From the NCBI GenBank assembly GCA_031376305.1, contig JANMDM010000337.1, positions 1-46,292 on the forward strand: a DNA stretch of 46,292 nt. The letters are read 5' to 3'. Shown here one piece after another: positions 1 to 46,292 of the stretch. The DNA comes from Pseudomonadota bacterium (lineage in GTDB: Bacteria; Pseudomonadota; Alphaproteobacteria; Rhodobacterales; Rhodobacteraceae). Position numbers and translations under genes: made by a program. How positions within the stretch are numbered: position 1 is the first letter of the stretch; each line of letters starts with the position of its first letter. The notes beneath the pieces are model-generated. The model did not search any database. It saw nothing but the letters and a program-made list of their open reading frames with translations, and was not told the DNA's origin.

Positions 1-29
1 GTTTGGAATCAGACGATTGGCTTCGTGCG

Positions 30-45
30 GTAAGGGAAAATTAAC
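30..45. promoter_or_regulatory. Near-consensus CtrA box (GTAA-N7-TTAAC)
   Basis: gtaa-gggaaaa-ttaac has one mismatch to TTAA-N7-TTAAC. It is intergenic, and the target gene probably lies outside the window. Confidence 0.4.
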
Positions 46-144
46 GCCTGAAAGGAGTGGAGCGGCTGGAATCGTTATCGGAGGCGGTCGGGATTTCTAT
101 GGGATTCGAGGCAGTACCGTTCCCGCGCGCTGGAGCGGAAGGTC

Positions 145-166
145 GCCGGGGTGAACCCCGGCCTAC
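145..166 (-). repeat. GTAG-type REP-like palindrome
   Basis: The minus strand reads GTAG-GCCGGGG-TTCA-CCCCGGC, a GTAG foot plus a 7-bp hairpin, just downstream of the 89-aa gene. Confidence 0.5.
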
Positions 167-187
167 GGCGTGCTACTGAAGCGCACG

Positions 188-457
188 CTACGGTTTATCT
201 TCTCGAGCCATCCGGCGCAGAAATGCTTCGTTCGATCTAACGTTGTCTGCCACTTTATTTATATAAAAACGACATGCTTCATCTTCATCTTCAAATTCAC
301 CCATAATATCTCTTTCCCCACGCTCAAAGTGGTAGATTAGCCAGTTCTTTCCTTCTCTCATGAGTATGAGCTGGTTTTCACGCTCCAACCCAACAGAATA
401 GCTTTGATTCAGCAGTCCAGTCGTCTGGATAATTTTCGCTACATCATTAATATTCAC
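188..457 (-). CDS. Small acidic protein, probable polymorphic-toxin immunity protein (TNT-associated type)
   Basis: 89-aa ORF in AT-rich sequence with a W-x-I-Y-x-x-E-R-G...F-x-x-E-x-E-A-C pattern. Its GTG start overlaps the TGA of an upstream TNT-like remnant. Confidence 0.6.
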   Translation of the reverse strand: MNINDVAKIIQTTGLLNQSYSVGLERENQLILMREGKNWLIYHFERGERDIMGEFEDEDEACRFYINKVADNVRSNEAFLRRMAREDKP

Positions 458-540
458 GGAGCTATCTCCCTAAGTTAGTCCGGCACCAAGTTCTCCACTC
501 TGGTCGGAAGGCGGTATTGCGTTCCGCCACCTGAGGTGCC
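454..540 (-). pseudogene. C-terminal remnant of a TNT/DUF4237-type NAD glycohydrolase toxin
   Basis: Manual translation gives GTSGGGTQYRLPTRVENLVPD*LREIAP*, which matches the TNT C-terminal GGGxQY...V..L...(Y)L.E pattern. There is an internal TAA at 475-477 and no N-terminus. Confidence 0.6.
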
Positions 541-578
541 CCTAGTTTTGTAGGCGCTTTGCGGAAAAGTAATGCAGA

Positions 579-1280
579 TCACATAGCCTTGTGTATGGGC
601 GGAGGGCTATACCCTCCTATCCGCGATGTCATAAGCCGCAGTTTGACCATCGTTTCGGCCAACCCTACCGCGCAGGTCACGCCATCCAGTACAGGCAGCC
701 CGTGGTCCTTCGCGAGAGACTCGGCGAGATCCGCCATCCCTGCGCAGCCCAGCACGATCGCTTCGGCCCGATCTTCTTCCACAGCCCGGCCAATTTCGGC
801 GCTGATGCGGTTGCAAGCATCCGACCCCAGATGTTCCAGTTCCAGCACCGCAACTTCAGACGACCGCACCCGGGCACAGCGGGCGATCAGGCCATAGCGG
901 TGCAGGTTATGTTCCAAGGCAGGCACCGAACGCGCCAGGGTGGTGACCACCGAAAACTTGTTCGAAATCATCGAGGCCATGTGATAGGCCGCCTCGCCAA
1001 TGCCGATCACCGGCTTTTCGGTCAGACAGCGCGCGGCATCGAGGCCCGTATCATCAAAACAGGCGATTACCACCGCGTCATAGCCGGACGCCTTCCGAAT
1101 GACATCCAACATCCCGGCCAGTGACATCGCCTCATCGTAAAATCCTTCAATCGAGGCCGGGCCAAGCAACGGATTTACCGCAACAATCTCGGTCCCCGCT
1201 GAGGCCACCCGCCGCGCCGCAGCCCCGATCTTTTCAGTCATCGAGGCGGTTGTATTGGGGTTCACCACCAGAATGCGCAT
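579..1280 (-). CDS. Asp/Glu/hydantoin racemase family protein (allantoin/hydantoin racemase)
   Basis: MRILVVNPNT..MT start, GPxSIEG motif and two catalytic Cys motifs (IACFDDTG, LGCAGM). Confidence 0.9.
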   Translation of the reverse strand: MRILVVNPNTTASMTEKIGAAARRVASAGTEIVAVNPLLGPASIEGFYDEAMSLAGMLDVIRKASGYDAVVIACFDDTGLDAARCLTEKPVIGIGEAAYHMASMISNKFSVVTTLARSVPALEHNLHRYGLIARCARVRSSEVAVLELEHLGSDACNRISAEIGRAVEEDRAEAIVLGCAGMADLAESLAKDHGLPVLDGVTCAVGLAETMVKLRLMTSRIGGYSPPPIHKAM

Positions 1281-2003
1281 TTACACTTCGCCCCCAAGAT
1301 AGGCGGCCTTGATCCGGTCATCACCCATCAACTCTTTGGAATCGCCGGTCAAAACCACTGATCCGGTTGACATCGCATAGGCCCGGCTGGAAATCGACAG
1401 CGCCATCCGGCTGTTCTGTTCCACCAGCAGCACCGTCACCTTCTCATCGCGGGAGATCGCCACGATCGCGCGGGCAATATCCTGCACCAGCTTGGGTGCT
1501 ATGCCCAAAGACGGCTCGTCCAGCAACAAGAGCTTCGGTTTGGCCATCAGCGCCCGACCGATGACCATCATCTGCTGCTCGCCGCCCGAAAGCGTGCTGG
1601 CCTGCTGGCTGAAGCGTTCCTTCAGGCGCGGAAAACGTACCAGAATGCTTTCCAGCGTGTTGGCTATCTCGGACTTGTCCGACCGCGTGAACGCCCCCAT
1701 CAAGAGATTGTCCTTCACCGACATGAAGGGAAACACCCGCCGCCCCTCGGGCACCATGGCGATGCCCTTTTTCACGATCTCTGCCGCCGAAGTGCCATCC
1801 AGCCGCTCGCCCATGAAGGTGATCGAGCCGCTCTTGATCTTCCGCAAGCCAGTGATCGCCCGCAGGATCGAGGATTTCCCCGCCCCGTTGGCCCCGATCA
1901 GCGCCACGGTTTCGCCCTGTTGCAGGTTCAGCGACACGCCTTTCAGCGCATAAACGTGGTCGTAGAACAGCTCGACATCCTTGAAGTTCAGCATCTCTGT
2001 CAT
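1281..2003 (-). CDS. LIV-family ABC transporter ATP-binding protein (LivF-like)
   Basis: Walker A GANGAGKS, VPEGRRVF, LSGGEQQM, LLLDEPSLG, VEQN. Confidence 0.93.
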   Translation of the reverse strand: MTEMLNFKDVELFYDHVYALKGVSLNLQQGETVALIGANGAGKSSILRAITGLRKIKSGSITFMGERLDGTSAAEIVKKGIAMVPEGRRVFPFMSVKDNLLMGAFTRSDKSEIANTLESILVRFPRLKERFSQQASTLSGGEQQMMVIGRALMAKPKLLLLDEPSLGIAPKLVQDIARAIVAISRDEKVTVLLVEQNSRMALSISSRAYAMSTGSVVLTGDSKELMGDDRIKAAYLGGEV

Positions 2004-2006
2004 GGC

Positions 2007-2789
2007 TTACATCCCAATCGCTGCATCTTCGGAACCGAGATAGGCCTCGATTACCTTCGGATTGGCCTGAATTTCCGCAGGCGTGCCTTCGGCGATCTTT
2101 TCGCCGAAGTTGATCACCACGATACGGTCGCTGATTTTCATTACTGCCGGCATGTCATGTTCGACCAGCATCACCGTCACCCCGCGCTCGTCGCGCAGGC
2201 GGCGTACCTGGGTCACCATCTTCATCGTCTCGTCATGGTTCATCCCGGCAAAGGGTTCATCCAGCAGCAAAACCGTCGGATGGGTGGCAAGACCGATTGC
2301 CATGCCCAAAGCCCGCAGATGCCCCTGTGGCAGGTTCGAGGCCAATTCGTTGCGGATCGCCTGAAGCCCAAGGAAATCCACAATATCATCAGCGGATTTG
2401 CCGAACTCCGCCTCATCGGCGCGCGCCCGCTTGCTGCCGAGGAAGAACCCCAGAAGCGAAGCTTTCGACCGCAGATGATGTGCCACGATGATATTCTCGC
2501 GCACCGTCATCGACTTGAAGATGGTGGTTTCCTGAAAGGTCCGCACCACGCCCATCCGCGCCACCTTATGGGGTGCCAGATCGCTGATCTTCTGGCCACG
2601 AAACAGCACCTCTCCGCTCGTGGCATGCACAAACGACGCGATCAGCTTGAACAGCGTCGATTTACCCGCGCCGTTCGGGCCGATCACCGACAGGATCTCG
2701 CCCTTATTCACATCAAAGCTGATGTTGTTGTTGGCGGTCAGGCCCCCGTATTTCTTGGTGATACCCTTGATTTGCAGAATGGGGCTCAT
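2007..2789 (-). CDS. LIV-family ABC transporter ATP-binding protein (LivG-like)
   Basis: GPNGAGKST, RTFQ, LLLDEP, VEHDM, C-terminal VIEAYLG. Confidence 0.93.
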   Translation of the reverse strand: MSPILQIKGITKKYGGLTANNNISFDVNKGEILSVIGPNGAGKSTLFKLIASFVHATSGEVLFRGQKISDLAPHKVARMGVVRTFQETTIFKSMTVRENIIVAHHLRSKASLLGFFLGSKRARADEAEFGKSADDIVDFLGLQAIRNELASNLPQGHLRALGMAIGLATHPTVLLLDEPFAGMNHDETMKMVTQVRRLRDERGVTVMLVEHDMPAVMKISDRIVVINFGEKIAEGTPAEIQANPKVIEAYLGSEDAAIGM

Positions 2790-3754
2790 TTTCCACCGCC
2801 TTTCCGGTCAAGAAGGCTAAGAACACCGTTCGGCAGCACCAGCATCAGCGCGATCATGGCGCTGGAGTAGATCAGCAGCTGATATTCCTTGGCAACAGAC
2901 AGCAGATCCCAGCCGAAATACAACAGGAACGTGCCCAGCATCGGGCCGGAGACAAAGCCCAGGCCGCCGACGAAACAGTAAAGCATGAAGTTCACGCTGT
3001 CGGTCACCGCGAACGACGACGGGTAGATCGACTGCGAGATCGCCACGAACACCGCCCCGGCGAGGCCACCGAAGAAAGAGGAAATCGCATAGGCCAGCAG
3101 GCGCAGATAGGCAGTGTTCACACCGATCGAAGCCGCCAGCTCCTCGTTCTGCTGCAAGCTGCGGCACAGGTGGCCAAGCCGTGAATTCACGATCCGCCAC
3201 AGCGCCGCATAGGACAGCACCATCAGCGTAACTGCCAAGAAGTAGAAGGCGAGTTTCGGGTTCGCCATCGTGGCGAAATCCGGAATAACGGTGATCCCAA
3301 AGACCTGCAGCGCGCCGGGAAGCGGGATCGAGGTGATCCCCTTGGCCCCATTGGTGACTGGCAGTGCCAGAGCGGTCAACCGGGTCACTTCGGTCAGCAC
3401 CAGCGTGATCATAGCGAAATAGACGCCGCGAAGCCGCAGGATCGGCAGACCGATCAGCACCGAGATCGCCGCACAGAACACACCCGCCAAGGGCAAGGTG
3501 GCCCAGAACGACACCCCGGCTTGGGTCATCAGCACCGCCGAGACATAGCCGCCCATGAGCGCATAAGCCCCTTGACCGATGTTGATGCGCCCGATGTAGA
3601 AGGTCAGCCAGACCCCGGCAGACCCGATTGACAACAGCGCCACCGAGGTCAGCGTGTAGTAAAGATCCCAGCGGCCGCTTGCCGCGATCAGAACCGGCAC
3701 CAGCACGAAGACCACCAGCAGAAAAGCCGCAAGGCCCAGAATTTGCTTGTTCAT
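2786..3754 (-). CDS. LIV-family ABC transporter permease (LivM-like)
   Basis: Multi-TM protein with LRLRGVYFAMITL, TNGAKGI and GGLG motifs. Confidence 0.92.
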   Translation of the reverse strand: MNKQILGLAAFLLVVFVLVPVLIAASGRWDLYYTLTSVALLSIGSAGVWLTFYIGRINIGQGAYALMGGYVSAVLMTQAGVSFWATLPLAGVFCAAISVLIGLPILRLRGVYFAMITLVLTEVTRLTALALPVTNGAKGITSIPLPGALQVFGITVIPDFATMANPKLAFYFLAVTLMVLSYAALWRIVNSRLGHLCRSLQQNEELAASIGVNTAYLRLLAYAISSFFGGLAGAVFVAISQSIYPSSFAVTDSVNFMLYCFVGGLGFVSGPMLGTFLLYFGWDLLSVAKEYQLLIYSSAMIALMLVLPNGVLSLLDRKGGGK

Positions 3755-3758
3755 CTGT

Positions 3759-4628
3759 TCAACCCCAAGGCTTGCCCATCAGCCCTTGCGGGCGGAAGGC
3801 GAGAAACACCATCAGCGAGGCGAAGATGGCAAGATAGGTGATGTCGCCATAAGCGGCCAACACGGTGAGGCCGATGCTTTCCATCATGCCAAGGATGAAG
3901 CCCCCGGCGATTGCCCCGGAAATCACCCCGGCACCACCGATCATGATCATCATGAAAGCTTTGATCGAGGTCGGCCCGCCCATGCCAAGGTTGACGCCGG
4001 TGATCGTCACCAGCAGCCCGCCAACCAACCCAGCCAGCATCGCCCCCAACGCAAAGCCGATCATCGAATAACGATCCACATCGACGCCCATCAGTTGAGC
4101 CGCCACGCGGTCTTGCGCCAAGGCCCGCATCGCCCGACCGGTCTTGGAATATTGCATCAGTGCGATGAAGCCCGCGATCATCGCAATCGCCAGCACCCCG
4201 ATCAGGATGCGGTCGTAAGGCATGATCAGCCGCATATCCCAGTTGAACACACCGTTCACGATCTTGGGCACGCCGCGCTGTTTTTCGCCAAAGACCAGCA
4301 GGATCACCGCATCAAGGAAAAACGCGATCCCGGCGGCCAGCAGCATCGTGCTTTCGTCGCGTTTGGATTTTCGGATCACCGGGCGGAACAGGAACACTTC
4401 GATGAGCGCGCCCATGATCGCCAGGATCAGCGCCGAGGCGAACAGGCCAATGATGAAGGGCAAGCCCCATTGCGCAACAACGGTGTAGGTCACAAAACCG
4501 CCAAAGACATACATCTGTCCATGCGCAAAATTCAACACATTCATCAGCGAGAAGATCAAGGTCAGTCCCAACGCAATCAATGCGTATTGGGCGCCAAGAT
4601 ACAGCCCATTTGCTAGAATTTGTTCCAT
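3759..4628 (-). CDS. LIV-family ABC transporter permease (LivH-like)
   Basis: YALIALGLTLIF..NFAHG and GRAMRA motifs. Start taken at the ATG of MEQILANG (4628), preceded by GGAGG. Confidence 0.92.
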   Translation of the reverse strand: MEQILANGLYLGAQYALIALGLTLIFSLMNVLNFAHGQMYVFGGFVTYTVVAQWGLPFIIGLFASALILAIMGALIEVFLFRPVIRKSKRDESTMLLAAGIAFFLDAVILLVFGEKQRGVPKIVNGVFNWDMRLIMPYDRILIGVLAIAMIAGFIALMQYSKTGRAMRALAQDRVAAQLMGVDVDRYSMIGFALGAMLAGLVGGLLVTITGVNLGMGGPTSIKAFMMIMIGGAGVISGAIAGGFILGMMESIGLTVLAAYGDITYLAIFASLMVFLAFRPQGLMGKPWG

Positions 4629-4651
4629 GCGAGGCCCTCCGGGTTGTGGGG

Positions 4652-4680
4652 AAAAAGGGGCCGCTTTTAGCGGCGGCCCC
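4652..4680 (-). terminator. Intra-operon hairpin / partial terminator after the substrate-binding gene
   Basis: The minus strand reads GGGGCCGC...GCGGCCCC followed by TTTTT. Confidence 0.6.
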
Positions 4681-4703
4681 AAGTTGACGCCGGGAAGGAA
4701 GGG

Positions 4704-5891
4704 TCAGTCGACTTGAGCCACGAACAGGGTTTCAAACGCGCCGTCCTTGAAGGTGTTCACCACCAAAGGCACCGAGACCTGACGCTTCTGGCCAAACGAG
4801 GTGGTTCCGACATATTTCATCTTGGCATCGCCAACCATATAGGGGTTCGGGGCTTCGAACGTGTCCATCGTGGTCTTGAACGCCTCAACATCACTCATTG
4901 CCGCCGGGTTTGCCGCCATGGTCGCAAGGATGTATTCCAGCGCATAAACCTTGGTGTTGGACTCGTCGTTATACTCGCCGAACATGGCGGTATAGCGGGT
5001 GACGAATTCCTTCATCGCATCCGAGGCCAGCTCCGGCGTGGAAGCACCCCCAACCGAGATGAAGCCATTTGCCAACTCGCCTGCGCCTTCGGCCAGAACG
5101 GCGGCATCCTGCGCGGTTTCGGTGGAAATCAGCCCTGTGTAGCCCAGTTCCCGCGCCGAGCGGATCAGTTGCGGCGCGTTGGCGGGCGACACCCCCGACA
5201 GCACCAGCAGATCAGGGGCCGACTGGATCACCGGCAACAGAACCGGGGTGAAATCGGTCGTATCCACCTGATAGGTCACCGAATCTGACACCACCTCCAG
5301 CCCCAGCGCCTTGGCTGCGGCAACACCACCGTCCCGCTGCGACAGCGGATCGGATTCATTGCCGGCCACGAACGCCACCTTCTTCACGCCGTTGTTTTCC
5401 ATCAGATACTTATAGATTGCCGGACCCGATTGATAGTTGGCCACCATGCCCAGAACCGCGTTCGAGGCGGGGGCGGTGTAGAGCTCCTTTGGGAAAGCAT
5501 AGGGGAAATACATGATGGCATTCTGTTCGGCCACCGGACGCACGGCTGCAGCGCCGTCGTCCACATTCGGGCCGACGACATAGTGAATGCCCGCCTGCGC
5601 CATCTGCTCCATGCCCGCAATCGCGCGCTTGGGGTCTTTCTGATCGTCGAACGAGACAATCTCGATGTCGTATTTGGTGCCGCCGATGTCATAGCCACCG
5701 GTTTCATTGATCCAGGCGGCGCGGGTTTCCATCGACCGCTGGTTCGAAGTGCCCCAGGCCGCAGCAGGGCCAGAGGTGACGCCGACAAAACCGATCTTCA
5801 GAACCGGGTTTTCAGCGAATGCGGTGCCAAGCATGGCAAAACTTGCAATGGTGGCAAGTGCGGTGGTTTTCAGCAAGGTGCGACGAAGCAT
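4704..5891 (-). CDS. LIV-family ABC transporter substrate-binding protein
   Basis: Periplasmic binding protein pattern (KIG..SGPAAAWG, DD..DP). ATG at 5891 has a GGAG RBS. The N-terminus MLRRTLLK plus h-region and AFA is a twin-arginine-like signal. Confidence 0.9.
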   Translation of the reverse strand: MLRRTLLKTTALATIASFAMLGTAFAENPVLKIGFVGVTSGPAAAWGTSNQRSMETRAAWINETGGYDIGGTKYDIEIVSFDDQKDPKRAIAGMEQMAQAGIHYVVGPNVDDGAAAVRPVAEQNAIMYFPYAFPKELYTAPASNAVLGMVANYQSGPAIYKYLMENNGVKKVAFVAGNESDPLSQRDGGVAAAKALGLEVVSDSVTYQVDTTDFTPVLLPVIQSAPDLLVLSGVSPANAPQLIRSARELGYTGLISTETAQDAAVLAEGAGELANGFISVGGASTPELASDAMKEFVTRYTAMFGEYNDESNTKVYALEYILATMAANPAAMSDVEAFKTTMDTFEAPNPYMVGDAKMKYVGTTSFGQKRQVSVPLVVNTFKDGAFETLFVAQVD

Positions 5892-5972
5892 ATGGCAAAC
5901 TCCCTGTGAGCCAGAAGGATTGAAAGCTCTGCGCCCCGGTTCGGGGTTCTGTGAGTAGTCCGACTTGATCGT

Positions 5973-5995
5973 ATTGTTAACAATCATGTCAACAT
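5973..5995. promoter_or_regulatory. Probable GntR/FadR-family operator(s)
   Basis: Perfect palindrome ATTGTTAACAAT (5973-5984) followed by imperfect ATGTCAACAT (5986-5995), in the divergent promoter region. Confidence 0.6.
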
Positions 5996-6093
5996 AAATT
6001 TTCTCTATCGTCTACAAGACTGATGACTTGCCGCTGGTTGGATTGTTCACTATCTCTTTGCGAAATCACGTCAACAGAGTGGTCTACCCTTTC

Positions 6094-6807
6094 ATGCCCG
6101 CAGCCCCGCACGAGATCAGCCAAAACGTATCTGCCGACGAAATCGCCGAAGAAGATATCGTCGAGCGCATTTTCGAGGCGGTTGTCGAACAGCGACTGCC
6201 ACCGGGAACCAAGCTTTCCGAATCAGCTCTGTGTGAAGCCTTCGGAGTTGGCCGCATGCGCATTCGCCGCTCGTTGCTGCTTTTGTCCAGCCGCGAGGTG
6301 GTGGAACTGCACGCCAATCGCGGCGCCTATGTTGCCTCACCCTCTGCCAAACAGGCCCGCGAAGTCTTCGAGGCGCGTCTTGCATTGGAGCCGACGATTG
6401 CGCGGCTGGCCGTCGAACGCGCCGGGGCCGCGGATCTCGTCAATCTTGCCGCGCATCTTAAGATGGAACATGAGGCCCATCACGACGACCGCCGCCACGA
6501 AGCAATCCGCCTATCGGGCCAGTTTCATATCATGTTGGCGCAGATCGCTTCGAACGCGGTAATGCTGCGGATGATGAAGGAGCTGGTCACACGCACCTCG
6601 CTGATCATCGGCATCTTCGGCGCGCCAAGCGTGGCGAACTGCCGCGATGATGATCACGAACGCATCCTGTTCGCCTTCAAGGCGCGCGACGGCCAGGCGG
6701 CAGCCGACCTGATGACCGAGCATTTACGTGAGATTGAAAGCAGCCTTGATCTTGGCAACAAGAATAGCGGCGCCGTTGATCTGGTGAGTCTGTTTGCACG
6801 GAAGTAG
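6094..6807 (+). CDS. GntR (FadR/FCD) family transcriptional regulator
   Basis: RLPPGTKLSE..L...FGVGR..IR wHTH followed by an FCD domain with FH and H motifs. Divergent from the ABC operon; start could be upstream (6028). Confidence 0.92.
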   Translation: MPAAPHEISQNVSADEIAEEDIVERIFEAVVEQRLPPGTKLSESALCEAFGVGRMRIRRSLLLLSSREVVELHANRGAYVASPSAKQAREVFEARLALEPTIARLAVERAGAADLVNLAAHLKMEHEAHHDDRRHEAIRLSGQFHIMLAQIASNAVMLRMMKELVTRTSLIIGIFGAPSVANCRDDDHERILFAFKARDGQAAADLMTEHLREIESSLDLGNKNSGAVDLVSLFARK

Positions 6808-6850
6808 CAATCTGCCAGCCATGAAAGCCTGTAGAATTAGGACATTAAAA

Positions 6851-6985
6851 GCCGACCATCGGGCGATGCTGGCGAAGCTGGTGGCGGCGGATTTGGGCAA
6901 CCGGCTGGTGACGGAGATCGCCGCCTACGATGTCGAAAAGCTTCTGAACAACGTGGCGGCCGGTCCGTGCCAACCGCACCGGCGA
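6851..6985 (+). pseudogene. Fragment resembling the core-binding region of a phage-type tyrosine integrase
   Basis: ADHRAMLAKLVAADLGNRLVTEIAAYDVEKLLNNVAAG resembles the 'L.P.lG.+.v.eI+..DV..ll..i' helix pattern of integrase N-terminal domains. No catalytic domain follows. Confidence 0.5.
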
Positions 6986-7044
6986 AGTGTTGCGCCGCCA
7001 CCTTCGCCCCATGACCAGCTCCGCGTCAGCGCCGTTGGCGCCGG

Positions 7045-8634
7045 TCAGGAACCAATTGGTTTCCGCAGGCTGCGCGCCTTGGTTTGGCGGGCTTCGTCAC
7101 TGTCTTGCGCGCTTTCACTTTCGTAGCGAGAGTACCGCCGCGGAGGGTTTTGAGTCTCTCGCGCGATCTGAGGCTTCCCCTTGGCCGTCGGCACTGACCT
7201 TGAATAGGTTTGCCCTGTTACAGCCGGACTTGCTGGCCCCGGTTTCGTTTGGCGACTGTATCTCAACTCCCGACCGGGGCTGATTGCAGCGGGGGCATCT
7301 TGAGCCAAACTGCCTTCATCCGCAGGGCTATAGTAGACCATCCAAAGACCTGCACCAAAGATGAAAAAGACAAAGGAATACATCGAGGTCCAGACGTGAA
7401 CTGTGACCAGCGTAAAGCTTAATCCGCAGAACGTGAACATCCAGGCCAAGCGGAGGAGCGACACGCGGGGACTGAACGACAAATTGTGCAATCCGACCTT
7501 GAAAAGGCCGGAAAAGTAGCCCGCCAGCATCAGCAGGAAGCCGGGGATGCCATATTTCATTGCCATCAGGAGCCAAAAATTGTCAACGCTGCCTTTATCC
7601 ATATAGGCAGGACGGATCCAGGTGCGCAGCCCAAGACCAAAGATCGGATTGTCCCAGACATTCTTCATACCCCATTCAAAGATATTGGCGCGATAGTAGG
7701 CGGTCTGTGACGAAAACGTCGCATAGGTCATCAGCACCCGGACGGGCGTTCGATTGGACAGCAGGTCAACGACGACATAGGCGAGCGCAAACAAGCCAAG
7801 CAAAATCAACCACTTACGTTTGTAATTTCGCAGCACAATTGCCCAGGAAATCAACCCAATCTGCAACAAGACGGCCAAGACCGCACCGCTGGACAGCGAC
7901 AGAAACACACCGGCAAAGATGACGCCGCACGCAAGCAGGCGGTTAAAAAGACTTACCCGGTCGTGAAACCCCACAAGCACCAGCGAAAAAGCCACCGAGC
8001 AGAAAAGCCCGTAGTGGATTGGGTGTGCAAAAACGTTTTGAACCCGGAACAGTCCCAATCTTTTGGGGATGACCCATTGTGTGACCGATGTCACCCCTGG
8101 AATTTTTTCGATCAACGTCGGAATCACCGCGTGGCCAGATAACGCCTCAACGACCGAAAGCGGAAGTGAGAGGGCAATCAGGAGAAGGACAATCTTGATC
8201 AGGCTTTCAAACTGGTTTGGGGTACGGATGTAGGCCCGCGCAATCAGATACCCGCCAAGAAACTCGACTGCTGCCGAGCCCACGTTCTCGACAACCCGAT
8301 TAGGGTTGTTGATTGCCACGGCAAGCGTCGCCCACAATATGAAGGCAAAGTACAAATAATCCGGTGCCAGAAGTTTGCCGTAACGTCCGGCAAAGAGGTT
8401 AATGGACAAAGGGATGACCATGAACAAAAGGAAAATCCGAAGCGGAGTCAGGGCAACGGACCCTATGAAAAACTCAGCCGGAAGGACCACGCATATCAGA
8501 TACAGCCAAACGACAGCCGAAAGCTTGGAGGCGTCGCCAGCTTGTGCCAGCAAATTTACAGGTGCCTGAGCGGAGCTGCGAAGGGAAAGTGCTGTATCTG
8601 AGGGCAATGGAACGAAGTCTCCGGCATATCGCAA
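7045..8634 (-). CDS. O-antigen ligase / polysaccharide polymerase (Wzy_C)-like membrane protein
   Basis: About 12 TM segments; R..nvF.HPIHYG, SLSSG, R..IF..G...V..NPIFGLG and DNFWL....YG motifs; located in the EPS locus. Start uncertain. Confidence 0.8.
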   Translation of the reverse strand: MRYAGDFVPLPSDTALSLRSSAQAPVNLLAQAGDASKLSAVVWLYLICVVLPAEFFIGSVALTPLRIFLLFMVIPLSINLFAGRYGKLLAPDYLYFAFILWATLAVAINNPNRVVENVGSAAVEFLGGYLIARAYIRTPNQFESLIKIVLLLIALSLPLSVVEALSGHAVIPTLIEKIPGVTSVTQWVIPKRLGLFRVQNVFAHPIHYGLFCSVAFSLVLVGFHDRVSLFNRLLACGVIFAGVFLSLSSGAVLAVLLQIGLISWAIVLRNYKRKWLILLGLFALAYVVVDLLSNRTPVRVLMTYATFSSQTAYYRANIFEWGMKNVWDNPIFGLGLRTWIRPAYMDKGSVDNFWLLMAMKYGIPGFLLMLAGYFSGLFKVGLHNLSFSPRVSLLRLAWMFTFCGLSFTLVTVHVWTSMYSFVFFIFGAGLWMVYYSPADEGSLAQDAPAAISPGRELRYSRQTKPGPASPAVTGQTYSRSVPTAKGKPQIARETQNPPRRYSRYESESAQDSDEARQTKARSLRKPIGS

Positions 8635-8918
8635 GTGCGCAAGATCGCTGCGCCATTTTCAGGCTCAGTTATAGCCGATATTGTTTTCTGAAGCGAGTGC
8701 GCAGGGCCGGTGCGGGTCTGCGACTGTTTCAGTTTCAGAAATTTTTAGGCATAATCCGGGAAATTGGGCGCAATATCTTTTGGCACGTCGCCATTCCGAG
8801 GCGCGTGTATGCAGGAGCTTTGTTTAGGGAGTCTGGTCGGTCGACATTTCCCCTTGCCGCGGCATTCCGCTAAAGGCACGAGAAAGCAACAACGAAACCA
8901 ACGCAGAGCGCAGGGCAG

Positions 8919-9455
8919 ATGGACAAAGTCGAAGAAACGGATGCGACCCGCAATACCGAAGTGCTGACCGCACCAGCCAAAGCCAAAAGGCGGGGTCTCA
9001 ATAAGCTTTCCGGTTTGCGCAATCTGCTGGTGAACGCCAAGCGGCTCTATTTCCGCAAGGTCTGGGGAATGGACATCCATCCCACGGTGCAGTTTTCGCT
9101 TTCCGCGAAGTTTGATCGTACGTTTCCGGTGGGGGTACACATCGGGCCATATTCTTATGTTGCCTTTGATGCGCGCATTTTGAGCCATGACGTGACGCGT
9201 GGGCTTTATTTGCACACGCGGATCGGCGCCAACTGCTTTATCGGCGGTTGCAGCCTGATCCTTCCAGGTATCGAAATTGGTGACAATTGCGTTGTTGGGG
9301 CAGGTTCGGTGGTCACAAAATCTGTGCCACCAAGGTCGATTGTCGCGGGGAATCCGGCGCGGATCATAAGGTCCGACATCGACGTCGGTCGGTACGGGCG
9401 GTTTTTAACCGCCGATGCGACGGAAAGCGCTCTGGCCAGGGGGGGCTTGGCGTAA
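8919..9455 (+). CDS. Hexapeptide-repeat (LbH) O-acetyltransferase
   Basis: IGANCFIG...[24 protein letters not shown]...VAGNPARII. Confidence 0.9.
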
Positions 9456-9458
9456 ATC

Positions 9459-10193
9459 ATGGGCCGGACGTCTGTCGGGGCGTTTCTGTTCGTCGGGTTG
9501 GCGTTAGCCGCGATAACTCTATGGCCAAAGCTTTCCCTGCGCCCGGACGGAATGATCTATGATCGGCCGTTCTACGCACACAAGCAAACCTCCAATCCCC
9601 TTCGGATCGTGGTGTTTGGAACCAGCATTTCCGCCCGCGCCAAATGGCCGGATGCGCTGGCGTCTGCATTGCAAAACTGCGGTTTAGGCCGCGTTCAGGT
9701 TCTGCGCCATGTGAAAGCCGGGGCAAATTCGTCTTGGGGGCTTTCCCAGGCAGACTGGCTTGGCCAACAAAATCCAGATCTGGTCATCGTCGAATTTGCC
9801 ATAAACGATGCCGACATCCTGGACGGCCTTTCGATGGGCGACAGCCGACGCAACCACGATGAGATCATCCGCAGTCTTCAAAAACACGCCCCGCACGCCA
9901 GGATTATGCTGTTGTCGACCAATCCTGTGACCGGGCTGGCGCGCCTTAAACGGCCTTTTCTGAGCCGATACTACGACGCCTATGTCGCCATTTCCGATGA
10001 AACCAATATCGGGATGATTGACGGATACGGTCGTTGGCTGCAGCTTCAAGGATGGCATGCGGATATGCCGGACGGCGTACATCCCCTGCCGGACATTGAC
10101 GCACAACTGCTAACCTTGCCGATTGCTCGGGCTATTGCCTCTGGGTTTGGCGCAACCTGCCCCACAGATGCCGGTCAAGTGCCGACTGACTAA
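9459..10193 (+). CDS. SGNH/GDSL hydrolase family protein, N-terminally anchored
   Basis: GTSIS block I, GANS block II, EFAIND block III and DGVHP block V, with an N-terminal hydrophobic segment. Confidence 0.85.
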   Translation: MGRTSVGAFLFVGLALAAITLWPKLSLRPDGMIYDRPFYAHKQTSNPLRIVVFGTSISARAKWPDALASALQNCGLGRVQVLRHVKAGANSSWGLSQADWLGQQNPDLVIVEFAINDADILDGLSMGDSRRNHDEIIRSLQKHAPHARIMLLSTNPVTGLARLKRPFLSRYYDAYVAISDETNIGMIDGYGRWLQLQGWHADMPDGVHPLPDIDAQLLTLPIARAIASGFGATCPTDAGQVPTD

Positions 10194-10416
10194 TCAGACC
10201 TGCTACGGGCGCGCGCTCTGACGGCCGGTTTGGCAACACCCCTTCCACCGGTGATATTTCCCCAAGGACAATGTCGGGGCGGGCAGGCGACCTCTCTGTT
10301 TTCACAGAAGACGCCTATTCCCGTGTCGGCGCGAGCCATCCGGACGAGCGCCGCATCCCTGGCCGATGCAAATCGGCGCATAAGGCGGCGTTCGTCCCCT
10401 CACGCGGGACAACCAA

Positions 10417-12660
10417 ATGTTTTCACTTTCGCTCTCCCTTCAGAATTCCAATTCCCGGCCAGCGACGGTGCTGCCACCGTCAAATGTCGTGTCTTTGGCG
10501 GCGTTTTCGCGGGACAGGACGCTGTTTGACAGCGGCGCCGGATTTGGGCGAACCGTAGCAAGTGTTCCGCTGTCGGGAAATGGCACTGCCGGTCAAATTG
10601 TTCAAGCAAGGGCGGTATCGCTGGATGACGGTGGTGCCACAACGACTGCTTGGGCTGACGTGGCGACAATTCCAGGCGGTGGGACTTGGTCGGGCACGAT
10701 CACTGCACCGCGCAGCGCATCGTGGTTTCGGCCCGAGGTGCGGCTGAAGGCAACACCCGGTGTTACTGCGCAGGGTGCAAACCGGTTTGGCGTTGGACAT
10801 GTCATTGCCATTTGGGGACAGTCCGAACCCGACCGGATCATTTCGACTTTCTATGATCTGACCTCGGCCCAGGTCGTTGCCGACCCGGAAGCCGTTCAGA
10901 TCATCTATGGGGCGGCGGCGACCCCCGCCAGGGCCTTTGTGACGACCGCGCTGCCCTTTACAGCAGCCGCCTCTGCAATGGCGTCCACCCTTATCGCCAC
11001 GCGTCCAGGCGAGAAGTTCGCGGTTATCTTTCACACGGTTCCGGGAACCGACCCACGGGCTTTAGTCAATGACGCCGACACCAGCCGCCTTTGGTCGGCG
11101 GATAAGGCCTTGCACGACTATGCGACGGCCGATGGGCAAAAAGTGGGCCTGGCGGCGATGTCGTGGTTTGCCTCGCCCGGAAGCCTGGGGGCCAACTATG
11201 GCGAAGCACTTTATCCGCTGTTCTCTGGCAAGCTGCTAAGCGGTACTGCCGTCACTTTTCCGACCAACGTCACTTATGGCGGGACTTTAAACTACCACGC
11301 CGATCACTGGTTCGGCGAGCTTTACGACTATGCCAACACCAAATGGGTGGCCTACGGCCCACATCGCTTTGATATTGACGGCGATATGATTGATGCGACG
11401 CATTATCTCGGCGGTGCATCGCAGTTCAATCTCATCAACAAGCAAACCTCGCGGGAAAGCTGGCGGTCAATGCTGACGGCGCCAACGGCGACGATGTTTC
11501 TGCCCTTGGGCATCGAGCCGATCAACTATGTGAACGGCGTTGATGACGGCGCGGGCAGTTGGACCGATTTGGCGCATCCGGCGGGGAATTCCGTCGACGG
11601 GGCGCAAGCCTATGCACGGCTAACCGCGCTTGCGGTTCTGGAAGCTGCGGATCTGACCACCTGGTCTGTGCCGATCTTCGACAATTGCCTTTGGGAAGCC
11701 AGCGGTGCCTATGTTGAGGTATGGTCTTCGGCTGGCCCGGTCACGACAACACGATTGGCGCGCGGGGATACCGCGTTGGGGGCGACGTTTCCGCACTGGA
11801 CGACCGTCATGGGGTTTCAGATCAACGGTCAGGCGGCGCAGAACGCACAGATCGTGGCAGGTCGGGTTCGGATATTCAAAAATGGCGGCGGCAACTTCGC
11901 CTCGACGGACTCGATTCAATATGGCGAAGGCGGCGCCACGGGCGCGCTGCAATTCCCGGAAGATCAGTTGAATGCGACTTGGAAAAATTTGCCCGTCGTC
12001 AATGTCGGCGCCACGGGTCTGAACGGAATTCCCCTGCGGACATTGCCAAGCACCACCGTGTTAGCGAACACCTTACCTGCAGTCGCCCCCAAGTTTACCA
12101 CGGCCGCAACGGGCCCGTATTTTTGGTCGCCCACCAACGTGCCGACTGGGGTCACGGCCGTCACTTTTGCCGCCAGGTTCAAGCTTCCGGCAATGCCCAC
12201 CGCCACCTACATTGTCTTCACGCAGAACAACCTGGGCTTTGATGCCGAAATTCTGAACAACGGCACCATGCGGTTCACCGTCAAGGACGGGGCCGGTGTC
12301 GCGGTGCTCAGCGCGAGCATTGTCGCGACCGGTATTCTTGCCAACATCTGGTATGACATTGTTTGCGCGGCTGATCAGACAGCCAAAACCCTGAAGGTGA
12401 AGATAAACGGTGCCTTGATCACGACAGTGGCGTTCACAACCGCCGGCAATGGGGTGTTCCAAAGCACCAGAGCTTTGGGTTTTCTTGCCCGCAATTCGGC
12501 GTCGAAACTGCAGTTCATTGGCGACGTTGAGTATCTGAAAGTGTGGCACAGCGTGACCGGAACCGGGGATGCGCCCGTGACCGCGCCCCTCAAGCAGATT
12601 GTTGGCCCGGCTGCGATCGCCAATGCTGACAGCTGGAAATTGGGAACCAACGCCCCCTGA
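10417..12660 (+). CDS. 747-aa protein with an alternating-Leu N-terminal peptide, Ig-like domain, putative SASA/SGNH O-acetylesterase domain and C-terminal LamG/ConA-like domain; candidate GTA head-spike fibre
   Basis: Starts MFSLSLSLQ with no signal peptide. Contains FGVGHVIAIWGQSE (SASA-like GQS), DLAHP (D-x-x-H) and C-terminal WYDIV...LKVKING...F.GDV..LKVW. T/A/G-rich. Confidence 0.7.
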   Translation: MFSLSLSLQNSNSRPATVLPPSNVVSLAAFSRDRTLFDSGAGFGRTVASVPLSGNGTAGQIVQARAVSLDDGGATTTAWADVATIPGGGTWSGTITAPRSASWFRPEVRLKATPGVTAQGANRFGVGHVIAIWGQSEPDRIISTFYDLTSAQVVADPEAVQIIYGAAATPARAFVTTALPFTAAASAMASTLIATRPGEKFAVIFHTVPGTDPRALVNDADTSRLWSADKALHDYATADGQKVGLAAMSWFASPGSLGANYGEALYPLFSGKLLSGTAVTFPTNVTYGGTLNYHADHWFGELYDYANTKWVAYGPHRFDIDGDMIDATHYLGGASQFNLINKQTSRESWRSMLTAPTATMFLPLGIEPINYVNGVDDGAGSWTDLAHPAGNSVDGAQAYARLTALAVLEAADLTTWSVPIFDNCLWEASGAYVEVWSSAGPVTTTRLARGDTALGATFPHWTTVMGFQINGQAAQNAQIVAGRVRIFKNGGGNFASTDSIQYGEGGATGALQFPEDQLNATWKNLPVVNVGATGLNGIPLRTLPSTTVLANTLPAVAPKFTTAATGPYFWSPTNVPTGVTAVTFAARFKLPAMPTATYIVFTQNNLGFDAEILNNGTMRFTVKDGAGVAVLSASIVATGILANIWYDIVCAADQTAKTLKVKINGALITTVAFTTAGNGVFQSTRALGFLARNSASKLQFIGDVEYLKVWHSVTGTGDAPVTAPLKQIVGPAAIANADSWKLGTNAP

Positions 12661-12691
12661 ACCGCGCGTTTCCTGGAAACGGACAGAACGA

Positions 12692-12729
12692 AAATTACCC
12701 GGCCGTCTGAACAGGCGGCCGGGTAATTT
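12692..12729. terminator. Bidirectional intrinsic terminator between convergent genes
   Basis: AAATTACCCGGCCGTCTG-AA-CAGGCGGCCGGGTAATTT inverted repeat. Confidence 0.8.
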
Positions 12730-12898
12730 CTTGCGCGGGCCAAGCTGACGTTGCTGTGCTTCGGCGCAGGCTGGATTGTCTGGAGAACGCGCGATCCCTG
12801 CGGGTTGCTGCGGTGCATAAATATCGTTCGCGGACATCGAATCGGTTTCCAGATTCCACCCGCAATACAACCTTGTCGCGAAAATCAGGGCATTTGGG

Positions 12899-13159
12899 TC
12901 ACCAAAGGGCGATGAGTCCCGTCGCAGTTGTCCCTGTCGCATTGATTCCCTGGGCTCTGATGGGCAAAAAACCGCCAGCCTGAGCGTTAAGAAAAACAAC
13001 GCTTTGACCGCTGGCCAGCCTGACCGAAATATTTCCGGTCTGACCCACGTAAATGGCCCGCGGCAATGTCGCCAGATCGATTGCGTCACTAGGAGTGATG
13101 GCGCTGGCATCGCGCGCTGGTGCGCTCAAGGTGGTTGGGTAGTCAGAGAATTTGTCCAT
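12899..13159 (-). CDS. GTA/phage head-spike base protein, Rcc01079 (GhsA)-like
   Basis: MDKF...LSAPA....ITPSD..DL...PRA+YV...G...V......V.......G.LP+R...+.ATGTTAT matches the RcGTA spike-base pattern over its whole length. Confidence 0.85.
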   Translation of the reverse strand: MDKFSDYPTTLSAPARDASAITPSDAIDLATLPRAIYVGQTGNISVRLASGQSVVFLNAQAGGFLPIRAQGINATGTTATGLIALW

Positions 13160-13397
13160 GTTTTTCATCCTTGTGGTAATGTATGCTATAAATCAGCATG
13201 TTATGAGGATGACGGCGTTTGCTGACCGCGAGATTCCGTGCCATTGGCCGCCGCCTGACCCCACGCTTGTGCCGTTGACTGGCTGGATGTTTGTGCGTGA
13301 AATTGCCTTAACATGGCGGCAAGTGATCGTACTGCGCCGGTGTTTCCATTTTTGGAACTGCAAACGCGGCAGTTTCGGCAGTTTCAGGCGACAATGA

Positions 13398-13412
13398 TTA
13401 ATCAAAGGTTCA
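13398..13412. promoter_or_regulatory. Near-consensus CtrA box (TTAA-N7-TTCA)
   Basis: ttaa-tcaaagg-ttca lies in the divergent region between the spike-base and beta-helix genes. Confidence 0.4.
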
Positions 13413-13529
13413 GTCGTTGCGCCAGATTAGCGCTAGAGAACATAAGCATTCTGCAATTGCGCCGCATCTTTGCCACGTTCAAACGCATTGTTCAGGTGAC
13501 AGATACACTCACGAGTGGAAGGACGACCG

Positions 13530-15050
13530 ATGAAGCTGATACGAACATTGCTGTTGGCTGGCATTGCGGCTGGCATGTGCTCCACAGCACTCTACGCAGC
13601 TGACTACTACGTTCTTGCCGCCACCCCTGGGGCGGTTGCAGGTACGCCGTTGGCCGCTATTTCGTTGCAGGCGGGCGCGACCGTCAAACAGACGCGGCTC
13701 CAAACGAACGTCAATCAACGCGGGAATACCGCAGGCAAATGGGTCATGGTCGGGCAAGCCCCGGTGACGACATCCTCGACCGCAGCCCCGTCGTCGCTGA
13801 CGCGGACCAGCCTCGCGACCGACACATCGGCTGTCACCACCGCAGCCGCTCTGGCGGCGCCAGCAGCCGGAACGACCTTCAACAGCTTTGATGCACTAGA
13901 GCAATCTGGAAAGCTTCAAGGCGGGGACCGCGTGTTCCTCAGGGCTGGGTATCACGGGCCGCTTTCGGTGAACGACTTGGATTTTGCCACGCCGGTCACG
14001 ATTGCTGGAATGCCGGGTGAGACGGCTCACGTCGAATCCTTGAATGTTCTAAATTCGTCGAACCTGGTGTTCAGGGACCTCAAGGTTTGGGCGATGTCAG
14101 CGAATGCAGGAAGCGCTGCATTGGTTCGGACTTACCCAGGATCCAACAACATAACATTCGCAAACCTTGATGTTCGCTCGACTGCCGATGCAGTTAACTA
14201 TCTGCAATGGAGTCTTGCAACTTGGAGAGCGAACAAACGTAGTGGGTTCCTTCTCGACGGCGATCACATTTCAGTCATCGGGAACCGCGTGACGGGCGCC
14301 TACAACACTATCATCGCCCAAGGTAAAAACGCGCTTGTTGAAAACAACATTGTGGACGGTTTTGCCGGAGACGGGATGCGGGCACTGGGTGACTTTTCGA
14401 CCGTGCGCGGCAACAAGATACAGAACTGCCACGACACAGATGCAACCCATGACGATGGATTCCAATCATATTCGCGCGGTGCGAACGGCAGCACAGGCAC
14501 CAGTACGGTCTTTAATCTGACCCTTGAAAACAACAAAATCTACGAATGGAACGCCAGCGTTCCGAATGTGTCACCGTGCAAGCTGCAAGGTATTGGCATG
14601 TTCGACGGAATGTATGAAAATGTGGTCATCCGTAACAACTTAGTGGTGGTTTCGCATTGGCACGGCATCACGATTGCCGGTGGTCGCAAGGTGGTGATCG
14701 CCAACAATACCGTCGTGAACCCGAAGGGGATCAAGGGAAATGCTCCCTGGATCAAGATCGCACCCCACAAGAACGGGACGCCGCCGACAGATGTCATGGT
14801 TGCCAACAACACGGTCAATTGGCTTGACGTAAACGTCAATGCATCCCGGAACGTTGCCACCGCCAACAACGTTGTCGTGACCCAATCCAATCTGGAATTC
14901 ACATCGGTAGCCAACCGGGACTTTACGCTTTTGCCCACCGCCAAGTCAGCGGATGCCGCAACAGCCATGTATGCCACGCCGGTTGATATCGCCGGTGTCC
15001 CGCGGCCTAAAGGCAAGGCCCCAGACGTCGGCGCCTACGAAAGCCAATAG
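13530..15050 (+). CDS. Secreted right-handed beta-helix (pectin-lyase-like) protein with a C-terminal choice-of-anchor-Q-like tail
   Basis: Signal peptide MKLIRTLLLAG...LYA, GD.+.L..GYHG, Asn-ladder repeats (ENN.., RNN.., ANNT), HDDGFQS, and C-terminal DIAGVPRP.G.APDVGAYE. Confidence 0.8.
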   Translation: MKLIRTLLLAGIAAGMCSTALYAADYYVLAATPGAVAGTPLAAISLQAGATVKQTRLQTNVNQRGNTAGKWVMVGQAPVTTSSTAAPSSLTRTSLATDTSAVTTAAALAAPAAGTTFNSFDALEQSGKLQGGDRVFLRAGYHGPLSVNDLDFATPVTIAGMPGETAHVESLNVLNSSNLVFRDLKVWAMSANAGSAALVRTYPGSNNITFANLDVRSTADAVNYLQWSLATWRANKRSGFLLDGDHISVIGNRVTGAYNTIIAQGKNALVENNIVDGFAGDGMRALGDFSTVRGNKIQNCHDTDATHDDGFQSYSRGANGSTGTSTVFNLTLENNKIYEWNASVPNVSPCKLQGIGMFDGMYENVVIRNNLVVVSHWHGITIAGGRKVVIANNTVVNPKGIKGNAPWIKIAPHKNGTPPTDVMVANNTVNWLDVNVNASRNVATANNVVVTQSNLEFTSVANRDFTLLPTAKSADAATAMYATPVDIAGVPRPKGKAPDVGAYESQ

Positions 15051-15073
15051 TCCAAGGCAAAGAAACGCCCGGC

Positions 15074-15110
15074 CCCCCCCGCCGAAGGTGTTTGGCGGGG
15101 GTTTTCATTT
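15074..15110 (+). terminator. Intrinsic terminator
   Basis: CCCCCGCCGAA-GGTG-TTTGGCGGGGG followed by TTTTCATTT. Confidence 0.7.
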
Positions 15111-15190
15111 GTGGCGTTGGTATTGAGGTTGCACCTCGCCAAGGTCGGCTTCGGGCATGCGGACAAAAGGCAACGTTGCCCGCCCCGGAA

Positions 15191-15229
15191 CGATCAAAAG
15201 GCCGGGCATCGTGCCCGGCCTTTTGATCG
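15191..15229. terminator. Bidirectional intrinsic terminator
   Basis: Perfect 18-bp inverted repeat CGATCAAAAGGCCGGGCA-TCG-TGCCCGGCCTTTTGATCG. Confidence 0.85.
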
Positions 15230-15262
15230 CGTCAACAAAGTCTGGAAATCTTTTACGTCTGG

Positions 15263-16087
15263 TCACTCATAGGCTTCGTAGCCATATCCGGACGAGCTGT
15301 CCATATACCGGCATTTGTTGAGCACCACGCCAAGAACATTGGTCAATTGCGCAAGCTCTTTTTCGCAGATATCGATATTCTGCAAGGTCGTGCTTTCCGC
15401 CGCGGCAACCAACAAAGCGCAGTCGACATTGCTCAGGAAGCCCACATTGTCATCGCTGGCCAACATGGGTGACATGTCAAACATCATGATGTCCGGGCGC
15501 CACTGGGCTTCGATTCTTGCCAAGACATCCCGGCTTTGGGCGCTGTGCAGGATCTCTGCCGCGTGTCGCGCTGGGGCCGCGTTGCCCGCGACGATCAGGT
15601 TGTCACCAATCCTGACGGCCACATCAGCGAAGTCAGCCTTCTCTTCCAGGACTTCGTGGATCGAGCGGCTGGGCTTGTGCCCCATAAGCTGATGCAATGT
15701 CGGGCGCCGAAGATCCAGATCGATCAGCATCACCCGTGTGTCTTTTTGACGGGCAAGGGAAAGCGCCAGATTCAAGGAAACGGTGGTCTTGCCACAGGCT
15801 GCGTTTGGCGACGTAATCGCGATGCGGCGCCAAGTGGCATCTTTCATCATCCGGATGGTGCGGGATCGAAGCATGTCATAGGGCGTGGCGTCTTTGCCCC
15901 CGCTCAATGCAGCAATACGACCCTGCTGGATCTGCTCTACCGAGATGGTAACTTCCGGCAGGGTGGTCCAATCTGTATCCCGTGTGCTCGTCGCAGAACG
16001 CGGTGCAATCGGAGTCCCATCGACACCCAGCCGAGAGGACATGCGCGCCTCGCGTGCTTTTGCCAGTGCAGCTTCCAATTTTTCCAT
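15263..16087 (-). CDS. CpsD/CapB-family tyrosine-protein kinase (BY-kinase)
   Basis: ITSP...CGKT, LIDLDLRRP, FDMSP, GVVLNK and a C-terminal Tyr cluster YGYEAYE. Confidence 0.9.
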   Translation of the reverse strand: MEKLEAALAKAREARMSSRLGVDGTPIAPRSATSTRDTDWTTLPEVTISVEQIQQGRIAALSGGKDATPYDMLRSRTIRMMKDATWRRIAITSPNAACGKTTVSLNLALSLARQKDTRVMLIDLDLRRPTLHQLMGHKPSRSIHEVLEEKADFADVAVRIGDNLIVAGNAAPARHAAEILHSAQSRDVLARIEAQWRPDIMMFDMSPMLASDDNVGFLSNVDCALLVAAAESTTLQNIDICEKELAQLTNVLGVVLNKCRYMDSSSGYGYEAYE

Positions 16088-16132
16088 CGGTTCAACCTAT
16101 CCTTGGATGAGCGTCAGCTTGCCGCCACAAAA

Positions 16133-17668
16133 TTACAGCCTGATTCCGAATACCGCCGCCAGACGTTTCAGAATGATGTCGAGCGGTTGATAGAATACAT
16201 GCACCGCATAGATCGCTAACGGAATGCCGATAACCGCCAACAGCAAAAGCCCGATAAACACCGAACGCCGCTTCATCGTTTCACCAGGGGTTCGCATGTA
16301 GGGGATTGTCACAATCGGGGTGATCCCAAACGTGGTCACGATATCCTTCGGGCGACGTACCGCCCGGTTCAACAGCTCCATCAACACGATTGATCCAAGC
16401 CCAAGCAGCATGCCTGCGATCACCCCACCGATAATAATGAGCGGGCGGTTCGGTTTGGACGGGCTGTTGGGTACAGTCGCGGCATCCAGAACCGAGATCT
16501 TTTCGCCCTTGGATAAAACTTCGATCCGTTCGCCAGCGGCCGCCTGCGACTGACTTCCCACGGCCTTGTTATACTGTTGCTGTGTGTTGGAATAGTCGCG
16601 GTTCAGCGCGTCCAGCGCGATCTGGTTGGCCGGGGTGCGGTCAATCGTGTCCTGCAAGGCGACCATCTGCTTTTGCATCTGATCGCGCTGTTCTTCGGCA
16701 AGTGCTATTTGCGAATCCAAGTCGGCGATTTGAACGTCAAACATCGATGCCGTCGGATTCGAAGCATTGCCTGTCAAAGGTGTCTGCGACCGCACGATGA
16801 TTTCAAGTTTCGCAATCTGTGCCTGCAGCATGGTGACCTTCGGGTGCGACGGCGCCAAAAGCGCCAGCGACTGTGACAATTGGTCGTTCAGTGTCGCCAG
16901 CTGCTTTGCTTCAGGCGTCTGAGTCGCGCTGCTATTCGATACCTGGCCGGTAGAATTGTATATGGCGATCAGACGATCTTTCTGGTCGTTAAGCTGCCGG
17001 ATATTCTGTTCCGCAGTGTCCATCTTGGCCTGCAGGCTGCTTTGTTGGGTCATCCGGAACGCCAAAGTAGACGGCAGTGCGTCAGAGTTTTTGTTCTGAA
17101 ACTCAAGAAGATTGGCGCTCAGCCGGTCTAGCTCGGCGCTCAGACGTTTCACTTCCTGGGCGAAGAACTCAAGCGTGTCCTCGGCGCCCTTGGTGCGCAA
17201 CTCAACGTCAGCCTTCAGGATGTACGTCACGTATTCGTTCACGACGCCCGCCGCCAGTTTTCCAGACTCGGCGGTAAAGGCCAGGGTCATCGTCGCCGCT
17301 TCGCCTTTTCCAGCGCTTTTCTTGATTGTGGTGTTGTCACGCATTTCTTTGACAACTTCGTCTGGCGACATCAATTTGATATCGCGGAAAACGCCAAGCC
17401 GGTTGGCGATGTCCAGAAGGTTTGCACGGGTCATCAGCCGGTTTTCAACAGTCTGCAATTTTTCAAGGGCGGCGGACTGTACAGTTGGCGCAGCAAGTGC
17501 CCCGGGAATCTGCGACGACTCTACCAACAGCAACGACTGCGCCAGATAGACCGAAGGCAAAAGCAAAGCGGCTGCAACGGCTGCCGCGAAAACCAGCGCA
17601 CTGATAATGACGAAGTAATGCAGCCGACGCATAAAGACAGCAAAGTAAAACGACAGGTCGAGATTCAT
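16133..17668 (-). CDS. Polysaccharide chain-length determinant / co-polymerase (Wzz/GumC-like)
   Basis: N-terminal TM, long coiled coil, HPKV, P..PSKPNR and C-terminal TMs. Confidence 0.9.
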   Translation of the reverse strand: MNLDLSFYFAVFMRRLHYFVIISALVFAAAVAAALLLPSVYLAQSLLLVESSQIPGALAAPTVQSAALEKLQTVENRLMTRANLLDIANRLGVFRDIKLMSPDEVVKEMRDNTTIKKSAGKGEAATMTLAFTAESGKLAAGVVNEYVTYILKADVELRTKGAEDTLEFFAQEVKRLSAELDRLSANLLEFQNKNSDALPSTLAFRMTQQSSLQAKMDTAEQNIRQLNDQKDRLIAIYNSTGQVSNSSATQTPEAKQLATLNDQLSQSLALLAPSHPKVTMLQAQIAKLEIIVRSQTPLTGNASNPTASMFDVQIADLDSQIALAEEQRDQMQKQMVALQDTIDRTPANQIALDALNRDYSNTQQQYNKAVGSQSQAAAGERIEVLSKGEKISVLDAATVPNSPSKPNRPLIIIGGVIAGMLLGLGSIVLMELLNRAVRRPKDIVTTFGITPIVTIPYMRTPGETMKRRSVFIGLLLLAVIGIPLAIYAVHVFYQPLDIILKRLAAVFGIRL

Positions 17669-18555
17669 TTCCGCTTCTCTTCTTCAGCCGCAATCTGTGC
17701 AGCAAAAAATACGCCGTCATCCAGAACCGATTGGATGACATGTTCGTCAACATGATGGTGGTCGGTGCTCCAAGCATAAAGCAATGACATGTCACACAAC
17801 TGGTTTACAAGGCGCGGCACGCCGCGGGTCACGCGGTGTACCATCTTTGCTGCTTGCGTGGTGATCTCTTGCCCGGTTCCGCCCGCAGACCGCAGCCGAT
17901 AGTCGATCATTTCGACCACGGCCGCCTCGTCCAACGGCAGCAAGTGGAAGCTGGCGGCGATGCGCTGCGCAAGTTGCCGCAACGATGGGTCAAGCACCAT
18001 GTCGCGCAATTCGGGTTGTCCGACCAGAACCAGTTGGATGACCTCATCCTTGCCGGAATTGATGTTGGTCAGCATCCGCAGCTCTTCCAGGCTTTCCGGC
18101 GACAGGTTCTGTGCTTCATCAAAAATCAGAACGACCCGGCGACCGGTCGCATATTCATCGATAAGGAAATCCTGAAGCTTTTGGAAAAGCTGAACATAAC
18201 CAACCGCAGGATTGAAGGCGACGCCGAGCGAGTTCAGCACCCATTGAATCAACTCACCGCGCCCGCCTTGCGCGTTGGAAATCAATCCTACGGTGACCTT
18301 GGCCCCGAACTGACGCAGCAGTTCGCGCAGCAATGTCGTCTTGCCGCAGCCGACGCCGCCGGTCACCAGGGTGATCGGCGCGCGTGACAGAATCCCGAAT
18401 TCAAGAACCGAATAGGCACGCCGATGCTGGGCAGACCAGAACAGAAAGTCCGGGTCAGGGACAAGCGTGAATGGACGCTCGCGGAATCCGAAGAATTCCA
18501 TGTAGAAGCCAACGTTTCCTCTATCTTCCGCTTGGGTCGACACGACCTTGTTCAT
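17665..18555 (-). CDS. ExeA-family AAA ATPase associated with exosortase/EPS loci
   Basis: Y.EFFGF.ERPF, GGVGCGKTT, IFDEAQNL, LVGQPEL, GVPRLVN. Start uncertain (18555 or 18630). Confidence 0.88.
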   Translation of the reverse strand: MNKVVSTQAEDRGNVGFYMEFFGFRERPFTLVPDPDFLFWSAQHRRAYSVLEFGILSRAPITLVTGGVGCGKTTLLRELLRQFGAKVTVGLISNAQGGRGELIQWVLNSLGVAFNPAVGYVQLFQKLQDFLIDEYATGRRVVLIFDEAQNLSPESLEELRMLTNINSGKDEVIQLVLVGQPELRDMVLDPSLRQLAQRIAASFHLLPLDEAAVVEMIDYRLRSAGGTGQEITTQAAKMVHRVTRGVPRLVNQLCDMSLLYAWSTDHHHVDEHVIQSVLDDGVFFAAQIAAEEEKRK

Positions 18556-19038
18556 CCGATCTTCCACTGTTGCCAAGCTTTTGGCCTCATTATCATTACG
18601 CACTGCGAAGCCAGACGACTGGCTCGCCAATGTTCATGTGTACTGCCGCTAACTCTTCGTCAACTTCATGGCGTCCCCGTTCAGGTCATACTTTGGCGTG
18701 CGACCTGCAATGATTCGGCCACATTCCGGATATAGGCTAGACATAGGCCAAATGTTGGGCGAACACGCCACGAACATGCCATTATTGTTTCCGTTTTGGA
18801 ACATATGCAGCGCGCCAACCGATCTTTTGTGCCGTTTTGATGCGGGAATCCGCCTTCCGCTATCTTGATTGCAGTAAGTGGGCCTAAGAGTGGCAGAATT
18901 GGATTTTGCGTAACCCGCCCAAAGTGGTAAGAAATAATACGGTGTGAGATGGCGCTGCTTTGGAAGTTGGTGATATTTGAGCGGCGGTTAAGAGCCGCAA
19001 ATTCGGTTTTTCAGTAATGTTCAGGTTTGATTCACAGT

Positions 19039-19728
19039 ATGACAATGCAACATAATGACCTTTTAGAGACAATGCGTCAGGCATGTGCCCCTGTAGGCCT
19101 CGTCACGGTTCCGGAGCGGCGTGGCGCCTATCGCAACTGCTTCAAACGTATCTTTGATATGTTGGCGGTGGTGCTGACCTCAGTGGTCGTCGTGCCTTTG
19201 GTGGCGATATTGGCCGTTGTCTTGGCTATGGAAGGTCACAAGCCGTTCTATGTGAGCGAGCGCGTTGGCCGCGGCGGCCGACCATTCCGAATGCTGAAAC
19301 TACGCACGATGGTCGATGATGCCGATGATCAGCTCGCTGACTATCTGGAGCGCAATGCCCACGCACGCAGCGAATGGGAAAAAACGCAAAAGCTCAAAAG
19401 CGACCCGCGAATTACCGCCGTTGGACATTTTCTGCGCAAGTCGTCCCTGGACGAACTACCCCAGCTTTGGAACATATTCGTTGGTGATATGTCGCTGGTT
19501 GGGCCACGCCCGATGATGCCTTGCCAGCGCGCGATGTACCCCGGCCTGTCCTACTATGGTCTCCGTCCTGGTCTGACTGGACCGTGGCAAATATCCAGCC
19601 GAAATGATGTTGGTTTTTCGCAGCGGTCTGAGTTTGATGGCCAATATGACGATCAGTTATCCCTTGGCACTGACGTTCGCATCCTGTTGAAAACCGTCGG
19701 TGCAGTGCTGAGAGGCACGGGATACTAA
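19039..19728 (+). CDS. Priming sugar transferase (Bac_transf, ExoY-like phosphoglycosyltransferase)
   Basis: KRIFD, KLRTM, DPRIT.VG.FLRKSSLDELPQL.N...GDMSLVGPRP, PGLTG.WQ. Confidence 0.93.
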   Translation: MTMQHNDLLETMRQACAPVGLVTVPERRGAYRNCFKRIFDMLAVVLTSVVVVPLVAILAVVLAMEGHKPFYVSERVGRGGRPFRMLKLRTMVDDADDQLADYLERNAHARSEWEKTQKLKSDPRITAVGHFLRKSSLDELPQLWNIFVGDMSLVGPRPMMPCQRAMYPGLSYYGLRPGLTGPWQISSRNDVGFSQRSEFDGQYDDQLSLGTDVRILLKTVGAVLRGTGY

Positions 19729-19848
19729 GCCGCAGCCAACATCCTGTCATTCGCCTCGCAATGTGATAGGCTGTTTTGGCTGTCGACCCAACCGGCGGCG
19801 CATCGGTGCTGCGCACGTTCCGTATCAGATACATTTCCGAGAGAAATA

Positions 19849-22290
19849 ATGCTTTTTCGCCAACATATTAGTGCAGCCGCACTGTCTGCCCTTCTTCTTG
19901 TCTCGGGCTGTGATACTGCAAAAGATCGGGCCGAAGCATATTTCCAGTCTGGAATGGAGTATCTTCAGGCCGGGGATGTGGAACGGGCGCTTGTTGAGTT
20001 TCGAAATGTCTTCAAGCTGGACGGCTCGCATCGCCAAGCACGCGTCGCCTACGCCGAAACCGAACTGAAACGCGGGAATGTGCGCGAAGCCTACAGCCAG
20101 TATCTTCGCCTGATCGAGCAATACCCAGACGACGTAGCCGGCCTAAAGGCGTTGGCGCAAATGGCGGCCGGGAATGCCCAATGGGAAGATGCGAACAGCT
20201 TCATTACGTCGGCGCTCGCGTTGACGCCCGATGATGTAGCGTTGCAATCCCTTCGGATTTACACCGACTACGGTGTGGCCGTAGAGTCGAATGATGCAGG
20301 GGCCGTCGTTTCAAGTGTTAAAGCTGCAAATGATCTTCGGCAAAAGGCCCCGGCCGAATTACTGCTTCACAAGGTCATTGTCGACGATCTGATTCGGGCG
20401 CAGTCCTTTGAAAAGGCTCTGACTGAGCTTGACGCGGCGATCAAGATTGCGCCAACCGAACGGCTGCTTTACGCGCAGCGGCTGTCAATTTTTGCGGCCC
20501 TCGGTGATGACGCAGCGGTCGAAACTGGTTTGATCGACATGGTTGCAAAATTCCCCGATTCCCCCGAAATGCACGAGGCGCTGCTGCGTTGGTATCTGTC
20601 GCGCAAGGACTATGACAAGGCCGAAGCCTATCTGCGCGCGCAAGCGGCAATACCGACGGAAGAAACGACCGCGCTGATCGAACTTATCCGGTTTCTGGGC
20701 GAGTTTCGGGGGCCGGATGCGGCGATTGCCGAGTTGGACAAGGCGATTGCGGCGGGAAAATCTGTGCCGGTCTTCCGTTCGGCGCGGGCTGGCTTCCGGT
20801 TTGACCGGGGTGATCGCGAAGGTGCGGTTGCCGAAATGGAAGAAATTCTGAAAACCGCCGAAGCTGGCGAAGAAACCCGGACCATCAAAATCGGTTTGGC
20901 AAGAATGCAGCTTGCCGTTGGTAATTCGGTGGCCGCGCGGGCGTTGGTTGAAGAAGTCTTGGTCGAAGACTCAGGCCAGACCGAAGCGCTCAAATTGAAA
21001 GCCAGCTGGTTGATCCAAGATGATGAAGTTGGCGACGCTGTCTCAATATTGCGCGATGCGATCGACCAAAACCCCCGCGATGCAGGTCTGATGACCTTGA
21101 TGGCACAAGCATATGAACGCGATGGCAACCGGGAGCTGATGCGCGAAATGCTGTCGCAAGCGGTCGAGGCCTCGGGTCGCGCCCCGGCCGAGTCTTTGCG
21201 CTATGCCCAGTTGTTGGCATCTGAAAACAACCTCATTGCGGCTGAAGGGATAATTATTGACTCGCTGCGCATTACGCCCGGCGACACGTCGCTTTTGGTC
21301 CCACTTGGGCAAATATACGTTGGTCTGAATGACTGGTCGCGGGCGGACGCTGTCGCAAAAGATCTTGAGGCATTGAACGATGATCGTGTGAAGAACGATC
21401 TCACCGCAATACGGGCGGCGATTTTGGAGGGAGAGAAGAAGACCGGCGAGGCGATATCCTACCTCGAACAAGCAGCTTCAGCCGAGGGTGCGCAGCTTGA
21501 CGCGAAGATGGCTGTTTTACGCAATCACCTCGACAACGGTCGTCTTACAGAAGCTTCGGCCTTTGCCGCACAGATGCTCGCAAGTGACCCAGAAAACCTG
21601 GACCTGCAGTATATCAATGCGACAGTGCAGGCGATGACCGGAAAGGTCGCTGACTCCGAAGTGACGTATCGGGCGATCTTGGCCAAGGATAAAACCCGTG
21701 CCACCGTGTGGCTGTCGCTATTCAGGGCTCTGTCGGTTGATCCCGCTCGCCAGGACGAGGCTGCGAAACTTCTTGATGAAGCCCTTGCCGCGGTTCCCGA
21801 CTCTGGTGAATTGCGCTGGGCGAAAGCCGGAATGCTGGAAACATCCGGCGATATCGACGGGGCAATCACCCTTTATGAAAGCCTTTACAAAGAGAACTCC
21901 GCCAACCCGATCGTGGCCAACAACCTCGCGAGTCTGCTTTCGAACTATCGCAAGGATAGTGACAGCCTTGCAAGGGCAGAGGTCATCGCGCGGCGGCTAA
22001 GGGGCAGCGACCTGCCGCCCTATCAAGATACCTTTGGCTGGATCGCCTATCAAAATAACAACTTTCCAGAAGCACTTGCCGAACTTGAAAAGGCTGCCGT
22101 CGGCTTGCCTGACGACCCGACTGTCCAGTATCATCTGGCGATGACATACCTCGCACTGTCACGGGCTAAAGACGCGGCGGCACAATTTACGAAAGTGATA
22201 GGCATGCTGCCCGCCGATGATTCGCGCGAAATCGCGGTTTCGACACGAAGTGAGCTGGAAAAACTTAAAGCTGCCGGAGTTGCCGAATAG
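19849..22290 (+). CDS. TPR-repeat lipoprotein (PrsT-like, exosortase-system associated)
   Basis: Lipobox LLLVSGC, many TPR-like helical repeats, NNLA and DTFGW motifs. Confidence 0.85.
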   Translation: MLFRQHISAAALSALLLVSGCDTAKDRAEAYFQSGMEYLQAGDVERALVEFRNVFKLDGSHRQARVAYAETELKRGNVREAYSQYLRLIEQYPDDVAGLKALAQMAAGNAQWEDANSFITSALALTPDDVALQSLRIYTDYGVAVESNDAGAVVSSVKAANDLRQKAPAELLLHKVIVDDLIRAQSFEKALTELDAAIKIAPTERLLYAQRLSIFAALGDDAAVETGLIDMVAKFPDSPEMHEALLRWYLSRKDYDKAEAYLRAQAAIPTEETTALIELIRFLGEFRGPDAAIAELDKAIAAGKSVPVFRSARAGFRFDRGDREGAVAEMEEILKTAEAGEETRTIKIGLARMQLAVGNSVAARALVEEVLVEDSGQTEALKLKASWLIQDDEVGDAVSILRDAIDQNPRDAGLMTLMAQAYERDGNRELMREMLSQAVEASGRAPAESLRYAQLLASENNLIAAEGIIIDSLRITPGDTSLLVPLGQIYVGLNDWSRADAVAKDLEALNDDRVKNDLTAIRAAILEGEKKTGEAISYLEQAASAEGAQLDAKMAVLRNHLDNGRLTEASAFAAQMLASDPENLDLQYINATVQAMTGKVADSEVTYRAILAKDKTRATVWLSLFRALSVDPARQDEAAKLLDEALAAVPDSGELRWAKAGMLETSGDIDGAITLYESLYKENSANPIVANNLASLLSNYRKDSDSLARAEVIARRLRGSDLPPYQDTFGWIAYQNNNFPEALAELEKAAVGLPDDPTVQYHLAMTYLALSRAKDAAAQFTKVIGMLPADDSREIAVSTRSELEKLKAAGVAE

Positions 22291-22428
22291 TTGCCATAAA
22301 GGTGTTGCGCGCTGAGCACGCAAGTTTCACGATGGCTTCCAGAAGCGCTAAAACTGCGATATTGTTTTGAAAATCGCTGACTCGCTTTTAGGGTCGGCGT
22401 TAGAAAAATTGTAATTGGGTGCGAAAAA

Positions 22429-23064
22429 ATGCTCAGAACCCTTATGGGCCTCATGGTGGCCTTGATCCTTGCTCCTGCTGCTTGGGCGCAAAGTTCCTAT
22501 CGAATTCAACCCGGTGACGTGCTGCAAATGGAAGTGCTGGAGGACCCCAGCCTGAACCGCAGCTTACTGGTGCTGCCCGATGGCTCTGTAAGCCTGCCTC
22601 TGGTGGGCGCCGTCCCGGCAACCGGCAAGTCGGTCGATGCGATGCGCTCGGCTATATCGGCGGCCCTTGCCTCGAAGTTTGCGGCGCCGCCGACGGTCTT
22701 CCTTTCGGTCGGCCAGTTGAACGCAACCACGACTGCCGTGAACAACGCCGCCGCTGGTCTTGCAGCGACAAATGTCACCCTCGGAGACACAGTGTCGATT
22801 TATGCGGTTGGCGAAGTCAACAAACCGGGCCGTCTCGACGTCAAATCAGGAACCACGCTGCTGCAATTCTTGGCAGAATCTGGTGGCCTGACGAAATTCG
22901 CGGCGGCAAAGCGGATCCAGCTGCGCCGGGCGGATCACAAAACAGGTCAGGAAACCGTTTACAACTATAACTACAAGGCAGTACAGCATGGCGCGAGTGC
23001 TCCGGTAATCGTTCTGCGCGAAGGCGATGTGCTTGTAGTGCCGGAGCGTAAACTCTTCGAATAA
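22429..23064 (+). CDS. Polysaccharide export protein (Wza/OPX, Poly_export + SLBB)
   Basis: YRIQPGD.L, PDG.VSLPLVG, GEV.KPG, GGLT.FA, L..GD...VPE. Confidence 0.9.
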   Translation: MLRTLMGLMVALILAPAAWAQSSYRIQPGDVLQMEVLEDPSLNRSLLVLPDGSVSLPLVGAVPATGKSVDAMRSAISAALASKFAAPPTVFLSVGQLNATTTAVNNAAAGLAATNVTLGDTVSIYAVGEVNKPGRLDVKSGTTLLQFLAESGGLTKFAAAKRIQLRRADHKTGQETVYNYNYKAVQHGASAPVIVLREGDVLVVPERKLFE

Positions 23065-23076
23065 AGGCAAAGTCGG

Positions 23077-24516
23077 GTGGGCAAAATAAAAAACAAGATC
23101 GCGATAATCGCGGCAGTTTCATCGATCTGGCCAACCATCGCCTCCTCTCAACAGGGAGGCGCTGGTGCGTCGGCCGTCAGTGCACCAGTTGTCACTGCGC
23201 CGGCCGCCGGTGCGCCGGTTGGCGGATTTCAAATTGACGCTGGAATCAGCAGCAGTTTGAAATCCGATAGCAATTTCACACTGAAGCCGGGCGGCGGCAC
23301 CGGAAATTCGACCATACTCGACAACAAACTGAGCTTTGGGGTTAGCAGTATAACCTCTGCCTATAGCTTGAAGGTTATCGGAACGGGAGACCTGCGTTAC
23401 GCGGAGATTCCTGGGCGGATCGTATCGGGTTTTGAAGATCCGACATTGCGGGTCTCCTTCGTTGCCGACAGTACGAACAGCCGTCTTACCTTCAATGGCC
23501 GCTACCAGAACGTGAACCGGGATTTCCTCAATCCGTTTCAGGTGGAACAGGAAGAACAACAATACGGTCTTCTGGTCGGCGACGGCGGTACATTGCGCGA
23601 TGTGACCCTGGGCCTGAAGTATGAAACGGGGCTGAGCAATCCGCTGGGTTTCGTGTTCGACCTCAACAGTGACAACAAGCAGTACTCCAATGTCGTGAAC
23701 CCGCTTATCTTCGACAATGGCACCGACAGTGCGGCTGTCACCGTGCTGATGCGCGTCAGCCCGGTGACAACGCTAAGGGCCAATGCCGGGCTCAAGCGCT
23801 ATACGGCCGATGATGCTTTGCAGACGGACCGGACCACGACCGACTATTCAATTGGCCTTGCTCAAGACATAAACCCTGCCCTGCAATTGGATGCGCAGAT
23901 CGGTATTACCGATGTGCAGACCGATACAATTTTCGGTTCAAAGAACAGATCCGGTGCCGTGGGTTCGCTGACTTTGACCCAAGCGCTGCCAAATGGGACT
24001 GTTTTCGGCACACTCAAAACGTCGCGCAACCAGAATGGCGCGCGTACGGATCTGAGTTTCGGCCGCGATCTTCAGCTTAGCAACGCCACGCTTCGCGTCT
24101 CGCTCGGGGTGACGCGGGGAAGCACCGGCTCAACGGGATGGACCGGTTCAGTCGCCTATAATCGCCCGCTTCAAAATGGCAATATAACACTGGCGTTCAA
24201 TCGCGCCGCCAGAACCAACAGCTCAAACCAGGACGTTATTGATACGCGTCTTTCGGTTGGGTACGGGCATGACATCAACAGTGTCTCTCGGATCAACTTG
24301 AACCTGAACTGGGGCCGCGCAGAAGGTGCCGGAACGACCGGGATTCCAACCGTCGATCTTTCAGATTTGAACGCGACCTATACGCGGGCGCTGACCTCAG
24401 ATTGGAACATGTCGGGCGGGCTGACGCTGCGTCAGCGCACTGATACGAGCAAGGCTGACGCAAGCTCAACAGCTTTGTTCGTGACCCTTGGGCGAAATTT
24501 CAGCTTCCGACCCTGA
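23077..24516 (+). CDS. Probable outer-membrane beta-barrel protein of the EPS export system
   Basis: Signal peptide, alternating amphipathic beta-strand pattern, aromatic C-terminus, directly after the OPX gene. Confidence 0.7.
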   Translation: MGKIKNKIAIIAAVSSIWPTIASSQQGGAGASAVSAPVVTAPAAGAPVGGFQIDAGISSSLKSDSNFTLKPGGGTGNSTILDNKLSFGVSSITSAYSLKVIGTGDLRYAEIPGRIVSGFEDPTLRVSFVADSTNSRLTFNGRYQNVNRDFLNPFQVEQEEQQYGLLVGDGGTLRDVTLGLKYETGLSNPLGFVFDLNSDNKQYSNVVNPLIFDNGTDSAAVTVLMRVSPVTTLRANAGLKRYTADDALQTDRTTTDYSIGLAQDINPALQLDAQIGITDVQTDTIFGSKNRSGAVGSLTLTQALPNGTVFGTLKTSRNQNGARTDLSFGRDLQLSNATLRVSLGVTRGSTGSTGWTGSVAYNRPLQNGNITLAFNRAARTNSSNQDVIDTRLSVGYGHDINSVSRINLNLNWGRAEGAGTTGIPTVDLSDLNATYTRALTSDWNMSGGLTLRQRTDTSKADASSTALFVTLGRNFSFRP

Positions 24517-24619
24517 CCTATTTGCCGATCTGGTCGGCGATTGTGGCTTATTTGGAAACGCGCCGCTGATAACTAAGCGGCGCGTTTCATGTTTCCGGTC
24601 GCACATGGCAATGGTTTCC

Positions 24620-24635
24620 GTTAAAAACCAGTCAA
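24620..24635. promoter_or_regulatory. Near-consensus CtrA box upstream of the exosortase
   Basis: The minus strand reads TTGA-CTGGTTT-TTAAC, about 30 nt before the xrtD start. Confidence 0.35.
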
Positions 24636-24665
24636 TTCCAGTGAAAGTGAAGCCGCGGTTTTGCC

Positions 24666-26273
24666 ATGATGAACAGCCCTGAAATGCAGCCTGCATCGGC
24701 CTTAAAAACCCAACGCCTGGGTGTTAATGCCCTTGGCTTTGCGGTTTTTGCCGCGCTGATCTTAGGGGCAATTCCAATTTTTTGGCTTGGCTTTGTCTCG
24801 CTAGGTAAGGCCTGGTCGACGGCCGAATACAGCCATGGCCCGTTGATCCCGATGATCTCGCTTTACTTGTTCTTGCGCGAACTGCGCCGTGCGCCATCGC
24901 CCGAAGTCGCGGCTCTGATCCGCTGGCCAGGCATTGTGGTCATTGCCGCCGCGCTGACTGTGGCGGCTTTGGGCAATCTGATGCGTGTACCAGACATTGT
25001 TACCTATGCCTTTATCTTCTGGGTCAGCGGCGTGGTCCTGACGGTGTTTGGCTGGCAGAGCGGTATCCGCCACCAGCTGCCGGTCTTCCATTTGATCTTC
25101 ATGTTGCCGCTTCCTCAGACGCTTTACTGGAGCCTGACGATCTACCTGCAGGGCCTGTCGTCACAGCTTGGTGTCTGGATTGTCAGCCTCGCAGGCGTGG
25201 CGGTGTTTCTTGAAGGCAATGTTATCGACCTTGGTGTCTACAAGCTTCAGGTTGCCGAGGCGTGCTCGGGCCTGCGGTATTTGTTCCCGATCCTCAGTTT
25301 TTCGTATCTTTTCTCGATCCTCTATCGCGGGCCAATGTGGCACAAAGTGGTGCTGTTGGTTTCAGCAGCACCGCTGACGGTGGTGATGAATTCCTTCCGC
25401 ATTGGCGTGATCGGCATTCTTGTCGACCGGTACGGTATTGAACAAGCCCAAGGGTTCTTGCACTTCTTCGAAGGCTGGGTGGTGTTTTTGATCTGCGTTG
25501 GTATCTTGTTTCTGATGGCGATGGCACTGCAACGCTTCGCCCCCAACCCGATGCCTTTGGCCGATGCGATTGACCTTGATTTTGACGGGTTCCCGGCGAT
25601 CCTCGCACGGATATTTGCGATAAGGCCGACGGTGTTTCTGGCTGTGGCGGCGGCGCTGTCGATATTCCTGTCGCTGGCCTGGCACCTGACACCGCAACGC
25701 GAAATCGCAACGCTGGCGCGCGATCCCTTGGCGCTTTACCCCCTGAGGGTTGAGGGTTGGACGGGTCTGGCAGCGCAGTTGGATCCGGAAATTGAAAAGG
25801 TTCTTGCTGCAGACGATTATCTCAATGCGATCTATCAGCAGCCCGGTGATAAAAATATAGTCTCGTTCTTTGTGGCTTTTTACAAGAAACAGACCGAAGG
25901 ACAGGGCATCCATTCCCCCAAAGTCTGCCTGCCATCGGGTGGCTGGGAAGTCTTCAATATGGAACAAGTGCCGGTGGATATGACCGCCTCCGGCTATGGT
26001 CACTTTCAGGCTAACCGCGCCGTGATTCAGAAAGGCCTGTCCCGGCAGCTGGTGTATTACTGGTTCGAAGGTCGCGGGCAGCGCGAGACGGACGACTTCC
26101 GTGCCAAAATGGAGGTTCTGATCGACAGCTTGACCAAAGGCCGCACCGACGGCGCCCTTGTCCGGTATGTGACACCCATCGGCACGACCGAATCTGAAGC
26201 CGACGCCGAAGCACGGCTCTTGGGGTTCATGGCGCTTAGCCTCAAGCCTCTGCCAAGGTTCGTCCCATTTTGA
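24666..26273 (+). CDS. xrtD: Exosortase with fused EpsI domain (exosortase D, VPLPA-CTERM type)
   Basis: [18 protein letters not shown] (catalytic Cys), N.FRI (Arg), LHFFEGW (His), and a C-terminal EpsI with HSP.VCLP..GW, YYWF and RTDGALVR. Confidence 0.88.
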
Positions 26274-26941
26274 ATGCCGACCACCCACTGCCTGGCCGGT
26301 TGCGGGCCTTTGCTGCATTCCTTTCAGATATGGCTGATATGTCTTGGCCGGTCTGGCTGGTGCTTGGCCTGTGCCTATTTCCGGAAGTCTATCTCTTTGG
26401 TGCTGATACCGGGTTTTGGGGAAACCCGCGTGACCGGGCAATCGCTTTTGATTTTCTCGGGTTTTGGGCTGGCCTCCTGGGGAACTGGACGCCGAACTAC
26501 CCGGCCCAGCCCTATGTGATGTTCCTGACTTACGGGTTTTTGCATGCAGGCCCGGTACATTTTGCAGTGAACATGCTGACCCTGTCATCCTTGGGCGCCC
26601 CGGTGGCGGCGACCATCGGGGCTTGGCGGTTTTTGCTGCTGTATCTGATGCTGCTCATCGCCGGAGCGATCGGATTTGCGCTGTTTCCAGAGGTTCATGC
26701 CCCAATGGTGGGCGCGTCGGGGGCGTTGTTTGGGTTGGCCGGCGTTGTGTTGGCTTGGGACATGCAGCGCCGTAAGGCAGATGCATTAAGCCGCTGGCCA
26801 GTTCTGGGCAGTCTTGCGGTTCTTGTTGTGCTGAATGCCGTGTTGTGGTGGGCGATGAACGGGCAACTGGCCTGGCAAACCCATTTGGGGGGCTTTCTCG
26901 CTGGCTGGTCGATTGCTTACGTCATGCGGCCACGCAATTAG
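26270..26941 (+). CDS. Rhomboid-family intramembrane serine protease
   Basis: FLH....H...NM, VGASG (catalytic Ser) and WQTHLGGF (His). The TTG start overlaps the xrtD stop; the true start may be downstream. Confidence 0.88.
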
Positions 26942-28146
26942 CGCTGCATCTTGCCAAATATCCGCGCATATGCCGCCAAAAGGTTTGGCGCCGAATGCGC
27001 CCAGCTTAGTGTCTCAAGCACCCTTGCACGGCCAATCTTTCCCATGCGGCGTCGCGTTTCTGGCTGGCCAATCAGATCGGCGATCTTACGGGCGAAATCT
27101 TTGGGGTCATTCGCCGCCGCATAAAGTGACGCATCCCCTGCTGAGGCGCGGCCCTCTTTCAGATCGAACTGCACCACCGGCTTTTCCAACGTCATGTATT
27201 CCATGACCTTGTTCATGGTGGATATGTCGTTCATCGCGTTTTTCGGGTCGGGGCTTACCCCAATATCGCAGCTGTTCAGCGCCCGCAAAAGATCCTCATC
27301 ATAGAGCGGCCCGGTAAAGGTGAAGTAGTCCGACAATCCACGCCGGGTCACATCTGCTTCAACTGTCGGCAACTCCGGGCCAAAACCGACGATCACGAAA
27401 TGCACATCCGTCTGACCGATGTCGCGGATCAAATATTCAGCAGCTGCTACCAGAAGATCCATACCCTCTTGCTGTCCGATGACCCCGACATAGCCCAGCA
27501 CAGTCTTTACGCCTTTGCGAACAGCGGGATCGGCGGGGCGGATTTTGAATTTTTCAATCCTTGGCGCGGATCGAACCACAAAAACATCCTCGGCCCGCAT
27601 CTTCCCCCGCCTTAGTGCTATTTCACGAAAGCTCTCGTTGGTGGCAACCGACACCGAGGCAGTGGCAAAGGTCATCCGTTCCCAGATCAGCATGATCTTG
27701 TAGAGCAGTCCCTTGCGACCAAACTTCGCCTCGAACAGCTCGGGGCAAACGTCGTGATGATCAAACAGATAGCGCACCCCACGCGGCCGGTACCACAGCG
27801 CCAGCAGGAAGATCAGATCTGGCGGATTGCAACCCTGAATAACGTCAAAGCCCCGCTCGCGCCGCACGACCCGCGCCAGACGGAACCAGTGAACCAGTGA
27901 ATGAAGATACTCCCTGGCATAGGCGATCGCCCCGGAATGCGCCTCGACGGGCTCAGGGTAGCGATAGATGTGGATGCCGTCGATTTCTTCGTAATGCTTG
28001 TCCCAACCCCGACCGGTCGGGCAGATCACACTGACCTCATAGCCATGCGCCTTTAGCGTTGTCGCCTCCAGCCAGACCCGCCGATCCAGCGGCACCGGCA
28101 GATTTTGCACCACGATCAGAACGCGGCGCGCATTGGTCAACGCCAT
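26938..28146 (-). CDS. Glycosyltransferase family 4
   Basis: VQNLPVPLDRRVW.EA, CNPPD, FDHHD, NKVMEYM...KPVV. ATG at 28146 has a GGAG RBS. Confidence 0.9.
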   Translation of the reverse strand: MALTNARRVLIVVQNLPVPLDRRVWLEATTLKAHGYEVSVICPTGRGWDKHYEEIDGIHIYRYPEPVEAHSGAIAYAREYLHSLVHWFRLARVVRRERGFDVIQGCNPPDLIFLLALWYRPRGVRYLFDHHDVCPELFEAKFGRKGLLYKIMLIWERMTFATASVSVATNESFREIALRRGKMRAEDVFVVRSAPRIEKFKIRPADPAVRKGVKTVLGYVGVIGQQEGMDLLVAAAEYLIRDIGQTDVHFVIVGFGPELPTVEADVTRRGLSDYFTFTGPLYDEDLLRALNSCDIGVSPDPKNAMNDISTMNKVMEYMTLEKPVVQFDLKEGRASAGDASLYAAANDPKDFARKIADLIGQPETRRRMGKIGRARVLETLSWAHSAPNLLAAYARIFGKMQR

Positions 28147-28250
28147 ACTTAACTCCTGCAGAACTTCTGCACGCTTGTTAGTGCAGCCTTCTGCCAAAGG
28201 CAAAGGCTTCGCCGGGTAAACGTTCCGGTGGCGCGGCCAAAGGTATTGCA

Positions 28251-29165
28251 TCACGGCGCAAGGACAATTTCCGCAATGCTGGTCGAAGAAAACGGCATAA
28301 AGTTATTGTCCGAAATCAATGTGGCTTTCGTCTGCCCCGCTGCATCCTTCCAAACATCCAAGCCTTCAAAATTGCCATAGTCCCCCGGCGCTGTTTGCAT
28401 CACAATCTCGGGGGCGGAAAACCCGTTGCTGGTGACCTGATAGGAACTCAGCCTGCTGGTATAACCCCAGATCAGCGAAAAATCCCGCTCCAGAACATAT
28501 AACCTGCCATCCGGCCCATAGTCAGCATCCGTGGCCTGAAAGGCCCCATCCGTGGCAAGATCCGGCCCGTCACGCCAGACTTTCTCACCCGAATGGACAA
28601 GGGTCTGGTAGCCGCGATTGCCCTGCGACAACCGCTCAAGAATGGCCATGATCTGCCCGCTGGAGGAGATGCAGATCGCCTCCATACCCCTATTCCCCCA
28701 AAGATCGCGGAAGCGGTCCCAATCCTGAAGCGGCGTTGGGGCCATGTCAGGCGGCGAAAAGCTAGCCACTCTTGCATAGCCTTCAAACGCCACTATCAGC
28801 CTGCCATCGGGTGCAATTCGCAACGCTTCTGCATCCGAATGGAACCCAAGCGCCGGGTCGCCATTATTGTCCAGAAACCGGTTCTGGCTTTCAGTCTTAA
28901 CCGATAAGATATCGCCCGCGGCATTCCGCGTCAGGCTGGCGGCGAACAAAACCCCGCCATCGCTGATCGCCAGAAGCGCGTTGCCACCCCTGGTTATCTC
29001 GATCCCCGACATGCCGCCAAAGTCACTATCGTGCTCCGGCCAATCGACGCTATGCAGGCGGAGCCTATGATCATCTGCGGAATTGCGAATCTTTCCCAGC
29101 GCCGTGACGGCGCCCAAGCCGACGATCAACGCCAGGATTGCAAATTTAACGCGCGGCTTTGCCAA
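28251..29165 (-). CDS. Esterase-like activity of phytase family (beta-propeller) protein
   Basis: FGGMSGI, ISD.G, DAEAL, N.GMEA, LYVLER, NFEGL, ISDNNF. Confidence 0.82.
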   Translation of the reverse strand: MAKPRVKFAILALIVGLGAVTALGKIRNSADDHRLRLHSVDWPEHDSDFGGMSGIEITRGGNALLAISDGGVLFAASLTRNAAGDILSVKTESQNRFLDNNGDPALGFHSDAEALRIAPDGRLIVAFEGYARVASFSPPDMAPTPLQDWDRFRDLWGNRGMEAICISSSGQIMAILERLSQGNRGYQTLVHSGEKVWRDGPDLATDGAFQATDADYGPDGRLYVLERDFSLIWGYTSRLSSYQVTSNGFSAPEIVMQTAPGDYGNFEGLDVWKDAAGQTKATLISDNNFMPFSSTSIAEIVLAP

Positions 29166-30183
29166 GGGCGATCCGTGCAGCTTCCGGTGACAGTCGGTCG
29201 CGGACCGACTTCGGCGCGCGCAGGCCCAAAACGGCCCGAAGCAGTGCCTGTGCCTGCGGAAACTGGCCCTTCAGCACCAACTGCCCGGCTTTCGCAATGG
29301 CGAACCCAGACGCCACCGGCAGCGCGATCGGGTTGAAACGCCTGATGAACAGCATCCGGCTGCGATACTTGAACCACACCGAAAATGGTGAAGCCGTCCG
29401 CATCAATGTCGGCGAGCCGATGGCCGTTCCCGCGTGGTGGTAGGCGATGAAACCCGACGCGACCAGCAGCGGAAAATCCCCGCGCCGCAGGGCCCAGTCG
29501 GTTTCCTCGTAATACAAAAAGTAATCTTCCCGCATCGGGCCGACCGTTTCATAGAACCGCCGCGATGCGACCATGTTGGCCCCATTGATGAAATCAATCT
29601 CGCTGGCTTTGGGCATCGCCGCCGTAGCGGCCTGCTTGCCCTGATTTACGTCGCTTGTCACGCCGGTCCACATATTCAGCAGGCCGCCGTCGGTTTGAAT
29701 GGTATGGGGGGGCGTGGCGTAGCAGACCCGCCCCCCCATCAGCCCATAGACCGGGGTTTCCTGCGCGGCGGCAAGAATGGCGATGGTCGCCTGCGGGTCA
29801 GCATAAGCGTCGGGATTCAAAACCCAGAAATGCGCTATTTCTGCAAGGGTCGCCAGGGCCGACAGCCCCAGATTAACGCCGCCTGCGAAGCCAAGATTGA
29901 CGCCCGAATGCAGCAACAGCACCTGTGCACCCCGTCTTGGCTTGGCCAGCCCCTGCGCATCAACTTCGAGCAAGAGATCCTGACCACTGGCGTCCTTGCG
30001 ATCCTTGGCCCAGGACCGCACCGCCAGGACAGTCGTATCATCGGACGCATTGTCGACGACGACGATGGTCGGTGTCGGTCCGTCTTGTGCAATCAGGCTG
30101 TCCAGACAGCCTGCAATCACGTCCGAAGAATTGAATGCAACAATGACAACGCCAATCGACGCATCTTTTGATGTCTCGGCCAT
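29146..30183 (-). CDS. Glycosyltransferase family 2
   Basis: VVIVAFNS, VVVDNASDD, NLGFAGGVN.G, LNPD, YFLYYEETDW. Start taken at the ATG of MAETSKD. Confidence 0.9.
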   Translation of the reverse strand: MAETSKDASIGVVIVAFNSSDVIAGCLDSLIAQDGPTPTIVVVDNASDDTTVLAVRSWAKDRKDASGQDLLLEVDAQGLAKPRRGAQVLLLHSGVNLGFAGGVNLGLSALATLAEIAHFWVLNPDAYADPQATIAILAAAQETPVYGLMGGRVCYATPPHTIQTDGGLLNMWTGVTSDVNQGKQAATAAMPKASEIDFINGANMVASRRFYETVGPMREDYFLYYEETDWALRRGDFPLLVASGFIAYHHAGTAIGSPTLMRTASPFSVWFKYRSRMLFIRRFNPIALPVASGFAIAKAGQLVLKGQFPQAQALLRAVLGLRAPKSVRDRLSPEAARIALGKAAR

Positions 30184-30337
30184 GTGCAGCTCGGTCCGTT
30201 GAATCGCATTCATTCTCAGCGTATTATCCGATTTTGGTGTAAATTTGACCGCGAAGAGATTGATAGGCTTTCCCCCTGCCCTTGCCAAGACGAATGCAAC
30301 GGGTTCTTTGCTGATCGCACAATCGGCGTTGGATGTG

Positions 30338-31368
30338 TCATGGCTGGCGCCGTATCGGGGCCAGCTGCGGTTTGTCCCAGGGGGACGACCCCTCCAAAAA
30401 ATATCGCGCCAACCGCAGCGCCCGCGCAGCGTAAAGCCCCTGGCGGGGATCGGTTCGCGGCGCACGGCTGACAATCCAGCCGGCTGACGCGAAGCACCTC
30501 AAAAGCACAAATAAAGTCAAAGTATTAGCATCCAGATCCGGGGCTGGTCGTGCCCGCCGGTACCCCGCAACCAAAGCCCCGGCAATCGGCGCGAGGTTCG
30601 GTTCCTCAAGGTTTTGCACCAGCGCTGTGCCCAGATCATAAAGCCGGAAGCCAAACCCGCCGTCGTCAAAATCGATAAGCGCCAACCCGTCGGGCGTCTC
30701 CACAACATTCTCACGCAGCACATCGGCATGGATCAGCCCAAAGTCGCCCCCCTGCGCGCGCATCGCCGCCAACTGTGTCCTTGCGGTGTCGCGCGCCGCA
30801 AGGATGATCTGGCGGTCTGCGGGGCCAAACGCCGGATTTTCCCAGAACCGACCCAATGCGGGTCATCGCCAAGCAACCCGTTTTGGTCCCAGACCGGGCG
30901 GCTCAGCGTCGTGCCAACATCCAGCCCATCGCTCACCGAATGCAGCCGACCCAGCAGGTGCCCAAGGTTTTCGTACAGCCCTTCTTGTCGCGCCAGATCG
31001 CCCGGCAAGTTTTGATCTGCCCGCCCGATTGCGGCCCCGTCCATCCAGGACACGCAACTGGCGATCCGATCCCCCGCCATCGCCGTCAATCCGCCCCGGC
31101 GGGTCAGCAATGGCGCAGGCACCAGCACGCCCTGTCGCGCCAATGCGGCGGTCCATGCCAACTCTGCCTCAATCGCAGTGCGACTCTGGTAACCGGGCCG
31201 GTGCAACCTCAGCGCTGCCTGGCGCCCGTCGTCAAGCCAGACCCGAAAAACGGCATTTTCGCGAATCTGCACCAGTTGCGGCGGCCGCACCGCGACCCCC
31301 CAATAGGCAAGTGCGGTACCCGCCATGGCCGTCGCGCGCTCGGCGGATATCGGCGCAGGCGCCGTCAC
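30338..31368 (-). pseudogene. APH / homoserine kinase type II-like phosphotransferase, split by a frameshift
   Basis: The N-half (RENAVF, ALRLHRPGY, EL.W, LGRLH) and C-half (GRFW, GLIHAD...ENV, LIDFDD.GFG...YDL) are in different frames and join at DDPHW|GRFW near 30853. GTG start at 31368 has GGAGG. Confidence 0.8.
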
Positions 31369-31473
31369 GCCGCACCTCCGTACGGCGATGGTGCAAACCC
31401 TGTGACCCTCCACAGGCCGCCGCCATCGGCAGCCCAGGCATTTCCAAACCCGCACCCCAAATTCACCAAAGAC

Positions 31474-31893
31474 TCACTCATCCTCGATCTTGCCACGCAA
31501 TTCCTTCACCTCTCCCCGCGCGGTTTTTGCCGCCAGTCGCCGCCGCTTGCTTCCCAATGTAGGCTTCGTCGGCACCCGCCGCTTGGGGGCCACCAAGGCG
31601 GCGCGTATCAACTCGGCCAGCCGTTCCCGCGCCAGTTCGCGGTTTTGCACCTGGCTGCGCGTCTCTTCGGCGCGGATCAGGATCGCGCCCTCCAGCGTCC
31701 AGCGCCGCCCCGCCAGCCGCTTCAACCGTGACTTCACCGCCGCCGTCAGATGTGGGCTGCGCTCGGCCTCGAACCGCAGATCCACCGCGGTCGACACCTT
31801 GTTCACATTTTGCCCACCGGGGCCCGAGGCCCGTGAAAAACTTTCGCTCAGTTCCCAGTCCGCAATCGAAATCTGATCATTGATCCACAACAT
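31474..31893 (-). CDS. arfB: Alternative ribosome-rescue peptidyl-tRNA hydrolase ArfB
   Basis: RASGPGGQNVNKVSTAV, RSQ..NR and a basic C-terminal tail PKRRVPTKPT.GSKRRRL..K. Confidence 0.95.
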   Translation of the reverse strand: MLWINDQISIADWELSESFSRASGPGGQNVNKVSTAVDLRFEAERSPHLTAAVKSRLKRLAGRRWTLEGAILIRAEETRSQVQNRELARERLAELIRAALVAPKRRVPTKPTLGSKRRRLAAKTARGEVKELRGKIEDE

Positions 31894-31950
31894 GGCCCCG
31901 ACCTTAACGGATTTCCCGACCCGTCCGAAAGCCGTTCGATACCCGCCACA

Positions 31951-31982
31951 TTCATCTTCGCACAAATATCCCCGCCGGAGGC
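31951..31982. repeat. Possible interspersed intergenic repeat unit
   Basis: TTCATCTT...AAATATCCCCGCCGGAGGC resembles a short intergenic element I recall from Rhodobacteraceae genomes. Only one copy is present in this window. Confidence 0.3.
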
Positions 31983-32011
31983 TTCCCACCCCTCCTCGCC
32001 CAACCCGTGCA

Positions 32012-32046
32012 CGGAAAGGGCCGCCCCGAGTTAGGGCGGCCCTCCG
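32012..32046 (-). terminator. GC-rich hairpin with a weak U-tract upstream of arfB
   Basis: The minus strand reads AGGGCCGCCC-TAACTCG-GGGCGGCCCT-TTCCG. Confidence 0.7.
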
Positions 32047-32123
32047 AGATCTAAGGAGATGGACCAGTTAGGGTGCCGAAGTCGGCATGGCCCAGTCAGA
32101 GTTCTAAGCCTTCAGGTCTGCCC

Positions 32124-32180
32124 TCAGGCCACGGCCTCCCTGACTGTCCTGACACCTCTCTCCAATATCACTCTCGACAC
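32124..32180 (-). CDS. Unannotated 18-aa small ORF MSRVILERGVRTVREAVA
   Basis: GTG at 32180 directly follows GAAAGGAGGTGATCCA; TGA stop at 32124-32126. Confidence 0.55.
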   Translation of the reverse strand: MSRVILERGVRTVREAVA

Positions 32181-32208
32181 TGGATCACCTCCTTTCACTT
32201 GGTTGCCG

Positions 32209-32217
32209 TTATCCACA
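32209..32217 (+). promoter_or_regulatory. Perfect DnaA box TTATCCACA
   Basis: Exact 9-mer consensus match, located at the predicted start site of the small transcript. Confidence 0.45.
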
Positions 32218-32244
32218 GGCTGCCACAGATTTTGTGTTTGTCAA
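32217..32244 (-). promoter_or_regulatory. Candidate sigma70 promoter
   Basis: TTGACA (32244-32239)-N16-CAGCCT. A second candidate, TTCAAA-N17-(TGG)TATAAA, overlaps the end of the upstream gene. Confidence 0.4.
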
Positions 32245-32250
32245 AAGGTT

Positions 32251-32874
32251 TTATACCACCTTTTCTGTCAATTTTGAAACAATCACCCGGAATGGGATCA
32301 GCGCCACGACGGCAAGCGACAGTTTCACCAGCCAATCGGCGGTGCCAAGCGACACCCAAAGCGGCACGTCTGGCCCCGATCCCAGAAGCGGCAGTACCTC
32401 GCCCGCCCAGCCCACATTATTGCTTGGCTCAAGAAACGTCAGGAATCCGGCAAAGGCGATGGTGAAGAAGATCACGGTGTCCAGTGAAGCTCCCGCAAGG
32501 GTCGAGATAAAGGGCGCGCGCCACCAGCCCTGCGTACGAAACCGGTTGAAGACATGAATGTCGACAAGCTGTGCGGCCAAAAACGCCAAACCCGACCCCA
32601 TCGCCACGCGCAGTGTCACCAGAGGGCCGAACTGCCCGGCAATCTGCGACCCGATCAGCGAGCATAGGACGCCGACGACAAAGCCCGCAATCACCACGGT
32701 ACGCGCCGCCTTGGCGCCTTGCAGGCGGTTGGTCAGGTCGGTGACAAGGAAAGAGAAGGGATAGGTGAAGGCCCCAAAGGTCAGCCATTGGCCGTAAAGG
32801 AACTGCACGAGGATATTCGAGGCCACCACGATGGTGGCCATGGCAAGAATGCCAGGGATCAGATTGCGGGTCAT
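32251..32874 (-). CDS. Queuosine precursor transporter (YhhQ/Vut_1 family)
   Basis: ASNILV, TFGAFTYP.SFLVTDL, RVA.GS..AFL.AQL.D, DT.IFF.IAF, D..VK. Confidence 0.9.
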   Translation of the reverse strand: MTRNLIPGILAMATIVVASNILVQFLYGQWLTFGAFTYPFSFLVTDLTNRLQGAKAARTVVIAGFVVGVLCSLIGSQIAGQFGPLVTLRVAMGSGLAFLAAQLVDIHVFNRFRTQGWWRAPFISTLAGASLDTVIFFTIAFAGFLTFLEPSNNVGWAGEVLPLLGSGPDVPLWVSLGTADWLVKLSLAVVALIPFRVIVSKLTEKVV

Positions 32875-32966
32875 TTTGACTTCCGTTTTTACAAGGTCGC
32901 GGAGACTTGGCCCCCGCACCGCGCAGGGACGTGGCGTCGTTAGGCGCTTGGCCTCTGACCGTCAAG

Positions 32967-33866
32967 TTAATCTTTAAGCCTGAAATCCACCAACTCGGTA
33001 TTTAGGATCGGCAAAAAGTTGGTGTCCGAAATCATCGTGGCCCGCAACGCACCGGACGCATCTTTCCAGATCGCCAATCCTTCGAGGTTGCCCAACTCCC
33101 CCGCGCGGGAGGAAAACAACACCTCCTCGTTGAGCCCCCCGTGGTCGTCGAAACTGAACCGTCTGAGGCGCGACATCAGGCCCAAAAGCCCCCAATAATC
33201 CCGCTCCAAAACGTAAAGGCGGCCGTCGGGGCCAAAATCTGCCCCCACCGGTCGCCAACTGCTTTGCTCGGAAATCTCAAAGACCTGGTCCCATGCACCA
33301 CCCTGAAACCGAAACACCGGCACCGCGCTGACGCCCGCCGCGTCCCCCTCGGGCAAGGCATAAAGGCTGCCGTCTTGTGCAATGGCGATGCCCTCAAGGC
33401 CGCTGTTATCCCAAAATTCGGCGAAACCGCCGAAAATTGGCAGGGTTTCCGCCGGGCCACCATTGGCCGGAAACCGCATGACCCGGTGTTCCAGCTCAAA
33501 CGAAACAAACAGATCACCATTCGGCGCCGCCGCCAAACCCTCGGAATCGTCGAAAGGATCAATCAGCGACCGGCCTTCGGCGTCGAGCAGCGGGCGTGGC
33601 GGTCCGCTGATCTCGACGGCGGTGATCGCCCCGTTGTTGTCACGGCGCAACGTCCCTGTAATTACCGCGGCAGAATCGGAAAGTGCGGTAAACGCCATCC
33701 CGTCATCACTGACCTCAAGCCCCGAAAACCCACCGAAACGCGGCGCATCCCCCGCGAGGACAAACCGCCCCACCAGCTCTGCGCCCGATTGCGCATCCGC
33801 CAGCCACGGGCAGATCGCCACCGCGACAGCTGTCAGGATCACTCCGAGGCGAGGACGTTGGCGCAT
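32967..33866 (-). CDS. Esterase-like activity of phytase family protein
   Basis: FGGFSGLE, LSD, DSEGL, VSFE, NSGLEG, LYVLER, NLEGL, ISD.NF, plus a signal peptide. Confidence 0.85.
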   Translation of the reverse strand: MRQRPRLGVILTAVAVAICPWLADAQSGAELVGRFVLAGDAPRFGGFSGLEVSDDGMAFTALSDSAAVITGTLRRDNNGAITAVEISGPPRPLLDAEGRSLIDPFDDSEGLAAAPNGDLFVSFELEHRVMRFPANGGPAETLPIFGGFAEFWDNSGLEGIAIAQDGSLYALPEGDAAGVSAVPVFRFQGGAWDQVFEISEQSSWRPVGADFGPDGRLYVLERDYWGLLGLMSRLRRFSFDDHGGLNEEVLFSSRAGELGNLEGLAIWKDASGALRATMISDTNFLPILNTELVDFRLKD

Positions 33867-34729
33867 TGCTTGGGCAAATCCGCCATCGTGTAGTCACGCG
33901 GCCCTTTTTTCTTCGGCCCGGACGGTTTTTTCGGCGGATTTTTCAATTCGTCCAAATAGGTTGTCACCCACCAGGTCAGCGTATCATCACAACCATTGCC
34001 GCCATTTGACAGTTCCGCCACTGTGGGCGACTGGGTTTCGCAAGCACCTGATCCGGCCGGGCATTTCAGCCGCACATGAAAATGGTCATGGTGCCCGTAA
34101 ATCGGCCGGATTTTCTGCAGCCATTTCTTGTCCTTGGCTTTCGCGGTCTTGCACATCTCGATCTTGATGGCGGCGGCCACGAATATCCGGTCAACGCGCG
34201 GGTCAGAGGCCGCCCAGCGCAGCAAGGCATGATGCGTCGGCGTCCAGTTTGCGTTGACATGCTTCTGGTCTTCAGTGCGCACCGAATTTGCACTGATATC
34301 TTCGCGTTGTTTGCGGTTCAGGTTCAGGCTTGGCGGTGGCAAGTACCAGACATCCGCATCCAGCCCGGTCTGATGGCTGGTGTGCCCGGAGGTCATCGGC
34401 CCGCCGCGCGGCTGGCTCATATCGCCGATGTAAAGGCCCGGCCAACCCACCTGTTGGGCCGCCCCTGACAGGTCGATCAGATATTGCACCAGCGCAGGCT
34501 GCCCCCAGTTGCGGTTGCGCGACAGGCGCATCGCCTGCCAGCTTGGCCCGGATTCGGGCAGTTGCACCATGCCCGCGCCGCATCCGCGCGCGTATGACCC
34601 TATCGGACTGGCGCTTTGGTTCGAGGCCGTCGCAACCGCCCCGAAAAGGTTTCGCGCCAAAGGCGCGGCCGCAGCCGGCATGACCGACAAAAGACCAAGA
34701 CAAAAAACGCCAAGGCGGATCAGTGTCAT
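33839..34729 (-). CDS. mepA: Penicillin-insensitive murein endopeptidase
   Basis: IGSY..GC, RLSRNRNWG, GDMSQPRGGPM.SGH.SHQ.GLD.D, H.DHFHVRL.CP. Start at the ATG of MTLIRLG. Confidence 0.93.
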   Translation of the reverse strand: MTLIRLGVFCLGLLSVMPAAAAPLARNLFGAVATASNQSASPIGSYARGCGAGMVQLPESGPSWQAMRLSRNRNWGQPALVQYLIDLSGAAQQVGWPGLYIGDMSQPRGGPMTSGHTSHQTGLDADVWYLPPPSLNLNRKQREDISANSVRTEDQKHVNANWTPTHHALLRWAASDPRVDRIFVAAAIKIEMCKTAKAKDKKWLQKIRPIYGHHDHFHVRLKCPAGSGACETQSPTVAELSNGGNGCDDTLTWWVTTYLDELKNPPKKPSGPKKKGPRDYTMADLPKQCANVLASE

Positions 34730-36093
34730 GTGGTTCTTTCCCCCTTCGGATTGACCCAACGCAACAGCACCAGCCCCAGCAGAAACAAGAAGATCAGCGG
34801 AGAAATTCCGATGCGCTGACTGCCGCTCAACGCCGTCGCCGCCCAGATCATGGCAGGGGCGATAAACGCCGTGGCCTTGCCTGACAGGGCATAAAGGCCA
34901 AAGGCCTCGGTCGCGCGTTCCGGCGATGCGTGATAGACCATGAGCGTGCGGCTGGACGACTGAATGGTGCCACCCGCCGCACCAATCAGCGCCCCGCACA
35001 TGTAGAAGATGTAATCGGGCAAGGGGGATCCCTCGGCGAAAGGTATCCCAAAAATTCCCTCACGCGACATGCCGACGATAACCGCGCAGACTAGGATCAA
35101 AACCCAGCTTGACAGCACAATGACAGGTTTTGGCCCCTGGTCACTGTCCACGCGGCCACCATACCAACACGCCAGCATCGCCGCGATGGCCCCCACAATG
35201 CCAAAGACGCCAATCTTGGTGACGCTCCAACCCAGCACACCGCTGGCATAGATGCCGCCAAACCCATAAAGCGCGTTCAGCGCATCGCGGTAAAACATCG
35301 ACGACGCGAGATAGGCCGCCAGACTCCGGCGCTGCAGCAAGCTTTTCAGCAGATGACCCAGATCGGTCATCGCCTTGCCGACCCGCGGGCCGGGGCCGGA
35401 GGGCTTTGGCTCTTTCACCCACAGGAAGAAGGGGATCATGAAGGCCACATACCAAATGGCCGTGAACGGCCCGACAAAACGCGTACCTTCGCGGCGGGCC
35501 GCATCCAGCCCAAATGCCGGGTCCAGCCCGATCAGCGTTTTGCCGGTATCGCCGTTTTGCGAGAACAGCAGCAACATGATCGCCAACGCCAGAATCCCGC
35601 CCAGATAGCCAAACGCGAACCCATAGCCCGATATTTCACCCAGCTGCTTTTCAGTTCCCAGTTTTGGCAGCAATGCGTTGGTGAAGATCGTGGTGAACTC
35701 CATCCCGATCAACCCGACACCGAACCAGATCATGGCCCGGAACAGGTCAGGCTGGTCCGGCATCAGATACCAAATCCCCCAGGAGCCCACGACATACCAG
35801 ATCGAAAAGAACCAGATCCACACCATCCGCCGCCCGCTGCCATCGGCAATCGCCCCCAGAACCGGGGCCAGCAGGGCAATAAAAACCCCGCTGAAGGTCT
35901 GACCCGCGCCCCAGAAGGACTGCGCCGCAGCGCCCGCAGCTTTGGCATCCATGCCTTGGCCGATAAAATGTGCGGTCGCGACTTCGGCAAAATACGGGCC
36001 GAAGACAAATGTCAGAACCAGCGTGTTGAAGGGTTGGCTGGCCCAGTCAAAGAAATACCAGCCCCAGATGCGCTTTCTTGCAGATGTGGCCAT
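34726..36093 (-). CDS. MFS transporter (UMF1/ATG22-like)
   Basis: WYFFDWA.QPF, APVLGA.AD, SG.G...GYLGG, QSSSR, FGLYALSGKAT. Confidence 0.9.
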   Translation of the reverse strand: MATSARKRIWGWYFFDWASQPFNTLVLTFVFGPYFAEVATAHFIGQGMDAKAAGAAAQSFWGAGQTFSGVFIALLAPVLGAIADGSGRRMVWIWFFSIWYVVGSWGIWYLMPDQPDLFRAMIWFGVGLIGMEFTTIFTNALLPKLGTEKQLGEISGYGFAFGYLGGILALAIMLLLFSQNGDTGKTLIGLDPAFGLDAARREGTRFVGPFTAIWYVAFMIPFFLWVKEPKPSGPGPRVGKAMTDLGHLLKSLLQRRSLAAYLASSMFYRDALNALYGFGGIYASGVLGWSVTKIGVFGIVGAIAAMLACWYGGRVDSDQGPKPVIVLSSWVLILVCAVIVGMSREGIFGIPFAEGSPLPDYIFYMCGALIGAAGGTIQSSSRTLMVYHASPERATEAFGLYALSGKATAFIAPAMIWAATALSGSQRIGISPLIFLFLLGLVLLRWVNPKGERTT

Positions 36094-36177
36094 GCCCGCT
36101 TCCCCTCGCATTTACCGCGATCAAGCCCGAAAAGGCCGACGCGTGCAAGCCGCAGCGCGCCGACACCTCCGCGCAGG

Positions 36178-36708
36178 TTATGTTACCGGAGGCCACGGGC
36201 GCAGCGCGTCGGCGGCGATCCAGGCCTTTACCCAATCCGCCAGCTCAGGGCTTGGGGTGGCCTTGTTTGCCGCTGTCAGCACCTCGGCCGGGGGCACGAT
36301 CCCGCGGACGGATGTCACCGCCGAGCGGATCAGCAGGTGGCTGGTGCATTCGTCCGCCTTCCACATGCTTTGCTCCATGTAAAAGAACCGCTCGTCCCAA
36401 CCAATGCAGCGGCTACGCATCTCAAGCCGGTCAAAGGCCCGCACCCGGCGGCGATAGCGCGTCGTGTTGCCCGCCACCGTTATCCCCCAGCCCTTTTGCC
36501 GCAAAACATCAACAAGCCCGGTCCTGATCGCCAGCGGGATGCGTCCAAGGTCGAAAAGTGTCAACGTCCGACCGTTGTTCAGCTCCCTCCACATATCCAG
36601 ATCCCAGGGCCAACAGATATGATGGGACACATGGGTGTCGGTCAGCCCCAGCGCTGTTGCCCCCCGGTTGGTCCAGATTTCCTTGATCATGCGAACGAAC
36701 GGATACAT
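36178..36708 (-). CDS. Hot-dog fold acyl-CoA thioesterase family protein
   Basis: CWPWDLD...ELNNGR.LT..DLGR, RYRRR, WDERFFY.EQ. Confidence 0.85.
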   Translation of the reverse strand: MYPFVRMIKEIWTNRGATALGLTDTHVSHHICWPWDLDMWRELNNGRTLTLFDLGRIPLAIRTGLVDVLRQKGWGITVAGNTTRYRRRVRAFDRLEMRSRCIGWDERFFYMEQSMWKADECTSHLLIRSAVTSVRGIVPPAEVLTAANKATPSPELADWVKAWIAADALRPWPPVT

Positions 36709-36842
36709 GGCGTTCCCTTGGATTTTACGCCCTCACCTGACCAAGGCTGACGCAAAGGTCAACCGTCGACGTTGCGTTACCGGGTTGCGGGCGCGCGCGT
36801 CTGGCTTTACCTCTGGCGCAATCTTAATCTGCGGAGTTACCG

Positions 36843-37136
36843 ATGGCCTCGCTATTCGATGCGATCATGATCATCCTTAATGTTGTCTGGTACGTCATGC
36901 TCGCCCAGATCATCATGTCCTGGCTGATTAATTTTCAGGTGCTGAACACCCGCCAACCGATGGTTGCACAGCTGTGGCATAGCCTGAACCGCCTGCTGGA
37001 GCCGCTTTACGCCCCGGTTCGCCGCATCTTGCCCAACACGCCGGGGCTTGATTTGGCGCCCCTCGCGGTATTCATCGCGATTCTGATCCTCAAGCGGGTT
37101 TTGGTCAATAACGCGGGCTTCTTCTACGGCTACTAA
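36843..37136 (+). CDS. yggT: YggT family membrane protein
   Basis: IMSWLINF.V.N, L.EP...P.RR.LP...GLDLAP. Confidence 0.9.
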   Translation: MASLFDAIMIILNVVWYVMLAQIIMSWLINFQVLNTRQPMVAQLWHSLNRLLEPLYAPVRRILPNTPGLDLAPLAVFIAILILKRVLVNNAGFFYGY

Positions 37137-37208
37137 GCCGTGCCGCTCTCCACGCCCAGTGAAACCCGGCGCTCCGTCGCGCCCGCCCAAGAAAAGAACC
37201 GCGAGCCC

Positions 37209-39257
37209 ATGCAGCGCGCCGAGGAACTTCTGTCCTCCGTCTTCGGATTTCCCAGCTTCCGCCCGGGTCAGGGCGAAATCGTCGCGGCTGTGGCGGCGGG
37301 GTGCAATACCCTGGCGATCATGCCGACAGGGGGCGGCAAGTCGCTGTGCTTTCAGCTTCCGGCCCTGCTGCGCGACGGGGTGACGGTTGTCATCTCGCCG
37401 CTGATCGCACTGATGCGCGATCAGGTGCGCAGTTTGCGCGAAACCGGGGTCGAGGCGGGGGCGCTGACCTCAGGCAACACCGAGGAAGAAACCGAAAACG
37501 TCTTTGCGGCGCTGGAGGAAGGGCGGCTCAGGCTGCTCTACATGGCGCCCGAACGGCTGGCGTCCGCCGCCACTCTGGCGCTGCTCAGGCGGATCGGCAC
37601 CAGCCTGATTGCCGTGGACGAGGCGCATTGCGTCAGCCAGTGGGGCCATGATTTTCGCCCTGACTACCTGCGCATCGGCGAACTGCGCCGGACGCTGAAC
37701 GTGCCCTTGGCCGCCTTCACCGCCACCGCCGACGAAGAAACCCGCGCCGAAATCGTCACCCGGCTGTTCGACGGCATTGAACCGGCCACCTTCCTGCGCG
37801 GCTTTGACCGCCCAAACATCCATCTGGCTTTTGAGGTCAAGGACCAGCCCCGCCGCCAGATCCTTGATTTCGCCGACGTCCGGCGCGGTCAGTCGGGTAT
37901 CGTCTACACCGCCACCCGCGCCAAAACCGAAACCCTTTCCCAAGCCCTGCGCGAAACCGGTCATTCCGCCTGTCACTACCACGCCGGGATGGACGCCGAA
38001 GGCCGCCGTGTGGTTGAAACCCGGTTTCAGCGCGAGGATGGCCTGATCGTGGTGGCTACCGTGGCCTTTGGTATGGGCATCGACAAGCCCGACATCCGCT
38101 GGGTGGCCCATGCCGACCTGCCCAAATCCATCGAAAGCTATTATCAGGAAATCGGCCGTGCTGGCCGCGATGGTGCCCCCGCCGAAACCCTGACCCTATA
38201 TGGCCCCGAAGACATCCGCCTGCGCCGCAGCCAGATCGACGAAGGCCTGGCCCCCATTGAGCGCAAAGAGGCGGACCATGTGCGCCTGAACGCGCTTTTG
38301 GGTCTGGCCGAAGCCACCGCCTGTCGTCGCCAACGACTGTTGGGTTATTTTGGCGAAACCACGCAGCCCTGCGGAATGTGCGATCTGTGCGACACCCCGC
38401 CCGAAGTTTTCGATGGCACTGATGCCGTTCGCAAGGCGCTTTCGGCAATGCTACGCACCAATGAGAGCTTTGGCGCCGGGCATCTGATTGACATTCTTTT
38501 GGGGGCGGTCACGGAAAAGATCACCCAGCGCGGCCATGACAGTTTGCCCACCTACGGCGTTGGCCGCGATCTGTCGAAAGCCCAGTGGCAGGCGGTGTTC
38601 CGGCAGATGACCGGGCGCGACCTGATCCGCCCCGACACCGAGCGTCACGGCGCCTTTCGCATGACCGATGCCGCCCGCCCGATTCTGCGCGGCGAAGCGC
38701 AGATTGAACTGCGCCGCGATACGATCCGCAAAGCCCATGATACGCTGGTGATCCGCACGCTGGTGGCCGAAGAAAATGCCCCGCTGCTGTCGGCGCTGAA
38801 AGCCAAACGCCGGGCCATGGCGGAAGCCGCCCGCGTACCCGCCTATGTAATTTTCCCGGACCGTACGTTGATTGAAATGGCGGAAACCCGACCGCTGACC
38901 CTGGATCAGATGGCGCATGTGACCGGGGTGGGGGCCAAGAAACTGGAAAGCTACGGTGCGGCATTCCTTGCGGTCATCACCGGCGCTTCGCCCGAGGATC
39001 GTCCGCATCCGGCGCGGCGCAAGCTTGCCGGTCGGGTCGCGGGGTCGCTGTTTGACCGGCTGCAAGCGGCGCAGCTTACACTTTCCCGCGGTGCCGACGG
39101 GGCCGGAAAGCCGATGTCCTGCCCGCCCAATATCCTCAGCCGCATCGCCGAGGCGCGGCCTGCGACGCTGACAGACCTTGCCCGTATCGCCGGATTTGAC
39201 GCCCTGCGGTTGGACCGTTTCGGACCGGCGTTTCTGGAGCTGATCCAAGAAGATTAA
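37209..39257 (+). CDS. recQ: ATP-dependent DNA helicase RecQ
   Basis: MPTGGGKSLCFQLP, DEAHCVSQWGHDFRP, ATVAFGMGIDK, YYQEIGRAGRDG, Zn-binding C..C..CD.C, RQC and HRDC domains. Confidence 0.96.
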   Translation: MQRAEELLSSVFGFPSFRPGQGEIVAAVAAGCNTLAIMPTGGGKSLCFQLPALLRDGVTVVISPLIALMRDQVRSLRETGVEAGALTSGNTEEETENVFAALEEGRLRLLYMAPERLASAATLALLRRIGTSLIAVDEAHCVSQWGHDFRPDYLRIGELRRTLNVPLAAFTATADEETRAEIVTRLFDGIEPATFLRGFDRPNIHLAFEVKDQPRRQILDFADVRRGQSGIVYTATRAKTETLSQALRETGHSACHYHAGMDAEGRRVVETRFQREDGLIVVATVAFGMGIDKPDIRWVAHADLPKSIESYYQEIGRAGRDGAPAETLTLYGPEDIRLRRSQIDEGLAPIERKEADHVRLNALLGLAEATACRRQRLLGYFGETTQPCGMCDLCDTPPEVFDGTDAVRKALSAMLRTNESFGAGHLIDILLGAVTEKITQRGHDSLPTYGVGRDLSKAQWQAVFRQMTGRDLIRPDTERHGAFRMTDAARPILRGEAQIELRRDTIRKAHDTLVIRTLVAEENAPLLSALKAKRRAMAEAARVPAYVIFPDRTLIEMAETRPLTLDQMAHVTGVGAKKLESYGAAFLAVITGASPEDRPHPARRKLAGRVAGSLFDRLQAAQLTLSRGADGAGKPMSCPPNILSRIAEARPATLTDLARIAGFDALRLDRFGPAFLELIQED

Positions 39258-39267
39258 CGCAGGTCCG

Positions 39268-41481
39268 TCACCCCTCTACCGCAGGCACCGGCTTTCGCAC
39301 GTCGGCAGGACCAGAGGCAGAAATCCGCTCCGCGAGCGCCGCCTTTTTCAAGGGCTTGGTCATGTAATGGTCGATCCCGGCGGCAAAGATACTGTCGCTG
39401 TCACCGTCCATGGCATGGGCGGTCAGCGCCACAATCGGCACATGCGCCCCCAGCCCCGCCGCGGCCTCCGCCGCACGGATCGCCCGAGTCGCCTCGCGCC
39501 CGTCCATGCCGGGCATTGATATATCCATGAAAATCAGATCCGGCGCATGGCTTTGCCACAGCGTCACTGCTTCGTGCCCGTCATTGGCGATTGCCAGATC
39601 AATGTCGAACTCTTGCACCATCTTGCGTAAAACCAGTTGATTGGTGCGATTGTCCTCGGCGGCCAGCACCCGCATTTGCCGCAAAGCCAAGGGCGCCGGG
39701 GCAAGGACCGGGGGGGGCGGGCTGGCCACAGGAGCCGCCGCCTGCGACAGATCCTGCAACTTACGGAACAGGTCACTGCGGGCGATGGGCTTTTGCAAGA
39801 AGCCCGCCACAGCCCCATTTGTCGGCGACACCGACGGCGGGCTGGTGCCGCACAGCAAGATTGGTGCAGCCAGACCCGCCCCACGCAGGCGGGCGGCCAG
39901 TGCCAAACCCGCGCCTTCGGCTATATCCTGATCAATCAGCACCACATCAAAGCTGGCCCCCGCCGCCAGCGCCTGCAACGCCTCGGCGCCTGACCGGCAG
40001 GCCCCGACCTTCAGCCCATAGGTTTCCAACTGGCGCGACAGGATTGTGCGGTTGATCGCGGTGTCATCAATCACCAGCGCATTTTTCAGGCTGACCGGAC
40101 GGTCGGCACCCGCCGCAGGCAGCGCCTCAGCCGGGCTCAGCGTCACCCGAAAGCCAAAGCAAGACCCCTTGCCATATTCACTGTCCACCCAGATATCGCC
40201 TCCCATCAGGGTGACAAGCTGGCGGGTGATGGCCAGCCCAAGGCCAGTCCCTTCGAATTTGCGGTTCGACTGGTCTTCGACCTGATTGAATTCGCCAAAA
40301 ATGTGATCGACATATTCCGCGGCGATTCCGATGCCTGTATCCTCGATCGTGACATGCAGATCGTAAGCGCCTTCCTCCCGCTCCAGACCGACGACACGGG
40401 CAATGATATGGCCCTTGGCGGTGAACTTCACCGCATTGCCCACCAGATTGGTCAATATCTGCCGCATCCGCCCAGGATCGGCGACAAAACGCGTGGGCAG
40501 GAACAGATCGAAATCGACCAGCAGCTGCACGCCCTTATCCCGTGCCGAAGGCTGCAACAGCAGCATCACTTCATGCAGGCAGCGCTCCAGATCGAAGGGT
40601 TCGGGGTAAAGCCGCAGCTTTTCCGCTTCGGCCTTTGAGTAATCCAGCACATCATTGATGATGGTCAGCAGTGCCTCGCCAGACGAACGGATGGTTTCGG
40701 CAAACAGCCTTTGTTCTTCGCTTAACGGCGTCTCGCACAGCAGGTCGGCCATACCCACCACACCGTTCATCGGGGTGCGGATCTCATGGCTCATGTTCGC
40801 CAGAAACGCTGATTTGGCGCGGCTGGCGGCCTCGGCCTTGGTGCGCGCCTCTTCCAGTTCCGCCTCGCGCTGCATGGTTTCGGTAATATCCGCCGTCAGA
40901 CACACCAGATCGCCCGCTTCGCCCCGCCGGTCGATGAAGCGCACAAAACGTCCGTCAGCAAGACGCACTACCTTTGGCTCTATCTCGTCGCCCAGCAGCC
41001 GGGCGATCATTTCATGCCGCCAGTCATGCACATCGCGCCCGTCCAGGTCGATGACCCCCAGTTCGGCCATCATTTCGATGATCTGGTCATAGGTCTGCCC
41101 TGCCTCCAGCTTGCCGCGCCCCTGAAACAGCGCGACATAGGCGCCGTTGGCAATGATCAGGCGCATCTCGGCGTCAAAAACCGCAAAGCCGTCCTGAATG
41201 GTTTCCAGCGCCTCCCACAGCCGTCTTTGCGCCAGTTGGGCGGCTGTCCTTGCCCGCTCAAGATCCGATTCGACCTGATGGTTGCGACCCTTCAGGGTCT
41301 GGGATTCGGTCTGGGCCAGTTCCAGATCCTGCCGCTGTTCGACAACCGTTTCCGACAGGCTGCGGGCATGAATGGAAAGCCGGTCATGCGCCGACAACAG
41401 CTCCCGCTGTTTTTGATCCAGCAGCCGTTCAGCGGCCAACCGGGCTCGGCGTTCGCTGACAAGTTTCTCTGCAATGCTCAT
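39268..41481 (-). CDS. Cytoplasmic hybrid sensor histidine kinase (coiled coil-PAS-HisKA-HATPase-REC-REC)
   Basis: FLANMSHEIRTPMN, N-box NLVGNAVKFT, DTGIG, GTGLGL and two receiver domains (IDQD, FMDISMP). No TM segment. Confidence 0.92.
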   Translation of the reverse strand: MSIAEKLVSERRARLAAERLLDQKQRELLSAHDRLSIHARSLSETVVEQRQDLELAQTESQTLKGRNHQVESDLERARTAAQLAQRRLWEALETIQDGFAVFDAEMRLIIANGAYVALFQGRGKLEAGQTYDQIIEMMAELGVIDLDGRDVHDWRHEMIARLLGDEIEPKVVRLADGRFVRFIDRRGEAGDLVCLTADITETMQREAELEEARTKAEAASRAKSAFLANMSHEIRTPMNGVVGMADLLCETPLSEEQRLFAETIRSSGEALLTIINDVLDYSKAEAEKLRLYPEPFDLERCLHEVMLLLQPSARDKGVQLLVDFDLFLPTRFVADPGRMRQILTNLVGNAVKFTAKGHIIARVVGLEREEGAYDLHVTIEDTGIGIAAEYVDHIFGEFNQVEDQSNRKFEGTGLGLAITRQLVTLMGGDIWVDSEYGKGSCFGFRVTLSPAEALPAAGADRPVSLKNALVIDDTAINRTILSRQLETYGLKVGACRSGAEALQALAAGASFDVVLIDQDIAEGAGLALAARLRGAGLAAPILLCGTSPPSVSPTNGAVAGFLQKPIARSDLFRKLQDLSQAAAPVASPPPPVLAPAPLALRQMRVLAAEDNRTNQLVLRKMVQEFDIDLAIANDGHEAVTLWQSHAPDLIFMDISMPGMDGREATRAIRAAEAAAGLGAHVPIVALTAHAMDGDSDSIFAAGIDHYMTKPLKKAALAERISASGPADVRKPVPAVEG

Positions 41482-41649
41482 GCTTCACCCCGCATCAGAT
41501 ACGGTTTGCACCGAGTCACGGCGCAGATTGGCTGATCAGAATGAAGAACCGCTAAACAGCCGTCAGGTATGGAAAACCGCCAAAGCGATTCATTGCAATC
41601 AACAGCCCGGATATGGCACCTTGACCCAAGTGTCAGGCAGGAGTTTCAG

Positions 41650-44600
41650 ATGCGCTTTCGCGGTTTATTGTTATTGGCGACTCTTGTCTGGCAGGCCTTG
41701 CCGGCCTTTGCTCAGGATCAGGCCTATGTGCCTGACCGGCGGCTGGTGCTGACCGAGAATACCGATTTTTCCGGGTCTGACCTGCAATCCATTTTTGATA
41801 CCACCTTGGAGTCCTGCGAGGCGGCCTGCCTTGCGGATACCAGCTGCACGGCCTTCACCTTCAACAGCCATGCAAATTCCTGCTTCCTGAAGTCGGGTGT
41901 CAGCGATCAGCTGGCCTTTGACGGGGCCTATTCAGGCTGGGTCCGCTCTGCCAACAAAGGCGCCGTCGAAATCGCAGGCCAACGCGCGGCCGACTTGGAT
42001 TTCCTGACCTCGGTGGATTTTGACGCGGCGCTTCAGCAGGCACGCGGGCTGGCGAATGAACATATAACCGGGGATTGGCCCGTCGAAGATCTTCTGGCCT
42101 CGGCCGCACAGGCCCGCGCAGATGGCGACATCTTGGGCGCATCACGGTCACAAGGGGCTGCGCTGAACCTCAGCGATGCCGCCGATCAATGGGTTGAATA
42201 CGGCCAGATGTTGTTTGAGATTGCGGCGGCAGGCAACAGCGATACCCAGGCTTTCGCTGCCCGCGCGCTCAGCGCCTCGGTCAACGGCTATTTGCGAACG
42301 GGCAATGCCGAATTGCAGGCCACCGCGCTTTATCTCATGGCGCAGTCGCTTGAAACCAGCCAACGCGGGCGCGAGATGATCCCGGCCTTGCGATTGGCAC
42401 AAACCCTGTCGCCGCGCGACGATGCCGACGCCCTTTTGACCGATGCCATTGGCAAGTACGGATTTCGGATCGAGGAGCATGTCGTCGAAAACGACAGCGC
42501 TGCACCGCGCATCTGTGCGGCGTTCAACGCCGATCTGATAGCCACCGGCACCGACTACGCACCGTTCGTCGAATTGCCCGAAGCCGGGCTTTCGGTCGAA
42601 TCTTCGGACCGTAAGATTTGCATTGACGGCGTTCAGCACGGAAAACGCTATGTGGTGACCTTCCGCGAGGGCCTGCCCGCTGCGGATGGTGATACGCTGG
42701 CCCAAGACACCACCTTGCAGCTTTACGTTCGTGACCGCGGGCCCGCCGTCCGCTTTCCCGGTCGCGCCTATATTCTGCCGCGCGCCGCCGAATCAGGTAT
42801 TCCAGTTGAAACCGTCAATACCGCGCATCTGAAACTGACCTTGCAGCGGGTGTCTGACCGCAACCTTGTGCGCGCCGCACAAGACGATTCCATTGCGCGG
42901 CAACTGGACTTCTGGTCAGCGGAATACTTCAACAGCCAGATGGCCGAACAGGTTTGGACCGGCGAGGCGGATGTGGCCGCGGCCGAAGCCAACCGCGATG
43001 TGACAACGCGCCTGCCTTTGGACGATGTGCTCAAGGATCTTGGCCCCGGCATCTATGTGCTGCAGGCCGCGATCCCGGATGCGGATCCGGAACAGATCCC
43101 TCCGGGGATGCAGTGGTTTGTGATCTCTGATCTGGGCCTGACCACCATGGCGGGTACCGACGGTCTGCATGTGTTCGTGCGCGCCCTTGGCGATGCCTCG
43201 GCCAAATCTGGGGTCAAGGCCACGCTTCTGTCGCGCGCCAATGCGGTGATCGGCACAGTTGACACCAACGATCAGGGCTATGCCAATTTCCCCGCCGCGA
43301 TGATGGCCGGTGCCGGAAGTTCTGCCCCAGCCATGATAACCGTCGAACAGGGCGATGATTTTTCCTTCCTGTCGCTGACCGACCCGGAGTTCGATCTGTC
43401 CGACCGTGGCGTCACCGGGCGCGAGGCGGCCCCCGCCATTGACGTGTTCCTGACCACTGATCGCGGCGCCTACCGCGCCGGCGAAACCCTGAACGCCACG
43501 ATTCTGGCGCGCGACCCGAATATGCAGGCGCTGGAAGGCCTGCCGCTCAAGGCCCGGTTGATCCGCCCCGACGGGGTTGAATACAACCGCCTGCTGGCCG
43601 TCGAAGTCGGTGCAGGCGGGCGGGCGGTTTCCCTGCCCATCGGCGCCAGCGCCCCGCGTGGCACCTGGCGGATCGAGGTATTTGCCGAAGAGGATGCCCC
43701 GGTTCTGGCCTCGCAGGCGTTCCTGGTCGAAGATTTCCTGCCCGAACGCATCGACTTTGCCCTGAGCCTGCCCGAAGGCATCCTGCGCCTGACCGATACC
43801 CCTGAAATCGGTATTGCCGCCCGCTATCTCTTTGGCGCGCCGGGGGCGGATCTGGCGATCGAGGGTGACTACCGCTTGACTTCAGCGGATGAATTGTCGG
43901 CCTTTCCCGGCTTTCGCTTCGGCAAATATGACGAAACCTTCTCGCCCTATTATGACAGTATCTATGACGCCGGCCGCACCGATGCGGGTGGCAATGCCAC
44001 CGCATTGGTGTCGATCCCCGATCAGGGTCCGGCAGGCAACCGCCCGCTGAATGCCCGCTTTGCCATCCGGCTTGCCGAAGGCTCAGGCCGCCCGATTGAG
44101 CGGACGATTGAACGCACCATCCTGCCTGATACCCCGGTTATTGGCGTGAAGCCAAAGTTCAAGGACGGCGTCGCGGCGGAAAACAGCGAGGCGGGTTTTG
44201 AGGTGATCGCGGTTGGCCCGGATGGGGCGTCGGCCCCCCTGGAAGCGCATTGGACGCTGAACCGGCTTGAGACGAATTACCAGTGGTATGCGCTTTACGG
44301 CCAGTGGAACTGGGACGTGACGACAACCCGAAGCAAGGTCGCCGAGGGTGATCTGGCCATCGGGGCCGAAGGTCCGGCCGCACTCGCCCCGCGTGTCGAA
44401 TGGGGCAATTATGAGCTGGTGGTGGAAAGCAGCGATGCCGCCCATACCGTCACCTCAACCGAATTCTACGCTGGCTGGTACGCGCCCGCCGATGCTGCCG
44501 CCACCCCCGACACGTTGGAACTGGCCTTGGACAAACCCGCCTATAAGGCGGGCGAAACTGCGACGCTGCGCATCGTGCCGCGCTTTGCCGGGGTGGCGCT

Positions 44601-46292
44601 GATCACCGTGGTGTCGAACCATCTGATCGACATGAAAGCCGTGCCGGTGACCAAGGGTAAAAATACCGTCGAACTGCCGGTGACCGATGCCTGGGGGGCT
44701 GGGGCCTATGTCACCGCTTCGGTCATCAGGCCGATGGACGCCGCCGCCGGACGCAACGCCGCGCGGTCTTTGGGCCTGTCCTATGCCCCGGTCGATCCCG
44801 GCGCCAGAAAGCTGACCACCACCGTCGAAATGGCCGCCGAAGCTGACCCGCGCGGTCCGCTGCCGGTGGCGGTCAAAGTTGATGGCATCACCGCAGGTGA
44901 AACCGCCTGGGTGACACTTGCGGCGGTGGATGTTGGCATCCTGAATCTGACCGCCTTCGTATCTCCCGATCCTGAAGGTCACTACTTCGGCCAGCAAAAG
45001 CTCGGCATGGCGATCCGTGATATCTATGGCCGCCTGATTGACGGCCAGAACGGGGCCGCAGGTGTGGTTCGCTCCGGTGGCGACGCCGGTGGTGCCAAGT
45101 TGAAATCCCCACCCCCCACCGAGGAACTGGTCGCCTATTTCTCGGGTCCGCTGCAAGTGGGGGCCGACGGCTACGCCCGTACCGAATTCACCCTGCCCAG
45201 CTTTAACGGCACCGTGCGGGTGATGGCCGTGGCCTGGTCGAAAACCGCCGTCGGTCAGGCGCAGTCCGAGGTCATCGTCCGCGATCCGGTGGTGGTCACT
45301 GCCTCGGTCCCGCGTTTCCTGGCCCCCGGCGATCAAAGCCGCCTGCTGCTTGAGCTGGTTCACGCCGCCGGCCCCTCTGGCCGTATGGGTCTGGACGTCA
45401 CCGCCGAAGGCCTGACCCTGGGCGATATGCCTTCGGGCGTCGATCTGGCCGTTAAGGGCAAAACCTCCCTGTCGGTGCCGGTGTCGGCCACTGCGGGGGA
45501 GGGCGATGCCACAATCCGCATCGCCCTGACCACGCCCGATGGCAAGCAACTGGTCAAGACCCTGACCATCCCGGTTCAGTCAAACGACCCCGAAATATCG
45601 CGGCAAAGCCAGTTCAAACTGGCGGCGGGCGACGCCTTCACGCTGGATGCCAATGTCTTTGACGGCTTTGTACCGGGGTCGGGCAAGGCCACGCTGGCAA
45701 TGGGGCCCATCGCGCGCTTCAACGCGCCGGGAATTCTCGCCTCGTTGGACCGCTATCCCTACGGCTGCACCGAACAGCTGACATCCAAGGCGTTGCCGCT
45801 GCTGTACTTCGAAGATGTGGCCGCCGCGATGGGGGCGGGCGATACCACGGGTATCCGCGAGCGGGTGCAGCAAGCGATTGGCGAAGTGCTGCTTAACCAA
45901 TCCTCGAACGGGGCGTTCGGGCTTTGGTATGCAGATTCCGGCGATATGTGGCTGGATGCGTTCGTGACCGACTTCCTCAGCCGGGCGCGCAAACAAAACT
46001 ACACGGTGCCGGACGTGGCTTTCCGCAACGCGATGGACAATCTGCGCAATCAGATCAATTACGCCCCCGATTTCGACAGGGATGGCGGGGCGATGGCCTA
46101 TGCGCTGATGGTTCTGGCCCGCGAAGGTGGCGCCTCGATGGGCGATCTGCGCTACTACGCCGATGTTAAGGCCGAGGCGTTTGATACGCCGATTGCAGCG
46201 GCACAACTGGCGGCGGCTCTGGCCTCCTACGGCGATCAGACGCGGGCCGATGCGATGTTCAACCGGGCGGCCGAACTGGTGGCCAAGAACAT
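41650..46292 (+). CDS. Bacterial alpha-2-macroglobulin (YfhM family) with an N-terminal PAN/apple-like domain; partial, runs off the window
   Basis: Absent from the ORF track. ATG at 41650 follows AGGAG and reads MRFRGLLLLATLVWQALPAFA, then TDF.G.D...C...C.....C.AFTFN....CFLK. Also SDLGL, TDRGAYRAGE, AVD.GIL.LT, and the thioester motif YPYGCTEQ in the same frame (CTEQ at 45766-45777). Confidence 0.93.
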   Translation, partial: MRFRGLLLLATLVWQALPAFAQDQAYVPDRRLVLTENTDFSGSDLQSIFDTTLESCEAACLADTSCTAFTFNSHANSCFLKSGVSDQLAFDGAYSGWVRSANKGAVEIAGQRAADLDFLTSVDFDAALQQARGLANEHITGDWPVEDLLASAAQARADGDILGASRSQGAALNLSDAADQWVEYGQMLFEIAAAGNSDTQAFAARALSASVNGYLRTGNAELQATALYLMAQSLETSQRGREMIPALRLAQTLSPRDDADALLTDAIGKYGFRIEEHVVENDSAAPRICAAFNADLIATGTDYAPFVELPEAGLSVESSDRKICIDGVQHGKRYVVTFREGLPAADGDTLAQDTTLQLYVRDRGPAVRFPGRAYILPRAAESGIPVETVNTAHLKLTLQRVSDRNLVRAAQDDSIARQLDFWSAEYFNSQMAEQVWTGEADVAAAEANRDVTTRLPLDDVLKDLGPGIYVLQAAIPDADPEQIPPGMQWFVISDLGLTTMAGTDGLHVFVRALGDASAKSGVKATLLSRANAVIGTVDTNDQGYANFPAAMMAGAGSSAPAMITVEQGDDFSFLSLTDPEFDLSDRGVTGREAAPAIDVFLTTDRGAYRAGETLNATILARDPNMQALEGLPLKARLIRPDGVEYNRLLAVEVGAGGRAVSLPIGASAPRGTWRIEVFAEEDAPVLASQAFLVEDFLPERIDFALSLPEGILRLTDTPEIGIAARYLFGAPGADLAIEGDYRLTSADELSAFPGFRFGKYDETFSPYYDSIYDAGRTDAGGNATALVSIPDQGPAGNRPLNARFAIRLAEGSGRPIERTIERTILPDTPVIGVKPKFKDGVAAENSEAGFEVIAVGPDGASAPLEAHWTLNRLETNYQWYALYGQWNWDVTTTRSKVAEGDLAIGAEGPAALAPRVEWGNYELVVESSDAAHTVTSTEFYAGWYAPADAAATPDTLELALDKPAYKAGETATLRIVPRFAGVALITVVSNHLIDMKAVPVTKGKNTVELPVTDAWGAGAYVTASVIRPMDAAAGRNAARSLGLSYAPVDPGARKLTTTVEMAAEADPRGPLPVAVKVDGITAGETAWVTLAAVDVGILNLTAFVSPDPEGHYFGQQKLGMAIRDIYGRLIDGQNGAAGVVRSGGDAGGAKLKSPPPTEELVAYFSGPLQVGADGYARTEFTLPSFNGTVRVMAVAWSKTAVGQAQSEVIVRDPVVVTASVPRFLAPGDQSRLLLELVHAAGPSGRMGLDVTAEGLTLGDMPSGVDLAVKGKTSLSVPVSATAGEGDATIRIALTTPDGKQLVKTLTIPVQSNDPEISRQSQFKLAAGDAFTLDANVFDGFVPGSGKATLAMGPIARFNAPGILASLDRYPYGCTEQLTSKALPLLYFEDVAAAMGAGDTTGIRERVQQAIGEVLLNQSSNGAFGLWYADSGDMWLDAFVTDFLSRARKQNYTVPDVAFRNAMDNLRNQINYAPDFDRDGGAMAYALMVLAREGGASMGDLRYYADVKAEAFDTPIAAAQLAAALASYGDQTRADAMFNRAAELVAKN

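What the first reader, a model, noticed from the sequence alone, without database searches (positions are those of the whole stretch)
32012..32244. Unannotated RNA upstream of arfB with a 17-nt super-Shine-Dalgarno, rare-codon peptide, anti-SD and terminator
Seen: 32180-32196 on the + strand is CTGGATCACCTCCTTTC, identical to the conserved 16S rRNA 3' end. The minus-strand RNA therefore carries a 17-nt perfect complement (GAAAGGAGGUGAUCCAG) running into a GTG start. The 18-codon ORF is followed by hairpins and a terminator with a weak U-tract, about 120 nt before arfB on the same strand. Known: ArfB rescues stalled ribosomes, and leader ORFs can couple ribosome behaviour to termination. Inference: this is a ribosome-status-sensing leader/attenuator for arfB, a 30S-sequestering small RNA, or an independent small-peptide gene.
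Basis: partly seen in the sequence, partly recalled or inferred. Interest (0 to 1): 0.85.

Follow-up and report, generated by a model that had tools for sequence, protein, structure and literature searches.

The report
Known rreR super-Shine-Dalgarno mini-mRNA gene
This is a copy of rreR, a published tiny gene of Rhodobacteraceae whose RNA matches the tail of 16S ribosomal RNA over 17 bases in front of an 18-codon frame; it likely acts on its own as a ribosome-binding RNA rather than as a switch for the neighbouring rescue gene arfB, and its purpose is still unexplained.

Summary
It is rreR (Hahn et al., PMC5711450): a 17-nt match to the 16S 3' end running into GTG, then 18 codons. The window peptide is 10/18 identical, ungapped, to the published D. 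shibae RreR. It is also a below-threshold relative of Rfam CC2171.

The arfB attenuator reading is not supported. The element has its own conserved promoter motif (71 of 72 loci) and a covarying terminator. A candidate antiterminator does not covary, and the terminator stays favoured by about 19-21 kcal/mol wherever a ribosome is modelled. arfB is directly downstream in 48 of 72 loci against 68 of 71 for the upstream gene, and it shows its own leaderless-type -10 box.

Added here: stop position is fixed but the peptide shows no amino-acid-level selection (pN/pS 0.86), codons 12-18 form a covarying stem, and the anti-SD is predicted to close the SD. Best reading: a stand-alone, weakly translated 30S-binding RNA. 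No RNA data could be examined. This scan reached the same identification on other DNA before (e1-5134861, e1-5134859).

The parts
32239..32244 (-). -35 hexamer (TTGACA) of the predicted rreR promoter; lies just after the stop of the upstream transporter gene
   Evidence: TTG-N3-N16/17-nAnnnT in 71 of 72 loci against 4.8 expected from shuffles; TTGACA in 47 of 72
32217..32222 (-). -10 hexamer (CAGCCT; A and T at positions 2 and 6), 16-nt spacer; start site predicted near 32210-32204
   Evidence: spacer 16 in 62, 17 in 9 of 71; start site inferred, Rfam alignment begins at 32204
32013..32210 (-). predicted rreR transcript, about 190-200 nt
   Evidence: promoter and terminator positions; CC2171 match 32018-32204, 39.6 bits, E 5e-7, below gathering score 75; no transcript data
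32180..32196 (-). 17-nt extended Shine-Dalgarno, complementary to the 16S 3' end, ending in the G of GTG
32124..32180 (-). rreR ORF, 18 codons, VSRVILERGVRTVREAVA, stop TGA
   Evidence: 10/18 identical to published RreR
32161..32184 (-). hairpin over the start codon (P2)
   Evidence: predicted; covariation weak (z -1.55, p 0.08)
32093..32146 (-). long stem pairing codons 12-18 with the 3' UTR (P4), capped by a small hairpin that starts at the stop codon (P5)
   Evidence: cognate against swapped duplex energies in 45 dereplicated loci: z -10.1 (P4), -6.1 (P5)
32074..32087 (-). variable hairpin (P6), absent or short in many homologues
32053..32061 (-). anti-SD, predicted to pair with the SD core in the full-length RNA
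   Evidence: SD core paired to it with probability above 0.5 in 41 of 44 folds (0.97 in the window); SD is nearly invariant, so covariation cannot be measured
32013..32045 (-). intrinsic-terminator-like hairpin with a weak U-tract
   Evidence: about -24 kcal/mol; arms covary, z -14.7; 4 T in 8 nt
31901..31906 (-). predicted -10 box (TAAGGT) of arfB's own promoter, 7 nt before its ATG (leaderless type)
   Evidence: TAnnnT 5-8 nt before the ATG in 20 of 49 arfB starts against 1-2 of 49 in six control windows; SD-like motif in 2 of 49
31474..31893 (-). arfB (neighbour, not part of the RNA)
32251..32874 (-). queuosine precursor transporter gene (Vut_1/YhhQ-like; upstream neighbour)
   Evidence: PF02592, TIGR00697 above cut-off

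Best explanation
The element is rreR, a likely stand-alone small mRNA of about 190-200 nt with its own predicted promoter and terminator, whose working part is likely the RNA-ribosome encounter rather than the peptide. Shown here: 17-nt 16S match, GTG start, fixed 18-codon frame, covarying stems, no amino-acid-level selection. Shown only for the counterpart rreB in Bradyrhizobium: tight 30S association, weak translation caused by the long SD and GTG, and start-codon-dependent decay. Inferred mechanism: a 30S subunit docks on the long SD while the RNA is still being made or through the unpaired 5' end of the SD; once the anti-SD 120 nt downstream is made, the free RNA folds shut. The 17-bp duplex slows the step from initiation to elongation; the few ribosomes that escape unwind the stems up to the fixed stop and commit the RNA to decay. 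The RNA's level and fold would then report on, or finely buffer, free 30S subunits. arfB is likely a neighbour with its own promoter.
For: Identity; locus L172 encodes the published peptide exactly. Promoter. Terminator and stems. All 23 exact-pattern hits in the own family (22 relatives plus this genome) give 18 codons with no length filter. Stop codons TAG 30, TGA 28, TAA 15 in 73 loci; pN/pS 0.86 over codons 2-18 and 1.0 over 13-18, no lower than in the two other frames; Glu7 always GAG, Thr12 ACA in 65 of 70. Among 90 genomes with an SD hit within 4 kb upstream of arfB, the variants are the exact motif (52), an A-to-G change that keeps a G-U pair with 16S (36) and an ATG start (2) (split worked out from the lists). 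Outside Rhodobacteraceae the downstream genes are unrelated and often convergent.
Against: No transcript, ribosome or start-site data for this organism were examined. 30S binding and translation were shown for rreB, not rreR. arfB follows directly in 80 of 105 family genomes, the U-tract is weak, and in several homologues the arfB ATG lies under 20 nt after the U-tract, so some read-through is possible. 29 of 49 arfB starts lack the strict -10 box. With 18 codons the pN/pS test has little power, and stem constraints could mask selection on a few residues (L6, E7, V10 are nearly invariant). Overexpression of rreB gave no growth phenotype, so the biological output is not established.
Confidence: 0.6

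Rival explanations
1. rreR is a leader that couples ribosome behaviour to arfB transcription: stalling on the leader would favour read-through of the weak terminator.
For: arfB directly downstream on the same strand in 80 of 105 family genomes; weak U-tract; the segment after the stop codon can pair with the terminator 5' arm (-13.0 kcal/mol in the window; mean -11.7 against -7.1 for shuffled arms); Hahn et al. speculate that ribosomes trapped on rreB need rescue.
Against: That pairing does not covary (cognate -11.68, swapped -11.98, z +1.2) while five other helices do or tend to. With ribosome footprints at 10 codon positions or none, the terminator is favoured by 19.6-21.4 kcal/mol in the window and about 19 on average in 45 homologues. 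In the own genus arfB is directly downstream in 3 of 14 loci (one too short to tell), replaced by S49 peptidase, gyrase-B-type ATPase, Fic or a convergent DUF4166 gene. arfB has its own -10 signature. No arfB near any non-Rhodobacterales locus and no smpB in 121 loci. Equilibrium folding cannot exclude a kinetic switch.
Confidence: 0.1
2. The functional product is the 18-residue peptide, kept at very low level by the long SD, the GTG start and the anti-SD, as in tightly repressed small-protein or type I toxin mRNAs.
For: Fixed length and near-invariant L6, E7, V10, T12; rreB is translated; long-range SD occlusion is typical of such mRNAs (established knowledge, recalled).
Against: pN/pS near 1 and synonymous positions frozen where residues are conserved; RreB and RreR share no sequence and are unstructured; frames after the same SD range from 9 to 27 codons in other lineages; presumed overproduction of RreB had no growth effect.
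Confidence: 0.17
3. The RNA is a trans-acting 30S sink or 16S 3'-end chaperone that stores or proofreads small subunits under some stress; translation is incidental.
For: 17-nt complementarity kept by G-U-preserving variants; rreB with the start codon changed to a stop still binds ribosomes and is more stable.
Against: Ribosomes far outnumber the RNA and 20-fold overexpression had no growth effect; the fixed stop position argues that translation matters.
Confidence: 0.13

Closest known systems
rreR (Hahn et al. 2016/2017, RNA Biol 14:1353, PMC5711450); RreR of Dinoroseobacter shibae = SP-3 in PMC7217052
   Same: Same lineage, 17-nt 16S complement ending in the G of GTG, 18 codons, 10/18 identical residues without gaps.
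   Different: Nothing of kind. The paper gives no promoter, terminator, structure, gene order or selection analysis for rreR in the text read (parts 1-4 of 6); those are added here.
rreB of Bradyrhizobiaceae (same paper)
   Same: Same ribosome-binding site design; stand-alone RNA with promoter and terminator.
   Different: 14-codon unrelated peptide, 165 nt, next to tRNA-Gly; SD predicted to be closed by a local hairpin, whereas rreR also has a long-range anti-SD.
Rfam RF01867 CC2171 (Caulobacter sRNA; Northern-validated in Methylorubrum, bioRxiv 10.1101/2022.01.24.477521)
   Same: Model consensus begins with the same extended SD and GTG and ends in a similar terminator; window hit E 5e-7.
   Different: 39.6 bits against gathering score 75; the middle of the RNA does not align; catalogued as non-coding.
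Ribosome-dependent transcription attenuators (trpL type; recalled)
   Same: Short ORF, hairpins and a terminator upstream of a same-strand gene.
   Different: No covarying antiterminator, no modelled switch, downstream gene interchangeable and with its own promoter signature.

Membership tests
rreR / rre genes | 16-17 nt complementarity to the 16S rRNA 3' end | tested here: met
   17 nt against 16S ends of relatives; own 16S not assembled
rreR / rre genes | last base of the complement is the first base of a GTG start | tested here: met
rreR / rre genes | 18-codon ORF homologous to RreR | tested here: met
   10/18 identical to the published peptide
rreR / rre genes | conserved in the Rhodobacter/Roseobacter lineage | tested here: met
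   named Ruegeria, Sulfitobacter, Loktanella, Dinoroseobacter, Defluviimonas records carry homologous 18-codon frames in the same gene order
rreR / rre genes | transcribed, 30S-bound, weakly translated (shown for rreB) | not testable with these tools
   no RNA run was listed for this stretch
Rfam RF01867 CC2171 | score at or above gathering threshold 75 bits | tested here: not met
   39.6 bits; other rreR and rreB loci 32-43 bits; Caulobacter, Brevundimonas, Methylobacterium, Bosea loci 88-120 bits
Ribosome-dependent attenuator | conserved antiterminator exclusive with the terminator | tested here: not met
   no covariation
Ribosome-dependent attenuator | ribosome position changes the terminator/antiterminator balance | tested here: not met
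   minimum-free-energy model only; kinetics not modelled
Ribosome-dependent attenuator | downstream gene depends on the leader promoter | tested here: inconclusive
   own -10 signature in 20 of 49 arfB starts; no start-site data

The most novel reading that the evidence does not exclude
rreB, rreR, CC2171 and probably Rfam Ms_IGR-5 of Actinobacteria are one widespread class of ribosome-gauge RNAs: the act of translating to a fixed stop, not the peptide, flips a conserved fold, and in Rhodobacteraceae a leaky terminator passes that signal on as extra arfB transcription when ribosomes are stuck.
Probability: 0.12. Interest if true: 0.7.

Novelty: already known. Interest (0 to 1): 0.22.

Why it matters
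As a gene it is known. What remains open is the function of a widespread RNA design that grips the whole 16S tail. The analysis narrows the question: test the RNA fold and the stop position rather than the peptide, and treat arfB as a probable neighbour with a separate promoter. If the class proved to be a gauge of ribosome status, it would be a new layer of translation control; nothing here shows that.

Tried and rejected
rRNA remnant or mis-assembly: rejected; only 17 nt match, on the opposite strand, single-copy and in conserved gene order. Rfam at gathering score and ARAGORN over the window: nothing. The generic promoter/terminator scan missed both signals; they came from the alignment. 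RNAalifold on the MAFFT alignment gave a poor consensus because the 3' half is out of register; replaced by anchored duplex tests (4 of 73 loci dropped for want of an anchor, 69 dereplicated to 45, 2 more dropped; several anchors were misplaced and fixed). The 'gap' column of the ribosome walk is invalid (the constraint blocked both terminator arms); it was redone. Anti-SD pairing with codons 6-9 instead of the SD: 0 of 44 folds. Sequencing runs: no RNA holder was listed, so no reads were laid. Link to ribosome rescue outside Rhodobacterales: no smpB in 121 loci, no tmRNA in 54 loci; upstream neighbours of 49 loci were mixed, with one RF3 and one gltX. Likeness of the rreR promoter to rRNA promoters: inconclusive, the 850-nt stretches fetched held no clear rRNA promoter. 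Follow-up functional work on rre genes: not found in three searches, which cover only the open library.

Full report
Observation. The own assembly showed no 16S gene in three motif searches, so the comparison was made with relatives: 5 of 5 genomes searched have this 16S end, and in two read out the match is exactly 17 nt. It is the only perfect copy in 3.24 Mb; 0.0003 would be expected. On the minus strand its last base is the G of a GTG that opens 18 codons, 32180-32124, six of them rare here. The region folds with z -2.82. The terminator-like hairpin ends at 32013, 119 nt before arfB. Upstream lies a queuosine precursor transporter gene.

Identity. Hahn et al. [quoted passage not shown] The supplement of PMC7217052 (passages and supplement rows seen) gives the D. 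shibae RreR as VSKKVLERGVGTTGEARL; the window peptide is 10/18 identical without gaps, and locus L172 encodes the published peptide exactly. Rfam has no hit at gathering score, but CC2171 (RF01867) aligns at 32018-32204 with 39.6 bits, E 5e-7. It passes its threshold at the same SD motif in 4 of 20 loci scanned (Caulobacter, Brevundimonas, Methylobacterium, Bosea) and scores 28-51 bits in 9 of 16 further loci. CC2171 was Northern-validated in Methylorubrum (bioRxiv 10.1101/2022.01.24.477521, passages). The shared SD and terminator probably drive most of these scores, so common descent of the middles is not shown.

Distribution. The exact 18-nt motif is in 13 of 15 same-genus and 22 of 36 same-family genomes; all 23 family hits including this genome give 18 codons. 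With one mismatch 127 of 160 family genomes match (25 matches were not listed and some hits are chance). A collection scan estimated about 4100 stored stretches and returned 120. Most are alphaproteobacterial with frames of 14-27 codons; some records labelled Burkholderiales, Planctomycetota, Krumholzibacteriia, Methylomirabilis and Lujinxingiaceae also show the motif, a 9-26 codon frame and a terminator-like stem by inspection; five are longer frames or inside genes and were treated as chance (L039, L064, L079, L089, L091).

Anatomy. A promoter motif with a 16-17 nt spacer precedes the SD in 71 of 72 loci, against 4.8 in shuffles; in the window it is at 32244-32217, so the RNA would start near 32210-32204 (inferred). 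Cognate against swapped duplex energies in 45 dereplicated loci support the terminator (z -14.7), a stem between codons 12-18 and the 3' UTR (z -10.1), a hairpin starting at the stop codon (z -6.1) and a short stem at codons 8-11 (z -2.8 in 43 loci); the start-codon hairpin is weak (z -1.55). Relatedness inflates these z values. The anti-SD pairs with the SD at -10 kcal/mol or better in 41 of 43 loci and closes it in 41 of 44 full-length folds.

Peptide or RNA. In 73 loci chosen by the SD pattern and a 17-19 codon filter all frames have 18 codons, and the stop codon varies freely (TAG 30, TGA 28, TAA 15). Over 70 distinct ORFs pN/pS is 0.86 (codons 2-18), 0.72 (2-12) and 1.0 (13-18), not lower than in the shifted frames (0.75, 0.72 for 2-18). 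Conserved residues use one codon (GAG 70 of 70; ACA 65; AGA at codon 3 in 61). The constraint is therefore at nucleotide level plus stop position. Whether the rare codons matter as codons or as unpaired purine-rich RNA cannot be separated here. The test is weak on 18 codons.

Is it a leader for arfB? For: arfB follows within 400 nt in 80 of 105 family genomes with a listed canonical SD variant (10 at 400-4000 nt, 13 unlinked or on another contig, 2 without arfB, which did not check the ORF of each hit). The U-tract is weak, and the segment after the stop can pair with the terminator 5' arm. Against: that pairing does not covary (z +1.2); modelled ribosome footprints leave the terminator favoured by about 19-21 kcal/mol at every position; the upstream transporter gene is the more faithful neighbour (68 of 71 against 48 of 72; the latter set over-represents the own genus, where arfB is direct in 3 of 14); other genes, one convergent, replace arfB; and 20 of 49 arfB starts have TAnnnT 5-8 nt before the ATG against 1-2 of 49 in control windows, with an SD-like motif in 2 of 49, the pattern of a leaderless transcript (established knowledge). 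In the window this box is at 31906-31901. Outside Rhodobacterales no arfB or smpB lies near the motif and downstream genes are unrelated and often convergent. A review of ribosome rescue (PMC8012679, passages) showed no account of arfB regulation for the terms searched.

Mechanism. Shown for rreB: 30S co-sedimentation, need of the 5' SD extension, weak translation due to SD and GTG, half-life rising from 10 to 37 min when the start codon is removed, no growth effect of overexpression. Inferred for rreR: 30S docking on the nascent or seed-exposed SD, closure by the anti-SD in free RNA, rare escape into elongation that unwinds the stems to the fixed stop and promotes decay. I put 0.6 on this stand-alone, RNA-centred reading, 0.17 on a functional peptide, 0.13 on a pure 30S sink and 0.10 on an arfB attenuator. 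No expression data were examined.

Novelty. Already known as a gene; function open. The earlier notes of this scan were consulted after the identification was made and agree with it. Three literature searches found no functional follow-up; subscription papers and unseen figures may hold more.

Noticed in passing
L117:123-325 (-), record labelled Candidatus Methylomirabilis: The extended-SD element there scores 67.7 bits (gathering 45) against Rfam Ms_IGR-5 (RF02471), whose consensus itself begins with a long SD-like tract. The uncharacterized mycobacterial sRNA IGR-5 (passages) may be an rre-type RNA.
   Followed up: partly
window 31474-31906 (-) and homologues: arfB of Rhodobacteraceae looks leaderless: -10 box 6-7 nt before the ATG in 20 of 49 starts and almost no SD.
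   Followed up: partly
window 30338-31455 (-): The phosphotransferase (APH family, PF01636) gene after arfB is split over two overlapping frames, 30733-31455 and 30338-30856: a frameshift or assembly error.
   Followed up: no
window 28251-29165 (-) and 32967-33866 (-): Two phytase-like esterase (PF13449) paralogues within 5 kb.
   Followed up: no
L040, L053, L056, L059, L071, L130, L141 (Planctomycetota); L055, L065, L142 (Burkholderiales); L070, L115: Same extended SD plus GTG, short frame and terminator-like stem outside Alphaproteobacteria; extends the published range if the bins are right.
   Followed up: partly
L036, L127, L134: Alphaproteobacterial-type rre frames in records labelled Cytophagales, Hydrogenophaga and Parcubacteria; possibly mis-binned contigs.
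   Followed up: no
G093, G153, G158, G065, G094, G118, G096, G021: These genomes list two canonical SD-variant hits; possible second rre copies.
   Followed up: no
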